Of a DNA stretch of 64,000 nt, positions 1 through 64,000 are shown in pieces. The notes under the pieces were generated by a model that saw only the letters and a list, made by a program, of their open reading frames with translations, made no database searches and had not been told where the DNA came from. The first letter of the stretch is position 1. Every line of letters begins with the position of its first letter. Origin of the DNA: Nitrospirota bacterium (GTDB lineage: Bacteria > Nitrospirota > Nitrospiria > 2-01-FULL-66-17); assembly GCA_049325335.1 (NCBI GenBank), contig JBMOMC010000037.1, positions 1 to 64,000 on the forward strand. The letters run 5' to 3'. Position numbers and translations under genes: made by a program.

Positions 1-126
1 CCCGACTTCGCTACTGTCCGTTTCATGCGGCTCCTCCTGTGTGTGCGTTGGGGATGTCTTCGCCGACACCCACTTCACCACATCAGGAGCCGCTACTCCA
101 ATCTCAACTAAGTTTAGGACGATCTC
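1..126 (-). mobile_element. Left end of an IS256-like insertion sequence, running off the window edge; putative transposase ATG at 26 (MKRTVAKSG...)
   Basis: Minus strand reads GAGATCGTCCTAAACTTAGTTGAGA, which resembles IS256-family termini. A hairpin leader, AGGAGG and ATG follow. The element abruptly interrupts a TPR gene at 127. Only 8 transposase codons are visible. Confidence 0.6.
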
Positions 127-330
127 GTCCAGACGAATGGCGGTTCGGTACTCTCTGACTGCACCCTCCAAATCACCTTTCTTCGCAAGCGCTAGACCGC
201 GATTCTCATGAGTAGCTACATCACTTGAGGAAGTGGCCGCGTTGTCCTTTTTCGATAAGGTGTGTTGGCCAGCACAACCTGAGAGAAAAACGTACACGAT
301 CATTACCACAGTAAGATTAAGATTTCTCAT
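127..330 (-). pseudogene. TPR-repeat lipoprotein, 5' part, interrupted by the IS
   Basis: Manual translation: MRNLNLTVVMIVYVFLSGC (lipobox)...HENRGLALAKKGDLEGAVREYRTAIRLD (TPR consensus). TPR similarity stops exactly at the IS end. Confidence 0.7.
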
Positions 331-654
331 TTCTAATCTCCGACCTCGTATTGTGGCAATAAGATTTGTTTTTGAACCTCCCCACCAAACTGGACCAGCC
401 CCTAAAATTCAACGTCCAGACTGAACCTTCTTTGTACATGTTTTTGGCACAGGTCGCTTGAGACCTCGTTGTCCCGCCTGATCCTCACTTCGTACGTAAC
501 ACTCGCGTACTGGACAGTGGCTGGGGCTGATCGCCCCTTCTTGACCGGTTGGAACGGGTTGCTGTACGCCAGTTGCGTCGGGCATCCGCCAGACTGGGAG
601 ATCTGGCGCGTCTTGGATCGTAGCGGATTAGTCTGCGACGTGAGCGTCGGCAGC

Positions 655-927
655 TTAGGCATACTGGACACGGAGTGTACTTTCCAGGACCTCCGCATCG
701 TCGGGGATCGGCTCCCCGTGTTTTTTCAGACTCTGTAAATAGACCGCAATAGCGTCGCACGCCATCGAGCGGGCATCCTCGACCGTCGCGCCATAGGTCA
801 CACAACCCGGAAGCGATGGAACGATCACCGTGTATCCACCTTCAGGTTCCGGCCGCAACAGGATTCGGTACGACAACTCTCTCTTGGGTTTGCGGGATAG
901 CACGGTTTTCCGACGTTTAGTGGCCAT
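655..927 (-). CDS. hicB: HicB-family antitoxin
   Basis: EPEGGYTVIVPSLPGCVTYGATVEDA...AIAVYL...GEPIP is the HicB signature. Confidence 0.85.
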   Translation of the reverse strand: MATKRRKTVLSRKPKRELSYRILLRPEPEGGYTVIVPSLPGCVTYGATVEDARSMACDAIAVYLQSLKKHGEPIPDDAEVLESTLRVQYA

Positions 928-983
928 TTCTCGATCTCGCGTATGAGGTCCTTGGGCAAACCGCGCTGAGCAGTACGCGATTG

Positions 984-1013
984 ATCGTAGCGGATTGCGC
1001 GGAACGTGGTCAA
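984..1013 (-). promoter_or_regulatory. Putative sigma70 promoter of hicB
   Basis: TTGACC-N18-TACGAT on the minus strand. Confidence 0.4.
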
Positions 1014-1153
1014 GCGCACGCTATCAAGCCGTTCGACAGCTATGCCGCTGTCACAAACACGTCATATTTCCGCCACGATGCTGTGATGCAGGGTTGGTAT
1101 CGTGAGCCCCGTTGGACAGAGCGAACTCGGGCACGAAACCACGCGAGGGACTT

Positions 1154-2113
1154 ATGTTGATTCAGCGAGCGCCGGATGTGAAGTCGTCGGAGATTACGCC
1201 ACGGGCCGCGGTCATGGATCGGCGCGCGTTTCTGGAGTCTGCGGGACGACTCGCCCTCGTCGGCGCGGCCATGGGTGCGGTGCCTGGACTCTTGAGGCCC
1301 GTGTCGGCGTTTGCGGGCACCAAGTTGGACGGGGTCAACCCAGGACCGTTCGGGACCGACGAGGCCAGGACCTCGTATGCCAATGTGACGTCGTACAACA
1401 ATTTTTACGAGTTCTCGACCGACAAGGAAGAACCCGCGGTGCTCGCCAAGGGGTTCAAGCCCAGACCGTGGACGCTCATGGTGGACGGTGAAGTGGCCCG
1501 GCCGGCGGCGTACGAGCTGAGCGACTTTATCAAACCCTACACCCTGGAAGAACGGGTCTACCGCCACCGGTGCGTGGAGGCGTGGTCCATGGTGATTCCG
1601 TGGGTGGGAATTCCGTTGCGTGACGTGATTGCGCGCGCGCAGCCCACGTCCAAGGCGCGTTACGTGGCGTTCACCACGTTGCACGATCCCGCGCGGATGC
1701 CGGGCCAGCGCCGGCCGGTACTGGACTGGCCGTACGTCGAAGGGCTGCGCGTGGACGAGGCCATGCACCCGCTGACCATCCTGGCGGTCGGGTTGTACGG
1801 CGAGACCCTGCCGAATCAGAACGGCGCGCCGCTTCGGTTGGTGGTGCCGTGGAAGTACGGCTTCAAGGGCATCAAGTCGATCGTGAAGATCTCGTTCACG
1901 CAGCAACAGCCGCCCACCACGTGGTCGGCTATGAATCCGCGCGAGTACGGGTTCTACGCGAACGTGAATCCTACGGTGGATCATCCGCGCTGGAGCCAGG
2001 CGAGCGAGCGGCGGATCGGCGAGTTTCGCAAGCGCAAGACCCTGTTGTTCAACGGCTACGCCGACCAGGTGGCGAACCTGTACACAGGCATGAACCTGGC
2101 CACCAATTTTTGA
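1154..2113 (+). CDS. msrP: Protein-methionine-sulfoxide reductase catalytic subunit MsrP
   Basis: SEITP N-terminus, Tat motif [35 protein letters not shown]. Confidence 0.97.
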
Positions 2114-2131
2114 GCGAGAGGAGCGACGCGC

Positions 2132-2989
2132 ATGTTGACTCGTGTGATGCCGAAAATCTTGGCTCTCCCCGCCCTGGGGCCGGCGGTCTTTTTGGTGTGC
2201 CTGGCTCCGCTCGCGTGGCTGCTGTGGCGCGGACTGACCGATGATCTCGGGGCGAACCCGATCGAGGCGCTCGTGCGCAGCACCGGACGATGGACCCTGA
2301 TCTTTCTGCTGATCTCCTTGGCCGTGACGCCGGCCGGACGATTGCCGGGCGTCAACCGGATCGTTCGATTCCGGCGCCTGTTCGGGCTCTTCGCGTTTTT
2401 CTACGCGTGCCTGCACACCGCGACCTACGTCGGGGTCGATCAGTTTTTCGCGTGGCAGGATATTGTGGCTGACGTGATCAAGCGGCCGTTCATCACGATC
2501 GGCGTCGTGAGCTTCGCGGCCTTGGTGCCTTTGGCCGCGACCTCGACCAACGCCATGATCCGGCGCTTGGGTGGACGGCGCTGGAAGGTGCTGCACCGAC
2601 TGGTGTATGCGATCGCGATCGGCGGGGTGGTTCACTATTTCTGGCTGGTCAAGGCCGACGTGCGCCAGCCCTTGATCTACGCCAGCCTGTTGACCGCGCT
2701 GCTGGGGATTCGGCTCTACATGACCACCGGGGTCATCGCTCGATCTCCCGGCCGCTCACCGAAATACACACAACCTGCCCACCTCTTCGATCCGTTCCTT
2801 CCACCCGCAATGTCGGTGCAGGTCGTAGACCTCGGACGGCGCGGCTCCCAGGTCGTTCCGGATCGCCTGGGAAAGCACGCGCGACGCGGTGGGTTTGATC
2901 GAGAGGCCGGAGCGCAGCACGGTGTAGGAGGCGGAGTCCAGCTCCCCGTCCGTGAGGACGAGTCGACGGCGCGCGTGGTCGAAGCGTAA
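2132..2989 (+). CDS. msrQ: Heme-binding membrane subunit MsrQ, C-terminally extended
   Basis: GANP...TGRW, RRLFGL..F.Y..LH, LAATS, W..LHRLVY, HYFW; lies directly after msrP. Confidence 0.93.
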   Translation: MLTRVMPKILALPALGPAVFLVCLAPLAWLLWRGLTDDLGANPIEALVRSTGRWTLIFLLISLAVTPAGRLPGVNRIVRFRRLFGLFAFFYACLHTATYVGVDQFFAWQDIVADVIKRPFITIGVVSFAALVPLAATSTNAMIRRLGGRRWKVLHRLVYAIAIGGVVHYFWLVKADVRQPLIYASLLTALLGIRLYMTTGVIARSPGRSPKYTQPAHLFDPFLPPAMSVQVVDLGRRGSQVVPDRLGKHARRGGFDREAGAQHGVGGGVQLPVREDESTARVVEA

Positions 2990-3490
2990 GACGCCGATGA
3001 TGTACCCGTACGGGATCATCAGGCAGACGCGGGCCCCGTCCGCGCCCATGAGCACGTTCGGCGCGTCATCCACGTCCGCGGCTTCGGGGTCCGACGTGGT
3101 TTGTTCGGTCAGCCCGATTTGCGAGAGGTCGTCGGCCTCGTACACGCAGAGATAGGCGTCGTAGCGCGTCACGAGTCCGAGACCGATGCCGGTGCCGACC
3201 GGCTCCAACCCATACCCTCTGGCGAACCGCTCCACGCCGAATTCCGCGGCCACGATCGCGTGACGCGACGGGTCGAGCGGCGTGGCCGCGTATGAGCGGG
3301 CGAAAAAATGCATTCGATGTTTCGGCGGGTCCGCGGCGGAACTTAAGATGACCGGCACGTCGCCGCCGAGTTGGTCGGCGCCGCGCCACATGCCGATGCT
3401 GCAATACGCGGCGTGGCACAAGACGCCGGGACGTCCGACGTGCGCGGCCAGGACCTCGGCCAATGGGCGTTGCTCAGCGATCGGCCTCAT
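2756..3490 (-). CDS. Hypothetical protein
   Basis: ~245-aa ORF with protein-like composition; its start overlaps the end of the GNAT gene; no recognised motif. Confidence 0.6.
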   Translation of the reverse strand: MRPIAEQRPLAEVLAAHVGRPGVLCHAAYCSIGMWRGADQLGGDVPVILSSAADPPKHRMHFFARSYAATPLDPSRHAIVAAEFGVERFARGYGLEPVGTGIGLGLVTRYDAYLCVYEADDLSQIGLTEQTTSDPEAADVDDAPNVLMGADGARVCLMIPYGYIIGVLRFDHARRRLVLTDGELDSASYTVLRSGLSIKPTASRVLSQAIRNDLGAAPSEVYDLHRHCGWKERIEEVGRLCVFR

Positions 3491-3947
3491 CACCGACTCC
3501 CCGTTCGATCGCGTACAACCAGAAGTCTTCTTCCGGAGCTTTGGAATGGACCCGGCCCCTCACCATGGCCTCGCGCCGCATCCCGAGCTTGTGCAGCACG
3601 CGCGCGGACGCCGGGTTGGCGATCTGGCAGCGCGCCTCGACGCGCCGCAACGCCATGTCGGAAAAACCGTACTCCACCACCGCGCGGCAGGCTTCGGTCA
3701 TATACCCCTGGCCCCACATGGCTTGAACGATCCCGAACCCGATTTCCGCGACGCCCGCCTCAGGCTCCCACCGGATGAACCCGATCAGACCGATGACCTG
3801 CTCAAGATGTTTCGGCGCAATGCGCCACTGATTCGGAAGTCCGGTTCGAGCGGTCGGTTCCCCGTTGGAAGCCGCGTCAGCCTCCCCCTCGCCCGTCGGC
3901 TGCAAGATGAGCCGAGGGGTCTCCAGCCGCCTCGGCGTCCACGACAT
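3474..3947 (-). CDS. RimJ/RimL-family GNAT acetyltransferase
   Basis: LETPRLIL, AEIGF...WGQGYMTEA, N.AS.RVL.KLG. Confidence 0.88.
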   Translation of the reverse strand: MSWTPRRLETPRLILQPTGEGEADAASNGEPTARTGLPNQWRIAPKHLEQVIGLIGFIRWEPEAGVAEIGFGIVQAMWGQGYMTEACRAVVEYGFSDMALRRVEARCQIANPASARVLHKLGMRREAMVRGRVHSKAPEEDFWLYAIERGVGDEADR

Positions 3948-3955
3948 CGTCAGAC

Positions 3956-4075
3956 GCCTGTCCATGAACGGTCATCTGCGGCGTTGCCGCTGCGCATCCG
4001 CTCCTCACGTACCCACCACGTACGCTCCGGTGCGGTGCTCGCGGCGCCTTGCATCTGACGCATTCCTGAACAGGC
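3956..4075. repeat. Structured ~120-bp intergenic repeat, copy 1
   Basis: Terminal inverted repeat gcctgtccatgaa/ttcctgaacaggc. Core ctgcggcgttgc...ctcacgtac-N7-gtacgctccg...gcgccttgcatc is shared with copies 2 and 3. Confidence 0.9.
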
Positions 4076-4103
4076 TCGAAAACTCGCGTATCCGGACAGG
4101 GCT

Positions 4104-4463
4104 CTACAGGCGCCGAAAGAGCGCGACCAGATCGCTGACGGCTTTCGCACGCTCTTGAAGTTGCGCGCCCAACGCGCGCGCTTCGTCCACGGCTTTGGAC
4201 TTGTCCCCGCCCGCAGCCTCGAGGCGGAGCCGTTCGATCCGCGCATCGAGTTCCGCGAAATTCTGTTTGACGACCTGGTTGGTGTCGAACACGGGCGCGA
4301 GCGCGGCGCGGATCTGGTCGATTTGTGCGTGGAGCACCTCGGCCGGCAACTGCGCGGCGGACGCCGGATCGTAGATCGCGCGCAACGCCTGTCCCACGAA
4401 CGCGTAGTATTTGCCCACGTCGGCCGCGGTTTTCAATAACAACGCCTTACCTTCATCAGTCAT
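4104..4463 (-). CDS. Hypothetical helical protein (119 aa)
   Basis: AGGAG RBS upstream of ATG; lies between repeat copies 1 and 2. Confidence 0.7.
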   Translation of the reverse strand: MTDEGKALLLKTAADVGKYYAFVGQALRAIYDPASAAQLPAEVLHAQIDQIRAALAPVFDTNQVVKQNFAELDARIERLRLEAAGGDKSKAVDEARALGAQLQERAKAVSDLVALFRRL

Positions 4464-4476
4464 GATTTTTCTCCTG

Positions 4477-4602
4477 GGAGCGTGTTCCGGGAAAGCCGTC
4501 TGCGGCGTTGCCCCTTGCGCTCCGGTCCTCACGTACATGTCGCGTACGCTCCGGTCCGGTGCTCAGCGGCGCCTTGCATCCAGCCTTCCCGGAACACGCT
4601 CC
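4477..4602. repeat. Structured intergenic repeat, copy 2
   Basis: Perfect 17-bp terminal inverted repeat ggagcgtgttccgggaa/ttcccggaacacgctcc with the same core. Confidence 0.9.
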
Positions 4603-6371
4603 TACGTTGGTTTCGGCGGTAGCGCCACCCGGATCGACAACTCCCGCAGTTGTTTGTCGTCCACCGGGCTCGGCGCGTTGGTCATGGGGCACACCGCCTT
4701 TTGGGTCTTGGGGAACGCAATCACGTCGCGGATCGATTCGGCGCCGACCAGCAACATCACCAGACGGTCCAGACCGAACGCGATTCCGCCGTGCGGCGGC
4801 GCGCCGTACTGGAGCGCGTCCAGCAGAAACCCGAACTTGGCGTCCGCGTCCTCTTTGCCGATCCCGAGCAACGAGAACATGCGCGACTGCACCTCTTGAC
4901 GATGGATACGGATGCTGCCCCCCCCGATCTCCGAGCCGTTCAACACCATGTCGTACGCCTTGGCGCGCGCGACGCCGGGATCTGATTCGAGCTTCGGCAC
5001 GTCCTCGTCCATGGGCTCGGTGAACGGATGGTGCATCGCGACCCAGCGCTTCTCCTCCGCGTCGTACTCGAGCAACGGGAAATCCAGCACCCAGAGGACA
5101 TTGAACGTCGTGTCGTCGATCAACTTCAGCCGTCTGCCCAGCGACAGACGCAGCGCGCCCAACACCGCATGGGTAGTAGCCGGCGCGTCCGCCACGAACA
5201 ACAGGAGGTCGCCAGGTTGTCCGTCCAGCGCACGGACCACCGCGTTCAATGTGGCCTCGTCGAAAAACTTGGCGATCGGCGACTCCACGCCCGAGGTCGT
5301 GACCTTGAGCCAGGCGAGGCCTTTGGCGCCGAGCGCCTTGGCCTCGTTGGTGATGTCGTCCAGCTCCTTGCGCGACCAGCCGGCTTGGCCCGAGGCATTG
5401 ATCCCCTTGACCAGTCCGCCCTTGTCCACGGTCTGCCGGAACACCTGGAACGCGGCGGTCTTGACGAGCGCCGACACGTCGCGCAACTCCATGCCGAATC
5501 GCGTGTCCGGCTTATCCACCCCATAACGCGCCATGGCATCGGCGTAGGACAGGCGAGGGAACGGCCGCGGCAATGTCACGCCCTTGATCTCTGTGAACAA
5601 GGTCGCGATCATCTCTTCCATCAACGACAACACGTCCTCGCGGTCGATGAAGGACATCTCGATATCGACCTGCGTGAACTCGGGCTGTCGGTCCGCGCGC
5701 AGGTCCTCGTCGCGAAAACACTTCACGATCTGGTAGTAACGATCAAAGCCTGCCACCATCAACAACTGTTTGAAGAGCTGCGGCGATTGCGGGAGCGCGA
5801 AAAACTGACCCGGGTTCACGCGGCTCGGCACCAGGTAATCGCGCGCGCCCTCCGGCGTGCTTTTGGTGAGCACCGGGGTCTCCACGTCCAGAAATCCGTG
5901 CCCGTTGAGAAACGAGCGCACCAAGCTGGTCACGCGGTGACGCAGCAGAAAATGTTGTTGGATCTCGGGACGACGCAGGTCCAGGTAGCGATACTTGAGC
6001 CGCACGGTTTCGGCCACGTCGCCCGGCGCGTCGATCTGAAACGGCGGCGTCTTGGCCTCGTTGAGAATCGACAAGTGCGTGACCGCGACTTCGATCTGGC
6101 CCGTGGGGAGGTTGGCGTTCTCGGTTCCGGCCGGCCGCGCGGTCACCCGTCCCGTGACTTCCAACACGTATTCGCTGCGCACCTCGTGCGCCATCGCGGT
6201 GCCGCCCCGGGTTTCAGGCGTGACCACGATCTGCACCAAGCCGCTGCGATCGCGCACGTCGATGAACGCCAGCCCGCCGTGATCGCGCCGCCGATGCACC
6301 CACCCGACCACGGTCACGTCCTGTCCGATATGGCCGGCCCGCAGCTCCCCGCAGTAGTGCGTGCGTTTCAT
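4602..6371 (-). CDS. aspS: Aspartate--tRNA ligase
   Basis: [55 protein letters not shown]. Confidence 0.99.
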
Positions 6372-6375
6372 CCGA

Positions 6376-7161
6376 TCACCGCGCCCCCGCGGCCGCGCGC
6401 CGCGGCGAGCCGTCGCGTTTTGCCGTTTTGGGCGCGTCGAAGGCCAGGGCCTTGAGCCGTTTGACCTCGCCCGGCGTCAGCAGCCTCGCCTCGCCGCGCG
6501 GCAGAGTCCCCAGCGGGATGCCCGCGTAGTGCGTGCGGATCAACTTCAACACGGAATGGTCCAATCGTTCCAACATAACGCGAATCTGCCGTTTCTTGCC
6601 CTCGTGCAAGGTAACCTCCAACCATTCGTTTTGCTCGGCCTGGCGCATCCGGCGCACGCGGCACGGCGCGGACCGTCCGGGCCCGAGATAGATCCCGCCC
6701 GCCTCCAACTTGGCGACGTTCTCGTCGGAAATTTTGCCCTTGATCTTCACGGCGTAGACTTTCGGCACCTCGCGGCTGGGGTGCATCAGTCCGTTGGCCA
6801 GTTCGCCGTCGTTGGTGAGCAACAGCAGTCCCTCGGTGTCGAAGTCCAACCGCCCGACCGGAAAGACGCGGCCGCGGAGGCCGCGAATCAAGTCCACGAT
6901 CGTGGGACGTCCCTCGGGATCGCTCATGGTCGTGACGTACCCCTTGGGCTTATGCAGCATGGCGTAGACCAACGGGGTCTTGAACTGCAACAATTTGCCG
7001 CGGACTTTAATGTGGTCTTTGTCCGGATCGGCTTTGGTGCCGAGTTCGGTCGCCACGCGGCCGTTGATCGTGACCTCGCCGTCGAGGATCAATTGCTCGG
7101 ACGCGCGTCGGGACGCGATTCCGGCGCGGGCCATCAGTTTTTGGAGGCGTTCTTCAGGCAT
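6376..7161 (-). CDS. RluB/RsuA-family rRNA pseudouridine synthase
   Basis: S4 domain [39 protein letters not shown]. Confidence 0.95.
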
Positions 7162-7211
7162 GACCGAGGGCTGGATTCTGGCACACGGTCCAGGGCTTGT
7201 CAACGAAACCC

Positions 7212-7380
7212 AGCGCCTGTCCATGAACGGCCACCTGCTGCGTTGCCGCTGCACTTCCGGTGCTCACGTACGACCCAGTACGCTCCGCTCCGGTTCTCCG
7301 GCGCCTTGTGACCCACTTTCAAGAAATCCAATGGTGGAAATCCCCGGCGGGGGCATCTGACCCGTTCCTGAACAGGCGCT
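7212..7380. repeat. Structured intergenic repeat, copy 3, with a ~45-bp internal insertion
   Basis: Terminal inverted repeat agcgcctgtccatgaacgg/ccgttcctgaacaggcgct. The core gcgccttg|catctga is split by extra sequence at ~7309-7353. Confidence 0.88.
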
Positions 7381-7388
7381 ACCCGGTG

Positions 7389-8195
7389 TTACTCAAACAC
7401 GCGTGAGCCCAGGTACATGCCGATCGCGCCGCAGGCGGCCACGTTCAGCGATTCCGCGCGGCGCTCGCGGATCGGAATGCGCACGCGATGATCGGCCAGC
7501 GCGAGTAGCTCGGTCGTCGGACCGGCGGCCTCGTTCCCAAGCGCGAACACTAACCGTTCCGACTGTTGTAGGCGGGACGGCGCATCGTCCCCGCGTACGT
7601 CCGCGACCGCCACATGATATCGGCGTTCCTTGAGCCGCGTGATCAGATTCAAATACGCGGGCGTCCGCCGCATCGTCACGGACAACACGGTTCCGCTGGA
7701 CGCCTGCACGCTCTTGGGCGCGAGCGGGTCCGCACAACCCTCGCTGAGGATGACCAGCGAGTAGTCGAACGCGGCCGCGGTGCGGATGAGCGCGCCCACG
7801 TTACCCGGATCTTGAATCGCTTCGAGCGCCAGCACGCGCGGCCCCACGTCGCTCGGCAGGTGATCCGCGTACACGTCATCCGGTTGGCGGACGATGGCCA
7901 CCGCGCCCTGCGGCGTCTTGGTCTGACAGATCGCGTCGAGCTGCCGCCGCGTGGCGGACCGCACGGGAACGCCCTCGCAGTCCGACGCGTGCTCCGCGAT
8001 CATGATGAGTTCGACCACCGCGTCCGGGCGGCTCGTGAGCACCTGCTGAATCGCGCGATGCCCTTCGACCATGAACAGCCCCGCCGCCTGCCGCCCCTTC
8101 TTGTCGGCCAGGGACTTGTACTGTTTCATCAGCGAGGCGGTCAGCGGACGCGGCCCGCCCGATGTGCGCGACGCCCCGATGGGTCCGTCAGTCAC
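7389..8195 (-). CDS. TrmH/SpoU-family RNA methyltransferase
   Basis: IQDPGNVGALIRTA, GNEAAG, ESLNVAA. Confidence 0.93.
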   Translation of the reverse strand: MTDGPIGASRTSGGPRPLTASLMKQYKSLADKKGRQAAGLFMVEGHRAIQQVLTSRPDAVVELIMIAEHASDCEGVPVRSATRRQLDAICQTKTPQGAVAIVRQPDDVYADHLPSDVGPRVLALEAIQDPGNVGALIRTAAAFDYSLVILSEGCADPLAPKSVQASSGTVLSVTMRRTPAYLNLITRLKERRYHVAVADVRGDDAPSRLQQSERLVFALGNEAAGPTTELLALADHRVRIPIRERRAESLNVAACGAIGMYLGSRVFE

Positions 8196-8207
8196 GCGGC
8201 CCGCCGC

Positions 8208-10001
8208 TCACAATGCCATGAAAAATGTCGCGCCCTTGCCCACCTCGGCTTCGGCCCAGATGCGTCCGCCGTGGCGATGGATGATCCGCTGCACCGTGGC
8301 CAAACCGATACCGGTGCCCTCGAACTCCTCACGGGTATGGAGCCGCTGAAACGCGCCGAACAGCTTCTGACCGTAGGCCATATTAAACCCCGCGCCATTG
8401 TCCCGGACGAACAACACGGGCGCGCCGTCGCGCTCGGTCCGGCCGACTTCAATGGTCGCAGCCGGCACCTTGGAGGTGAACTTCCACGCGTTGCCGAGAA
8501 GGTTTTCCAGGACGATCCGCATCAGACGACGATCCGCCTCGGCGGTGAGGCCGTCGTGAATCGTGACGGTCACGCGCCGCGTCGGCTCGGCCCGTTGCAG
8601 ATCCGCAGCCACCGTCCTGGCCAACGCGGACACGTCCAACGGCCGTCGCTCCATGTCGCTCCGGCCGATCCGGGCCAGGCTCAACAGGGCCTCGATCAGC
8701 TCCGCCATCCGGTTGGTCGCGGCGTGGACCCGCCGGAGCGCGGCCCGCCCCTGTTCGTCGAGCCGGTCGGAGTAATCGGCCAACAGAGCCTGGCTGAATC
8801 CGTTGATCGCCCGCAGCGGCCCGCGCAGGTCGTGGGAGACGGAGTAGCTGAAACTTTCCAACTCGGCGTTCGCCGCCTTGAGCTCCGACGTTCGTTGCGC
8901 GACCCGCTCCTCCAGGTCACGATTGAGTCTCTGGATCTCATCTTCCGCCCGCTTGCGCTCGGTGAGGTCAGTGATGAAGCCCTCCAAGAAGAGCAGATCG
9001 CCCGCGTCGGCAAAGACACCCTGCCCCCGCTCCCACACCCACCTTTCATCTCCGGCCGCGGTGCGAAGTCGATACACCAACTCGAAGGGTTGCCGCTTCG
9101 CCAGGGCCGCTTGGACGTCATCCCAGACCGGCTCCCGGTCGTCCGGGTGGATGAGCGTTCCATAGGCAATCTTCTTCTCAATGAAATCAGAGGCCGGGTA
9201 ACCAGTGAGCACTAGCGCCCCATCGCTCATGAATTCCACGGTCCAATCCCGGTCGTTCCGGCAGCGGTAGACCGCGCCCGGAAGATTGCTCAAGAGAGTG
9301 GCGAAGGTTCTCCGACTCTCGCGCAGGGCTTCTTCCGCCCGCTTGCGGTCCGTGATATCGAGTCCAAAAGAGATCGTGCCGACCACCGCGTTCCCTTGGC
9401 GGACTTCATTGTTTCGCCACAGGATAAACCGTTCCTCTCCGGATTTCGTTTGTATCGGATTCTGGAATGTCTTGGGAGTTCCACCGGAGAGAATTCGATG
9501 AAACTCGTCCCAGACCAAGGGATACCGACTTTTCGGAACGATGACATCAAACCAGTTCTGGCCTCTCAGTTCCGCCTCCGTGTACCCCGTTAGCTCCGCG
9601 CCGGCGTGATTGAGCCTCCTGACACATCCGTCAACGTCCAATCGAACAACCAGGACATTGGCCGTCTGAATCAGGTTCTCGGAGTACATTTCAGCGTCAC
9701 GTAAGACCTCCATCGAACGTTTAAAACCGCGAAAACTTGGGGCAACGTAGTAGAGACCAATCACCATGAGGAGGGAAATCACGAGCGCAACGGTTTCCGC
9801 TACGGGATCGATCGGGCGAGGGATCTCGCCTCTGCTCAACCCATACAGCGTGATGACCCGCCGCACCGCCATGAGTGAAATGGCCGATGCCACACAGACC
9901 CAGGCCGTCACCCAGCCGGTCACGCGGATCAGCCGGAACGCCAATGCCGCGGCCGTCACCTGCAGGACCGTGGAGATCGTCAGGATGACGCCAACCAACA
10001 T
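8208..10001 (-). CDS. Membrane-bound PAS-PAS sensor histidine kinase
   Basis: N-terminal TM helices, two PAS/PAC domains, SVSHDLRGPL, NLLGNAWKF, DNGAGF, GTGIGLA. Confidence 0.95.
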   Translation of the reverse strand: MLVGVILTISTVLQVTAAALAFRLIRVTGWVTAWVCVASAISLMAVRRVITLYGLSRGEIPRPIDPVAETVALVISLLMVIGLYYVAPSFRGFKRSMEVLRDAEMYSENLIQTANVLVVRLDVDGCVRRLNHAGAELTGYTEAELRGQNWFDVIVPKSRYPLVWDEFHRILSGGTPKTFQNPIQTKSGEERFILWRNNEVRQGNAVVGTISFGLDITDRKRAEEALRESRRTFATLLSNLPGAVYRCRNDRDWTVEFMSDGALVLTGYPASDFIEKKIAYGTLIHPDDREPVWDDVQAALAKRQPFELVYRLRTAAGDERWVWERGQGVFADAGDLLFLEGFITDLTERKRAEDEIQRLNRDLEERVAQRTSELKAANAELESFSYSVSHDLRGPLRAINGFSQALLADYSDRLDEQGRAALRRVHAATNRMAELIEALLSLARIGRSDMERRPLDVSALARTVAADLQRAEPTRRVTVTIHDGLTAEADRRLMRIVLENLLGNAWKFTSKVPAATIEVGRTERDGAPVLFVRDNGAGFNMAYGQKLFGAFQRLHTREEFEGTGIGLATVQRIIHRHGGRIWAEAEVGKGATFFMAL

Positions 10002-10297
10002 GGAGCCTCGTCACCTCGGATGGGGCCTGCCGCTCGGATACTGGATCAGGAGCCTTGAGCTTCCGGGATTCGGTGACTGCAGCCCCTCCAGGCCTGGGGA
10101 GAGGAACCGAATAACGCCAGTCAAACTGTACGATATCGGGCGCGCGCGACGCAATACATCGCCGGGCGGCCCGTCTCTGGGAGACCGCCGCCCATGGAAT
10201 AGCGACCCCGCCTGAGTACTGCATTCCGTATGGCGACCACTTCAGATGTCCCGCGATCGCAGGGTTCCATGCGGCTCACGGGGGGTGGAAGGTTCGC

Positions 10298-11326
10298 TCA
10301 GTAAAACTGTTCGTGGAAGATCGAATCCGGCGGCAGACCCGCGGCGAGCAGGACGGCTTTGGCGTCCTCCACCAGACCGCGCCCGCCGCACAGATACGCT
10401 TCGGAGCGCAGGGCTTCATCTCGCGTCAGCTCCTGGCGCAGCAGATCCGTGACCCGCCCCACGAACCCGTCCCACCGCGCCGGGAATGGTTGCGAGAGAC
10501 AGTACCGGTAACCGAAGTTCGGGAGGCGCTTCACGAACTGGTCCAGTTCTTCCCGATAGAAAATATCGTGGACGTGTCGAAGCCCGAAGTACAGCCGCAC
10601 GTTCCGCGAGGATCGGGCGTCCACAAGATGGCGCAGGATGGACATCATGGGCGCCACGCCGGTGCCGTTGGCGATGAGCAGGATATCCCGCGCCGATGTT
10701 TGCCGCAGCACGAAGTCGCCGTACGGACCGTCGAACCGTACCTGGTCGCCGGGCTCCAGCCGATGAATGTAATTGGACCCCCGCCCCCCGCTCACGGCCC
10801 GCACGCATACGGTGACGTGGTGTCGATCCGCCGGAGACGACGCCAGACTGTACGACCGACGGATGTGATCGAAGTCCGCAACCGTGAAGGAGAGATACTG
10901 TCCGGGGAGAAACGACATCACTTCCGGTTGAACAAGCCGGAACGAAACCTCCCGCACCTGATCGGCCAGGTGCCGACTTTCGAGCACCACGGCCTCGAAT
11001 CCCGGACGGACGCCGGTTTCGCGCGCGCGCTCGGAGGACGCGGTGGTGGCCTCGCCGATTTCCACGTCGTGCATGACGCGGGTCATGCAGGCCAAGCGGT
11101 TCCTGACGAGGTCCGCGCCCACGCTCTCCAACGTACGCCGTTCGCGGGCGGACATGGGACCGAGGCCGTCGGGCGTGGCGGAGACGTCGATCACGCACGC
11201 GCCGCACGCGCCGGCCCGGCAACTGAACGTGATCCCCACGTCGTGCGCCTCGCACAGGTCCAGCAGATACTCGCCCGGCCCGCACGCGATCGACCGCCCC
11301 GACTGTCGAAACAACACCTTCGGCAT
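10298..11326 (-). CDS. 2Fe-2S ferredoxin--NAD(P)H reductase (oxygenase-reductase type)
   Basis: CRAGACGAC...LAC; RSYSLAS; NGTGVAP; YLCG. Confidence 0.9.
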   Translation of the reverse strand: MPKVLFRQSGRSIACGPGEYLLDLCEAHDVGITFSCRAGACGACVIDVSATPDGLGPMSARERRTLESVGADLVRNRLACMTRVMHDVEIGEATTASSERARETGVRPGFEAVVLESRHLADQVREVSFRLVQPEVMSFLPGQYLSFTVADFDHIRRSYSLASSPADRHHVTVCVRAVSGGRGSNYIHRLEPGDQVRFDGPYGDFVLRQTSARDILLIANGTGVAPMMSILRHLVDARSSRNVRLYFGLRHVHDIFYREELDQFVKRLPNFGYRYCLSQPFPARWDGFVGRVTDLLRQELTRDEALRSEAYLCGGRGLVEDAKAVLLAAGLPPDSIFHEQFY

Positions 11327-11362
11327 CTACCCCTCCCTGGAAACCGGCGCCAGCGCATTGTC

Positions 11363-11650
11363 CTACGATCCCACGACGCGGCACGACCCACCACGCGCCC
11401 CGCTGATCAATCGCTCCTTCGCTTGGCGCGATAGGGCTTTGACCGCAACTTCCCGCTTCAGCGCATCGGACCGACTCGCGCAGGATTCCCGATACACCAT
11501 CGTCACCGGTCGCCGGCTGCGAGTGTACCGGGACGCTGTGCCGTCCTGGTGTTGCGCCAGACGACGTTCCGCGTCGGTCGTGATCCCGGTGTAGAGCGAC
11601 CGGTCGCGGCACCGGAGCAGATACAGCGTCCACGCCTGGCCGCTGCTCAA
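11363..11650 (-). CDS. GIY-YIG nuclease (UPF0213/YhbQ-like); TTG start assumed
   Basis: W.LYLLRC.D.SLYTGITTD..RRL.QH..G.ASRYT..RRP, ALKRE..VK. Confidence 0.88.
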   Translation of the reverse strand: MSSGQAWTLYLLRCRDRSLYTGITTDAERRLAQHQDGTASRYTRSRRPVTMVYRESCASRSDALKREVAVKALSRQAKERLISGARGGSCRVVGS

Positions 11651-11727
11651 CGAGGCAATCCAAGACGGCGACTCGGACCCGCCCACGACCAATCGGTTGA
11701 CGACATCGGCCTCTCCCTCCGCAACGC

Positions 11728-12048
11728 CTAGTGAAGATTGAAGAGACTGAAGGGAGGCTCTTCTTTCGGAGGAGGCGGCTCGGGATGGATGAAACGAAAC
11801 CCGCCCGGCTCGCGGTAATCCAGCGTGACCCCGTCCATCCGCGCCGCGCTGCGGGCTTCGGTCGCGATGGTCAGGCCCCCGGTCTCTTGCACTATGTCGT
11901 CCGGCCTCGCCGCGGATTCTAGCGTGATCCCAAACACGATCCGATCGTCGTCCCGGTCGATAATCGTCAAGCGCACCACCGGGTCTTCGGGATGCTCGGC
12001 GAGCAACTCGCTCAACTTGGCAAGCGCCGCGGGGGTGGCGATGACCAT
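11728..12048 (-). CDS. HesB/IscA-fold protein lacking cysteines
   Basis: T.AA..KL, VRL, DD.V.E.GGL, DG.TLDY, GF.F..P pattern of A-type carriers. Confidence 0.65.
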   Translation of the reverse strand: MVIATPAALAKLSELLAEHPEDPVVRLTIIDRDDDRIVFGITLESAARPDDIVQETGGLTIATEARSAARMDGVTLDYREPGGFRFIHPEPPPPKEEPPFSLFNLH

Positions 12049-12115
12049 CGGACCGATGGCGATGTTGACAGAACCTCGCCGAAAAATCTACTCTCCCCCC
12101 GCCGCTCTTCGTAAC

Positions 12116-12316
12116 ATGACTGAGAACATCACGACGTCGGGGGATACTTCTGGTGTCGGGCTCTGCGCCGACTGCTTGCGCGCGCAACGGATCGACTCCG
12201 CGCGAGGCGCGACATTCTATCTCTGCGACCGCTCAGCCCGCGACCACACGTTCCAGAAATATCCGCGTCTGCCGGTCGTCCAATGCTCCGGCCATCTGGC
12301 GAAGAGCCTCGTCTAA
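12116..12316 (+). CDS. Small 4-Cys hypothetical protein (66 aa)
   Basis: GLCADC...GATFYLC..S..D..F.KYPRLPV..C.G; a decayed paralog sits at 17437. Confidence 0.75.
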   Translation: MTENITTSGDTSGVGLCADCLRAQRIDSARGATFYLCDRSARDHTFQKYPRLPVVQCSGHLAKSLV

Positions 12317-12321
12317 GGTCC

Positions 12322-13212
12322 GTGGCCCGCGCCGAAATCGATGCGCCCACCAGGCTTCGCACCGGCCTGCACACGGCCCTCGCGCTCATGGCCTTCACCG
12401 CCAATTCGGTGCTGTGCCGCCTAGCGCTCGGGAACGGAGCCATCGACGCCGCAAGTTTTACCGGCATTCGATTAACGGCGGGCGCGGCAACGTTGTGGCT
12501 CCTGGTCCGCGTCGTCAACCGCGTCAACGACACGCGGCCGCGCGGTGATTGGGCGTCCGCCACGGCGCTGTTTCTCTACGCCATCGGTTTTTCCTTCGCG
12601 TATCTAAGCCTCAGCGCGGGAACCGGCGCGCTCGTGCTCTTCGGCGCGGTTCAAACCACGATGATCGTTGCCGGCCTGCGCTCCGGCGAACGTCCCCACC
12701 CTCTGCAATGGGTGGGACTGCTCGCGGCCGCCACGGGATTGGTCGCGCTGGTGTTTCCCGGCCTCACCGCCCCGTCGCCAACCGGTGCCGCGCTCATGAC
12801 CATGGCTGGCGCGTCGTGGGGCGTGTACTCACTGCGAGGCCGGGGCGCGGCCGATCCCATCGCGGTCACCGCCGACAATTTCATGCGGTCGGTGCCGTTG
12901 GTGCTGCTCGTCGCCCTAGCAACGGTCCCGACCGCGCGCCTCTCCCCGCAGGGCGTCTGGCTCGCCATCTTATCCGGTTCGTTGGCCTCCGGGGTGGGCT
13001 ACGTGCTCTGGTATGTCGCGCTGCAAGGCCTCACCGCCACGCGCGCCGCCACCGTGCAACTGGCCGTCCCCGTGCTGGTCGCGTTCGCCGGAATGATCGT
13101 GCTGGATGAAGCGTTCTCGCTACGCTTCATCGTCTCCGCCATCTTGATCCTCGGAGGCGTGAGTCTAACCCTGATCAGGCGCGAGCGATTGGAGCGAGAA
13201 CGTACCGAGTAA
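12322..13212 (+). CDS. DMT/EamA-family transporter
   Basis: ~10 hydrophobic segments; AFTANSVLCRLAL, LFGAVQ, SG.GY.LWY. Confidence 0.9.
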   Translation: MARAEIDAPTRLRTGLHTALALMAFTANSVLCRLALGNGAIDAASFTGIRLTAGAATLWLLVRVVNRVNDTRPRGDWASATALFLYAIGFSFAYLSLSAGTGALVLFGAVQTTMIVAGLRSGERPHPLQWVGLLAAATGLVALVFPGLTAPSPTGAALMTMAGASWGVYSLRGRGAADPIAVTADNFMRSVPLVLLVALATVPTARLSPQGVWLAILSGSLASGVGYVLWYVALQGLTATRAATVQLAVPVLVAFAGMIVLDEAFSLRFIVSAILILGGVSLTLIRRERLERERTE

Positions 13213-13334
13213 TCCTCCAACAGCTTGGGGAAACAGTGCAGAGGGCTTTTTCACGTCGTGCGGGATTCCGCCCTACCGGAAATAGTACTCCGACCCCAAT
13301 CTTTCTCCGGCCGTCGGAGAATACCCGGCCTATG

Positions 13335-14279
13335 CTATGCGGCCTGGACTCGCGTGACCGGGCCGGCTATGGGCCGCTCTCCCTGGAAGATCGTGAGTCG
13401 ATTGCGGCCTCCAGCTTTGGCACGATACATGGCCCGATCAGCAGCGACCAGCAGGCCGTCGACGCTCTCCCCGTGGTCAGGAAACGCGGCGAGCCCGATG
13501 CTCGCTGAAATTCGTATCGTCTCGCCGACCGGTAGTCCGTCGATCGTTTTGCGAATCGTCTCGGCCACCGCGCGGGCCTGATCCGTATCGGTACGAGGCA
13601 AAAACACCGCGAACTCGTCACCTCCAAGCCGGGCCACGATATCGGTTACGCGAAGGGACTGCGGGATAATGTCGGCGACTCGTCTTAGAATGGTATCTCC
13701 CGCGTGATGTCCCAGACGATCGTTGACGGCCTTAAACCCGTCGAGGTCCAGGAACAGGAGGGTTCCTTGTTCACCATATCGCCTGGCCAACGCCAGTTCG
13801 CGTTCCAATTCCTTGTGAAAATATTTGGGATTCATCAACCCGGTGAGGGGGTCTAGGGTCGCCTGTCGGGCGAGTTTCTTTTCGAGACGGTTTCGTATTG
13901 CGATGATCCGAATCCCGAAGAGGGACGCGCCGCTCATCAGCAGAAGTCGGGAAAACTCTGGGACCTCATGGGGAAATGTGATGATGAGATACGGAAGATG
14001 CAGGACCAGAAACCAAACAATCGCGCTCACACCAATCCTGGGCGTCATCCGGTGGGCCACGTACAGACCCAGGGCCAAGGCCGCCACATCATGGCTCTCG
14101 TGGATGTAGGGAAACACTGGATGGGCCACGACCGATTCCATGCCCGGCCACACCTCCACGAGGTCGCCGAGGGAGAACAGGGCCATGGCGCACAACACGC
14201 CAACCATACACCACCGTCGACTGTACGCGCGAGGCGCGGAGGCGCCTTTGTTTTCTTGGGTACCGTGTCGGCTGATCAC
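13335..14279 (-). CDS. Membrane diguanylate cyclase
   Basis: TM helices, DPLTGL.N, DLDGFK.VND..GH, I-site RVTD, intact GGDEF. Confidence 0.93.
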   Translation of the reverse strand: MISRHGTQENKGASAPRAYSRRWCMVGVLCAMALFSLGDLVEVWPGMESVVAHPVFPYIHESHDVAALALGLYVAHRMTPRIGVSAIVWFLVLHLPYLIITFPHEVPEFSRLLLMSGASLFGIRIIAIRNRLEKKLARQATLDPLTGLMNPKYFHKELERELALARRYGEQGTLLFLDLDGFKAVNDRLGHHAGDTILRRVADIIPQSLRVTDIVARLGGDEFAVFLPRTDTDQARAVAETIRKTIDGLPVGETIRISASIGLAAFPDHGESVDGLLVAADRAMYRAKAGGRNRLTIFQGERPIAGPVTRVQAA

Positions 14280-14519
14280 CGGGACGTCTCGACTATGACC
14301 GATCTTCTTGAGTCCAACCGCACCGTAAGTCTAGCACACCTGAAAAAACGTGCCCCGAAGGGACCGGGCGGAGCGTGCGACATACCCCCGTCACCCTCTC
14401 GTATGCTGATCGGACCGAAGCGCGCACGTATTGATGCCACCCGGCCAGCGTGGGCGCGCTCATCCTATCCAAAGGCCGGGGGATCCTTGCCTGTGAGTCT
14501 CCCTTCCCTAAGCTGACCT

Positions 14520-14558
14520 AAAAGATTCGGGCCCCATCCTCTGGCGAGGACGGGGCCC
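14520..14558 (-). terminator. Probable intrinsic terminator
   Basis: 13-bp stem gggccccatcctc/gaggacggggccc followed on the minus strand by gaatctttt, just after the stop at 14564. Confidence 0.6.
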
Positions 14559-14563
14559 TTGGC

Positions 14564-14719
14564 TCACGCGGCTTTCTTCTTATGATGGCGTTTCTCATGG
14601 TGTTCTTCAGTGGGCATCGGAGGAGCAAGCGTAGAGAGCTCGTAGCCGAAGAACACCACCCACCCGATCCCGCCCGAAATGGCGGCAAACGCGAACGCTA
14701 CTGAACCCCAATCAACCAT
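14564..14719 (-). CDS. Small membrane protein with a His/Lys-rich tail (51 aa)
   Basis: GGAGGGAG RBS, one TM helix, EEHHEKRHHKKKAA tail, downstream terminator. Confidence 0.7.
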   Translation of the reverse strand: MVDWGSVAFAFAAISGGIGWVVFFGYELSTLAPPMPTEEHHEKRHHKKKAA

Positions 14720-15005
14720 ACGCTTCTCCCTCCGGTGTGGTCGGCTGCGCACAACACGCGGCCGCGAATCATGACCCGGAAGAGGCAAGCAAGAAGAAGA
14801 CCCGCAATGCATAAATGTTGGTTATCAGCTTGAGTATAACCAAATCAATCACTTAGGAAATCAGCGTGCCGACGGAACAAGCCCTTGATGTGGCCCCGAT
14901 TACCCTAATCGGTAGCGCGGTTCTCATTGTCCGTTTCTTATCTGTAATGTAATGGATGAGCATATCGTATGGTATTACCTTGGTCACCGTATGGCTTGGG
15001 GAGAA

Positions 15006-15144
15006 CACGGTGTGGTCGCTCATCCCGGAGATCTCCACGCCCGCCAGTTCCAGGTCTTTGATCGCGGCGCGGAGTTCGTCCAGCGAATCCCAGACCTTGA
15101 TGCCGATGTGGTACAAGCCCCGCCTCCGGCCCGGCGGCGGGCCC
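15006..15144 (-). pseudogene. 139-bp duplicated internal fragment of the VOC gene (17716-17854)
   Basis: Base-by-base comparison gives 136/139 identical. Confidence 0.95.
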
Positions 15145-15239
15145 AGGACGGCGTCGACGTCCTAGACGATTTGTCATATCCGGGTAAATTTAAACGGGAT
15201 GCGTGCACACACTCCGAAGGAGGACCAACGGGAACGTAC

Positions 15240-17324
15240 ATGGGCACCCCTCTTCGCGTTTTGATCGTCGAGGACTCGGAAGACGACGCGACCCTGCTCG
15301 TCCACGAGTTGCGGAACCAGTACGACGTGGCGTACGAGCTGGTCCAGACCGCCCAAGCCATGGCGGACGCACTGGAACGGCACACCTGGGACATTGTGAT
15401 TTCGGATTACGACCTGCCGAATTTCAGCGCCCCCAAGGCGCTGGAACTCCTGAGAAACAGTGGGATCGACCTGCCATTCATCATTCTCTCAGGCTGCATC
15501 GGCGAAGATACCGCCGTCGCCGCAATGAAGGCCGGCGCGCATGACTCCCTGCTCAAGGGGAATCTGAAACGGTTGATTCCGAGTATCCAGAGGGAGTTAC
15601 GCGAGGCCGATGTTCGGAGGGAGCGCAAGCGGCTTGACAGCACGTTTCGGGCCATCATGGAGTCGGCTCCGGACGCCATTGTACTGGTTAACCGCGAGGG
15701 TCGAATCGTTCTGCACAACCCTCAAACCGAGCGGCTGTTTGGATATTCACCGGACGAACTGCGCTCCCAACCCATTGAGATCTTGATTCCCGAGCGGCTT
15801 CGGGGTACCCACGTCGCTCACCGGACCAGCTACAGCAGCCATCCCAACCTACGACCGATGGGCGCCGGACGGGAACTGTATGGGCGGCGAAAAGACGGCA
15901 GCGAGTTTCCGGCCGAGATCAGCCTCAGTCCCGTACACACGGACGATGGAGCGTTGGTAATGAGCATCATTCGCGACATCACCGCGCGCAAGCAGGCCGA
16001 AGACTTGATACAGCACATCGCGTTTCATGACCCGCTCACGGACCTCCCGAACCGCAACCTGCTCAACGACCGTCTACTCGATGCGATTCGCCGGGACGAG
16101 GGGACGGGGCAGCCCATGGCGTTACTGCTCCTAGACCTGGACCGATTCAAAGAGGTCAACAATACCCTGGGCCATGACCACGGCGATCGGCTGTTACAGG
16201 AAGTCGGCCGGAGGTTGAAGGGCGCGTTGTATGAGCAGGATATGGTCGCGCGCCTTGGCGGGGACGAATTTGCGGTGTGGCTCCCGAAGATCGCGGACGG
16301 CAAGCACGTCACTCTGGTCATTCAGAAAATTCAGGAGGCGCTGAGGTCGCCGTTCATCCTTGAGAATATCCCCATCATCGTCGAGGCCAGCATCGGCGTC
16401 GCCATCTATCCCGATCATGGTGGCGGCGCCGAAACCCTGTTCCGCCGGGCGGACGTCGCCATGTACCAGGCCAAAAAATCCGGAAGCGGCTATGCCGTCT
16501 ACAACCGCGACCAGGATCGGTACAACCCCATCCGGCTGGCGCTCATGGGCGAGCTACGCCATGCAATCGACCACAACGAGCTCCTGCTGCATTACCAGCC
16601 CAAGATCGGTCTGAAGACCCGAACCGTCGCCGGGGCGGAAGCGCTCGTCCGGTGGAAGCACCCGAACCGCAGGATGATCCCTCCGGATCAGTTTATCGGC
16701 CCGGCGGAACAGACCGGCCTGATCTACCCGCTCACCCACTGGGTCCTTCAGGCCGCGATGCGGCAGTGCGGCGAGTGGTGGCGGGCCGGGGTGAAGATGC
16801 CGGTGTCGGTCAACCTGTCCGCGAGAAATCTATCCGATCCGAAGTTACCCGGACAGGTCGCCGACCTGCTGCGTATGACCGGAGTCTCGCCGGACTGGAT
16901 GACGTTCGAGATCACGGAAAGCGCCATCATGGCTGATCCGGCGCATGCGGAAAGAATTTTGAATACGCTCCAACAAATGGGGATCCGGATTTCTATCGAT
17001 GATTTCGGCACCGGCTACTCCTCTTTGAGCTATCTCAGGAAACTTCCGGTAGACCGCCTCAAGGTGGACAAATCGTTCGTCCTCCATATGACGGAAAATG
17101 AAGGCGATGCGAAGATCGTGAGGTCCACCATCGATCTGGCCCATAACCTCGGTCTGAAGGTCGTAGCCGAGGGAGTCGAGACCCAAGAGGTTCTGGACCG
17201 ACTCACGCACATGGGCTGCGACCTCGCGCAAGGCTACTACATGAGCAAACCACTCCCGGCCCATGAACTCACCCGCTGGCTGAAACATTCGCCGTGGGGA
17301 CTGAAGCCTCCCGCCGCGGCGTAG
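15240..17324 (+). CDS. REC-PAS-GGDEF-EAL c-di-GMP enzyme
   Basis: LIVEDSEDD/ISDY receiver, PAS, GGDEF, EAL, DDFGTGYSS. The ATG at 15240 follows AAGGAGG. Confidence 0.95.
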   Translation: MGTPLRVLIVEDSEDDATLLVHELRNQYDVAYELVQTAQAMADALERHTWDIVISDYDLPNFSAPKALELLRNSGIDLPFIILSGCIGEDTAVAAMKAGAHDSLLKGNLKRLIPSIQRELREADVRRERKRLDSTFRAIMESAPDAIVLVNREGRIVLHNPQTERLFGYSPDELRSQPIEILIPERLRGTHVAHRTSYSSHPNLRPMGAGRELYGRRKDGSEFPAEISLSPVHTDDGALVMSIIRDITARKQAEDLIQHIAFHDPLTDLPNRNLLNDRLLDAIRRDEGTGQPMALLLLDLDRFKEVNNTLGHDHGDRLLQEVGRRLKGALYEQDMVARLGGDEFAVWLPKIADGKHVTLVIQKIQEALRSPFILENIPIIVEASIGVAIYPDHGGGAETLFRRADVAMYQAKKSGSGYAVYNRDQDRYNPIRLALMGELRHAIDHNELLLHYQPKIGLKTRTVAGAEALVRWKHPNRRMIPPDQFIGPAEQTGLIYPLTHWVLQAAMRQCGEWWRAGVKMPVSVNLSARNLSDPKLPGQVADLLRMTGVSPDWMTFEITESAIMADPAHAERILNTLQQMGIRISIDDFGTGYSSLSYLRKLPVDRLKVDKSFVLHMTENEGDAKIVRSTIDLAHNLGLKVVAEGVETQEVLDRLTHMGCDLAQGYYMSKPLPAHELTRWLKHSPWGLKPPAAA

Positions 17325-17436
17325 TCAACTGATACGCCGCTGATCACACGTCCATCGGGGCCGAGCTCCGTCTTTCGTCGTTGCGCACGAGTGGTGTCCA
17401 CGACACTCACGACAACGATTTCCCCGCCAATTGTCC

Positions 17437-17580
17437 ATGATTGAGAACGGCGAAACATCGAGGGATCGGTTGGCAGTCTAGCCTTGCGCCGACTGCCAAG
17501 ACGCTCAGCGGATCAAGGTGCGGCGCGACGTTCTACCTCGGCGAGCGCGCAGCCGGCGACCACCGGTTCCAGATATACAC
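17437..17580 (+). pseudogene. Decayed copy of the 12116-12316 Cys-rich gene
   Basis: MIENGETSRDRLAV*PCADCQDAQRIK, then a frameshift to GATFYLGERAAGDHRFQIY. Confidence 0.8.
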
Positions 17581-17589
17581 GCCCTCCAG

Positions 17590-18036
17590 CTACACGCGCA
17601 GCGGCTTGATCGGCGACAACACGGCCGCCGGGTCTTTCTGCCAGATCGCGGGGTCGGCGTCCACGTACAGTTCGACTTCGTTGCCGTCGGGATCGGCAAG
17701 GTATAGGCTCTGGCTCACGGTGTGGTCGCTCATCCCGGAGATCTCCACGCCCGCCTGTTCCAAGTCTTTGATCGCGGCGCGGAGTTCGTCCAGCGAATCC
17801 CCGACCTTGATGCCGATGTGGTACAAGCCCCGCCTCCGGCCCGGCGGCGGGCCCGGCGCGGCGCCGACTTCGATCAGCAGCAATTCGTGGTGCGTACGGC
17901 CGGACGTCAGCGCCGCCGCTTTCCCGTCGAAGATCCGCCCGACTTCCCGGAAACCCAGCAGGTCGCGATAGAACGCCAGCGAGCGCTGTAGATCTTGGAC
18001 GTAAAAGACCACGTGTCCCAGGTAGTGAGCCTTCAT
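17590..18036 (-). CDS. VOC/glyoxalase-family protein
   Basis: LGHVVFYV.DL.RS..FYRD.LGF, GLYHIG, SLYL.DPDGNEVEL. Confidence 0.92.
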   Translation of the reverse strand: MKAHYLGHVVFYVQDLQRSLAFYRDLLGFREVGRIFDGKAAALTSGRTHHELLLIEVGAAPGPPPGRRRGLYHIGIKVGDSLDELRAAIKDLEQAGVEISGMSDHTVSQSLYLADPDGNEVELYVDADPAIWQKDPAAVLSPIKPLRV

Positions 18037-18168
18037 TGATGCCTCATTCGGTCAGACGTTGACCTGCACCTTGTCCACACAAAACGACAGGACGAACCCT
18101 CATCCCGCGATAGCCACTATACTCCGGAGTCGGACCAGAAACCAAACCGGTTAAACCATGTAGTGTGT

Positions 18169-18714
18169 TCACAACTTGCCGCAAAGCTCTTGGAGCGCTA
18201 GGACCGTCCGCCAATTCCTCGTGGTGGCCGGCACCCCGAACGCTTTTTCAAAATACGCGTTGTTCAGCTTAGTTCTTCCGTACCCGTGAGGACAGTGCAG
18301 GAACACCACCTGCCCGACCAGCGCGGCCTGCTCTCCTGATTGGGCTGGAAGGGTGAAGTTCTGGAAACGGTTTGCTGAGACGGGCTCAAAGAGGAACGTG
18401 GCGTGAAACAACGTTTCGTCGCTGCCTGATCGTGGCCGCAGCGGACTAGACTTGGCCACGCGACTCAGGTCCTTGGCCGACAAGACCAAGACTTCCACCT
18501 CATGTCCGAAGTCCTTGGCGATCTGAGCGCGTAACGCCGCGGCGAGTTTACGTGGGGCCGACTGATTCGCGCGAAAGACCACGTTCCCGCTTTGCAGATA
18601 GCTCCGGACATCGTTGAACCCCAAGGCCTCACAGCTCTTCTGCAAATCCGCCATGCGGATTCGCTTTTGGCCCGAGACATTGATTCCTCGGAGTAAGGCC
18701 ACGAACGTGGTCAT
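18169..18714 (-). CDS. DUF1697-family protein
   Basis: VALLRGINV.G...I.MADL, SGNVVF, TTRNWRTV. Confidence 0.9.
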   Translation of the reverse strand: MTTFVALLRGINVSGQKRIRMADLQKSCEALGFNDVRSYLQSGNVVFRANQSAPRKLAAALRAQIAKDFGHEVEVLVLSAKDLSRVAKSSPLRPRSGSDETLFHATFLFEPVSANRFQNFTLPAQSGEQAALVGQVVFLHCPHGYGRTKLNNAYFEKAFGVPATTRNWRTVLALQELCGKL

Positions 18715-18724
18715 GGGTCAGGGT

Positions 18725-19273
18725 TCAGGGGTTGGGGCTGAGTCGCGTCTCGAAGGCGATCTGCACGGTTTGCCCCTTATCGCTGATCCAGATCTGTCCA
18801 TCCTGAAGGGTGCACTGTAAGTCCATATCGCGCTGCGCGAACGCGGCCAGAGCACGGCCGGCGTCGGCCGGAATGTTGGTGACCGTGAGGTTCTTCGAGC
18901 GTTCGAGCGTGGCGCGGCTTTGCTCCCACCACAAGTCCGCGCTTCGGCCACCGTAGGTGTAGATGACGACCTGCTTCGCGCGGCCGCAGGCTCTGCGAAC
19001 ACTTCTTTCATCCGGCTGGCCCACGTCGATCCATAGATCGATGGCGCCGGTCAGATCTTTCTGCCAGAGCGCGGGTTCGTCCTCGGTGCTCAAGCCTTTG
19101 CCAAAGGACAAGGCTTCGTGCGCGTGGCGGATAAAGGCCAGCACCCGCACCATCATGCGTTCATCGGTTTCGGAGGGATGCCGCGCGATGGTGAGGGCAT
19201 GGTCCCCATAGTACGGGCGGTCCATGTCCGCGACGTGCAGCGCGACTTTATAAATCGTGGCGGTGAGGGCCAT
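18725..19273 (-). CDS. yaeQ: YaeQ-family protein
   Basis: MALTATIYK, ARHPSETDERMMVR, KGLST.DEP.LW. Confidence 0.93.
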   Translation of the reverse strand: MALTATIYKVALHVADMDRPYYGDHALTIARHPSETDERMMVRVLAFIRHAHEALSFGKGLSTEDEPALWQKDLTGAIDLWIDVGQPDERSVRRACGRAKQVVIYTYGGRSADLWWEQSRATLERSKNLTVTNIPADAGRALAAFAQRDMDLQCTLQDGQIWISDKGQTVQIAFETRLSPNP

Positions 19274-19285
19274 GGCGTCGCACGC

Positions 19286-21205
19286 TCATTCTGGGGCCGT
19301 GGCCTGCGCGTCCAACGCTTCCCAACGCGAGTAACAGACTGCCAGTTCCTTGGTCACCTGCTCCAAACGCGTTAACGTCGCGGTCACGATCGCACTCGGT
19401 TGTTGATAGAATGCGGCTTGGCCCATCTTGGCGTGAAGCTGGACTTGCTCGGTTTCAAGCAGATCGATTTTATTCGGAAGATCATTGAGTTCTCGCTGCT
19501 CTTTAAAGGAAAGCTTCTTTGATTTCTCTCCGCGTTTTTCTCGGGATGGCGCGGTTGCTGGGACCGATGCGGAGACTCGTGTCAGGGATTCCGGCGCTGG
19601 CGTGGCCTTACCCTGCTGATAGCGCAGCCAGTCGCTGTAGCCGCCCACGTACTCGCCGATCCTGCCCGTGCCTTCGAACACCAATGTGCTCGTGACCACG
19701 TTATCTAAGAACGCCCGGTCATGGCTCACCAGCAGCAACGTGCCCTGGTATTCGAGCAGGACTTCTTCGAGCAATTCGAGCGTCTCCACGTCCAGGTCGT
19801 TGGTGGGTTCGTCCATGACCAGAAGGTTCGCGGGTTGGGTGAAGAGTTTCGCCAGGAGCAGACGGTTGCGCTCGCCGCCCGAGAGCGTGCTCACGGGCGA
19901 GCGCAGGCGGTCCTGGGGAAACAGGAAATCCTGCAAGTACCCGGTCACGTGTCGCGTGCGGCCGTTCACCGTGACCATCTGGTTCTCCGCGCCCACGCTG
20001 TCCATGACCAGGGCCTTGGGATCGAGCTGGGCGCGCTGTTGATCAAAATACGCGACCTGCAAGTTGGTACCGCGATACAACCGGCCGCTGGTGGGTTCGA
20101 GTTCGCCCACGAGGAGCTTGATCAGGGTGGACTTGCCCGCGCCATTGGGGCCGATGAGTCCGATTCGGTCTCCGCGCATGATACGCGTGGTCAAGTCCCG
20201 GATGACCACCGTGTCCCCATACGTGAACGTCACGCCTTCGGCTTCGAACACGAGTTGCCCGGAGCGCTCCGCGTCATCCAATTTGAGTTTGGCCGTGCCC
20301 ACCCGCTCGCGTCGTTGGCGTCGCTGCTCGCGCAAGGCCTCCAGCGCGCGCACACGGCCCTGGTTGCGGGTGCGGCGCGCCTTCACGCCCTGGCGAATCC
20401 ACACCTCCTCTTGCGCAAGCTTCTTGTCGAACAAAGCGTTGTGGTGCGCTTCGACTTCAATCGCCTCGGCTTTTCGGACCAGGTAGTCGTCGTAATTCCC
20501 GGGCCATGAACTCAGTTGCCCACGATCCAACTCTACGATGCGCGTGGCCAAGCGTTTGAGAAACGCGCGATCGTGGCTTACAAACAAAACCGCGCCCGCG
20601 TAGCCCACGAGGAAGTCTTCCAGCCAGGTGATGGATTCGATGTCGAGGTGATTGGTGGGCTCGTCCAGCAGCAACACGTCGGGCTGGCACACCAGGGCGC
20701 GCGCGAGCATGGCGCGCCGACGGCGCCCACCCGACAGGGTCTGGATCGCGGCCTCGCCGTCCAGGGCCATGCGTTCCAACACGTCTTGCACGCGCTGCTC
20801 CAACTCCCACCCGTTGTGGGATTCCAACTGGTGCTGGAGTTCGGAGAGACGCTGCACCGCGGCCTCACTGTGCGTGTGCCCCAGTTCCGCGGCCGTGTGA
20901 TGGTAGTCCGAGAGCAACCGGCCCGTCTCCGCCAACCCGGCCGCCACCACGTCGAACACGGTCTCATCGCTGTCCTGGGCCACGTCCTGCGCCAAGTGCG
21001 CGATGCGCGTGCCCGGCCTGACCCATACCGTGCCCGCGTCCGGTTTGACCTCCCCGCCCAGGATGCGCAGCAACGACGACTTGCCCTCGCCGTTTCTCCC
21101 GACCAAACACACCCGTTCCCCGCGCCGGACCTCCAGCGAGGCCCGTTCCAACAAGGGGCGTGGTCCATAGGCGAGCGAAACGTTATCGAGACGAATCAAC
21201 GGCAC
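19286..21205 (-). CDS. uup: ABC-F ATPase Uup
   Basis: Two ABC domains, EEVWIRQGVKARRTRN.GRV linker, KLSFKEQREL C-terminal domain. Confidence 0.95.
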   Translation of the reverse strand: MPLIRLDNVSLAYGPRPLLERASLEVRRGERVCLVGRNGEGKSSLLRILGGEVKPDAGTVWVRPGTRIAHLAQDVAQDSDETVFDVVAAGLAETGRLLSDYHHTAAELGHTHSEAAVQRLSELQHQLESHNGWELEQRVQDVLERMALDGEAAIQTLSGGRRRRAMLARALVCQPDVLLLDEPTNHLDIESITWLEDFLVGYAGAVLFVSHDRAFLKRLATRIVELDRGQLSSWPGNYDDYLVRKAEAIEVEAHHNALFDKKLAQEEVWIRQGVKARRTRNQGRVRALEALREQRRQRRERVGTAKLKLDDAERSGQLVFEAEGVTFTYGDTVVIRDLTTRIMRGDRIGLIGPNGAGKSTLIKLLVGELEPTSGRLYRGTNLQVAYFDQQRAQLDPKALVMDSVGAENQMVTVNGRTRHVTGYLQDFLFPQDRLRSPVSTLSGGERNRLLLAKLFTQPANLLVMDEPTNDLDVETLELLEEVLLEYQGTLLLVSHDRAFLDNVVTSTLVFEGTGRIGEYVGGYSDWLRYQQGKATPAPESLTRVSASVPATAPSREKRGEKSKKLSFKEQRELNDLPNKIDLLETEQVQLHAKMGQAAFYQQPSAIVTATLTRLEQVTKELAVCYSRWEALDAQATAPE

Positions 21206-21241
21206 GTGTGCACTGGAAGCCTGATCACGGAGGTCAGGAGC

Positions 21242-22393
21242 TCACCCCTTCTTGCGAACCGCGATCCCGTGCGGATCGTTGGGCGACTCGGCGCTCTGAT
21301 CGCCGATCGGGATGATGAATTCGCGTTTGGCGGACTTGCCCCCGTCCTGAACCGACAACACGCTGACCCCCGGGGTCTTCCCCGCCATGTCGTGCGTGCC
21401 GGTGGCGGGTTTGGGACCACGCAGCGTCACGAACATGCGGTCCCCGCCCGGCGAGACGTCCAGGAGATCCGGGGCATCGCCCACGCCGTCGATCTTGCCG
21501 ACGACCTTCCCTTCGGCGCTCAGCACCGCGACATTGTCGTCCGATCGATTCGCCACCCACACGTGGCGGCCCGCCAGGGCGACCCCGTGCGCGTCGCGCC
21601 CGGTCTCCGTCAACGCGGTCGAACCGATCAGCGCGTCCTTGGAGGCATCGAACACGTAAAATTTGCCGCCCGACTCCGAGCCGGAGTTGGCGTACATGCG
21701 TGTGCCGTCCGCGCTCCGCAACGTGCCGCACCCGTTGGCCTCGATGCCGTCTCGAACCTTACCGAAGGCCTTGGTCACCTTGGCCGGGGCGGCCTGATCC
21801 GCGGGGAAGACTACCACCGCGATGCCCCCTCCGCGCAGGGTGACGTAGGCTTTGGACGAATCCGCCGTGAACATCAGGCAGATCGGCGCGCGATCCGGAA
21901 ATTCCACGGCATCCGCCAACTCGGGCGCCTGCTCCAGATCGAGCGCCCGTCCGAGCTTGAACGCGCCCTTGCCGTAGTCGGTCACGATCTCGGTCACCTT
22001 CTTGTCGTTCTGATTCGCGACCAATGCGCGCGCCCCGTCGGGCGACGGCAGCGCGGCGTGCGCCTGTTGCCCGAGGTCTTCATTGAAGACGACCTTGCGG
22101 TCGGACGCGCGCATGATGTAGACGTGGCCCGACGCCACGTTGGCGATCAACGCATAGTCATGTTTCGGCGAGAACAGGACCATGTGCGGCTTGGTCCCGC
22201 CCAGCGGCGCTAGATCCACGCGTTCGGGTTGCGCCTTCGCGTTCAGCTTGGCCCCGTCGTAGATGAGCAATGCGTTCGCGCCCTGGTCGAGCACCCAGAG
22301 CTCGTACGCGGTCTGGGCGCCTGCAGCGCCTGCCCAGGCGATCCACCCGAACGCGAACACCGAGAACATCAGAAGAGCAGATTGACGTGTCAT
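21242..22393 (-). CDS. Secreted YncE/YVTN-like beta-propeller protein
   Basis: Signal peptide; repeated PH/SPDG/VAN blade motifs. Confidence 0.8.
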   Translation of the reverse strand: MTRQSALLMFSVFAFGWIAWAGAAGAQTAYELWVLDQGANALLIYDGAKLNAKAQPERVDLAPLGGTKPHMVLFSPKHDYALIANVASGHVYIMRASDRKVVFNEDLGQQAHAALPSPDGARALVANQNDKKVTEIVTDYGKGAFKLGRALDLEQAPELADAVEFPDRAPICLMFTADSSKAYVTLRGGGIAVVVFPADQAAPAKVTKAFGKVRDGIEANGCGTLRSADGTRMYANSGSESGGKFYVFDASKDALIGSTALTETGRDAHGVALAGRHVWVANRSDDNVAVLSAEGKVVGKIDGVGDAPDLLDVSPGGDRMFVTLRGPKPATGTHDMAGKTPGVSVLSVQDGGKSAKREFIIPIGDQSAESPNDPHGIAVRKKG

Positions 22394-22552
22394 ACTCCCC
22401 TCCTGGTAAGAAGACCTATCAGTTTGGGTATCCTCGGCGACGGTATCCTCGTTGCTCCGCCGGGGACCAACCGCATTCGGACCAGGTCGGTGCGCGACCC
22501 GCGCTTGTGGCGCGAGACCGTCGTGATGCGGAACGCAGGAGGCGGGACCGCG

Positions 22553-24235
22553 TTACGACCTGACCCGCGTGATCGCGCCTTCCGAAGCCGAGCCGACCAT
22601 GCCGGCGTATTTGGCGAACACGCCGGTCTTGTAGCGCGGCTCAGGGGATTTCCAAGACTTCAAGCGATTCTTTAACTCGTCGTCCGGGACTCCCACGTCC
22701 AGCCGGCGCTTGGTGATGTCGAACGTGATCATGTCCCCTTCGCGCACCGCGGCGATGGGACCGCCGACCGCGGCTTCCGGCGCCACGTGGCCCGCCATCA
22801 AGCCCTTGGTCGCGCCGGAGAATCGGCCGTCGGTCAGCAGGGCCACGCTGTTGCCCAGGCCCTCGCCCACGATCGCGGCGGTCACGCCCAGCATCTCGCG
22901 CATGCCGGGTCCGCCCCTGGGGCCTTCATAGCGGATGACGACCACGTCGTTCTCGCGAATCTGACGCTTGGTCACGGCCGCCATGGCATCTTCCTCCCGA
23001 TCGAACACGCGGGCCGGACCGCGGTGCAGCAGGCGCTCATGACCCGCGACTTTCACTACGCAGCCTTCAGGCGCGAGGTTGCCCTTGAGGATCACCAGCC
23101 CGCCGGTTGGCTTGAGCGGCTTGTCCACCGGCGTCAGCACCACCTGGCCAGGGGTTTCCACCGCGCCCGCGGCTTCGTCCGCAATGGTCCGGCCGGTGGG
23201 CGTCAATTGCGCGCCGTCCAGGAATCCGGCCTTGACCAGACGTTGCGCGACTAATGGGATGCCCCCTGCGCGGTCCAGATCCGCGGCCACGTATTTCCCT
23301 CCGGGCTTTAAGTCCGCGATCAACGGCGTGCGGGCGCTCACGATGTCGAAGTCGTCGATCGTCAACGGAATGCCTGCCTCGCGCGCCATGGCCAGCAGGT
23401 GCAGGACGGCATTTGTCGAGCCTCCGGTCGCGGCCACGGACGCGATCGCGTTCTCGAACGCCTTGCGGGTGAGGATCTTGCTCGGCCGCAAATCGCGCTG
23501 CAACATGTCCATCACGATGTGACCGACTCTGATCCCGACCTGTTCCTTGCGAGGGTCAATCGCGGGCACGCTCGCCGTGTTCATCACCGACAGGCCGATG
23601 AACTCCATCACCGTAGCCATGGTGTTGGCCGTGAACTGCCCTCCGCACGCACCCGCGCCGGGGCAGGCCGAGTCTTCGAGCATTTTGAGGTCCGCGTCGC
23701 TCATGCGGCCCGCCGCGTTCGCGCCCACGCCCTCGAACACGTCCTGAATGGTCACGTCCTTGCCATGAAACTGCCCCGGCTGGATCGACCCGCCGTAGAG
23801 CACGATCCCTGGCGTGTCGAGCCGGATCAACGCCATCGCGCCGGCCGGAATGGTCTTGTCACACCCCACCAGGACGATCATGGCGTCAAACAAGTAGCCC
23901 CGGCCCATGAGCTCGATCGAATCCGCAATGACCTCGCGGCTGATGAGCGAGGCCTTCATGCCCTCGGTGCCCATGGTCACGCCGTCGGACACGGACACGG
24001 TGTTGAACTCCATGGGCGTGCCGCCCGCCTCGCGGACTCCGCGTTTCACGTGCTGGGCCAGATCGCGCAGGCCGTAGTTGCACGGCATGGTTTCGGTCCA
24101 GGTATTGGCAATGCCCACGATGGGACGGGCCAAGTCTTTATCGGTAAAACCGATGCCCTTGAGCATGGCGCGGGCCGGGGCGCGATCGCGGCCATTGGTG
24201 ATGGCGCGGCTGCGGGATTTGGGATCAACGGACAT
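22553..24235 (-). CDS. ilvD: Dihydroxy-acid dehydratase
   Basis: [35 protein letters not shown]. Confidence 0.98.
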
Positions 24236-24346
24236 GGGTGCAAACTCCTTGGTCAGTGCGTGAGATCAGGCCATCAATGTGGGAGGATCATACCAAAGCC
24301 GCACGCTGGGGTGAAAGAGGGCCGCGCGGACGGCGGCCGCACGGGG

Positions 24347-25183
24347 TCATGGGATTCGACCGGATTTCATGGTGTTGACCGTGAATATGCGGTCGCTCAA
24401 TCCCGTGTTCACCGCCACATTGCTCAGTTCAACCACCGTATGGCCCGGAGGATCCGCGGCGCGGACTTCTACCCGCTCCCACACCCAGGCGCCGCCGACC
24501 TGTTGCCACTCGATCGATTGCGTCTGGTCAACCCGCCCACCCGGCCCGCGGTACTCGATTTTCGCGATGGTCCAATTCACGGGCGACACCCAAAACCGCC
24601 GGAGCGCGTTCGGTTCCCCGTCAACGCGTTCATCAACGATGACGTACTCGACGCCGCCGAGCGGCTCGCGCCCGGCCACTGACCGTGCGGCCTTGCCCAA
24701 GAGGCGCGTGCCCAGTTGTTCAAACCCCAGCAGCATGTCGGTGTTGCGTTTGGGGCGCTGGACGTCCTGTCCGGCGATCGTGATCCGGAGCGCCTGGCGA
24801 AGGTCCGGCAAATAGAGCCACGCCTGCGAATCCCCAGCGCGTTCCGCCTGCCGAAGCAAAAACCCCTCGCCTTTGCGGTTCAGGGGCGCCTGCGTGACCA
24901 ACAATGTCAGCCCGAGCAGACCGTCTTTCCCACGCTGATTTTTCCAATACAGTCGCAGCGCGGTGCGCCCGTCCCCGTGCGCGCCCGTCGACCGGATTTC
25001 CACGTCCGCGGTTTCGTCGTCGATGGCGTTGTCCTGGCCTCTGACCAATCGCACAATGTCATCGATACTGGGGTCCTGCCCCCATCCGATTACGGGCCCT
25101 ACGACGACCGCGACGATGATCAGCCCGGTCAGAGCGCCCGCGCGTGCCGTCTCTCGAATAATGTTGCATCCCGAGCGAATCAA
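24347..25183 (-). CDS. LolA-like outer-membrane lipoprotein-sorting protein
   Basis: Signal region, P...KG..FL, WLYLP.L...RI, N.GL.D..F. Confidence 0.7.
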   Translation of the reverse strand: MIRSGCNIIRETARAGALTGLIIVAVVVGPVIGWGQDPSIDDIVRLVRGQDNAIDDETADVEIRSTGAHGDGRTALRLYWKNQRGKDGLLGLTLLVTQAPLNRKGEGFLLRQAERAGDSQAWLYLPDLRQALRITIAGQDVQRPKRNTDMLLGFEQLGTRLLGKAARSVAGREPLGGVEYVIVDERVDGEPNALRRFWVSPVNWTIAKIEYRGPGGRVDQTQSIEWQQVGGAWVWERVEVRAADPPGHTVVELSNVAVNTGLSDRIFTVNTMKSGRIP

Positions 25184-25602
25184 TCGCCGCCTTTCAACGT
25201 GTCCGCGTCGTAATCAAGCGCGTCGTCCGCCTGCTCGCCCAACCCGGAGCGAAACGACCGTTCCATAGCGCGAAGACGCGCGAGGCGTTCATCATCCCCG
25301 TCCGAGTCGCGCCGGAGCAGCGCCCGGCACAAGGCCAACCCCCGTTGGAAATGCTCCGCCACCGTCTCATCCATCAGATGGCTCCAGGTCGTATACACCA
25401 GAAACTCGCAAAACGCCGCGGCCTCGGGATGCCGCGCGCCGATCGCAACCAACTCCCGATATGCCTCCGACGCCTCGTCCCCCACGCCGCCAACGAACCG
25501 CTCCTGCGCCGCGATCGCCGCGTCGAGATCTTCACCCAACTCCGTGGACTCCCGCACGCGACAAAACACCTGCCAGGCCACGATCGCCGGATCAAAATTC
25601 AT
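25180..25602 (-). CDS. Hypothetical protein
   Basis: 140-aa acidic ORF whose stop overlaps the next start. Confidence 0.65.
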   Translation of the reverse strand: MNFDPAIVAWQVFCRVRESTELGEDLDAAIAAQERFVGGVGDEASEAYRELVAIGARHPEAAAFCEFLVYTTWSHLMDETVAEHFQRGLALCRALLRRDSDGDDERLARLRAMERSFRSGLGEQADDALDYDADTLKGGD

Positions 25603-25683
25603 CGTCGAATCCTCTCATCATGTCGATGACGTCACCAGGCTCTCGCGGCGGGCTTTCGCCGGCGCCTGCGTCCACCGGAACGG

Positions 25684-26589
25684 TTACGTCCTCCGCCCCA
25701 CCGATGAATCCAGGAGACTCCGGATACCCTCGTTCAGCGGCCCCGACACGTCAATGGCGTTGGTCAGATGCGGCACGGTGTTGCAAGTGATCACGGCGCG
25801 ACACCCCGTCGCGATCAGGGATTCGTACGCCTGTCCTGAAAACACGGCGTGCACGGCCAGGCACACCGGCGCGGCCAACCCCTGACCGAGAACGAGTCGC
25901 GCGGCCTCGGCCAGGGTGGATCCGGTGGAAATCACGTCGTCGATGAGGACCGGCGCGCGATCGCGGTACTCGCGCAGGTCCGGAGCCTCCAGACGAACCT
26001 CGCGGTCGCCCGCGCGCGTTTTGGCCAAGACCGCGTATGGCGCGTTCACCGCGTTCGCCACCGCGTGGACCCACTGGGCGCTCTCGGCATCGGGGCCGAT
26101 CAACACGGGCGCGGGAACCTGGCGCGCGATCCATTGGGCCAACAGCGGCGCGGCGGTGACGACGCGGCTCGGAATCGTGTACACCTCGTCCAACGAGCCG
26201 TACCGGTGCAGGTGCGGGTCCACGGTCACCAGCCAATCCACATGCGACGAAAGCACCCGGGCGCAGTACCGCGACGTGACGCCCTCTCCCGTCTGAAACC
26301 GCGCGTCCTGCCGCATGTACGGCAAATACGGCGCGACCAGGCCGATACGCCCCGCGCCCAAATCCTTCGCCGTGGCCGCGACCCACAACAACGGCGCTAA
26401 CTTTTCATCGGGTCCCGCCAAGTTCGCCACGATCACAACGTCTCGACCGCGCACCTCGGTCTCAAAACGGACGTACGTCTCGCCGTCGGGAAACCGCCGA
26501 AGCGTGATCGTTGCGGGATCACCCGCGATCGCGGCCACCTGCGCGGATAACTCGGGCAGGCCGAGGGACACGATTACCGGACGCACCAT
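25684..26589 (-). CDS. prs: Ribose-phosphate pyrophosphokinase-family protein
   Basis: FPDGE, PYL.YMRQD, VDPHLH, GPD, IDDVISTGST. Confidence 0.88.
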   Translation of the reverse strand: MVRPVIVSLGLPELSAQVAAIAGDPATITLRRFPDGETYVRFETEVRGRDVVIVANLAGPDEKLAPLLWVAATAKDLGAGRIGLVAPYLPYMRQDARFQTGEGVTSRYCARVLSSHVDWLVTVDPHLHRYGSLDEVYTIPSRVVTAAPLLAQWIARQVPAPVLIGPDAESAQWVHAVANAVNAPYAVLAKTRAGDREVRLEAPDLREYRDRAPVLIDDVISTGSTLAEAARLVLGQGLAAPVCLAVHAVFSGQAYESLIATGCRAVITCNTVPHLTNAIDVSGPLNEGIRSLLDSSVGRRT

Positions 26590-26726
26590 GGCTCCTCGAT
26601 ACCCACCCCGTCGGGCTGCGCGCCCGACGCCCGCTCCTCATCACACGACGGTTGATTGACCAACCCGAATCCCCCTCGTTATACTTTTCGGGCCATTGTG
26701 GGCCCACACTTTCCAGGCATCCACTG

Positions 26727-27431
26727 ATGGACGAAACTGCAATCGGCATCTTGCTCGCCGAAGCCGAGTCGGCGGATATCGACGTCATCCGTCGATCCCT
26801 TATCGGCGGATCCATACACAATCCCCTGGTCGTCGCGCGGGACGGACAAGCGGCCCTCGATCTTTTGCGCGCTCGGTCCCACGAATTCGGCGTCGCCATT
26901 CTCGACATCCACCTCCCAAAGGTCGGCGGACTCGACGTCCTCCCCGAGGCCAAACGCCTCGACCCCGAGCTTGTCGTCATCATGCTGACCGGGAGAGCCT
27001 CGGTTCACACCGCGGTGCGGTCGCTGCGCCGCGAAGGCGCCTTCGACTACGTCCGAAAATCCAAAGGACATCTGCCGAATCTGGTGGAAGCGGTCCGTCT
27101 GGCGATCACGAAACGCGCCCTCAACCGGCATCACCCGTGGACTCCTTCGTCCGGCGGCGGTCACGAACGCATGGGGCATCGGCGCCTGCTCCAGGAACGC
27201 CTCCATCTGTCGAATCGAGAATGGGACGTCATTATCTGCCTGTGTCGCGGCGACACGAACAAGGAGATCGGCGCGCGCCTCTTGATCAGCGACCTCACGG
27301 TCAAAGGATACCTCAAACAGATCTACAAAAAAATGGGCGTCCACACCCGCGCCGCAGCGGTGTCAACCGCGTTGGCGCACACACCGCCGCCGGCCGACTC
27401 CATCGGCGTGACGCGCCCATTGCCCGCATAG
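26727..27431 (+). CDS. NarL/LuxR-family response regulator
   Basis: Receiver (LDIHLP, GAFDY) plus LS.RE..V...G.TNKEI...TVK helix-turn-helix. Confidence 0.88.
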   Translation: MDETAIGILLAEAESADIDVIRRSLIGGSIHNPLVVARDGQAALDLLRARSHEFGVAILDIHLPKVGGLDVLPEAKRLDPELVVIMLTGRASVHTAVRSLRREGAFDYVRKSKGHLPNLVEAVRLAITKRALNRHHPWTPSSGGGHERMGHRRLLQERLHLSNREWDVIICLCRGDTNKEIGARLLISDLTVKGYLKQIYKKMGVHTRAAAVSTALAHTPPPADSIGVTRPLPA

Positions 27432-27608
27432 GAACGCGTGCAACCGCACATATACATCGAAAAAGACCGCCGCCCGGCGTGATATCGTCGGAGTCCGGGA
27501 GGTTTCCGGGAGTCGGTAACCGTACCCAATGCGGGGGGGGGCACGTTGTTCGCACAATCGAGGTGACGCGGCAGGAGGGGTGCGCGGTATCCTCTTGATA
27601 GATACGGT

Positions 27609-27686
27609 TGGTGTCCCCAACGGGATTTGAACCCGTGTTATCGCCGTGAAAGGGCGGTGTCCTAGGCCGGGCTAGACGATGGGGAC
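27609..27686 (-). tRNA. tRNA-Glu(TTC)
   Basis: GTCCCCATCGTCTAG...CTTTCAC anticodon loop...GGTTCAAATCC...GGGGACACCA. Confidence 0.97.
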
Positions 27687-27766
27687 GCAACCTCGCTTGC
27701 GGAACCGAACGGAGGGCCAGGTTTCCCGGCCCGAGGCTCGGAGAGGATCTTGTCCTGCTATAAATT

Positions 27767-27842
27767 TGGTGAGCCGCCTGGGCCTCGAACCCAGGACACC
27801 CGCCTTAAAAGGGCGGTGCTCTACCAACTGAGCTAGCGGCTC
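27767..27842 (-). tRNA. tRNA-Lys(TTT)
   Basis: GAGCCGCTAGCTCAGTTGGTAGAGC...CTTTTAA anticodon loop...GGTTCGAG...GCGGCTCACCA. Confidence 0.97.
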
Positions 27843-27890
27843 ACACTCCGTCAAAAGGTGGCGGATCGTATCAAAGGGGCGTCGAACGTG

Positions 27891-29240
<1,350 letters not shown>

Positions 29241-29347
29241 TCAGGGCTGCGTGTCGTCTGTAAGCGACGGTATGTTGCCTTGCGCCGCCTCCTAAAGTCA
29301 AGGCGCGGAGCCTCGTTCAAGGCTCCGCGCACCGCAAACGGCCGGGC

Positions 29348-29386
29348 AAAAAAAACCGGCGCGGATCGGCTCACCGATCCGCGCCG
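29348..29386 (-). terminator. Intrinsic terminator of the peroxidase/cupredoxin operon
   Basis: 13-bp perfect stem cggcgcggatcgg/ccgatccgcgccg, then T8 on the minus strand. Confidence 0.85.
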
Positions 29387-29409
29387 CTCGAGACACCTCG
29401 GACACGCCG

Positions 29410-30039
29410 TTAGTGCGCCGACGCCACCGCGACACCGGCATCAACGTCCGCCGTCAACGTAAAGTCCATGTTGACGGTTTTATCGCCGCTGAGGCTCACG
29501 GTCTTGGTCATGGTGGCGGTCGGGCTGGCCCACGCCTTCACCGTATATTCGCCGTCCGGGACATTGGCAATCGCGAAGCTGCCGTCCGCGCCCGTGGTCG
29601 CAAAATACGGGTTGTCCAACACCAGAATGAACCCGTGCATATGGCTATGAATGTGACAGAACAATTCCACCACGCCGGGGTTCTTGAACACCACGAACTT
29701 CTCGCGGCCCTTTTGATACAACCCCAAATCAAAGGGGTTGGACGGGGAAATTGAAAACGCGCTGTGGAACACCGAATCGCTGTTCGGGAAGTCCACCGTG
29801 GTTCCCTTCAACACCGCCATGACGTTCGGCGCAAACTGCAGGTTGATGTGATTCATCTCCGGACGTTTGTCCGGCGCCTTGAACGCGCCGTTCACACCCT
29901 CCAGATACACCACGATATTCGAGGCGCCCTCCTTCCCCGCCACGCGCGCCTTCCCGCTGACGGTGCCCGCCTCCGCCGCCTGCGCCGCCGCCAACACCAC
30001 CGCCGCCAACACTCCTGCCATTCCGTACCCGCGTTTCAT
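29410..30039 (-). CDS. Secreted cupredoxin-like protein with a carboxypeptidase-regulatory-like domain (MauL-like)
   Basis: Signal peptide; FPNSD.VFH; CHIH..M; NPYFA..G.F.I..VP.G.Y. Confidence 0.8.
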   Translation of the reverse strand: MKRGYGMAGVLAAVVLAAAQAAEAGTVSGKARVAGKEGASNIVVYLEGVNGAFKAPDKRPEMNHINLQFAPNVMAVLKGTTVDFPNSDSVFHSAFSISPSNPFDLGLYQKGREKFVVFKNPGVVELFCHIHSHMHGFILVLDNPYFATTGADGSFAIANVPDGEYTVKAWASPTATMTKTVSLSGDKTVNMDFTLTADVDAGVAVASAH

Positions 30040-30068
30040 CACAAGGCCTCCTTGTCTATATTGTCCCA

Positions 30069-31175
30069 TCACGACCGTGGCGGAAGTTGCGGAGGAACGA
30101 TCTGGGGCAAATCACCCGTGAGTGTATTGAGGAACGCCACCAGGTCCTTCTGCTCCGCGTCGGTTAAGTTGAGCGGAATGATCTTGGGGCTCTTATTCGA
30201 ATGCGAGCCGCCCCCCTTATTGTAAAACGCCACCACCTCATCGAGTGTTTCGAACACGCCGGTGTGCATGTACGGCGCGGTCATCGAAATGTTCCGCAGC
30301 GAGGGCACTTTAAACGCGCCCTTGTCTTTCGGATCTTTGGTGACTTCAAAGCGCCCATGGTCCTCGGCCAGCGGCCCCTCTTGCGGAACCCCGAGGTTTT
30401 GGAAGCTGCTGTCCGTGAAGTTCGGGCCGTTGTGGCACTGCGTACACGCAGCCTTGCTGATAAACATAGTCAATCCGCGTTTTTCTTGATCGGTCAGGGC
30501 CTTCTTGTCACCCTTGGCGTATCGGTCAAACTTCGACTCGCCCGTCACGATGGTGCGCTCAAACGAGGCGATAGCCATCCCAATGGTCTTCATGCTAGGG
30601 GGACCGCCGAAGACTTCCTTGAACTTCTCGCTGTAGAAGGGGATGCTCGTCACTTCACTGATCATCTGCTTGGGATCCGAGTTCATTTCCCGCGACGCGA
30701 CGATCGGGCCGGTCGCCTGATCTTCCATGGTCGCAGCCCGTCCGTCCCAAAACTGCGCCGTGTTGTACGCGATATTGATGACGGTCGGAGAGTGCCGCCC
30801 CAGTTCCTTCTCATCCCCAAAGCCCAACGAACGGGGCAATCCGTCGCTGTATCCGAAACTCGGACTGTGGCAGGTCGCGCACGACCAGTGGTCGTTCGCC
30901 GACAACCTGGGATCGAAGAACAGCATCTTGCCCAACTCGATCTTGGCGGGCGTCTGCGGGTTGTCCGCTGGAATCGGAACCGCCGGCAACGGCCCCAAGT
31001 CTCCGGGAAGCGCTGTCATTTGATCCAATGTGGATAGAGAAATCAGCGCTCGGCGCGCTTTTTTGACCTTCGAGTCGCCCACCGACTCCGCCTGAAGCAC
31101 CGACGACATCGCCACAACGGACGCGATGAGTCCCGCGCCACCGACGAACCATTTCCCCATTGTTCGTGCCTTCAT
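30069..31175 (-). CDS. Diheme cytochrome c peroxidase/MauG-superfamily protein
   Basis: LG..LFFD.RLS, CATCH, QFWDGRA, CTQCH, FKVPSLRN...APYMH.G. Confidence 0.93.
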   Translation of the reverse strand: MKARTMGKWFVGGAGLIASVVAMSSVLQAESVGDSKVKKARRALISLSTLDQMTALPGDLGPLPAVPIPADNPQTPAKIELGKMLFFDPRLSANDHWSCATCHSPSFGYSDGLPRSLGFGDEKELGRHSPTVINIAYNTAQFWDGRAATMEDQATGPIVASREMNSDPKQMISEVTSIPFYSEKFKEVFGGPPSMKTIGMAIASFERTIVTGESKFDRYAKGDKKALTDQEKRGLTMFISKAACTQCHNGPNFTDSSFQNLGVPQEGPLAEDHGRFEVTKDPKDKGAFKVPSLRNISMTAPYMHTGVFETLDEVVAFYNKGGGSHSNKSPKIIPLNLTDAEQKDLVAFLNTLTGDLPQIVPPQLPPRS

Positions 31176-31301
31176 ACTCGCTCCTCCATGGATGACGGAC
31201 CACGACCCGACCCAACGGGCGATAAAGATAACAGCCGTCGTATTGCTGTCAAGAACTTCGCGGAACGCGACGGCGTGTGATTGGGGAAACCGGCAAACTC
31301 G

Positions 31302-31901
31302 TCAGCCGCGAGCGCGGCCGCCGACGGCGCGGTCGATGAGTGTCCAGAGCGCCGGGCGTCCTTCTCCCGTCTGCGAGGAGACGAAGACGACGGCGTCGCG
31401 GTCGGCCAAGCCGAACGCCGCGGCAATCCGCTCTTGCGCGGCACGACGATGGCCGCGGGGAACCTGATCGGCCTTGGTCGCGACCACGATTTCCGGCACG
31501 CCGTACGACGCCAGCCACCGATGCATGACGGCGTCCAGGTCGGTCGGGGGATGCCGCGCGTCCACCAGCAGCACCACCGCGCGCAGCGTGTCCCGTTGGG
31601 ACACATACGCCTCGATGAACGATCGCCACGAGCGTTGCACCGCCTGAGGCACCTTGGCGTACCCGTACCCCGGAAGATCGACGAAGAATGCCGTCTTGTT
31701 CACGGCGAAAAAGTTGATCGTTTGCGTCTTGCCCGGCGTGGCGCTGACCTTGGCCAAACGCTTCCGCCCCAACAAGGCGTTCAACAACGACGACTTGCCC
31801 ACGTTCGAGCGGCCGACAAACGCCACCTCCGGCCATCCCGTTCCGGGAAAGTCCTTGGGATGCACGCACGCACGCACGAATTCCGCGTCACGAACCGCCA
31901 T
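31302..31901 (-). CDS. engB: Ribosome biogenesis GTPase YihA/EngB
   Basis: GRSNVGKSS, PGKT, DLPGYGYA, TKAD. Confidence 0.96.
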   Translation of the reverse strand: MAVRDAEFVRACVHPKDFPGTGWPEVAFVGRSNVGKSSLLNALLGRKRLAKVSATPGKTQTINFFAVNKTAFFVDLPGYGYAKVPQAVQRSWRSFIEAYVSQRDTLRAVVLLVDARHPPTDLDAVMHRWLASYGVPEIVVATKADQVPRGHRRAAQERIAAAFGLADRDAVVFVSSQTGEGRPALWTLIDRAVGGRARG

Positions 31902-32053
31902 ACACGCTCCGCCCTTCGACCCCATCGGGAGAAATCCGGAGCGCACTGTAGCGGAGCGTCCGTTTGAGTGTCAATCGTCGTGGGACGATTCGTCCCGCGA
32001 TTGACTTCAATTTTTCATTTGGTGTAGAGTTCCGCCGCGCGAGGGAGCCCGCC

Positions 32054-32782
32054 GTGTCGATCGAATTTGACGCCAAGTACGAGAAGGCCTCACGACTGTT
32101 CGACGCGGGCCGCTATCCCGAAGCGGAAGATCTGTACCTCAAGTTAATTGAAGCCGGCGGACACGGGTACGCCGACATCTACAACCGCCTCGGACTCATC
32201 ACCGCGTTTCAGGGCCAGATCGAAACCGCGGCCGAATGGTTCCTCAAAGCGGTGCAAGCCAATCCGCGGTACACCGAAGCTTGTCTCAATCTCGCAGTGG
32301 CGTACGCCGACCTCAGTCGGTATGACGACGCGCAGCAAGCGTACTCTGACGCCGCCCGGCTCGTGAAGGAGGCGCCACGCGCGACCGACTTTTACGTCCG
32401 GGGACGGCTCGCGAACGAACACGTCGCGCTCGGAGACCGCTACGTGAACCTCGGATTGCACGACGAAGCGCTCGATGAGTACCGCAAGGCGCTGGGCCTC
32501 TGCCCCACCTTCCCCGACGTCATCACCAAAGTGGGAATGGTCCTGCGGGAGCAGGGCGCGTACGACGAAGCCATCCGCGTGTTTCTCCGGGCCAAAGAAG
32601 TCTCCCCCGGGTATGTGCCCGCGACCATCCACCTCGGCATTACCTACTACATGAGCGGGTTCCCCGACCTCGCGCGCGAAGAGTGGGAGTCGATCCCCGC
32701 GGACTCCATCGACGGCGATCACCCCGCGCTGTACCTGTCGTTGGCCCAAAAAGTCTGCCTGGACCCCGGGGTCGCCCCGTAG
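32054..32782 (+). CDS. TPR-repeat protein
   Basis: Several TPR consensus repeats; GTG start after GGGAG. Confidence 0.85.
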   Translation: MSIEFDAKYEKASRLFDAGRYPEAEDLYLKLIEAGGHGYADIYNRLGLITAFQGQIETAAEWFLKAVQANPRYTEACLNLAVAYADLSRYDDAQQAYSDAARLVKEAPRATDFYVRGRLANEHVALGDRYVNLGLHDEALDEYRKALGLCPTFPDVITKVGMVLREQGAYDEAIRVFLRAKEVSPGYVPATIHLGITYYMSGFPDLAREEWESIPADSIDGDHPALYLSLAQKVCLDPGVAP

Positions 32783-32787
32783 CCGAC

Positions 32788-33810
32788 GTGCGCGGGCAGC
32801 CTGCCTCCGTCGGCGTCACCACCTCCCCGACGCCAACCCCGCTTCTTCGCATCAGTGACCTGACCGTTGAGTTTCCGACCGCGGCCGGACCCGCGCGCGC
32901 CGTCAACCTCGTGAACATCGACGTGGCTCGCGGCGAGGTCTTGGGCGTGGTCGGCGAATCAGGCTGCGGCAAGAGCATGACCGCGTTGGCCGTGCTCAGA
33001 TTGATCCCTCCCCCCGGTCGGATCTCGGGGGGCCGCATTCTGCTCGACGGCCAAGACCTCCGCTCGCTCCCGCCCATCGCGCTGCAGGCAATCCGCGGCA
33101 AACGGATCGCCATGATTTTTCAAGAGCCCATGACCGCGCTCAACCCGGTGTTGACGGTCGGCGATCAAATCGCGGAAATGCTTCGTCGTCACGTACGGCA
33201 CACCCGCGCCGACGCCAGAACCCGGACGATCGAATTGCTCCGACTGGTCGGGATTCCCGCTCCGGAAAGGCGGTGGACCGAGTACCCCCATCAACTCAGC
33301 GGGGGTATGCGTCAGCGGGTGATGATCGCGATGGCCATTTCGTGCGATCCCGATATTGTGTTTGCCGACGAACCGACCACCGCGCTCGACGTCACGGTTC
33401 AAGCCCAAATCCTCGGTTTGTTGCGCGATCTTCGCGAGCGGCTCGGCATGGCGATGGTCTTTATCTCGCACAACCTCGGCGTCATTGCCCAAGTGGCGCA
33501 CCGTGTCGCGGTCATGTACGCCGGACGGATCGTCGAAGAAGCCACCACGCAGACCCTCTTTACGCAGCCCCTCCACCCGTACACCCAGGGGTTGCTCGCC
33601 TCGTTGCCGCCCGCAGACCTTCGAGCCGGTCGGCTGCACCGGCTCGAAGCCATCACGGGCGTGGTGCCCGCGTTAGGTGCGATCCCCACTGGCTGCGCCT
33701 TCACCCCGCGCTGCCCGTATGCCGAGGTGCGCTGCGTGACCGACCCGCCGTTCGTCGATTCCGGGGACGCGCACCGGACCCGCTGTTGGCTCGTGGAGCG
33801 CGCGCCGTGA
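32788..33810 (+). CDS. Peptide ABC transporter ATPase (OppD/DppD-like); start approximate
   Basis: GESGCGKS, LSGGMRQR, DEPTTALD, HPYT, C-terminal Cys motif. Confidence 0.93.
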   Translation: MRGQPASVGVTTSPTPTPLLRISDLTVEFPTAAGPARAVNLVNIDVARGEVLGVVGESGCGKSMTALAVLRLIPPPGRISGGRILLDGQDLRSLPPIALQAIRGKRIAMIFQEPMTALNPVLTVGDQIAEMLRRHVRHTRADARTRTIELLRLVGIPAPERRWTEYPHQLSGGMRQRVMIAMAISCDPDIVFADEPTTALDVTVQAQILGLLRDLRERLGMAMVFISHNLGVIAQVAHRVAVMYAGRIVEEATTQTLFTQPLHPYTQGLLASLPPADLRAGRLHRLEAITGVVPALGAIPTGCAFTPRCPYAEVRCVTDPPFVDSGDAHRTRCWLVERAP

Positions 33811-34826
33811 CGCCCGCATCGGATCGATCCCCGTCGACGGCGACCGGCACCGACGTCCTGTTGGAGGTCGACGGACTCGCCAAATATTTCCCGGTGCGAT
33901 CCAGTGCGCTCGGCCTGAGCCGGGCGCAGCGCGTGCACGCGGTGGACGGCGTGTCGTTTCACATCAACCGGGGTGAGGTGCTGGGCTTGGTCGGCGAATC
34001 CGGCTGCGGGAAATCCACCACCGGCCGTCTGATCCTGCGATTAATCGACCCGTCGGCCGGGTCGATTCGATTTCTCGGCGAAGACCTGCTGTCCGCGCCA
34101 GCGGCGCGGATGAAGGGGTTGCGCCGGCACCTGCAGATCGTGTTTCAGGATCCGTTTTCCTCGCTCAACCCCCGGATGCGGATCGGGACGATTCTTGAAG
34201 AACCGTTGGTGGTCCACGGACTGGGGTCTCGTACCGAACGCGCCGACGCGGTTCGCGGCATCCTGGAAAAAGTCGGGTTGTCCGCCGATGCGCTCACCAG
34301 GTATCCCCACGAGTTCAGCGGCGGCCAACGCCAACGCGTCGGCATCGCCCGCGCGCTGATTCTCAACCCGCAACTCGTGGTCGCGGACGAACCCGTCTCG
34401 TCGCTGGACGTGTCCATCCAGGCCCAGATTATCAATTTGCTCCAAGACCTTCAGCGCGCCTATCGCCTCTCGCTCCTCTTCATCGCGCACGACTTGGTGA
34501 TGGTCCGCCACATCAGCGATCGCGTGGCCGTGATGTATCTGGGGCGGATCGTGGAACTGGCGTCCTCCGACGCGTTGTTCGCGCGCCCGCGCCATCCCTA
34601 CACGCAAGCACTCATCGCGGCGATCCCGACCACGGCCCCCGGCGTCGCGCCACGCGCCACGCTCCTCGACGGCGACCCGCCGAGCCCTATTAACCTCCCG
34701 ACCGGATGCCGGTTCTATTCGCGCTGTCCCAAACGCATCCCCGAGTGCCGGCAGGTCGATCCCCAGTTGACGCAGATCGCCGATGGCCACTCCGTGGCGT
34801 GTATCCTGCCCGACGCGAACACCTGA
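33807..34826 (+). CDS. Peptide ABC transporter ATPase (OppF/DppF-like)
   Basis: GESGCGKST, YPHEFSGGQRQR, DEPVS.LD; GTGA overlap with the upstream gene. Confidence 0.93.
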   Translation: MTPASDRSPSTATGTDVLLEVDGLAKYFPVRSSALGLSRAQRVHAVDGVSFHINRGEVLGLVGESGCGKSTTGRLILRLIDPSAGSIRFLGEDLLSAPAARMKGLRRHLQIVFQDPFSSLNPRMRIGTILEEPLVVHGLGSRTERADAVRGILEKVGLSADALTRYPHEFSGGQRQRVGIARALILNPQLVVADEPVSSLDVSIQAQIINLLQDLQRAYRLSLLFIAHDLVMVRHISDRVAVMYLGRIVELASSDALFARPRHPYTQALIAAIPTTAPGVAPRATLLDGDPPSPINLPTGCRFYSRCPKRIPECRQVDPQLTQIADGHSVACILPDANT

Positions 34827-34830
34827 CGAA

Positions 34831-35844
34831 CTACGGAGAGGTCGGCGAGGTCTCGCCGCTCAAATGCATCGCGGCGTTCACGGCGGTCAACGTTTCGGCC
34901 GCGACCGCGCGCGCGCGGTCGCGGCCGATTTTGATCGCGCGGTCGATCTGGGCGGGGTCCTGCTCCAGCGCAGCGCGCCGCTCCCAGATCGGCCGCATAC
35001 GACCGACCACGCCGTCGGCCAACGCCGATTTGCAGTCGATGCACCCGATCGCGGCGGTGCGGCATTCAGTATTGACCCGGTCGATGACGGCGGCGGGAGA
35101 AAACACCTTGTGCAGGTCGAACACCGGGCACACGTCCGGATTGCCGGGATCGCTGCGCCGCTTGCGCGCGGGATCGGTCACCATCGTCTTGAGCTTCTCC
35201 CGCACGGTCGGTTCGGGGTCGGACAGGTAAATCGCGTTATTGTAGCTTTTGCTCATCTTGCGCCCGTCGGTTCCCGGCAACTTGGCCGCCGGGGTCAACA
35301 GCGCCTTGGGCTCTGGAAAGACCTCCCCGTAAATGTGATTGAAGCGGCGGGCGATCTCGCGGGTAATCTCCAGGTGCGGCAGTTGGTCCTGCCCCACCGG
35401 CACCGCGTCGGCCCGATACAGCAAGATGTCCGCGGATTGGAGCACCGGATACCCCATGAAGCCGTAACTGGTCATGTCACGGTCGGCCAATTGCTCCTGC
35501 TGTTCTTTGTACGTTGGATTGCGTTCCAGCCACGGGACCGGCACGATCATCGACAGCAGCAGGTGGAGCACCGCGTGGTCCGGGACGGATGACTGCACGA
35601 AAACCGTGGACCGGCTCGGATCCAATCCCGCCGCGAGCCAGTCAATGAGCAGATCCCTGGTGAACGAGCGGATGCGCGTGGTCTCGGCATAGTTGGTGGA
35701 CACCGCGTGCCAATCCGCCACCATGAAAAAACACTCGTGGGTATCCTGGAGCGAGACCCAGTTCGCGAGCGCACCCATGTAATTGCCGAGGTGCAACCGC
35801 CCGCTGGGCTGCATCCCGCTCAGAATCCGAGGCCGAGCCGCCAT
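34831..35844 (-). CDS. trpS: Tryptophan--tRNA ligase
   Basis: SGMQPSG.LHLGN, VPVG.DQ..H.E, KMSKS. Confidence 0.97.
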   Translation of the reverse strand: MAARPRILSGMQPSGRLHLGNYMGALANWVSLQDTHECFFMVADWHAVSTNYAETTRIRSFTRDLLIDWLAAGLDPSRSTVFVQSSVPDHAVLHLLLSMIVPVPWLERNPTYKEQQEQLADRDMTSYGFMGYPVLQSADILLYRADAVPVGQDQLPHLEITREIARRFNHIYGEVFPEPKALLTPAAKLPGTDGRKMSKSYNNAIYLSDPEPTVREKLKTMVTDPARKRRSDPGNPDVCPVFDLHKVFSPAAVIDRVNTECRTAAIGCIDCKSALADGVVGRMRPIWERRAALEQDPAQIDRAIKIGRDRARAVAAETLTAVNAAMHLSGETSPTSP

Positions 35845-35938
35845 CCGCGCTCCTTGTTTGACTTCGCCATCCAACCGCCTCGCGGCGGCTTCGCCGCGCA
35901 GACTCCGCGTTCCATGGGCTCGCCGCGAACGGACACGT

Positions 35939-36640
35939 TCACAGAATCACGTTCATCAACACCGCATGGATCGAACCCAGAATCCGTTGGACCACGTGCA
36001 GCGGATCCAGAAAGACCAGCAATAGTACGATCAGCATTCCGTAGGGTTCAAGGCCCGCCACCCGGCGGGATCCCTGCTCCGGCAACAGGCCGACCAGGAC
36101 CCGACCGCCGTCGAGCGGCGGGATCGGCAACAGATTAAACAACATCAAGAACAGGTTGATGACCACGCTGTAGACCAACATCTCCGCGATCGGCTCTGCG
36201 ACCTGAAACCCGGACCCTCCCCCATCGAGTCCCGAGAAACCGGGTCCGGCAACCGCGACCAACGCCCGCAGCGCCAGACTGGAGACCACGGCCAGGCCGA
36301 GGTTGGTGAGCGGCCCCGCCGCCGCCACCCACACCATGTCCGCTTTGGGGCGACGCAGATTCATAAAATTCACGGGCACGGGTTTGGCGTAACCGAAAAC
36401 CGGTCCGGGTTGCCCCGCCAACAACAGCGGACCGGCGTACAACATCAGGGGAAGGAAGATCGTACCGAACGGGTCGATGTGGGCCAGCGGGTTGAGTGTG
36501 AGCCGCCCGAGATACTTGGCGGTCGGATCGCCCTTGCGATCCGCCACGTAGCCGTGCGCGGCTTCGTGAAACGTAATGGCCAACAGGATCGGCAACGCGA
36601 CCACGGATATCCCGTGGATGATCGGCGCTAGGTCGCCCAT
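35939..36640 (-). CDS. Site-2 (M50) membrane protease
   Basis: HEAAH, GD.T, NLLPIPPLDG. Confidence 0.94.
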   Translation of the reverse strand: MGDLAPIIHGISVVALPILLAITFHEAAHGYVADRKGDPTAKYLGRLTLNPLAHIDPFGTIFLPLMLYAGPLLLAGQPGPVFGYAKPVPVNFMNLRRPKADMVWVAAAGPLTNLGLAVVSSLALRALVAVAGPGFSGLDGGGSGFQVAEPIAEMLVYSVVINLFLMLFNLLPIPPLDGGRVLVGLLPEQGSRRVAGLEPYGMLIVLLLVFLDPLHVVQRILGSIHAVLMNVIL

Positions 36641-36641
36641 G

Positions 36642-38624
36642 TTACAACGCGGGGACGAACCGGCCGTTTCGAATCTGGATCCACGAGAATCGGCGTTGCG
36701 CCTCGCCGTCCGAACCGAACCCGGTCAGACCGCTGACGCCAACGTCGCCGGCCGTCTTGGTCAACTCCTCGCGCAGCCGCTCGCCGGTGGTCGCTCCGCT
36801 CTTGATCCCCCGCACCAAGGTCGCGGCGGCATCGTACGCCAGCGCCGCGAACACGTCGGGCGCGGCGCGATACCGCGCGCGGTAGAGCTTCACGAACCGC
36901 TGCACCGCCGGGTCTTGCGAGTCGACGAAAAACGCGTCGGCGAACACCGCGTCCTCGACGTGTTTGCCGCCGTTCTTGACCACCACGCGATCGTTCCATC
37001 CGCTACTGCCCACGAGCGGCACCGCGATGTCGAAAAACCGTAGTTGCGCCGCGACCAACCCCACGGTCTCCGCGTCGCCGGGAAGAAACGCCGCGTCGAA
37101 TCCCGGCACGTACACGGGTTCCTTCGGCGGCGCTGGCTCCGTGCCGGGCGCGTTGGGCGGCGCCTTCGGCGCAACGGCTTCCGCCGGCAAGGTCTCCATC
37201 CTCCCTTCTTGTTTGAGGTCCTCTTCCTTGAGCGCCTTGATCTCGCGCCCAAAATCCACGGCGCCGGGTTCATACGTCGCGGAGACCACCACCCGTCCCT
37301 GCCGCCGCGCCACCTCGTCGGCGAACGCCGCCGCGATGTCCTGCGAATACCGGTCGCGCGGCGACAACACGACAAACCGCTTCATCCCCAAATGCTCGAT
37401 CGCGTATTGCGCGGCCGCCGCGGCTTCGGCCTTCGCGGTCAGCGCGGTTCGGAATAGGTACCGATTCTGGGGCATGACGCCGGTTGCGGTGGGACTGATC
37501 GCCGGAATCTTCCACGAGGACGCGCGGGACGTCACCGCCATGGCCTCCCGGCTCAACACCGGCCCGAGGATGCCCACGCACCGAACCTCCCGACAGGTCT
37601 CGTCCAACACCGCGCCCAGCCGGGTCGCGTCTCCGCCGTAGTCCCGGGCGGCCAACGCCACCGGCAACTCCGATCCGGCGCCGCGCTCCACGTCGATCGC
37701 CAATTGCGCGCCGCGCAGGATACTGGTGGCGTACGGTTGCAGCGCGCCCTGGTATGGGAGCGGCGCCACGATCACGTACTTGGCTGCGCGCAGGCGGGCC
37801 CGGTTCGCCTCGACGGTTTGACGCGCCTCCGCGGCCGATTCGTGGGCGGGAAACGCGGCCAACAACGCCTTGAGCACCCGATCCTGATCAAACAGATCAC
37901 CCGAGGCGCCGTAGAGTTGCCCCGCGCGAACCAGCGCCGCGTCGGCCGGAAATCGTCCCGCGAACGCCGCGGCCACGTCCTCGAGTTGACGCGGATCATC
38001 GGCTTTCGCCACCACCTCGCGGACGCGCGCGTCGAGTGCGGTCCGGGCGTCCCCTTCCTCCGTCAACACGCGCGCGTCCATGAGCCACGTGACTGCGCGC
38101 GGAAGATCTCGGCTGTCCGCGGCCAAGGTGCTCAACGCGTCATAGGCGTGCCGACGCAGTTCGGGCGCCGCGTCAGAAGCCGCCACCGCGGAGAGCGCTA
38201 TCTCGGCCTGCCGACGATTTCCCGCGCCCGCGTACGCCAACCCCAGATCCAGTCGAGCGCGATCCGCGTAGTCGCTGTCCGGCGCCTTGTCCACGACCTC
38301 GGCCAACAACGCGACGGCCTGCGGGTATTCTCGGTCATTGAGGTGAAGGCGGCCCCGGATGGTCAACGCTTCCGCCCGAAACCCGCTGACCGGATAGGCC
38401 TGCAGAAAGCGATCAAGCTGGGCCGCGCCGTCGATCAGATCGCCGGCGTCCAACGCGGCTTTGGCCCGCGTAAACGCGCTGCGCTCCTGGGAAGTGGGCG
38501 GCGGGGTGACGCCCTGCGCCGAACTCGGAAGGCCGGTGATAAGATGGAGGGCCGCCACGAGCCCGAACATACCGAAACTCACGGCGGCCCGACGGTGGAA
38601 ACCCGTCACGACAGGAGTCTTCAA
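36642..38624 (-). CDS. LpoA-like protein (TPR plus type-1 periplasmic-binding domain)
   Basis: N-terminal TPR helices; ILGP.LS, GFDA.F.P, AYDA. Confidence 0.75.
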   Translation of the reverse strand: MKTPVVTGFHRRAAVSFGMFGLVAALHLITGLPSSAQGVTPPPTSQERSAFTRAKAALDAGDLIDGAAQLDRFLQAYPVSGFRAEALTIRGRLHLNDREYPQAVALLAEVVDKAPDSDYADRARLDLGLAYAGAGNRRQAEIALSAVAASDAAPELRRHAYDALSTLAADSRDLPRAVTWLMDARVLTEEGDARTALDARVREVVAKADDPRQLEDVAAAFAGRFPADAALVRAGQLYGASGDLFDQDRVLKALLAAFPAHESAAEARQTVEANRARLRAAKYVIVAPLPYQGALQPYATSILRGAQLAIDVERGAGSELPVALAARDYGGDATRLGAVLDETCREVRCVGILGPVLSREAMAVTSRASSWKIPAISPTATGVMPQNRYLFRTALTAKAEAAAAAQYAIEHLGMKRFVVLSPRDRYSQDIAAAFADEVARRQGRVVVSATYEPGAVDFGREIKALKEEDLKQEGRMETLPAEAVAPKAPPNAPGTEPAPPKEPVYVPGFDAAFLPGDAETVGLVAAQLRFFDIAVPLVGSSGWNDRVVVKNGGKHVEDAVFADAFFVDSQDPAVQRFVKLYRARYRAAPDVFAALAYDAAATLVRGIKSGATTGERLREELTKTAGDVGVSGLTGFGSDGEAQRRFSWIQIRNGRFVPAL

Positions 38625-38756
38625 TCCTCTCTAATCGCGGCGTCAAACCCACGCCGGAGTGTGGTGAGGGTTATACGAGAACCTCCACTCAAAATCAAGG
38701 CGCCCGGCGCGGAGGCAATTGACACCGGCCGCACCCTACGTTACTGTTCGGGCCAA

Positions 38757-39818
38757 ATGTCGCGCCGAATTCTTGTGCGACGATGCGTGGTCTGGCTGGC
38801 CTGGCTCGGCGCGTGCGGGATGGTTCCCGACGCGTCCGCCGCGGCCACCGCCGAGGCGTTGATGCGGACGGCCGCGGCCTGCGACCAGCGACTCCACGCG
38901 TCGGAACAACTCCAACGCCTTCGGTCCTCCTGGCAACGCTGCATCAAGCGGTACGCGGACGTGGTCGCGGCGGGCGGCAGGACGGCAGACGCCCATGCCG
39001 CGCTCACCCGGCAAGCCGACCTGGCGCGGGAGCTCGCGCGGCGGTCGCAACGACGCGACGATTCGCGGGAAGCGGACCGCCTGCGCGAACTCCTCCGGCG
39101 CGCGCGCGCGGCCGAGGCCCCGACCTCGGTCCGGGTGGTGATCGACCCCGGTCACGGCGGCAAGGACCCGGGCACCATCAGCGCCCGCGGCGTCCAAGAA
39201 AAGGACGTCGTGCTCGACGTCGCGATTCGTCTCCGCAAACTGTTGGAACCCCACGACCGGGTCACGCCCTTGTTGACCCGCCGCGGGGACGAATTCGTCT
39301 CGCTGGAAGATCGCGCCGCGTTCGTACGAACGCGGGAAGCCGACCTGTTCGTCTCCATCCACGCGAACTCCAGTCCGCGGCGCGAGGCCAGGGGCTTGGA
39401 GGTCTACGTGGTAGGGCACGCCAGCGACGCCGACGCCGACGCCACCGCGGCCAGGGAGAACGACGTACCGGGACGCGGCACCGCGGACGTCGGCGCCTTG
39501 GTCCAAGACATGCTCGGCGACCTCTCGAACAGTAAACGCGACGAACGTTCGCTCGAGTTGGCGCACAGGCTTCAACAAACCATGGTCCAGCGGGTCGGAC
39601 GGGACTACGATATCGTGGATCTCGGGATCAAACGCGCGCCGTTTTACGTACTGCTCCATTCCGGCGTGCCAAGCATCCTGTCGGAGTTGGCGTTCCTGAG
39701 CAACCCGGACGACGCCACCCGCCTCACGCAACCGACGTTTCGTCAACGCATCGCCGACGCGCTTGCAGCCGGCATCCTGGACTTCGCCGCGTCCACGGTG
39801 CTCGCGCAATCGAACTGA
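38757..39818 (+). CDS. N-acetylmuramoyl-L-alanine amidase (Amidase_3)
   Basis: VIDPGHGGKDPG, EK..VL, SIHANS, A.F.VL...PS.L.E..F.SN. Confidence 0.93.
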   Translation: MSRRILVRRCVVWLAWLGACGMVPDASAAATAEALMRTAAACDQRLHASEQLQRLRSSWQRCIKRYADVVAAGGRTADAHAALTRQADLARELARRSQRRDDSREADRLRELLRRARAAEAPTSVRVVIDPGHGGKDPGTISARGVQEKDVVLDVAIRLRKLLEPHDRVTPLLTRRGDEFVSLEDRAAFVRTREADLFVSIHANSSPRREARGLEVYVVGHASDADADATAARENDVPGRGTADVGALVQDMLGDLSNSKRDERSLELAHRLQQTMVQRVGRDYDIVDLGIKRAPFYVLLHSGVPSILSELAFLSNPDDATRLTQPTFRQRIADALAAGILDFAASTVLAQSN

Positions 39819-39831
39819 CCTCGCCGTTCAC

Positions 39832-40614
39832 ATGCCGGTGCTGCGTTTGGTCATTGAATACGACGGGACCAACTACCACGGCTGGCAACGACAAGCCGTG
39901 GCCGCGACCATTCAAGGGACGATCGAGGCGGCAATCGCGCGCATCGGCGGCAAACGCGCCGTCGTCACGGGCGCGGGTCGCACCGACGCGGGCGTCCACG
40001 CCGAAGCCCAGGTCGCGCACGTGCAGACCCGGGCCGCGCTCGACCCCGCAACTTGGCGGCGCGCGCTCAACGCGGTGCTGCCCGATGACGTCAAGGTCCG
40101 CTCCGTCGAATACGCGCCGCCCGGGTTCCACGCCCGGTTCTCCGCGGTCGGCAAACGGTATCGGTATCGCCTGCTCAACCGCCCGACGCCTTCGCCTCTT
40201 GAGCGGCGCACGGCCTGGCACGTCCCGCAACCGCTGAACCTGGTCGCGATGCGGCGCGCGGCCTCGGCGCTCATCGGCCGCCGCGATTTTCGGACATTCC
40301 AAGGCGCCGACTCCGCGCACGGCGAGGGCCATGACACGGTCTGCACCCTCTCGCGCTGCGCGATCCGAATGCGGGGCGAGATCGTCGCCATCGAGGTTGA
40401 CGGCGATCGATTCCTCAAATACATGGTGCGCAACATCGTAGGCACGCTGGTGGAAATCGGGCTCGGTCGGAGGGCGGCCAGCGGAATGTCTGATCTCTTA
40501 GCCTCGGGCGATCGGCGCCTAGCTGGGATCACCGCCCCCGCTCACGGTTTAACGTTGGTAGAGGTCTACTACGAGCGCCCGCGTCCCCGCGCGCACCGCA
40601 GCGCCCGGCGGTGA
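39832..40614 (+). CDS. truA: tRNA pseudouridine(38-40) synthase
   Basis: YDGTNYHGWQ, AGRTDAGVHA, FHARF, FL..MVRNIVG. Confidence 0.97.
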   Translation: MPVLRLVIEYDGTNYHGWQRQAVAATIQGTIEAAIARIGGKRAVVTGAGRTDAGVHAEAQVAHVQTRAALDPATWRRALNAVLPDDVKVRSVEYAPPGFHARFSAVGKRYRYRLLNRPTPSPLERRTAWHVPQPLNLVAMRRAASALIGRRDFRTFQGADSAHGEGHDTVCTLSRCAIRMRGEIVAIEVDGDRFLKYMVRNIVGTLVEIGLGRRAASGMSDLLASGDRRLAGITAPAHGLTLVEVYYERPRPRAHRSARR

Positions 40615-40629
40615 CCCGGTCGCTCCTTG

Positions 40630-41115
40630 TTATCGACCGTTGGCTTGGAAAGTGTACCGGATGATCGCTTCGCGGTCCGCGGCGGCAAGATCGGAAAACG
40701 TGACCGCGATCTCGTAGAACGCGCCGGACGGGCGCGCCAACAGCCGCTGACGCACCACTTCCCCGACCGCGCGAATGGAGACCGGCGCTTCGCCGGGCAA
40801 CACCAGCGCCAGGTCCAAATATTGTCCCTCGTCGATCGGGTCTCCACTCGAAAACCGCACGCCGGACCCGCTCAGGTTAATGCGTTGAGGCTGAAGCGCC
40901 GGCGTCTGTTCGCCCGATTCCAGCCGGGCCAGCAACCGATCCACCTTGCGCTCGATCCGATCCAACGCCGCGCGAACCGGGTCGTCCTCGAGATGGAACG
41001 CCTCCCGCTCGGTCTGCGTGATCGACTGCACGCCGCCCCGCCCGACCGGCTTAAACCCGAAGGGGATGAGCACGTCCACGCGGCGATACAGCCGCTTGTC
41101 TTCTTTAGTGTCCAT
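40630..41115 (-). CDS. PilZ-domain protein
   Basis: R...R at the N-terminus and the NLSGSG motif. Confidence 0.8.
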   Translation of the reverse strand: MDTKEDKRLYRRVDVLIPFGFKPVGRGGVQSITQTEREAFHLEDDPVRAALDRIERKVDRLLARLESGEQTPALQPQRINLSGSGVRFSSGDPIDEGQYLDLALVLPGEAPVSIRAVGEVVRQRLLARPSGAFYEIAVTFSDLAAADREAIIRYTFQANGR

Positions 41116-42508
41116 ACGCTCTGGCCTCCGGATTCTGCACGTCCGCCGACGCGTCGACGGCCGGCAACCGCACCGTGAACACGGTCCGCCCGGGCCGCGT
41201 CTGCACGTTGATCTCGCCCCGGTGCGCGCGGATCATCCCGTAACACAACGAGAGCCCCAAGCCCGTGCCGCGCCCCACTTCTTTGGTCGTAAAAAACGGG
41301 TCGAAGATCTTCGACAGATTCTCGTTCGATATCCCGTGGCCCGAATCCGCCACCTCCACTTCCACGGCGCGCGCAACGGAGCGGGTGCGCACTTCCAGGG
41401 TCCCGCGCTCGCTCATCGCGTCGTACCCGTTGTTGATCAGGTTCACCAGCACCTGAGCCAGCTGTCCCGCGTCTCCGAACACCCACTGCGGCGTCGGCTC
41501 CGTCTCGGTGCGCACCTCGATTTCGGGGCGCGTCACGCGTTGGGGCAGGATCGACGTGACGTCGGAGACGATGCGGTTACAGTCCACCACCGCCAGATCA
41601 AGCGGCTGGGGCCTGGAGAACCGCAAGAGGCTCTCGACAATGCCTTTGGCCGCATTCGCGCCCTCCGCCATCGCGGTCATCACGCGCCGCTCTTCCGCGT
41701 CGCGCAACGTCTCCTTGAGCAGGTGCGAGTAGGCCACTAAGGGGACCAGTTTGTTGTTGAGTTCGTGCGCGACGCCCGCCACCAACGTCCCCAGCGCGGC
41801 GAGTTTTTCCTGCTGGAACGCTTGGCGCTGCGCGGCCTCGATTTCCCGGGTTTTGGCGTGCACCTTGGATTCGAGCGAGTGGTTGAGGTTCGCCAACTCG
41901 GCGCGCACGCTCGCGAACGCGAGGAGGTGCCCCACCACGGTCGCGAGCACGGCAAACACCGCCTCGTGGTCCTTACTGAAAAACCCCTTGTCCGGGTGAC
42001 TCAAATTCAGCACGCCGATCACCTGATCCCCGGAAAACAACGGGAAGCAGAGCAACGAGCGGACCGCGGGCGAGCGAGCGAGAAACCGCGCGTCGCGGCG
42101 GGTGTCGTTGACCCGCACCGGCCGCGCCTCGCGCGCCACCATCCCCGCGATCCCTTCGCCGATCGCAAAGGACCGCCGGGGCTCGCTCGAGGCCCCGGAC
42201 GCGGCGCCGGATCCTGACACGTTCAACAGCCGCTCGCGCCGCCGATCCAGGAGCATCACGGAACACGAGTGCAGCCCCAGTTCCTCGGTCAGCACCGTCA
42301 CCACCCCGTCCCCGATCGACGCGAGGTCGAACACCCCGGAGAGCGTTCGTGCCAAGCGCTGGACGATCGCGAGCGCAGCGGCGAGATCGGGCGGTTCGGC
42401 CCGCGCCGCGCGCGCGGCGCGGGCGGTCGGTTCCGCGGTCCGATGCGCGCGTTGGGAACTCGATGAACGGCCGTCGGACGCGGCGGGCGTGCGCGGAGGA
42501 TGAGTCAT
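41105..42508 (-). CDS. GAF-domain sensor histidine kinase (NtrB-like)
   Basis: GAF (GEGIAG, F...D), EKLAALG...AHELNN, DPFFTTK..G.GTGLGL. Confidence 0.92.
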
Positions 42509-43287
42509 CGGTCGAGAAACTTGGGCTGTCGTTTTTCGAGAAACGCGGTCACGCCCTCGCGTTTGTCCGCGCTCTCGCACACCTGGCCGAACAGTTCGGA
42601 CTCGAGCGCCTGGCCGTCGGCCAGGGACCGCCCGATGCCCTCGCGGATCGCGCGCATCGCGGCGCGAACCGCCACCGCGCTTTTGCCCGCGATTTTCTTG
42701 GCGAGCCCCTGCGCCTGCTTGACCACCTCACCGTCCGGCACCACCTTGTTCACCAAGCCGATCGCCTTGGCCTCGGTTCCGGGAATCTTGTCCCCGGTGA
42801 GAATCAACTCGATCGCTTTGGCTTGCCCAACCAGACGCACCAATCGCTGCGTCCCACCGAAGCCGGGGATGATGCCCAAGTCAATTTCGGGTTGTCCCAT
42901 GCGCACGCGTTCGCCCGCCACGCGCAGGTGGCAGGCCATGGCCAACTCCATGCCGCCGCCCAGGCAGAACAGGCCGTTGATCGCGGCGATCACCGGCTTG
43001 TCCATCCGTTCGATCTGGTCGAAGATGCGTTGGCCGCGCGCCGTGAGTTCGCGGCCTTTCGCGGCGTCCGCGATCCCCGCCACTTCCTGGATGTCCGCCC
43101 CGGAAATGAAGAGTTGCCCCGCCCCCGTGAACACCACGGCCTTCACGGCCTGATCCGCGGCCAGTTCGCGAAAGACGTCCTCGATTTCCGTCATCACCGG
43201 ACTGCTCAACGCATTGGCCGGCGGGTTGCTAAACGTCACCGTCGCGACGCGATCCTCGGTGGTCACCGTCAGATACTGCCGTGGCAT
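42505..43287 (-). CDS. Enoyl-CoA hydratase
   Basis: PPANAL, GADI, GGGMELA, PE..LG..PG.GGTQRL. Confidence 0.94.
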   Translation of the reverse strand: MPRQYLTVTTEDRVATVTFSNPPANALSSPVMTEIEDVFRELAADQAVKAVVFTGAGQLFISGADIQEVAGIADAAKGRELTARGQRIFDQIERMDKPVIAAINGLFCLGGGMELAMACHLRVAGERVRMGQPEIDLGIIPGFGGTQRLVRLVGQAKAIELILTGDKIPGTEAKAIGLVNKVVPDGEVVKQAQGLAKKIAGKSAVAVRAAMRAIREGIGRSLADGQALESELFGQVCESADKREGVTAFLEKRQPKFLDR

Positions 43288-43307
43288 GCGACTCCTCCTT
43301 GAGTCCC

Positions 43308-44540
43308 TCAATACGTGAAAAATCCTCGCTTGGCCTTGACGCCCAAAAAGCCCGCGGCCACCATGCGTTTGAGCATCGGGGCGGGCCAGAACCGGGGGCC
43401 GATCGCGCGGGTCAATCGCTCCATTTCATTGAGCACCACGTCCAACCCGACGTGGTCGGCGTAATGCAGGGGTCCGCCCTTGTCCTGCGGAAACCCGGTC
43501 CCCGCCATCATGGCCACGTCGATGTCCGAAGCCGTGGCCACGCCCTCCTGAAGGCAGATCACGGCTTCGTTGATCAACGGCAGCAACACGCGGTTGGGCG
43601 TGCACTCGGTCCCGCGAATCCCGGTCTGCTTCTGCACGTCCGCGAGGAGCCGCGACAACGCGCCGGCGTCGTTGCGCTCGTCGTATGCGAAGATGCCCGC
43701 GCCGGACTTGGCGCCCATGCGCCCGGCCTTGACCATCGCCGCCAACATCGCGGCGGGCGTCATGCGCGGCCCGAACGAATCGTACAACACGTCCGCGACC
43801 TTGGCCGCCACATCGAGGCCGATCATGTCGGTCAGCGCGAACGGTCCCATGGGCATGCCCAACGCGACCAAGGCCGCGTCCAGGCGTTTGGCTTCGTCGA
43901 GCGCGGCTTCGGGCTTTTCGATCTCCTGTAGCGCCATGGCCGCTTCGTTGAGATACGGCATCAACAGGCGGTTCACCAGAAACCCCGCGCACTCCTGCAC
44001 GCGCACCGGAATCTTGCGCAGGCTTTCCGCGAACGCGACCGCGTCATCCACGGTTTCCGACGACGTCGCCATCCCGGGGATGACTTCAACCAGCTTCATC
44101 ACGTGCGCCGGGTTGAAGAAATGGATGCCCACCACCTTTTCCGGGTGTTTGCGGCCCGCCGCGAGCGCGGAAATGGGCAAGGACGACGTGTTGGTCGCGA
44201 GGATCGCGTTGTCCGGGCAGGCGGCCTCGGCCTCCGCGAACACGCGCCGTTTGATGGCCATATCCTCGAATACCGCCTCGATGACCAGGTCCACGTCGCC
44301 GAAGCCCGCGTAGTCCACGGCCCCCGAGACGAGCGCCATCTTCTGCTCCATCTCGTGCGCGGTCATCTTGCCCTTGTCCACGCGGCTCTGGTAGATCTTG
44401 CGGACCATGGACAACCCGCGTTCGACCGAATCGGGTTTGATGTCCTTGAGGATCACGGGCAACCCCGAATACGAGATGGTCTGAGCAATTTGCGCGCCCA
44501 TGGTTCCCGCGCCGATCACCGCCGCCTTATAGATGTACAT
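43308..44540 (-). CDS. 3-hydroxyacyl-CoA dehydrogenase
   Basis: GAGTMG, EAVFE, TNTSSL, HFFNP, GF.VNR. Confidence 0.94.
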   Translation of the reverse strand: MYIYKAAVIGAGTMGAQIAQTISYSGLPVILKDIKPDSVERGLSMVRKIYQSRVDKGKMTAHEMEQKMALVSGAVDYAGFGDVDLVIEAVFEDMAIKRRVFAEAEAACPDNAILATNTSSLPISALAAGRKHPEKVVGIHFFNPAHVMKLVEVIPGMATSSETVDDAVAFAESLRKIPVRVQECAGFLVNRLLMPYLNEAAMALQEIEKPEAALDEAKRLDAALVALGMPMGPFALTDMIGLDVAAKVADVLYDSFGPRMTPAAMLAAMVKAGRMGAKSGAGIFAYDERNDAGALSRLLADVQKQTGIRGTECTPNRVLLPLINEAVICLQEGVATASDIDVAMMAGTGFPQDKGGPLHYADHVGLDVVLNEMERLTRAIGPRFWPAPMLKRMVAAGFLGVKAKRGFFTY

Positions 44541-44605
44541 ATCGCCTCCTCATCTGAATGCCCCGCAACCGGTTACCTGGCGAACCGGCCCACAACGTTC
44601 CGACG

Positions 44606-45796
44606 TTACTTTCGTTCCAACACCATGGCCGCGCCGATGCCCCCACCCACGCACATGCTCGCGACGCCAAGATGCAGATTCCGCCGCTTCATCTCGCGGA
44701 GCACGGTGATCGCGAGCCGCGTGCCGGTCATGCCCACCGGGTGGCCCAGCGCAATCGCGCCCCCGTTGACGTTCACGATGTCGCGATTTAAGCCCAGTTT
44801 CCGCTCCACGGCCAGGTACTGGGCCGCGAACGCCTCGTTGATCTCAAAGAGCTGAATATCGGACAAGGACAATTTGGCTTTTTTGAGCGCCAGCGGGATC
44901 GCCTCGGCCGGTCCGATCCCCATCCGCTCCGGCGCGACCCCGACAAAGGCGTACGAGCGGATGTATCCCAGCGGCTCGTACCCGAGCGCGCGAGCCCGCT
45001 CCGCCGACATCACCAGCGTGGCGGCCGCGCCGTCGTTGAGGGAACAGGAGTTGCCGGGCGTAACAGTCCCCCCCTCCTTAAACACGGTGGGGTACAGCGC
45101 GAGTTGCTGCTCGGTGAGCGCGGCATTCGGTCCTTCGTCCTGCGCGAACGGCTCGGGCGTGACCTCCTTGCCCGCCATCTTCTTGGGCACCGAGACGGTC
45201 ACGATTTCGTCCTTGAATTTGCCTTCCCGCACCGCGCGGAACGCCCGCTTGTGCGAGAGTAACGCAAACCTGTCTTGTTCATCCCGGGTGACTTTGAACT
45301 CCTCGGCCAAATTCTCCGCAGTGTACCCCATGATCATGCCGCAGAACCCGTCGGTCAATCCCTCCCAAATGCTGTCGATGAACGAGCCGTGTTTGAGCCG
45401 CTTGCCCCACCGCATGTCGCGCGACACGAACGGCGCCTGGCTCATGCTCTCGGTGCCGCCCACGATCTGCACGTCCGCGTCGCCGGCCTGGATGGCCTGG
45501 TACGCGTTGACCAGCGATTGCAGCCCCGAGGAGCAGTTGCGCTGGACCGTGTACGCCGGCACCGTGATCGGCAGACCCGCGTACAACGCGATGTTGCGCG
45601 CCATGTTGGTCGCGTCGGAGTGTTGGCCCACGCAGCCGAAGATCACCTCGTCCACCGCGTCGGGCGCGATCTTGGTGCGCTCGATCACGGCCTTGACCAC
45701 GGCCGCGCCCATGGCATGGGCGGTCACATCTTTCAGGGCCCCGCCGAAATTCCCGATCGGGGTGCGAACCCCGTCAACAATGACTACGTCCTTCAT
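44606..45796 (-). CDS. Acetyl-CoA C-acyltransferase (thiolase)
   Basis: NCSSG, NEAFA, GHPVG, CVGGG.G. Confidence 0.96.
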   Translation of the reverse strand: MKDVVIVDGVRTPIGNFGGALKDVTAHAMGAAVVKAVIERTKIAPDAVDEVIFGCVGQHSDATNMARNIALYAGLPITVPAYTVQRNCSSGLQSLVNAYQAIQAGDADVQIVGGTESMSQAPFVSRDMRWGKRLKHGSFIDSIWEGLTDGFCGMIMGYTAENLAEEFKVTRDEQDRFALLSHKRAFRAVREGKFKDEIVTVSVPKKMAGKEVTPEPFAQDEGPNAALTEQQLALYPTVFKEGGTVTPGNSCSLNDGAAATLVMSAERARALGYEPLGYIRSYAFVGVAPERMGIGPAEAIPLALKKAKLSLSDIQLFEINEAFAAQYLAVERKLGLNRDIVNVNGGAIALGHPVGMTGTRLAITVLREMKRRNLHLGVASMCVGGGIGAAMVLERK

Positions 45797-45811
45797 ACGC
45801 GCTCCAGGCTG

Positions 45812-47494
45812 TTATCCCACCAGGGCATGACGCTTCTTGCGTTCCTCGTCCAGCAGTACGCGGCGCAACACCTTCCCCACGATGGTCCGGGGCAACTCGG
45901 AACGGAATTCCACGGCCTTGGGCACCTTAAATTTCGCCAGTTCCCGCCCGCAGTACGCGACGAGTTCCTCTTCGGTCGCGGTTTCGCCCTCCCGAAGGAC
46001 CACGTACGCCTTGATCATCTCGCCCATGAATTCTTCCGGTACGCCGACCACCACCGCGTCCTTGACCTTAGGGTGCCGGAACAGAACCTCCTCGATGTCG
46101 CGCGGGTACACATTTTCGCCCTTGGTCTTGATCATGTCCTTCTTGCGATCCACGATCGTGAAATACCCGTCAACGTCCATGGTCGCGATATCCCCGGTGT
46201 ACAGCCACCCGTTGCGCAACACGCCGGCGGTTTCGTCGGGCCGCCGCCAATACCCCTTCATGACCTGGGGCCCGCGGATGACCAATTCGCCGGATTCACC
46301 GACCGGCATCTCGCGCGTTCCCGTCTCCACGTCCATAACTGTAGCCTCGGTATCGGGCAACGGCAACCCGATGGTGCCCTTGATCCGCCGCCCGAAGATC
46401 GGGTTCACGTGCGTGACCGGCGAGGCCTCGCTCAACCCGAAGCCCTCTACCACCTTGCCGCCCGTCAACGCCTCGAACCGTTCCTGCACCTCCACGTGCA
46501 GCGGGCCCGCGCCGCTGATGCAGATCCGGATACACGACAGATCGTACCGCCCCACGTCCGGAAAATTGTTGATCGCCACGTACATGGCCTGCACACCCAT
46601 AAAAATCGTGACGCGCGATTTCACGATGGCGCGCAACACGTCTTTGGTCGCAAAACGCGGGAGCAACACGATCAACCCGCCGGTGGCGATCGCCAAGTTC
46701 ATGCAGGCCGTCATCCCGTACACGTGAAAAAACGGAATCACGCCCAGGAACACTTCCGCTCCATCGCGCAGGGACGGCATCCACGCGCGGCACTGCAGGG
46801 TGTTGGCGACCAGGTTGCGGTGCGTGAGCATCACGCCCTTGGGCACGCCGGTGGTGCCGCCCGTGTATTGCAGCAGGGCCAAATCGTCCGGCGCGACCTC
46901 AACATCCGGGGCCTCATCGCGTCCCGACGCCAGCAGGGATTGCCAATCATACACGGGCGGAGTCTTGGGCACGGAGACACTCGTACCTTCGCGCCACGCC
47001 TTGAGCGGGTAGAGGATGGCCAAATACCACGGCAGCGCGTCCCGGACCGAGGTCACGATGACGGCCTCCAATCCCGCGCTCGCTCGCACCGCCTCGACCC
47101 GCGGGTAAAACAGATCGAGCGCCACGATCACCCGCGCCTCCGCGTCTCGGACCTGCTGTTCAATCTCCCGCTCCACGTACAACGGATTGACCTCGACCAC
47201 CACGGCCCCGAGCTTGAGCGCGCCGTAATAGGCGATGACGGCTTGCGGCGCGTTGGGCAACATCACCGCCACCCGATCCCCTTTGCGGACGCCCAGCCCG
47301 GCGAGCGCGTGCGCGAATCGGTTGGCGGCGCGGTCCAACTGAAGATAGGTGAGGCGTCGTCCGTAAAAATCCAACGCGGGGCGCGCGGGATACTTCTCAG
47401 CCGAGGCGGCCAAGAACCGGTGCAGGGGCACGGCGGGGTACTGGAGGGAGCCGGGAATCCCCGGCTCGTAGGAATCGACCCAGCGCGGGATCAT
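45812..47494 (-). CDS. fadD: Long-chain fatty acid--CoA ligase
   Basis: YTGGTTGVPKG, EGFGLSE, TGD, DRKKD, VGK. Confidence 0.93.
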   Translation of the reverse strand: MIPRWVDSYEPGIPGSLQYPAVPLHRFLAASAEKYPARPALDFYGRRLTYLQLDRAANRFAHALAGLGVRKGDRVAVMLPNAPQAVIAYYGALKLGAVVVEVNPLYVEREIEQQVRDAEARVIVALDLFYPRVEAVRASAGLEAVIVTSVRDALPWYLAILYPLKAWREGTSVSVPKTPPVYDWQSLLASGRDEAPDVEVAPDDLALLQYTGGTTGVPKGVMLTHRNLVANTLQCRAWMPSLRDGAEVFLGVIPFFHVYGMTACMNLAIATGGLIVLLPRFATKDVLRAIVKSRVTIFMGVQAMYVAINNFPDVGRYDLSCIRICISGAGPLHVEVQERFEALTGGKVVEGFGLSEASPVTHVNPIFGRRIKGTIGLPLPDTEATVMDVETGTREMPVGESGELVIRGPQVMKGYWRRPDETAGVLRNGWLYTGDIATMDVDGYFTIVDRKKDMIKTKGENVYPRDIEEVLFRHPKVKDAVVVGVPEEFMGEMIKAYVVLREGETATEEELVAYCGRELAKFKVPKAVEFRSELPRTIVGKVLRRVLLDEERKKRHALVG

Positions 47495-47781
47495 GCAACC
47501 CCGCCGCGTGGAAACCGCACAGGTTGCACGCCCGGTCGGGCCATACGGAGGCTCTGAATCACGTCCCTATGGTTCCCAGCATCCCCGACAAGTCTTCCTC
47601 GACCCGGGATCGATGGCGCGACAAATAGCGAAACGGTATACCCAGCATCCCCCGTCTCGTCGCCGCTCGTGGCTGACTCTAGCCCAGGGGATACCCGTTG
47701 TCAAGAAATCGGGACGTCGCGGCGCCGCCGCGGGCGCGGTTGCGCTGGACTTTCCGTTGAGCCGGCTATACGATCAGTTGC

Positions 47782-48384
47782 GTGGCGACCGCACTCGATA
47801 AAGGCACGTTGCTCATCGCGGGTCCCGGCCTGTACGACCCCAACTTCCGCCAATCCGTGATTCTGCTCTGCGAGCACAACGACCGCGGCAGCATGGGCCT
47901 GGTCATCAACCGGCCGACGGAACTGGTGCTCACCGAGGCCGTCCACCAACTCTCCGGGACCGACCGCGACGACGTCATCTACTCGGGCGGGCCCGTCCAA
48001 CCCGATCACCTGCTGATCCTGATTCGCTCCGACGCGGCGCCGCCCTCGTCCCACCATGTGTTCGGCGACGTGTACCTGGGCACGGATCTGCCGACGCTCA
48101 AGTCGTTACTGGACCCGAATACCGCCCGCGAGGCCGCGCCGGATGCCGCCGAACCCCACCCGATGCCGACGGAATCCGCGTTTCGCGGCTACGCCGGGTA
48201 CGCCGGATGGTCGCAGGGGCAACTCGACGCGGAGATGGCAACGGATTCCTGGATCGTCGCGCCGGCGGATTCCAAATGGATCTTCGACGCGGATCCCAAA
48301 ATCGTCTGGCCGGAGTTGATGCGCGCGTTGGGCCCGCGCCACGCCAAATACGCCACCATGCCGCGCGATCCGGGATTAAACTGA
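47782..48384 (+). CDS. YqgE/AlgH-family protein
   Basis: D.NF..SV.L..EH...G..GL..NRP, GGPV, GYAGW..GQL..E. Confidence 0.93.
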   Translation: MATALDKGTLLIAGPGLYDPNFRQSVILLCEHNDRGSMGLVINRPTELVLTEAVHQLSGTDRDDVIYSGGPVQPDHLLILIRSDAAPPSSHHVFGDVYLGTDLPTLKSLLDPNTAREAAPDAAEPHPMPTESAFRGYAGYAGWSQGQLDAEMATDSWIVAPADSKWIFDADPKIVWPELMRALGPRHAKYATMPRDPGLN

Positions 48385-48436
48385 CCGACGCTCAGCAGTA
48401 ATGATTAGGGCACGCCCAGTCGCCGGGAGACGGTGA

Positions 48437-48979
48437 CTACAGCCACCCCAACGCTTCCAGCTTCTTGATCACCTTCAGCGCGCACTGCTCTACACTCTCT
48501 TGGCTCGTGCGCAGCGTGACTTCGGGGTTGAGCGGCGCTTCGTAGGGATCGTCGATGCCCGTGAACTGTTTGAGCTCACCGGCCCGCGCCTTGCGGTACA
48601 GCCCCTTCACGTCGCGCGACTCGCACACATCGAGCGGGCACTCGGCGTAGACCTCCACGAACCGCCCCACCATCTTGCGCACCTCGTCGCGCACCCCGCG
48701 GTACGGCGAGATCGCGGCCGCGATGTTGGGCACCCCATGTTTGGTCAACACGTGGCAGACCCAGCCGATGCGACGGATATTGGTGTCGCGATCCTCGCGG
48801 CTGAACCCAAGGCCCTTGCTCAGGTGCGTGCGCACCACGTCGCCGTCCAGAATTTCCACCTCTCGCCCCATCCGCTGCCGTAACAATTCCGCCAGACGAT
48901 GCGCCACCGTGGTCTTGCCCGCGCCGGACAGGCCGGTGAACCAAATGGTAAAGCCCTTCTCCCCCACTCTGGTGGACAC
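48437..48979 (-). CDS. cysC: Adenylyl-sulfate kinase
   Basis: [33 protein letters not shown]. Confidence 0.96.
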
Positions 48980-49002
48980 CGTTATTTGCTCCTTTCGTGT
49001 GA

Positions 49003-49959
49003 TCAGAATGAGTCGCTGACGTCTCGAACTCGCGCCGATTGGCGCGGCCTCATCACAGCCGGATGGATGTGTCCCCACGGGCTCATTGGCCGGACGTGCC
49101 ACCACAACGCACGGAAGAGAGACCCGATGACGTCCATGTCCGCTCGGATCATGCCGCGACACAACCTGGCCAATACAACGATCGTAAACACCGGCACGAA
49201 CGCAACCCAGTGGTACGCCGAAGCGTGCTTACGCATAAAGTAGATCCAGTTTCGCGTTCGGTAGTACGCCGTGATGGGATTGAGCCCCTTCCCTGAGCTG
49301 GCCTCACCCTTGTGGTACACGATTGCGGAGGGCGCGCACACGACCCGATAGCCGACACGCCTGCCCCGAAAACACCAATCCACCTCGTCGTAGTACGCAA
49401 AAAACACCTCATCCAATAAGCCGACCTTCTCGATAAACTCACGCGACACCAGTAACGAGCACCCGACCACGTAATCCACGTCGCGCGGCTTCATGTCAGT
49501 CTCACGGTCCGGCTGTCCGGTTGCGATGCGCCGCCGATTAAACCACAAACTCTGCGACTCGCCGCACGAGTACACGAGGTGACGGTCAGGTTCACACAGC
49601 ACCTTCGGCCCCACGACCCCGATGGTTCGATCCCCACCCGCAACGCGGGTGAGTTCGGTGAGCACATCGGGATCAACAATCGTATCGTTGTTGAGGATCA
49701 AGACGTAGTCGGCGCCCCGGCGCAAGGCCCAGTGAATGCCCGCGTTGTTCCCACCCGCGTAGCCGAGATTGCTCCCCGTTTCGATCACATCCAGTCCGGG
49801 AAAGCGCCCCGCGAGCACCTCCGGCGAGCCGTCGGTGGAGCCGTTGTCGACGACGACCGCCGTGAACCGGGGGTAGCGAAGACGCTGGACCGACTCCACG
49901 CACCGAATCGTGTCGTCGCAACGATTCCAATTCAAAACAATGACGATGACAAGCGGCAC
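49003..49959 (-). CDS. GT2 glycosyltransferase
   Basis: [31 protein letters not shown]. Confidence 0.93.
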
Positions 49960-49973
49960 GTGCTCCTCGGCCC

Positions 49974-51032
49974 TCACGACGCGGAGGCTTTCGGACACGG
50001 CGGTGGCGATGCCGCCCAAAAGAGCAGCGCGCGGACGAGGTCCCTCCCCGCCCCTTTCATGCCTGAAGAATACCGGTGATAGCGCAGCGTCAGCAGCTCC
50101 CGAACCACCATGGGGAAACGGGACAACGGTCGGCTGGACATCAGCGCCCTCGCCCGGAGGTGCCGCACCTTCGCACGAAACAGGGCCAGAACGGGATGCG
50201 TCGGCGACTCCAAGACCGCCGCCAAACGGTCGCATGCCATCTGGTATCGATCGGCGTAGGCAACGAAGTCGTGATCCCATTTTCCGACGTACGCGCGGGG
50301 ATCCGCCCAGGCATCGGAGACGGCCGCCCGCACCATCTCGAAGACACTCGTCTCGCGTTCGCGCTTCATCTTCATCGCACCGATCTGCTGCCCGCCGTGC
50401 TGCCGGTAATCAATCAGTGGATCGGGAATGATGGCCAAGTCGGCGACGGCGGAGATCAGCAAGGCCATCCACGCATCGTGCATCCAATCCGCGGGAATGG
50501 GGAGAATCAACTTGCGGAAGTCCGAGCGAAACACCGCCGTGGCACCGGTCACCACGTTTTCCTTGAGGAGCACCTCCAAGCCGCGCCCATCCCGTACCAA
50601 CCGCCGCTGAGCGGCATCAAACCCCACAGCCTCCCACAGGCGATAGCCCAGGGGGCAAAGCGAGTCATCCACCACCTCGCCATCGGTGAACACCGCCCCG
50701 ACATCGGGCGACATCGAGAACGCCGCAACAATCCGCTCCAGCTTCTCAAGCCGCCACACGTCGTCCTGATCCGACAACGCGATCAGATCGCCTTCACACC
50801 GTTGGATTGCCTGCTCGAAATTCTTGGTGGAACCGAGAGCCGTCGGATTGAGGAAGAGACGGACCGGAAACGGCGCGTGAGACGCGAAGGCCCGAACGAT
50901 GGCGACCGTGTCGTCGGTCGAGCCGTCGTCGCAGACCACCAGCTCGTGGGGCGTGAGCGTTTGCGCCGCGAGGCTCTCGAGCTGCTCCGCGAGGTACCGG
51001 CGACCGTTGTACGTGGCCAACGCGACGGACAC
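49974..51032 (-). CDS. GT2 glycosyltransferase (rhamnosyltransferase-like)
   Basis: ATYNG, DDGSTD, SDQDDVW, HD.W, YRQH. Confidence 0.93.
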   Translation of the reverse strand: MSVALATYNGRRYLAEQLESLAAQTLTPHELVVCDDGSTDDTVAIVRAFASHAPFPVRLFLNPTALGSTKNFEQAIQRCEGDLIALSDQDDVWRLEKLERIVAAFSMSPDVGAVFTDGEVVDDSLCPLGYRLWEAVGFDAAQRRLVRDGRGLEVLLKENVVTGATAVFRSDFRKLILPIPADWMHDAWMALLISAVADLAIIPDPLIDYRQHGGQQIGAMKMKRERETSVFEMVRAAVSDAWADPRAYVGKWDHDFVAYADRYQMACDRLAAVLESPTHPVLALFRAKVRHLRARALMSSRPLSRFPMVVRELLTLRYHRYSSGMKGAGRDLVRALLFWAASPPPCPKASAS

Positions 51033-51072
51033 GCGCCCGCCCTGAGGAGCCCGCTCGGCTCCGGCCGCCCTC

Positions 51073-53880
51073 TTAGATTCTGAAGCTAAAATCCGTCTTC
51101 TCGAGCGTCAGGTTGGGACTGTAATACGGATCGCCGGCGTCGAAGACGCGCTTCCAGCGCGTCTTCATCAACGCGATCTCCCGGTCCAGCCGCGCTCGCT
51201 CCTCCGGTTTGTCGTCATGCCCCCGGCTCACGGACTCGTGGTGATAGAGCTCGGCGTACGGGGTATAGACGACCAGGTAGCCCTTGTCCCGAATCCTCAG
51301 GCAGAGATCCACGTCGTTGAACGAATGCGAGAACGCCTCGTCGAAGCCGCCCACCTCGTCGAAGACCGTCCGCCGCATCATCATGCACGCCGCGGTGACC
51401 GCGGTCAGGTTCTGAATGATGTTGATCCGTCCCATGTACCCCCGGGCCGACCGGGGATAGTGCTTGTGCGCGTGGTCCGCAACACCCCAGTAGCCAACGA
51501 TCGTCCCGGCGTGCTGAATGGTATCGTTCGGGTAGTACAGCTTAGCTCCCACGGCCCCCACGTCGTCCCGCTGCGCGAATTCCAACATGGCGTCGAGCCA
51601 CTCGGGGTTGATCACCTCGGTGTCATTGTTCAGAAACACCAGATAGTCCGAGTCCGTGCCGCGAACCGCGAAGTTGTTGACGGCGGAAAAATTGAAGGGC
51701 TGGTCATACCGCGCCACCCGGACCTTGGCGTGATCCGTGACGCGGTCGAAATACGCCAACGTCTCCGGCTCCCGACTTCCGTTGTCGACGATCAGGATCG
51801 TGAAGACCTCATGACGCGTCTTGGCGAGCACGGACGACACGCAGCGCTCCAGCAGATGGAGCTTGTCTCTGGTGGGCACGATGATGGTGACATGCTGGCC
51901 CGGCCGCACGCGATACTTGACGCGGTAACTTCCCAGCGCGTCGCCGTCCAGGACCTCCGCGTCCAGGCCGCGGCGAGTCAGGTGCTCCGCGATGGCCCGT
52001 TTCGCGGCGGAGACGGCATACGGCTTCACCTTCACCCCGGCCGCGGTCGATGCCGTGGCCGCCCGCCAGTGATACAGCACCTTGGGAATCCGCCGGATCG
52101 CCTGCGTCTTCTCAACCGCGCGCAGCAGCAGGTCGTAGTCCTGCGCCCCGTCATATCCCTCGCGAAACCCGCCCAACTCGTCCAGGATCCGCTTCCTCAC
52201 CACCGCGAAATGACACAGGTAGTTATAGGACAGGAACGTGTCCGGCGCCCACCCTGACTTGAACTCCGGATCATATCGCCTGGTGCCCGAGGCCGGCACC
52301 TTATCTTCGTCGGAGTAGATGATGTCCGTGGGCGAGCCCTGATTGAGCAGCTTGACGACTTCGTGCAACGCAAACGGCGCGAGCATATCATCGTGGTCCA
52401 GAAACCCCACGTACTCTCCGGACGCTAGCCGCAACGCTTCGTTCGCGTTGCCGGCGATCCCGCGGTTCTTGTCCAGCCGCAGGAATTTGACTCTGGGTTC
52501 CCTGCCCGTGAACGCCTCGATGATTTCCCTCACGTACGGCTGATCGGATCCCCCGTCGACGATGCACAGCTCCCAGCGGTCGTAGAGCTGATCGGCCACG
52601 GATTCGAGACAGCGGGTCAGGGCATACCGCGTGGGATTGAACACCGGCGTCACCAGGCTGACCAGCGGCCGGTACGACCAGGCCGTGGACTCCGCCCGCA
52701 TCGTCGGGAATTCAGCGCGCGTCGGCTCATGCTTCGTGATCCAAAATCGATATGGCCAGTACTCCATGTACACGAAATTGACCAACCCATGCTCGATGAT
52801 TTTTCTGGCCTTCGCGTCCACCCAACTGTAAACAGCTCGTCTCCCCGAATGAAGAGGGAGCAGCGTATCCCGTACCCGGTGGTACTTCCTCACGAGAACA
52901 CGGGTCAGTTTGTAATGGATCCGATTCAATTCCGAGTCTCGATTCGCCAGCGCGGACTCCAACGCGGCCACTCGCTGCGCAAGCGCCTTCTCTGACGTGA
53001 GTCGTGCGTCAATCTCGTGCCGAAAATAGGCCGAAAACTCGGTAAATGTCCGGCGAACCTGTTCGACCGGGTTCTGAAATCCTGGATCGGAAACCCGTAC
53101 GGCGTTTCGCGCGATGTCGTCCAACATCCGGTGCAGGTGAACGACATCATCCGGCGCCTGTTCCGCCAACAGCTCCTCGCGTGGGGACGCGTTATGCCGA
53201 AGGTCCGGCCTGAGAAACCCCTGCATGTCCTTCCGAAGTTGGGAATCGTCCTGCAGCCACAAAACGCCGAGCCCAGCCGCGCACCGCCTCAACTCAGGCT
53301 CCCAGTCGCTCATCAACCGGTCGAATGACACAAACACCGTCGGAACACCTCGAACCGCATCCAACGCGGCCAGATTCGCCGTCAACCAAAGGCCCCACGA
53401 CTTCTCGAACGGGAATCCGTCGCGCCGCTTCAACGACTTCGCGACATCAAGCGGATTGCGGACGACATAGACACAAGATAACGAGATGCCCAACTCCGCC
53501 AACACATCCTTCCAAAGCGGAAGGATGAGCGTGGTCCGGGGATCCTTCCATGCCCATAACGGCCGTGGGCCGAACTGGGTGCGAACCAACCTCACTAATT
53601 CATCTCGGAAGTCCTTGACCTCCGGTGATCGCTCCCATCCCGCTGGAAGCAAGCCGACCGTGTGCCATCTCCGTCCAAATCTCGCGAGAATTCTGTCGTG
53701 CAAGTCGACGACATCGCGTCGCTCAAACACCCCTTCTTGATTGTCAGGAACCGGCGGTAGAAGCTCCCTCTCTTCTCCAAGATAGGCCCCGAGAAGATTG
53801 ACCGCCCGCGAGACCACCGACGTGCCGCTCCGGTGCATGCCGAGAATACACACGGCTCGCGGCGACCTCTTAGAGTCCAT
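51073..53880 (-). CDS. Fusion of a sulfotransferase-like domain, a coiled coil and two GT2 domains
   Basis: ILGMHRSGTS, WKDPR, RNP.DV..SL; heptad stretch; first GT2 (LDHDD, YSDED); second GT2 (FLNND, FNDVD.C.R). Confidence 0.9.
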   Translation of the reverse strand: MDSKRSPRAVCILGMHRSGTSVVSRAVNLLGAYLGEERELLPPVPDNQEGVFERRDVVDLHDRILARFGRRWHTVGLLPAGWERSPEVKDFRDELVRLVRTQFGPRPLWAWKDPRTTLILPLWKDVLAELGISLSCVYVVRNPLDVAKSLKRRDGFPFEKSWGLWLTANLAALDAVRGVPTVFVSFDRLMSDWEPELRRCAAGLGVLWLQDDSQLRKDMQGFLRPDLRHNASPREELLAEQAPDDVVHLHRMLDDIARNAVRVSDPGFQNPVEQVRRTFTEFSAYFRHEIDARLTSEKALAQRVAALESALANRDSELNRIHYKLTRVLVRKYHRVRDTLLPLHSGRRAVYSWVDAKARKIIEHGLVNFVYMEYWPYRFWITKHEPTRAEFPTMRAESTAWSYRPLVSLVTPVFNPTRYALTRCLESVADQLYDRWELCIVDGGSDQPYVREIIEAFTGREPRVKFLRLDKNRGIAGNANEALRLASGEYVGFLDHDDMLAPFALHEVVKLLNQGSPTDIIYSDEDKVPASGTRRYDPEFKSGWAPDTFLSYNYLCHFAVVRKRILDELGGFREGYDGAQDYDLLLRAVEKTQAIRRIPKVLYHWRAATASTAAGVKVKPYAVSAAKRAIAEHLTRRGLDAEVLDGDALGSYRVKYRVRPGQHVTIIVPTRDKLHLLERCVSSVLAKTRHEVFTILIVDNGSREPETLAYFDRVTDHAKVRVARYDQPFNFSAVNNFAVRGTDSDYLVFLNNDTEVINPEWLDAMLEFAQRDDVGAVGAKLYYPNDTIQHAGTIVGYWGVADHAHKHYPRSARGYMGRINIIQNLTAVTAACMMMRRTVFDEVGGFDEAFSHSFNDVDLCLRIRDKGYLVVYTPYAELYHHESVSRGHDDKPEERARLDREIALMKTRWKRVFDAGDPYYSPNLTLEKTDFSFRI

Positions 53881-53961
53881 CAACTCCTCATGACCCCGCC
53901 CGCCGCCACTCATATCGCGATCCTCGCCATTTACGTCGGTTCCGCAACCTGCTGCCAGCGC

Positions 53962-55191
53962 TTATCCGCTACGACGACTCTTCACATCCGAGTCTGAAAG
54001 AGCATTGACCGTCCAATGATGCGACAGCAAACACAATCCTTCCGCTTTGTATGCCGTTGATCGGACTGTGAACGAGGCGGCATCATGTCGCACTGCGATA
54101 CGACCCACTGCACTGCTCTCGAAGAACGCCACCCTGAGTCTATACGTGCCTGGGAGCACGATCGAGTCCGGATAGTGAAGCACCAATTCATAGACTCCCG
54201 GCATGAAAGGGAGCGGCATGCCGTCTCGTTTGGTGTTGAGACCGCAAACGTTGATCCGTTCGCGGTTGAGAATCGCGACAGCTCCCACGATGCCCGGATA
54301 TTCCTTGGTAAGCCGATATGACACGCACACTGTGAACGATTCCCCGAACCCGAGTTCCGAAACAACCTCCCCTCCCTTATTTCTAACAACGACCTGTTCA
54401 ATCGAAACGACGGATTCCCCGTCATGCATAACGGTCTTGTCCTCGCGGCCCGCGGCAGCCGACTCCGCCATGACATCCGCGTAGGAGTCGGTGACGGAAA
54501 CCACATCACCTTCCGCCCGGACCATCCCGTGATCGAGCCAGAGTGCCCGCGTGCAGAAATTCCGAATAACGTGAATCTGGTGGCTCACCAATACGATAGT
54601 CCGGCCTGATCGTTGAAATGACTTGAGTCGTTCAACGCATTTCAACTGGAATGCGATGTCGCCCACCGCCAGGGCCTCGTCGATGACGAGAATATCTGGG
54701 TCCACACTGATCGCGGTCGAGAAGGCCAACCGGACGAACATGCCGCTGGAGTAGTGCTTGACCGGTTGATCGATAAACTCCCCGATGTCGGCGAACGCTT
54801 CAATGTCGGCAATTCGCCGGTTCATCTCGGCCCTCTTGAGCCCCATGAGCGCGCCGGTCATGTAGACGTTGTCTCGCCCGCTGAATTCCGGATGAAAACC
54901 CGCGCCCAGTTCCAGAAGCGACGCCACCCTGCCGTTCACCTGGACGTTTCCGCTCGTTGGACGGATCACACCGCACAGAATCTTCAGCAGAGTACTTTTC
55001 CCACTGCCATTATGTCCGACAATACCAAGGGTCTCGCCTTGCTCAACCGCAACTGACACCCCGTTCAGGGCAGCAAACTCCTTCCGCGCCCCTGCGCTCT
55101 TCAGGCCCAGAAGTTGAAACAGGCGATCTTTCGGTGAGCGATACAGTCGATAGACCTTCCTGAGATCCTGAACGTCGAGCGCCGTCGGCAT
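53962..55191 (-). CDS. wzt: Polysaccharide ABC exporter ATPase Wzt with a C-terminal domain
   Basis: GHNGSGKST, YSSGM, DEALAVGD, plus a ~150-aa beta-rich C-terminal extension. Confidence 0.93.
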   Translation of the reverse strand: MPTALDVQDLRKVYRLYRSPKDRLFQLLGLKSAGARKEFAALNGVSVAVEQGETLGIVGHNGSGKSTLLKILCGVIRPTSGNVQVNGRVASLLELGAGFHPEFSGRDNVYMTGALMGLKRAEMNRRIADIEAFADIGEFIDQPVKHYSSGMFVRLAFSTAISVDPDILVIDEALAVGDIAFQLKCVERLKSFQRSGRTIVLVSHQIHVIRNFCTRALWLDHGMVRAEGDVVSVTDSYADVMAESAAAGREDKTVMHDGESVVSIEQVVVRNKGGEVVSELGFGESFTVCVSYRLTKEYPGIVGAVAILNRERINVCGLNTKRDGMPLPFMPGVYELVLHYPDSIVLPGTYRLRVAFFESSAVGRIAVRHDAASFTVRSTAYKAEGLCLLSHHWTVNALSDSDVKSRRSG

Positions 55192-55196
55192 GAGCG

Positions 55197-56009
55197 TTAT
55201 AGGACGTCCGTAAACTGCGGTTTCAGCTTTCTAAATACCCCGCCCCCAAGAGCAAACACCCCCATCCCCAACGCCGCGAGATAGGCGATTCCATTGACGT
55301 CAAACGATCCGGTGCCCAACAGCGCGGCGCGGTACCCGTCCACGACGTAGATCATCGGGTTCAACGCGTACAAAGCCTTGAGCGATTGCGGCACGAGTGT
55401 GTGGTCGTAGACGATCGGGGTGAGGAAGAACCAAATATTCACGAACACGCCGACAACCTGGCCGATGTCCCGCAGGAACACGTTCAATGCCGACAACAGC
55501 CATGAGATGCCTAATGAAAATACCATGAGGACTGCCAAGTACGGCGCAATCAGCACAATGTGCCCCGAGACCTCGTGCCCAGAAATCGCCAAGAGAGCCA
55601 CCAGCAACATGAGCCCGATTAAATGGGTGATGACCGACGCCAAGACCCTCACAATCGAAAGCAGCTCCGACGGGAAGACCATCTTCTTGATTACGGCAGC
55701 CTGCTCGAGCACCGCATCCGACGACCGACCCAACACCTCCGCGAACATCATCCAGGGCAACAATCCTGCGATCAGCCACACCGCGTAATTCGTCCCCGCG
55801 TACTCCCCGCCCAACCGCATCTTGAGCACGACGGAAAAAACGAAATAATAGATGAGCAGTTGGATCAGAGGATGAATCACGGACCAGAACACGCCGAGAA
55901 GCGATCCGACGTACCGTTTGCGCAGATCGAGTACCACCAAACTCCGAATCATGTAACTGTTCTGCTTCAACAGCCTAAGCAAGGCTCCGATCCGTCGAAA
56001 GGGGTTCAT
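55197..56009 (-). CDS. wzm: Polysaccharide ABC exporter permease Wzm
   Basis: RYVGS.LG..W, KK..FP, RD, TPI.Y, NP. Confidence 0.93.
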   Translation of the reverse strand: MNPFRRIGALLRLLKQNSYMIRSLVVLDLRKRYVGSLLGVFWSVIHPLIQLLIYYFVFSVVLKMRLGGEYAGTNYAVWLIAGLLPWMMFAEVLGRSSDAVLEQAAVIKKMVFPSELLSIVRVLASVITHLIGLMLLVALLAISGHEVSGHIVLIAPYLAVLMVFSLGISWLLSALNVFLRDIGQVVGVFVNIWFFLTPIVYDHTLVPQSLKALYALNPMIYVVDGYRAALLGTGSFDVNGIAYLAALGMGVFALGGGVFRKLKPQFTDVL

Positions 56010-56049
56010 GCCGGAGGATCTCGCTCAAATGCAGTAGACATGTCGTCCC

Positions 56050-56634
56050 TCACACTCCAACCTTCATAATCCTCGACGCGTCCACGCCGACAGCGCTCAA
56101 CACCCTGACCGATTCCTCCGCGTTCGAATCGACCACAATCACATGGTCGAATGTAAGCGACGACACAGTTTCCGGCCCCAGAATAGGCCGCCCACACAGG
56201 GCCTGCCCTGCCTTACCGTCACACACGATCGCCGCGACATCTAAATGAGCTTCTTGAAGAGACAGCAGCGCGATCTCCGCAAGATCGCCTTTACCGTAGA
56301 GGACCACGGACCTTGCACCTGCCGCTTTCATTCCATCAAACGTCTTGGTCATACTCTTCCTTGCTTCCCGATAAAAGAAATATGACTCTTGGATGTACTG
56401 GAAGGCTAGGCTCGTCTTCTGCGCAATACCCGATGGGGTCAACTCGTAGCGGAGACGATGCGGTTTGAGATTGACGACTTTGATAAGGCCTTTCTTCGTT
56501 AGGCGCCGAACATAGAGGTTAGTTAAACCCAGCGCCACACCAAGCCGTTGGCTCAATGTCCGCTGAGTCAGGTCCCCGCCCTTGGACACCTCGTCGAGGA
56601 TCCGAAACACGTGTACGTTGTCGCCCTGTTTCAT
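56050..56634 (-). CDS. MarR-like winged-helix regulator (EPS-locus type) with a C-terminal Rossmann-like domain
   Basis: TQR.LS..LG.ALG..N, Y.LTP.G...K; YG.G.LAE. Confidence 0.85.
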   Translation of the reverse strand: MKQGDNVHVFRILDEVSKGGDLTQRTLSQRLGVALGLTNLYVRRLTKKGLIKVVNLKPHRLRYELTPSGIAQKTSLAFQYIQESYFFYREARKSMTKTFDGMKAAGARSVVLYGKGDLAEIALLSLQEAHLDVAAIVCDGKAGQALCGRPILGPETVSSLTFDHVIVVDSNAEESVRVLSAVGVDASRIMKVGV

Positions 56635-56657
56635 TAGCTAAGCCCAGATCACCAGGC

Positions 56658-56737
56658 GTTCATTCTCTGAACATCTAGAATCTCAAAAAGGCCGCAACAA
56701 GACGGCCTGTATATCGCATTGTTCATCTGATGAACAA
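56658..56737. promoter_or_regulatory. Two GTTCA-N5-TGAAC palindromic operators
   Basis: 56658-56672 gttcattctctgaac; 56719-56737 ttgttcatctgatgaacaa; both directly upstream of the regulator gene. Confidence 0.7.
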
Positions 56738-56881
56738 CAAAATGCGTAGCATTATTCCATTGACGACGTCAAGGAATGACATCGTGCGGTTTCGGCGCCA
56801 TCAGACGGCTGTCTCACGGAAGTCGATGCGGTTAGCGTGCCTGGCGATGCCCATCCCGACGGATGGCCGAAAACGGCTTCA

Positions 56882-57757
56882 CTAAGATTTCTGAAAAATT
56901 ATCACATCCTGGAAGAAGACTCCAGGCACTTCCTTCCAGTTCCCGGGGAAGCGTTGTACCAACCCTATCCCCGCCTCAGAAATAAGGCGGTTCAGTCCGT
57001 TCTCTGTTACACCCACAGCACTTTCCGGAACTGTCGCCCACGCGGGATGAAACCAGTCATTCGAGCCATAAGCCGGTTGATCAAACACCCATTTGCCTTG
57101 CGAAGTCATATGATACCGTCCCGTTGCTTTGGACCTTGCATCTAGGCCCTTCTCGTAAATCTCATCCAACAGGAAGAACGTGATTATCGCTTTGCCTCCA
57201 GGCTTAAGCACACGACCCACTTCCTTGAAATAGAATAAAGCGTCTTCTTCATTGAGGTGCGTCCAGGTCGATAACGCCGTGACCAGATCGAAGCTAGCAG
57301 GCTTTACTGGCCAACCTACCCTCTCGCTTTTCTGGGACGGTGTATAAGCCGGGTTACTGATGTCCAGATGTATGAACTCAAAAGCCGCAGAGGGGAAATG
57401 ATTCCGGCAAAACTCAATCTCCCTTTTCACGACGTCAATTCCCACGTAGCGCCCATGAGTCCCGAGAAAAGGTTCACTCGCTATCCCCAACAATCCGGTT
57501 CCACACCCTACGTCTAGAATCGAATTATCCACTTTACGGTCCACGTGCAAATACATTAGGGTCTGGAAAATTCCGACGACGTGCGCCCATTCAGCATATG
57601 AGTACTTACCACCCCGTCTATTGTCTTCCGTTGGAATCAACCGAATATTCTTTGTCCTACGGACATGATTTCTATCTAAAGGAACATAAAAGCGGTCAAG
57701 AAGTTTGTACAGGTCAATTCCTAACGCCTTGAGGCCACGCTCGACGACATGTCTCAA
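56882..57757 (-). CDS. Class I SAM-dependent methyltransferase
   Basis: ILDVGCGTG, FDLV.A.S..THL, RVLKPGG. Confidence 0.92.
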   Translation of the reverse strand: MRHVVERGLKALGIDLYKLLDRFYVPLDRNHVRRTKNIRLIPTEDNRRGGKYSYAEWAHVVGIFQTLMYLHVDRKVDNSILDVGCGTGLLGIASEPFLGTHGRYVGIDVVKREIEFCRNHFPSAAFEFIHLDISNPAYTPSQKSERVGWPVKPASFDLVTALSTWTHLNEEDALFYFKEVGRVLKPGGKAIITFFLLDEIYEKGLDARSKATGRYHMTSQGKWVFDQPAYGSNDWFHPAWATVPESAVGVTENGLNRLISEAGIGLVQRFPGNWKEVPGVFFQDVIIFQKS

Positions 57758-57772
57758 TTCATTCCCCTCGTT

Positions 57773-58534
57773 TTATTTGTCCGCTATTGAGCGAGTTCTA
57801 ACCCATTCATACAGCTCACGATCCAAGTGATTGTATTCTTCGACGACTCCTAGAGTTTCTTTTTCCAGCCACGCTCTCGGCTGTGTGGTTACGTTGAGAT
57901 TCGGGATCTGGTGCCGACGCCATCCACTCCGGTTTCCGATGACTCTCACCACATCACTCATTTCTTCGACAGTCCCGATGACACCAAAGTACTTCTCAAC
58001 ATTCTCCTTCGCCCTCTGTATAGCCTCCCTACTATCCACGATTTCGCCCGGTCTAGTCTTGATTCCCGCAAGAATTCTCGTCATCTGATTATTGGTCATT
58101 TCCGTATAGCGTCCGGCAACGAATTGCGTCAACGATAGCCCTTCCTTCACCAAAGCGAACAATGGCGACCGTGGCGTTCGCCCAACATGATGGTACAAGG
58201 AGACCACTCGCTCGACCGGGTCGCGAAGAATCGTAGCGTAGATGGGTGGTGTATCCAGGGTTTGGTGAAGACCGAACGAGAAATGTCCGTAGACTATCCG
58301 GATCGCTGGTCGGTTCCGATGGAAGGCCTCTGCTAATTGCGCCCGCTGTGCGTCGACGTCGCCATCCGGGCCCGGGTACCAGAACAGACGCTGATTGTCA
58401 CGATACTCGGCCTCGACGACAGATCGGAACGATGTTCCGGCGCACTTCGGAATATGGCAAAACAGCAGGGGATCGCCCTTCCACACGCCATTTCTCCTGG
58501 CAAACCTTTTAATTTCTGACCACCAACGATTCAT
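57773..58534 (-). CDS. Sulfotransferase (family 2-like)
   Basis: HIPKCAGTS, GHF, LRDPVERVVS.Y, N..D..LY. Confidence 0.9.
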   Translation of the reverse strand: MNRWWSEIKRFARRNGVWKGDPLLFCHIPKCAGTSFRSVVEAEYRDNQRLFWYPGPDGDVDAQRAQLAEAFHRNRPAIRIVYGHFSFGLHQTLDTPPIYATILRDPVERVVSLYHHVGRTPRSPLFALVKEGLSLTQFVAGRYTEMTNNQMTRILAGIKTRPGEIVDSREAIQRAKENVEKYFGVIGTVEEMSDVVRVIGNRSGWRRHQIPNLNVTTQPRAWLEKETLGVVEEYNHLDRELYEWVRTRSIADK

Positions 58535-58540
58535 GTCTCT

Positions 58541-59302
58541 TTAAGACGCGGCTCCAGACTGTCCGACAGACATGTGGAGACCACTGGACTTCACCCAGTC
58601 GTACAGTCCGATGTCGAGCGCATTATGTTCGACAATCGCCTGACGCGTTTCGTGATCGATTTGAGTCGGGCTGTCCGGTTTGACGTTCAACACGGGAATC
58701 GAATGGTGACGCCACGCTAGCCGGCGAGCGAGGGCGGCCAAGACCTCGTCCATCGACTCGACGGTTCCGATGACACAGAAATATTTCCGGACGTTCTCCT
58801 TGGCCAGATCCAACCACTTTTCGTCATAGGCCACCCCTCCAGGTAGCGCCGGCACGCCGGCAAGGGTTCTCGTCATGTGGTTGCTCGCCATTCCCGCGAA
58901 GGCTTTTAACGAAAGCCCTCCCTTGATTCGGTCAAAAAACGGAGACTGAAGATCGCGCCCAAAATGATGGTACAGCGAGATCACGCGAGCCACCGGCTCA
59001 CGCACGATCGTTGCGTAGACAGGAGGGATGTCCAGGAAGCGATGCATGCCGAACGCAAAGTGCCCATAGATGATTTGAATGTCCCTGCGAATCCGTTGAA
59101 ACCGCTCAATGAACTCTGCGCTGGGCGTCGGGAGATTCAGTTCCTCCTGCTTGTACACAAACAGTCGCTGCTTCGGTTTGTATTCGGCCTCGATGACCGC
59201 ACGGAAGGACGTGCCAGCGCATTTCGGAATATGGCAAAAAAGCAATGGGTCCACGCGCCGCAAACCGCTGAGACGAACGATTCTTCTGAGAGCGGAGGTC
59301 AA
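58541..59302 (-). CDS. Sulfotransferase (family 2-like), paralog
   Basis: HIPKCAGTS, GHF, REPV.RVIS.Y, N.LD..LY. Confidence 0.9.
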   Translation of the reverse strand: MTSALRRIVRLSGLRRVDPLLFCHIPKCAGTSFRAVIEAEYKPKQRLFVYKQEELNLPTPSAEFIERFQRIRRDIQIIYGHFAFGMHRFLDIPPVYATIVREPVARVISLYHHFGRDLQSPFFDRIKGGLSLKAFAGMASNHMTRTLAGVPALPGGVAYDEKWLDLAKENVRKYFCVIGTVESMDEVLAALARRLAWRHHSIPVLNVKPDSPTQIDHETRQAIVEHNALDIGLYDWVKSSGLHMSVGQSGAAS

Positions 59303-59405
59303 TGCCGCCTAGCGTTTTCGGGAAACACGGGAACTGGCGCCGACGAGACGGCAGTCAGGACGTGGACGGACGACCTCACGCGCCTGGCCGGATGCCCGAC
59401 CGAAA

Positions 59406-60443
59406 TCACTGCAGGATCTTCTTGAGGCGCTTTTTCGCGCCGTTCAACATGCGCCCCAAGCGTGTCGCATAGCCCTGTTCCCAGCGTTCAGACGTCTGGG
59501 GCATGGATTCTAGATCGATCTGTAGCAGTTGGGTCGTCAAGTTGGTGGTGACATTGGGAAACAGAATCGGCAAGGTCGCTATTGTTTCGGGGCGATATTT
59601 GATCGACTTGAATCGCGAGTGGGTGACGACGAACATCAACGTGTCGATTCCCATGGATTGTGCGAGGTGCTGGGCTGCCGTGATTTCCTCGTCGCTATCG
59701 TTGAATTCGAAGAGGATATATTTCCACATGATGTTCTGTTTCTTCCCAGCCACCGTCTTGGGGATGTCCTTCATGAACCGAATCACTTCGTCCACGTTGC
59801 CGCCAATCCGATACTGTGCATAACTCTTCTGGAACACGCCGTCGCACGACACCACGATCTCGTCGATGAACTCCCCGGCAGTGGCCTTCCCATAGTCAAA
59901 GTTCCCGTTCGTGATCACCCGCTGTCGTGTTTCGGGGTACGAATCTCTGGCCGTTCTCACGAACTCCGCAAACCGCGGGTGCATTAACGGATCGCCCTGA
60001 CCGCAGTACTCGATCTCACCGACCGTATACGAGTTCTTTCGAAGACTCTTAAGCAAACCGTCGAACGCTTCGATTTCCATCAAGAACGGCTTAGCTCTCG
60101 TTTGTCGCTGTGTCTTATTGGAACAACACGGGCACTCAAGGTTACAGGCGAGCGACGGCTCCAGTTGTATCTTGCGGATCTTCCTCTGACTCAGGTTGTC
60201 GGAGAACGGCTCGTTCGTTCGGAGCCAGGCGCAGCTATTGCAGACCTCGCCCCACGGCACCACCCCGGCCGAAAGCGTCGCCCGCATGTGGGTGTACTGA
60301 TCGTTGGTCAGGACCTTCTGGATATCCCACGAAGGGTCAAGGTGGGCGACCGTTCCAAGGAGGACCTGCTCTCCCTTGTCGCAATCGCACGGAATGTCGC
60401 CGTTGCTCCTGACGTAGATCGTTTCGAGAATCTCACAATTCAC
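59406..60443 (-). CDS. Radical SAM protein with an N-terminal SPASM/twitch-like domain
   Basis: CNLECPCC, GQGDP, TNG, SCDG; N-terminal C..IYV..NGDIPCDC..LG..CNSC. Confidence 0.88.
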   Translation of the reverse strand: MNCEILETIYVRSNGDIPCDCDKGEQVLLGTVAHLDPSWDIQKVLTNDQYTHMRATLSAGVVPWGEVCNSCAWLRTNEPFSDNLSQRKIRKIQLEPSLACNLECPCCSNKTQRQTRAKPFLMEIEAFDGLLKSLRKNSYTVGEIEYCGQGDPLMHPRFAEFVRTARDSYPETRQRVITNGNFDYGKATAGEFIDEIVVSCDGVFQKSYAQYRIGGNVDEVIRFMKDIPKTVAGKKQNIMWKYILFEFNDSDEEITAAQHLAQSMGIDTLMFVVTHSRFKSIKYRPETIATLPILFPNVTTNLTTQLLQIDLESMPQTSERWEQGYATRLGRMLNGAKKRLKKILQ

Positions 60444-60574
60444 GGCAAGTCCTTGAAAGTCTTACGTATATTAGACTTACCTGGGGTATTTTCGCAACAT
60501 ATGGGAGAGACAGTTACTTACTCGTACTTCATCCACTCACACGGATGGCCAACACCCCATCCAGGAAATCGGGG

Positions 60575-60784
60575 CTACCTCACCACAGTTGAGACACACC
60601 ATACTTTCTGCGTGGTAGGCACGACGCCTCGACAACGAGTCCGCAGAATGCATCCCGAGAGCGCCTTCTGGTGAAGGTCGCGGTCTGCGCCGGCCGTCAG
60701 GTACGCAGAGGCCCCCACGCGGCGATCCTCCAAGTGCGCTATGGTCGTCGCCGCAGCCAAATTGTCTTCACGGGTTAGCGACAT
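60575..60784 (-). CDS. Small hypothetical protein (69 aa)
   Basis: Purine-rich GAAGGGGG upstream of ATG; no motif recognised. Confidence 0.35.
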   Translation of the reverse strand: MSLTREDNLAAATTIAHLEDRRVGASAYLTAGADRDLHQKALSGCILRTRCRGVVPTTQKVWCVSTVVR

Positions 60785-60860
60785 GTGGTTTTCCCCCTTC
60801 TAATTACCAGGAGTTTGGCTTAGGGCGCCTAACTTCAACATGATGCCAACGGTCCTTTTC

Positions 60861-63800
60861 TTACGGCACATCGAACACCTCCACCAGCGCAATTCCGGTG
60901 GTGCCCCCGACGCCGCTAACCACGACCGAATACGGCCCCGGCGGTAACGTCACCAGCAACGCCGCTTCGTTACCGCAGTTCGGCGGTTGTGCCGTTTGTC
61001 CAGGGTTCGGCATACAGGGGTCCTTTCCGGTCGCTGAAATCTGCGCCGAGTTCCCACAAGAGGCGGCAGGGCTTCCGCATAGAAGATCCGTGGTCTGCCA
61101 ATTGTCGTTCTGGGCGATGGTCGTGCCTGCCGACACCAGCCGCATCGTCGGATTTACTAGTGTCCCCGGCACGTTGAAGGGCGCGCCGCTCATAGACGGC
61201 CCCCGCGCCCGGATCAACACCTGCTTGCTGCCGGTCCCCGAAGGACCGATGATGAAGCCGCCGTTTAACAACCCAGCCGGTGCCGTGACTACCGTACCGC
61301 GAGTGGAGATATTGACGAGCTTTAACTGAGATCCAGTGTCCGCCTCAAATGCCTCCACCAACGCAATCCCAGTGGTACCGCTAACACCGCTCACCACTAC
61401 TGAATACGGTCCTGGCGGCAACGTCACCAGAAGCGCAGCTTCATTCGCGCAACCTGGGGGAGGGGTAGTCTGCCCAGGGTTCGGCACACACGGGTCCCGT
61501 CCCGTGGCAGTGATCTGTGCCGCGTTGCCGCATGTGGTCGCTGGACTCAGACACAGCGGGTCAGTAATCTGCCAATTGTCATTCTGCGCAATTGTTGTTC
61601 CCGCTGACACCAGGCGCATCGTAGGATTGGTTAACGTACCCGGCACATTAAATGGCGCACCACCCATGGAGGGTCCGCGCGCCCGGATCAAAACCTGTTT
61701 AGTGCCGCCGTTTGCAGCGCCGATAATGAACCCTCCGTTCAGAGATCCCCCGGCCGCAGAGACCACCGCCCCCCTCGTGGAAATATTCAGGAGCTTGGCG
61801 CCCGTGGCGGGACTAGCGGTCACGTCGATAGGCGACGTACTACATAATGTGTTGTTACCTTCCGCGTTCGCTTCAGAAATTACCCCGCCACTGTCAGCCA
61901 TACCACAGACGTAGTAGGTACCGGCCGGAGTTGTATACGACACTGTGACCAGGGTCGTGGCGCTGTTGCTCGAAGCCGCGACCAAAGAGCTGATCGAGCG
62001 CAGCGGAGACAGGGCTATGTCATCGGTTCCTCCGTAAAGCGCATCCACCGACAGATGCAACGCGATCGTAAACGTCCCTGCATTCGAGCCCCCTTGATTC
62101 TGGACCGTGTTGGACACGGATAGGGGGCCGCCTTGCGGCACAGCCGTTGACAGCGGAGTGACCGCGCTCATTACTAAATCTGGTGGAGAAATCACAACAG
62201 TAACCGTGGTGGTGTGTACTTCACCAGCCGCCGTACCGCGGATCACCACCGGATAACTACCGATCGCAATGCTCGGCTGCGCGGATATCGTCAGCGTCGA
62301 TGTCGCGGTACCGCTAGCCGGTACCGTTACCGTCGTAGGGATGAAACTGCCAGCCAGATTCGCGTCCATGGCACCGAGCGTCAACGCTACCGATCCGGAA
62401 AACGCACCTTGAGACGTTACCGTTACAGCATACGTGGTAGACCCGCCCGCGGTGACGGCCTGACTTACTGGAGCTGCCGTTACCGTGAAATTGGAAAGCA
62501 GTGCCCGCTGGACGTTCAAACGGCCGCCAGTCGTAGTTCGACCAGTTAAAGCGGGAATCGGATCGACGGTTGACAGAATAGCGTCCCTTACCTGTGTAAG
62601 CGTGTAAGACGGAAACTGCGACAGAATAAGTGCCGCCGCACCGGACACGTGGGGTGCGGCGCTCGACGTCCCGTTGACGGAGAGGTATCGCGAGGGGTCG
62701 CAAAGTCCGCAGGATCCCGTGGGCACGGTGGAGAGGATTGCTGAGCCCGGAGCACCAAGGTCGACAGTGCTGGAACCGTAGTTGGAGAAACTCGCAAGCT
62801 GATCGTTTCGGGTCGTCGCAGACACGCAGATCACATTAGGCTGTGTGGACACGCACGGGTAGTCGGGGGTGACGTCGTTATTCGTCCCGTTGTTCCCCGC
62901 CGCCACGACAACAAGCACCCCGGCGGAATTTGCGTATGCAATCGCGTCTTCAAGGGCTTGCGAGTAACAGCCGACGCCATTACAACCCCAACTGGCATTG
63001 ATAATCCGCACACCCATATTCGCCGCATACAGAATTGCATCGACCGCATCGCTGGTCAGCCCGTTTCCGCCGGCATCCAGAAACTTAAGCGGCATGACCC
63101 TAGCCTGCCAAGCCACACCCGTGACGCCGACCCCATTGTTCCCAACCGCAGCTATGATCCCAGCGGTATGGCTCCCATGACCGCCGTCATCGGAAGGATT
63201 GCTGTCGTTATTGACGAAGTCCCAGCCACGATAGTCGTCGATATACCCGTTGCCGTCGTCGTCGATCCCGTTGCCGATAATCTCGCCCGGATTGACCCAA
63301 AGGTTGGCCGCAAGATCGGGATGCGTGAGATCCATGCCGCTGTCGATATCCGCAACCACGACACTCGGACTCCCGACCTGACTGTCCCACGCCTCGGGCG
63401 CGTCAATGTCCGCGTCGACCGTCCCGCCCGCCTGCCCAATGTTGTGCAGGCCCCACAAACTTGAGAACAGTGGGTCGTTGGGAATAATCCGGGCTTGATA
63501 GATAATGTTGGGTTCCGCGTATTCGACATCGGGATTCTGCCGGTATCGTTGCAAGAGCGTTTCCATCGACTCTCCTCGCCGTGCTCTCACCCGATCGATT
63601 CCGATCTCATGAATCTCGGCGATCACGTCCACGTCTTCCCTAACGTGGGTCAGCCGCTTATTAGCCAGTGGTACGGGTTTCTTAAATTTGACCAACACCT
63701 CACCCGGCATCTGAGCCGGACCGCCTATTCGTGCAACGGGACCTCGACTGGAATCGGATTCCGCATCCGCTATCGCCGATGATGCAGGAAGCCAGAGAAA

Positions 63801-63881
63801 CGACAGAAGGAACGCGCTGACAAACAACGCCATTCCGGAGTGACTCCCCCCAAAGCGCCGCCAAGCGATCAATCTATCCAT
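60861..63881 (-). CDS. Secreted S8 subtilase with propeptide, Ig/CARDB-like domains and a duplicated C-terminal domain; start uncertain
   Basis: Catalytic triad DIDSG / GHGSHTAG / GTSSAAPHVSG; AEPN propeptide; PDL...CARDB-like segment. Confidence 0.93.
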   Translation of the reverse strand: MDRLIAWRRFGGSHSGMALFVSAFLLSFLWLPASSAIADAESDSSRGPVARIGGPAQMPGEVLVKFKKPVPLANKRLTHVREDVDVIAEIHEIGIDRVRARRGESMETLLQRYRQNPDVEYAEPNIIYQARIIPNDPLFSSLWGLHNIGQAGGTVDADIDAPEAWDSQVGSPSVVVADIDSGMDLTHPDLAANLWVNPGEIIGNGIDDDGNGYIDDYRGWDFVNNDSNPSDDGGHGSHTAGIIAAVGNNGVGVTGVAWQARVMPLKFLDAGGNGLTSDAVDAILYAANMGVRIINASWGCNGVGCYSQALEDAIAYANSAGVLVVVAAGNNGTNNDVTPDYPCVSTQPNVICVSATTRNDQLASFSNYGSSTVDLGAPGSAILSTVPTGSCGLCDPSRYLSVNGTSSAAPHVSGAAALILSQFPSYTLTQVRDAILSTVDPIPALTGRTTTGGRLNVQRALLSNFTVTAAPVSQAVTAGGSTTYAVTVTSQGAFSGSVALTLGAMDANLAGSFIPTTVTVPASGTATSTLTISAQPSIAIGSYPVVIRGTAAGEVHTTTVTVVISPPDLVMSAVTPLSTAVPQGGPLSVSNTVQNQGGSNAGTFTIALHLSVDALYGGTDDIALSPLRSISSLVAASSNSATTLVTVSYTTPAGTYYVCGMADSGGVISEANAEGNNTLCSTSPIDVTASPATGAKLLNISTRGAVVSAAGGSLNGGFIIGAANGGTKQVLIRARGPSMGGAPFNVPGTLTNPTMRLVSAGTTIAQNDNWQITDPLCLSPATTCGNAAQITATGRDPCVPNPGQTTPPPGCANEAALLVTLPPGPYSVVVSGVSGTTGIALVEAFEADTGSQLKLVNISTRGTVVTAPAGLLNGGFIIGPSGTGSKQVLIRARGPSMSGAPFNVPGTLVNPTMRLVSAGTTIAQNDNWQTTDLLCGSPAASCGNSAQISATGKDPCMPNPGQTAQPPNCGNEAALLVTLPPGPYSVVVSGVGGTTGIALVEVFDVP
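60864..61796 (-). repeat. Intragenic tandem duplication of a ~158-aa NISTRG domain
   Basis: KLLNISTRG starts at 61796 and KLVNISTRG at 61322 (period 474 nt); long identical peptide stretches. Confidence 0.95.
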
Positions 63882-63931
63882 ATCCCTCCTGAGCCATATA
63901 GGCCTCACCACGGTGTAGGAGACCTAGAATA

Positions 63932-63975
63932 GAATCGGGGTCAGTGGCGATCCCAATTGCCACTGACCCCGATTC
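63932..63975. repeat. 17-bp perfect inverted repeat (REP-like hairpin)
   Basis: gaatcggggtcagtggc / gccactgaccccgattc. Confidence 0.8.
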
Positions 63976-64000
63976 CATGTGGTCAGAATGCAATACCCCC

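Follow-up and report, generated by a model that had tools for sequence, protein, structure and literature searches.

The window, that is, the whole stretch of 64,000 nucleotides analysed here, carries wzm, wzt, a fusion gene, two GT2 glycosyltransferase genes and cysC, all six on the minus strand between 48437 and 56009. This co-oriented run was found as a preliminary description of the DNA had given it. That description left out the upstream part of the locus, which continues with a MarR_EPS regulator, a methyltransferase, two Sulfotransfer_2 genes and a radical SAM gene. The features are as follows.

56882..59302, minus strand: accessory cassette of a SAM methyltransferase and two Sulfotransfer_2 genes
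56050..56634, minus strand: MarR_EPS-type regulator, below the TIGR04176 cut-off; heads the locus in G000–G004
55197..56009, minus strand: wzm, ABC-2 permease of the glycan exporter (ABC2_membrane PF01061, E 1.4e-17)
53962..55191, minus strand: wzt, ATPase with a C-terminal carbohydrate-binding module, CBM (PF00005, ABC_tran, and PF14524 above cut-off)
54031..54420, minus strand: Wzt_C module with the cap pocket (PF14524 and alignment to Aquifex Wzt; pocket residues as described in PMC9445017)
51073..53913, minus strand: 946-aa fusion of sulfotransferase, short coiled coil, amphipathic helix, GT2 and GT2
53164..53874, minus strand: sulfotransferase domain, fusion residues 14–250, PF13469-like
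53818..53841, minus strand: GMHRSGTS loop, from fusion residue 25
53434..53460, minus strand: RNPLDVAKS (R-x7-S motif), fusion residue 152
52915..52995, minus strand: short coiled coil, about 4 heptads
52876..52929, minus strand: basic amphipathic helix, probable membrane anchor
52174..52659, minus strand: fusion GT2 domain 1, DHDD motif (PF00535)
51238..51891, minus strand: fusion GT2 domain 2, NNDT motif (PF13641)
49974..51032, minus strand: stand-alone GT2, adaptor or repeat-unit enzyme (PF00535, E 3.7e-24); also in G001 and G004
49003..~49977, minus strand: stand-alone GT2, rhamnosyltransferase-like, below the TIGR01556 cut-off; also in G001, G002 and G004
48437..~48979, minus strand: cysC, APS kinase making PAPS (APS_kinase, E 4.6e-61; NF002059 above cut-off)

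An alternative start of the fusion is possible at the ATG at 53880. The accessory cassette has a lower GC3, and a scan for promoters and terminators stayed at or below chance (3 vs 5.0; 5 vs 12.1). Against the PDB, the GT2 pair of the fusion gave only generic GT2 matches, such as chondroitin synthase, so that its sugar donors cannot be assigned.

First, the N-terminal domain of the fusion was compared with sulfotransferases and P-loop kinases. The GMHRSGTS and WKDPR motifs named in the preliminary description are present at residues 25 and 122; the R-x7-S motif at residue 152 had been overlooked there. We take GMHRSGTS to be the 5′-phosphosulfate-binding loop and R-x7-S to be the 3′-phosphate-binding motif, which would mark PAPS use. 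Among 107 aligned sequences, G24, R27, S28, G29 and T30 of the loop are invariant, and so are the R and S of R-x7-S; the two motifs are matched in 225 and 240 of 241 homologues, respectively. The full-length fusion has no Pfam match to a sulfotransferase, nor to any methyltransferase or kinase family, and the isolated domain reaches PF13469 with E 0.0024 (18.6 bits, below the gathering cut-off of 27). Its counterpart in G001, 76% identical within a fusion orthologue that is 80% identical, lies above that cut-off (31.9 bits), and PF13469 is matched by 30 of 44 homologues. A single-sequence PDB search with the domain returned nothing, and a profile built from its family retrieved human SULT 1cjm (E 1.6e-6). 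The best ESM Atlas matches are sulfotransferase clusters (0.98). The hhalign probability of the domain was 48–78% with three small alignments of sulfotransferases, 1.0% with CysC, covering the loop alone, and 0.4% with the WbdD kinase domain. With both PAPS-binding motifs in place, it reads as a PAPS-dependent sulfotransferase and not as a kinase. As judged from its sequence, it is not of the WbdD type, having no SAM methyltransferase or kinase match, and is not a GT99 Kdo transferase. The family to which it belongs is very large and uncharacterised (about 15,000 clusters at 50% identity).

The heptad stretch expected behind this domain was found at residues ~307–333, the top-scoring but short stretch of the protein. 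The score comes from a home-made heptad heuristic and not from COILS; 1 of 80 background proteins triggered it, as did stretches within 4 of 241 sulfotransferase domains. A coil follows the sulfotransferase domain in 187 of the 225 homologues with a tail of at least 100 aa, and that of the fusion is among the shortest (family median 65 aa; 40 of the 187 are ≤35). The basic amphipathic helix, also named earlier, occupies residues 329–346; its hydrophobic moment, 0.64, is at the protein's 99th percentile, and its net charge is +6. It is a degenerate form of the S-x-S-W-R helix found after the coil in homologues and in a WbdD homologue of G003, and is probably a membrane anchor that holds the GT2 domains at the membrane. 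By the heptad heuristic, the modifying domain sits at the coil's distal end, and the two GT2 domains come after the helix. If the coil acts as a ruler, its shortness would plausibly mean short chains.

Second, related loci exchange this domain for other modules. In G003, of the same genus, the gene after wzt encodes the WbdD homologue (E 4e-109 to PDB 4ax8), which has the same coil and amphipathic helix junction as the fusion. None of three sulfotransferase families sought was found in this genome (99% complete), and its cysC is a remnant of 47 codons in two frames. The homologue P0121 is 82% identical to the fusion from residue 328 on versus 22% over residues 1–300, and carries Methyltransf_24 in place of the sulfotransferase domain. 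The short coil is the point where homologues exchange their N-terminal modules, and GT2, GT4, and a deacetylase plus GT2 also swap on the GT2-GT2 scaffold. In the scaffold tree (all trees were built with FastTree), 32 of 89 rows have no N-terminal module; the 13 sulfotransferase rows require 12 changes vs 12.4 when shuffled, and thus the module has been exchanged repeatedly. The swaps with the WbdD homologue and the methyltransferase support a capping role, and agree with the terminator position assigned to the domain at the outset.

A wzt gene lies within 10 kb in 33 of 80 related loci, 23 of them with Wzt_C; the other 47 have no wzt within reach, some contigs being short. In 17 related loci the gene stands directly after wzt, and all 17 Wzt proteins have a long C-terminal module. 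Cultured strains with this arrangement are Rhodanobacter geophilus, Dyella psychrodurans, D. jejuensis, Azorhizophilus paspali and Paenibacillus sedimenti. The CBM is absent from 5 of the 33 related Wzt proteins, 4 of which have a sulfotransferase in its place, and several related loci have a stand-alone sulfotransferase domain with no coil. G001 keeps the fusion, wzt and cysC and lacks the upstream methyltransferase and Sulfotransfer_2 pair; the Sulfotransfer_2 family was not found in G001–G004. In Aeromonas salmonicida, by contrast, a sulfotransferase gene, of whichever family, follows wzt, and no sulfate is reported to have been seen in the O-antigen (PMC4483657).

Third, Wzt has a genuine CBM, since PF14524 matches above its cut-off (E 1.8e-12, 47.9 bits vs 30.4). 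The preliminary description had named a kinase, missing PAPS motifs or a Wzt with no CBM as grounds against a sulfate cap, and none of the three was found. In the PDB, Wzt matches Aquifex Wzt 8dku best (E 6.7e-68), with an alignment that runs across both the ATPase and the CBM; a single-sequence PDB search with the isolated CBM gave nothing. Aquifex Wzt is described as reading a 3-O-methyl cap via Leu300, Thr346, Ala348 and Trp362 (PMC9445017). At these positions the window's Wzt has Ala, Arg, Ala and Val, so that Arg352 replaces Thr346 and Val366 the methyl lid Trp362. The cap pocket contains a basic residue in 30 of 35 sulfotransferase-linked vs 3 of 18 methyltransferase-linked CBMs, and the Trp lid is seen in 0 of 35 vs 10 of 18. 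A Fisher p of 3e-7 was set aside because the rows are kin, and the pocket correlation has no more than 4 (starred) to 7 independent pairs behind it, for which the sign test gives a median p of 0.5. Of 8 control loci that have a sulfotransferase in the locus, only 4 show a basic pocket, and the WbdD-linked CBM of G003 has an Arg pocket as well. In the CBM tree, 18 CBMs linked to sulfotransferases, drawn from three phyla, group together in a single clade with support 100. It holds 1 of 60 control CBMs, L153, which is one of 2 controls carrying the N-terminal sulfotransferase family. The ATPase domains of its members mostly cluster too (3 changes), and with so few independent pairs co-inheritance of whole wzt genes can account for the correlation. 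The CBMs of the window and G001 are placed among control CBMs, outside this clade, and do not have the Arg that it shows at the Trp362 position; the clade was therefore rejected as proof of sulfate reading at the window's locus.

As for the sulfate donor, both sat and cysC are present in the genome, with Sat encoded outside the locus. The CysC had been called dedicated, but it is the only one in the genome (a single copy in the assembly), and two other sulfotransferase genes lie 4–5 kb upstream, which it could also serve. The idea that cysC is present only alongside the N-terminal domain was rejected, because G002, which does not have that domain, still has its cysC intact in the corresponding place, and a PF01583 match of some kind, many of them weak, occurs in 46 of 61 genomes. 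Only 10 of 80 related loci have cysC within 10 kb.

What the sequence itself shows is the set of genes, the order of the domains, the motifs of a sulfotransferase, a CBM on Wzt and exchange with terminator modules already known. The best reading is a polymerase-terminator of the WsaE/WbbB type, probably with sulfate as its cap. The locus would build a lipid-linked surface glycan on the inner membrane face for export via Wzm/Wzt. Most likely this is an LPS O-antigen, the alternative being a protein-linked glycan; the genome has LpxC and two Wzy_C genes at other places, and none in the locus. The fusion would act as a single-chain polymerase-terminator, in which the helix keeps the two GT2 domains at the membrane and these lengthen the chain, probably aided by the two free GT2 enzymes. 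Sat and the locus CysC would supply PAPS. The sulfotransferase domain, held off on its short coil, would move sulfate from PAPS to the non-reducing end, where it would block further extension, and the Wzt module would let through only sulfate-capped chains. The terminal sulfate on the glycan is what we infer from the features above, and likewise the acceptor position, the halting of growth by sulfation, sulfation-dependent export, chain length, sugars and carrier.

It is rather unlikely that the domain instead sulfates internal repeat units, its fusion to the polymerase serving efficiency, and that any cap recognised by the CBM is made by a different enzyme, for instance the methyltransferase upstream, one of the Sulfotransfer_2 pair or a free GT2. 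There are known bacterial polysaccharide clusters that contain cysC and sulfotransferases, one of which has sulfate modelled on a repeat-unit rhamnose (PMC11641403), and a methyltransferase and two more sulfotransferases do lie upstream here. Moreover, some of the swapping modules (GT2, GT4, deacetylase plus GT2) are not proven terminators, and the window's CBM stands outside the sulfotransferase-linked clade. However, the upstream genes cannot supply a conserved cap, since G001 keeps fusion, wzt and cysC without them. The CBM pocket with Arg and no Trp lid also speaks against such decoration, as does the coil separating two activities, a hallmark of terminators as stated in PMC11231755. Slightly less likely again, the domain would sulfate the chain end and vary surface chemistry only, neither setting length nor gating export. 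The terminal pyruvate of K. pneumoniae O1 is described as such a precedent (PMC11231755), and a coil of just ~4 heptads, related Wzt proteins without a CBM and scaffolds without an N-terminal module would fit. Against this, the window's CBM scores above cut-off, the characterised CBM-bearing exporters are described as needing the cap (PMC9445017), and Wzt has its C-terminal module in all 17 related loci where the gene directly follows wzt. That the domain is a P-loop-type kinase or inactive, with a phosphate cap or none, is very improbable: the missing full-length Pfam and single-sequence PDB matches and an Arg pocket that would suit phosphate equally are outweighed by the near-universal R-x7-S motif, the hhalign values, profile and language-model searches favouring sulfotransferases, and the decay of cysC where WbdD replaces the domain.

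A sulfate-capping polymerase-terminator, if true, would bring a new termination chemistry and a first role for a large family of enzymes whose present name says no more than 'sulfotransferase family protein'. The 2019 terminator census of Mann, Kimber and Whitfield may already predict a sulfate cap. Known systems, in the accounts used here, are described with methyl, methyl-phosphate or Kdo caps, and in one case with a pyruvate that does not gate export. More tentatively, and with a little less than an even chance, sulfate could be a widespread, so far uncharacterised cap that ends chains and licenses their export in ABC-exported glycans of bacteria. It would be added by the very large sulfotransferase family, which swaps at the coil with methyltransferase and other modules on a shared GT2-GT2 polymerase, and read by Wzt modules in which an Arg entered the cap pocket on two or more independent occasions, once at the Trp362 position (main clade) and once at the Thr346 position (the window's lineage). 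A sulfate cap is directly testable, since nature offers swap pairs in which one polymerase bears either a methyl or a sulfate head, and the cultured strains named above have the gene directly after wzt. A swappable head could also serve to produce glycans of set length with a sulfated end.

Among known systems, WsaE of the S-layer glycan of Geobacillus stearothermophilus NRS 2004/3a is described as joining an N-terminal capping domain and two glycosyltransferase domains in one chain, from a gene directly after wzm and wzt, as the fusion does (PMC2943079). The likeness drawn here is one of architecture; WsaE caps with 2-O-methyl, and no oligosaccharyltransferase was identified in the window's locus. 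WbbB (K. pneumoniae O12/R. terrigena) and ORF6 (K. pneumoniae O7) are described as single chains that combine a terminator, a coil ruler and, at the C-terminal end, two GT modules, both GT2 in ORF6 as in the fusion, together with a CBM-bearing Wzt; their caps are β-Kdo (GT99) and methyl-phosphate, and their 'extended' coil is much longer (PMC11231755). In E. coli O9a, WbdD/WbdA with Wzm-Wzt use the same gene slot, in which G003 has a true WbdD homologue, but WbdD, a methyltransferase-kinase, is a protein apart from its polymerase and shows no sequence kinship to the catalytic domain of the fusion. Aquifex aeolicus WzmWzt (PDB 8dku), the best solved relative of the window's Wzt, reads a 3-O-methyl cap (PMC9445017). 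The sulfated capsule cluster of Vibrio sp. KMM 8419 has cysC, sulfotransferases, GTs and an ABC exporter within it, as here, but the exporter is of Kps type, and the account used here models sulfate on repeat units and describes no terminator (PMC11641403). In animals, HNK-1 sulfotransferase is described as ending the matriglycan made by LARGE1, so that a terminal sulfate can halt a two-domain polymerase (PMC10955480). Unlike the fusion, it is a Golgi enzyme separate from its polymerase, with no ruler and no ABC exporter. It presumably belongs to Sulfotransfer_2, another family than that of the fusion's domain.

The variable glycan locus of this genus sits between secreted-protein genes and cysC. 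In the window, the initial 64 kb of contig C37 from a genome of 99% completeness, all six genes of the preliminary description were found, co-oriented on the minus strand. The closest homologues bearing a name are labelled Nitrospirae, which makes Nitrospirota the likely phylum of the host. The fusion gene encodes 946 residues with two GT2 domains, and the Wzt_C domain encoded by wzt exceeds the Pfam cut-off. The locus and its surroundings are as follows:

48437-56009, minus strand: wzm, wzt, the fusion gene, two GT2 genes and cysC
upstream of these: MarR_EPS regulator, methyltransferase, two Sulfotransfer_2 genes, radical SAM gene
56882-60443: accessory slot on the upstream side of the regulator, with the methyltransferase and two Sulfotransfer_2 paralogues (49% identical to each other)
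60861-63911 and, in fetched locus L197, 1017-6398: genes immediately upstream of the locus for two large secreted proteins, one a subtilase with CARDB and the other a DUF11-repeat protein
L197:6563-8428 (contig C37, past the window end): 622-aa protein, hydrophobic at its N-terminus and with TPRs at the C-terminus, encoded divergently from the secreted-protein genes
L196:7118-10636 (contig C40, same genome): GT4, GT2 and GT4 genes, which in relatives G002 and G004 come after cysC

The accessory slot varies among relatives; in G001 it holds MBOAT/AlgX acetylation genes and a sulfotransferase-like gene, reversed and divergent. Both secreted proteins have a C-terminal domain in two copies with an NISTR motif at its start; in the subtilase, this domain matches nothing in Pfam. 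In G001-G003, too, the locus is preceded by related genes (in G002 by several arranged in tandem), and the secreted proteins are possible glycan carriers. The 622-aa protein may resemble TMTC-type transferases. The genome has a single cysC; another contig carries sat and a gene for a PAPS/APS reductase. Genes for LpxC and RmlC and two Wzy_C genes are also present, so LPS and dTDP-rhamnose are available, as a possible carrier and sugar source of the locus glycan.

The locus is real, and it probably encodes a sulfate-capping polymerase-terminator, as backed by module swaps in relatives. The likeliest mode of action, held at somewhat better than even confidence, builds on the observed gene content, domain order, donor motifs, Wzt carbohydrate-binding module (CBM) and swaps. 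The GT2 pair would extend a lipid-linked chain at the membrane, and the stalked head would sulfate the free chain end with PAPS as donor; this end cap would block further extension and be admitted by Wzt.

The natural swaps are the strongest evidence for capping. In G001, the fusion is 80% identical and wzt and cysC are kept, with the upstream methyltransferase and Sulfotransfer_2 pair missing. In G003, of the same genus, a WbdD homologue (E 4e-109) comes directly after a wzt bearing Wzt_C, cysC has shrunk to a remnant (35 plus 12 codons, in two frames), and none of the three sulfotransferase families looked for was found. G002 bears a GT2 head on a GT2-GT2 scaffold 62.5% identical, with intact cysC and other sulfotransferases elsewhere, so that the strictly dedicated CysC proposed at first is weakened. 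P0121, a fusion homologue with a Methyltransf_24 head, is 82% identical to the fusion from residue 328 on and 22% before residue 300, and the identity break lies inside the coil. A scaffold tree was built from 89 GT2-GT2 rows (86 of the 120 matches listed, plus the window, G001 and G004; left out are the window's own record, a number of partial or unlabelled rows and multi-GT forms with identity below about 50%), with head labels taken from precomputed lists of Pfam matches and from visual inspection. On this tree, the 13 rows with a sulfotransferase head require 12 changes, the same number as under label shuffling, and their neighbours are methyltransferase, GT2 and head-less rows. The sulfotransferase module trades places with known capping chemistries, some of the swapped heads not being proven terminators. 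Internal decoration, in which sulfate is added within the chain, is unlikely. Partial cysC copies also lie at the locus end in G001 (L114:16015-16308), G002 (L119:9502-9795) and G003 (L121:18391-18514), which suggests repeated recombination at cysC, the border of the variable locus.

As to the anatomy of the probable polymerase-terminator, the proposed coil was found as a heptad stretch at about 307-333 that continues as a basic amphipathic helix (329-346). By our own heptad heuristic, a coil is present in 187 of the 225 homologues having a tail (median 65 residues), and that of the window is within the shortest quarter. An S-x-S-W motif occurs in the tail of 88/225 homologues and also follows the coil in the G003 WbdD homologue. 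The linker has the anatomy of a terminator, in short form, and so short a putative spacer would allow early capping.

Of 593 loci, the genome scan for the sulfotransferase family of the N-terminal domain retained the best 80, and wzt lies within 10 kb in 33 of these 80. Those Wzt comprise 23 with Wzt_C, one with a long tail below threshold, four with a fused sulfotransferase and five short ones. Among the same best 80, the family gene comes directly after wzt in 17 loci and cysC is within 10 kb in 10. Dyella, Rhodanobacter, Azorhizophilus paspali and Paenibacillus sedimenti are cultured bacteria that carry the gene. Controls were the 60 best-scoring Wzt_C loci of a 201-genome phylum sample (G000, the window's own genome, G001, G002, G218 and G228 excluded), of which two carry the family and four carry cysC; 31 are unclassified because the control scan covered selected neighbours only. 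In three of the four cysC-bearing controls, the first or second gene after wzt encodes a sulfotransferase. In four Paenibacillus loci, a sulfotransferase domain (PF00685) replaces the CBM at the C-terminus of the Wzt ATPase (L022:15955-17808, L024:15970-17811, L034:15896-17764, L038:15942-17753); two of the four have a TPR match, all are preceded by a 612-aa Wzm-like protein with a 1020-aa family member nearby, and cysC follows in three. Other, PF00685-like sulfotransferase families with coiled coils come after wzt at L166:534-2591 and L161:5493-9100, with cysC directly before wzm, a pattern that may reflect more than one recruitment of sulfate heads.

A CBM tree combined 27 family-linked rows (22 of 24 from the best-80 loci, without L001 and L025, and five from G000 and relatives), 60 controls, G002 and G003. 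One clade unites 18 family-linked CBMs, which come from the Pseudomonadota, Bacillota and Nitrospirota, and its sole control, L153, has the family and cysC; the window CBM falls outside it. ATPase domains mostly group as CBMs do. With the cap pocket residues of Aquifex Wzt as reference (PMC9445017), a basic residue is found in 30/35 sulfotransferase-linked versus 3/18 methyltransferase-linked CBMs, and the Trp lid in 0/35 versus 10/18, a contrast resting on 4 to 7 independent pairs with a non-significant sign test. The window CBM has Arg at the Thr346 position, in common with G001, L040 and L068. This pocket evidence for sulfate is suggestive, not conclusive. End sulfation without gating by Wzt is rather improbable. 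At L144:6636-8318 and L146:6803-8389, two genes past a Wzt that has an Arg pocket, lie members of the sulfatase superfamily with a short coil, which are possible phospho-transferase terminators.

The head of the probable polymerase-terminator is judged a sulfotransferase, as first described, and not a kinase, from homologue PF13469 matches, profile searches and PAPS motifs. The isolated domain matches PF13469 weakly (E 0.0024); 30 of 44 homologues match, and the G001 domain, 76% identical, exceeds the Pfam cut-off. The N-terminal part of the family profile finds solved sulfotransferases (1cjm, E 1.6e-6), the part behind it coiled-coil proteins, and sulfotransferase clusters are top-ranked in the ESM Atlas (0.98). 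Profile-profile comparison gave 48-78% against three small sulfotransferase alignments; for CysC the value was about 1%, and for one single WbdD-type kinase domain 0.4%. In homologues with a complete domain, the 5'-phosphosulfate loop is kept in 225/241, the K-x-P motif in 235/241 and R-x7-S, the 3'-phosphate motif, in 240/241. The family is large, with 14,934 representatives found at an E-value of 1e-10 or lower. That the domain is a kinase or dead is hardly credible.

A 2019 census of terminator chemistries (Mann, Kimber, Whitfield; Glycobiology 29:822) reportedly made predictions of new chemistries; sulfotransferases may be included there or in the supplements. The string 'sulf' is absent from the main text of both PMC11231755 and PMC9445017, and no sulfate-terminated bacterial ABC-exported glycan was found in the titles, abstract openings and passages covered of open-access papers. 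In animals, termination of matriglycan by sulfate is established (PMC10955480). The fusion occupies the WbdD slot but is not of the WbdD enzyme family. Likewise, a mode of working similar to that of WsaE, WbbB and O7 ORF6, as presented in PMC2943079 and PMC11231755, is proposed for the fusion, although it is a member of none of their enzyme families.
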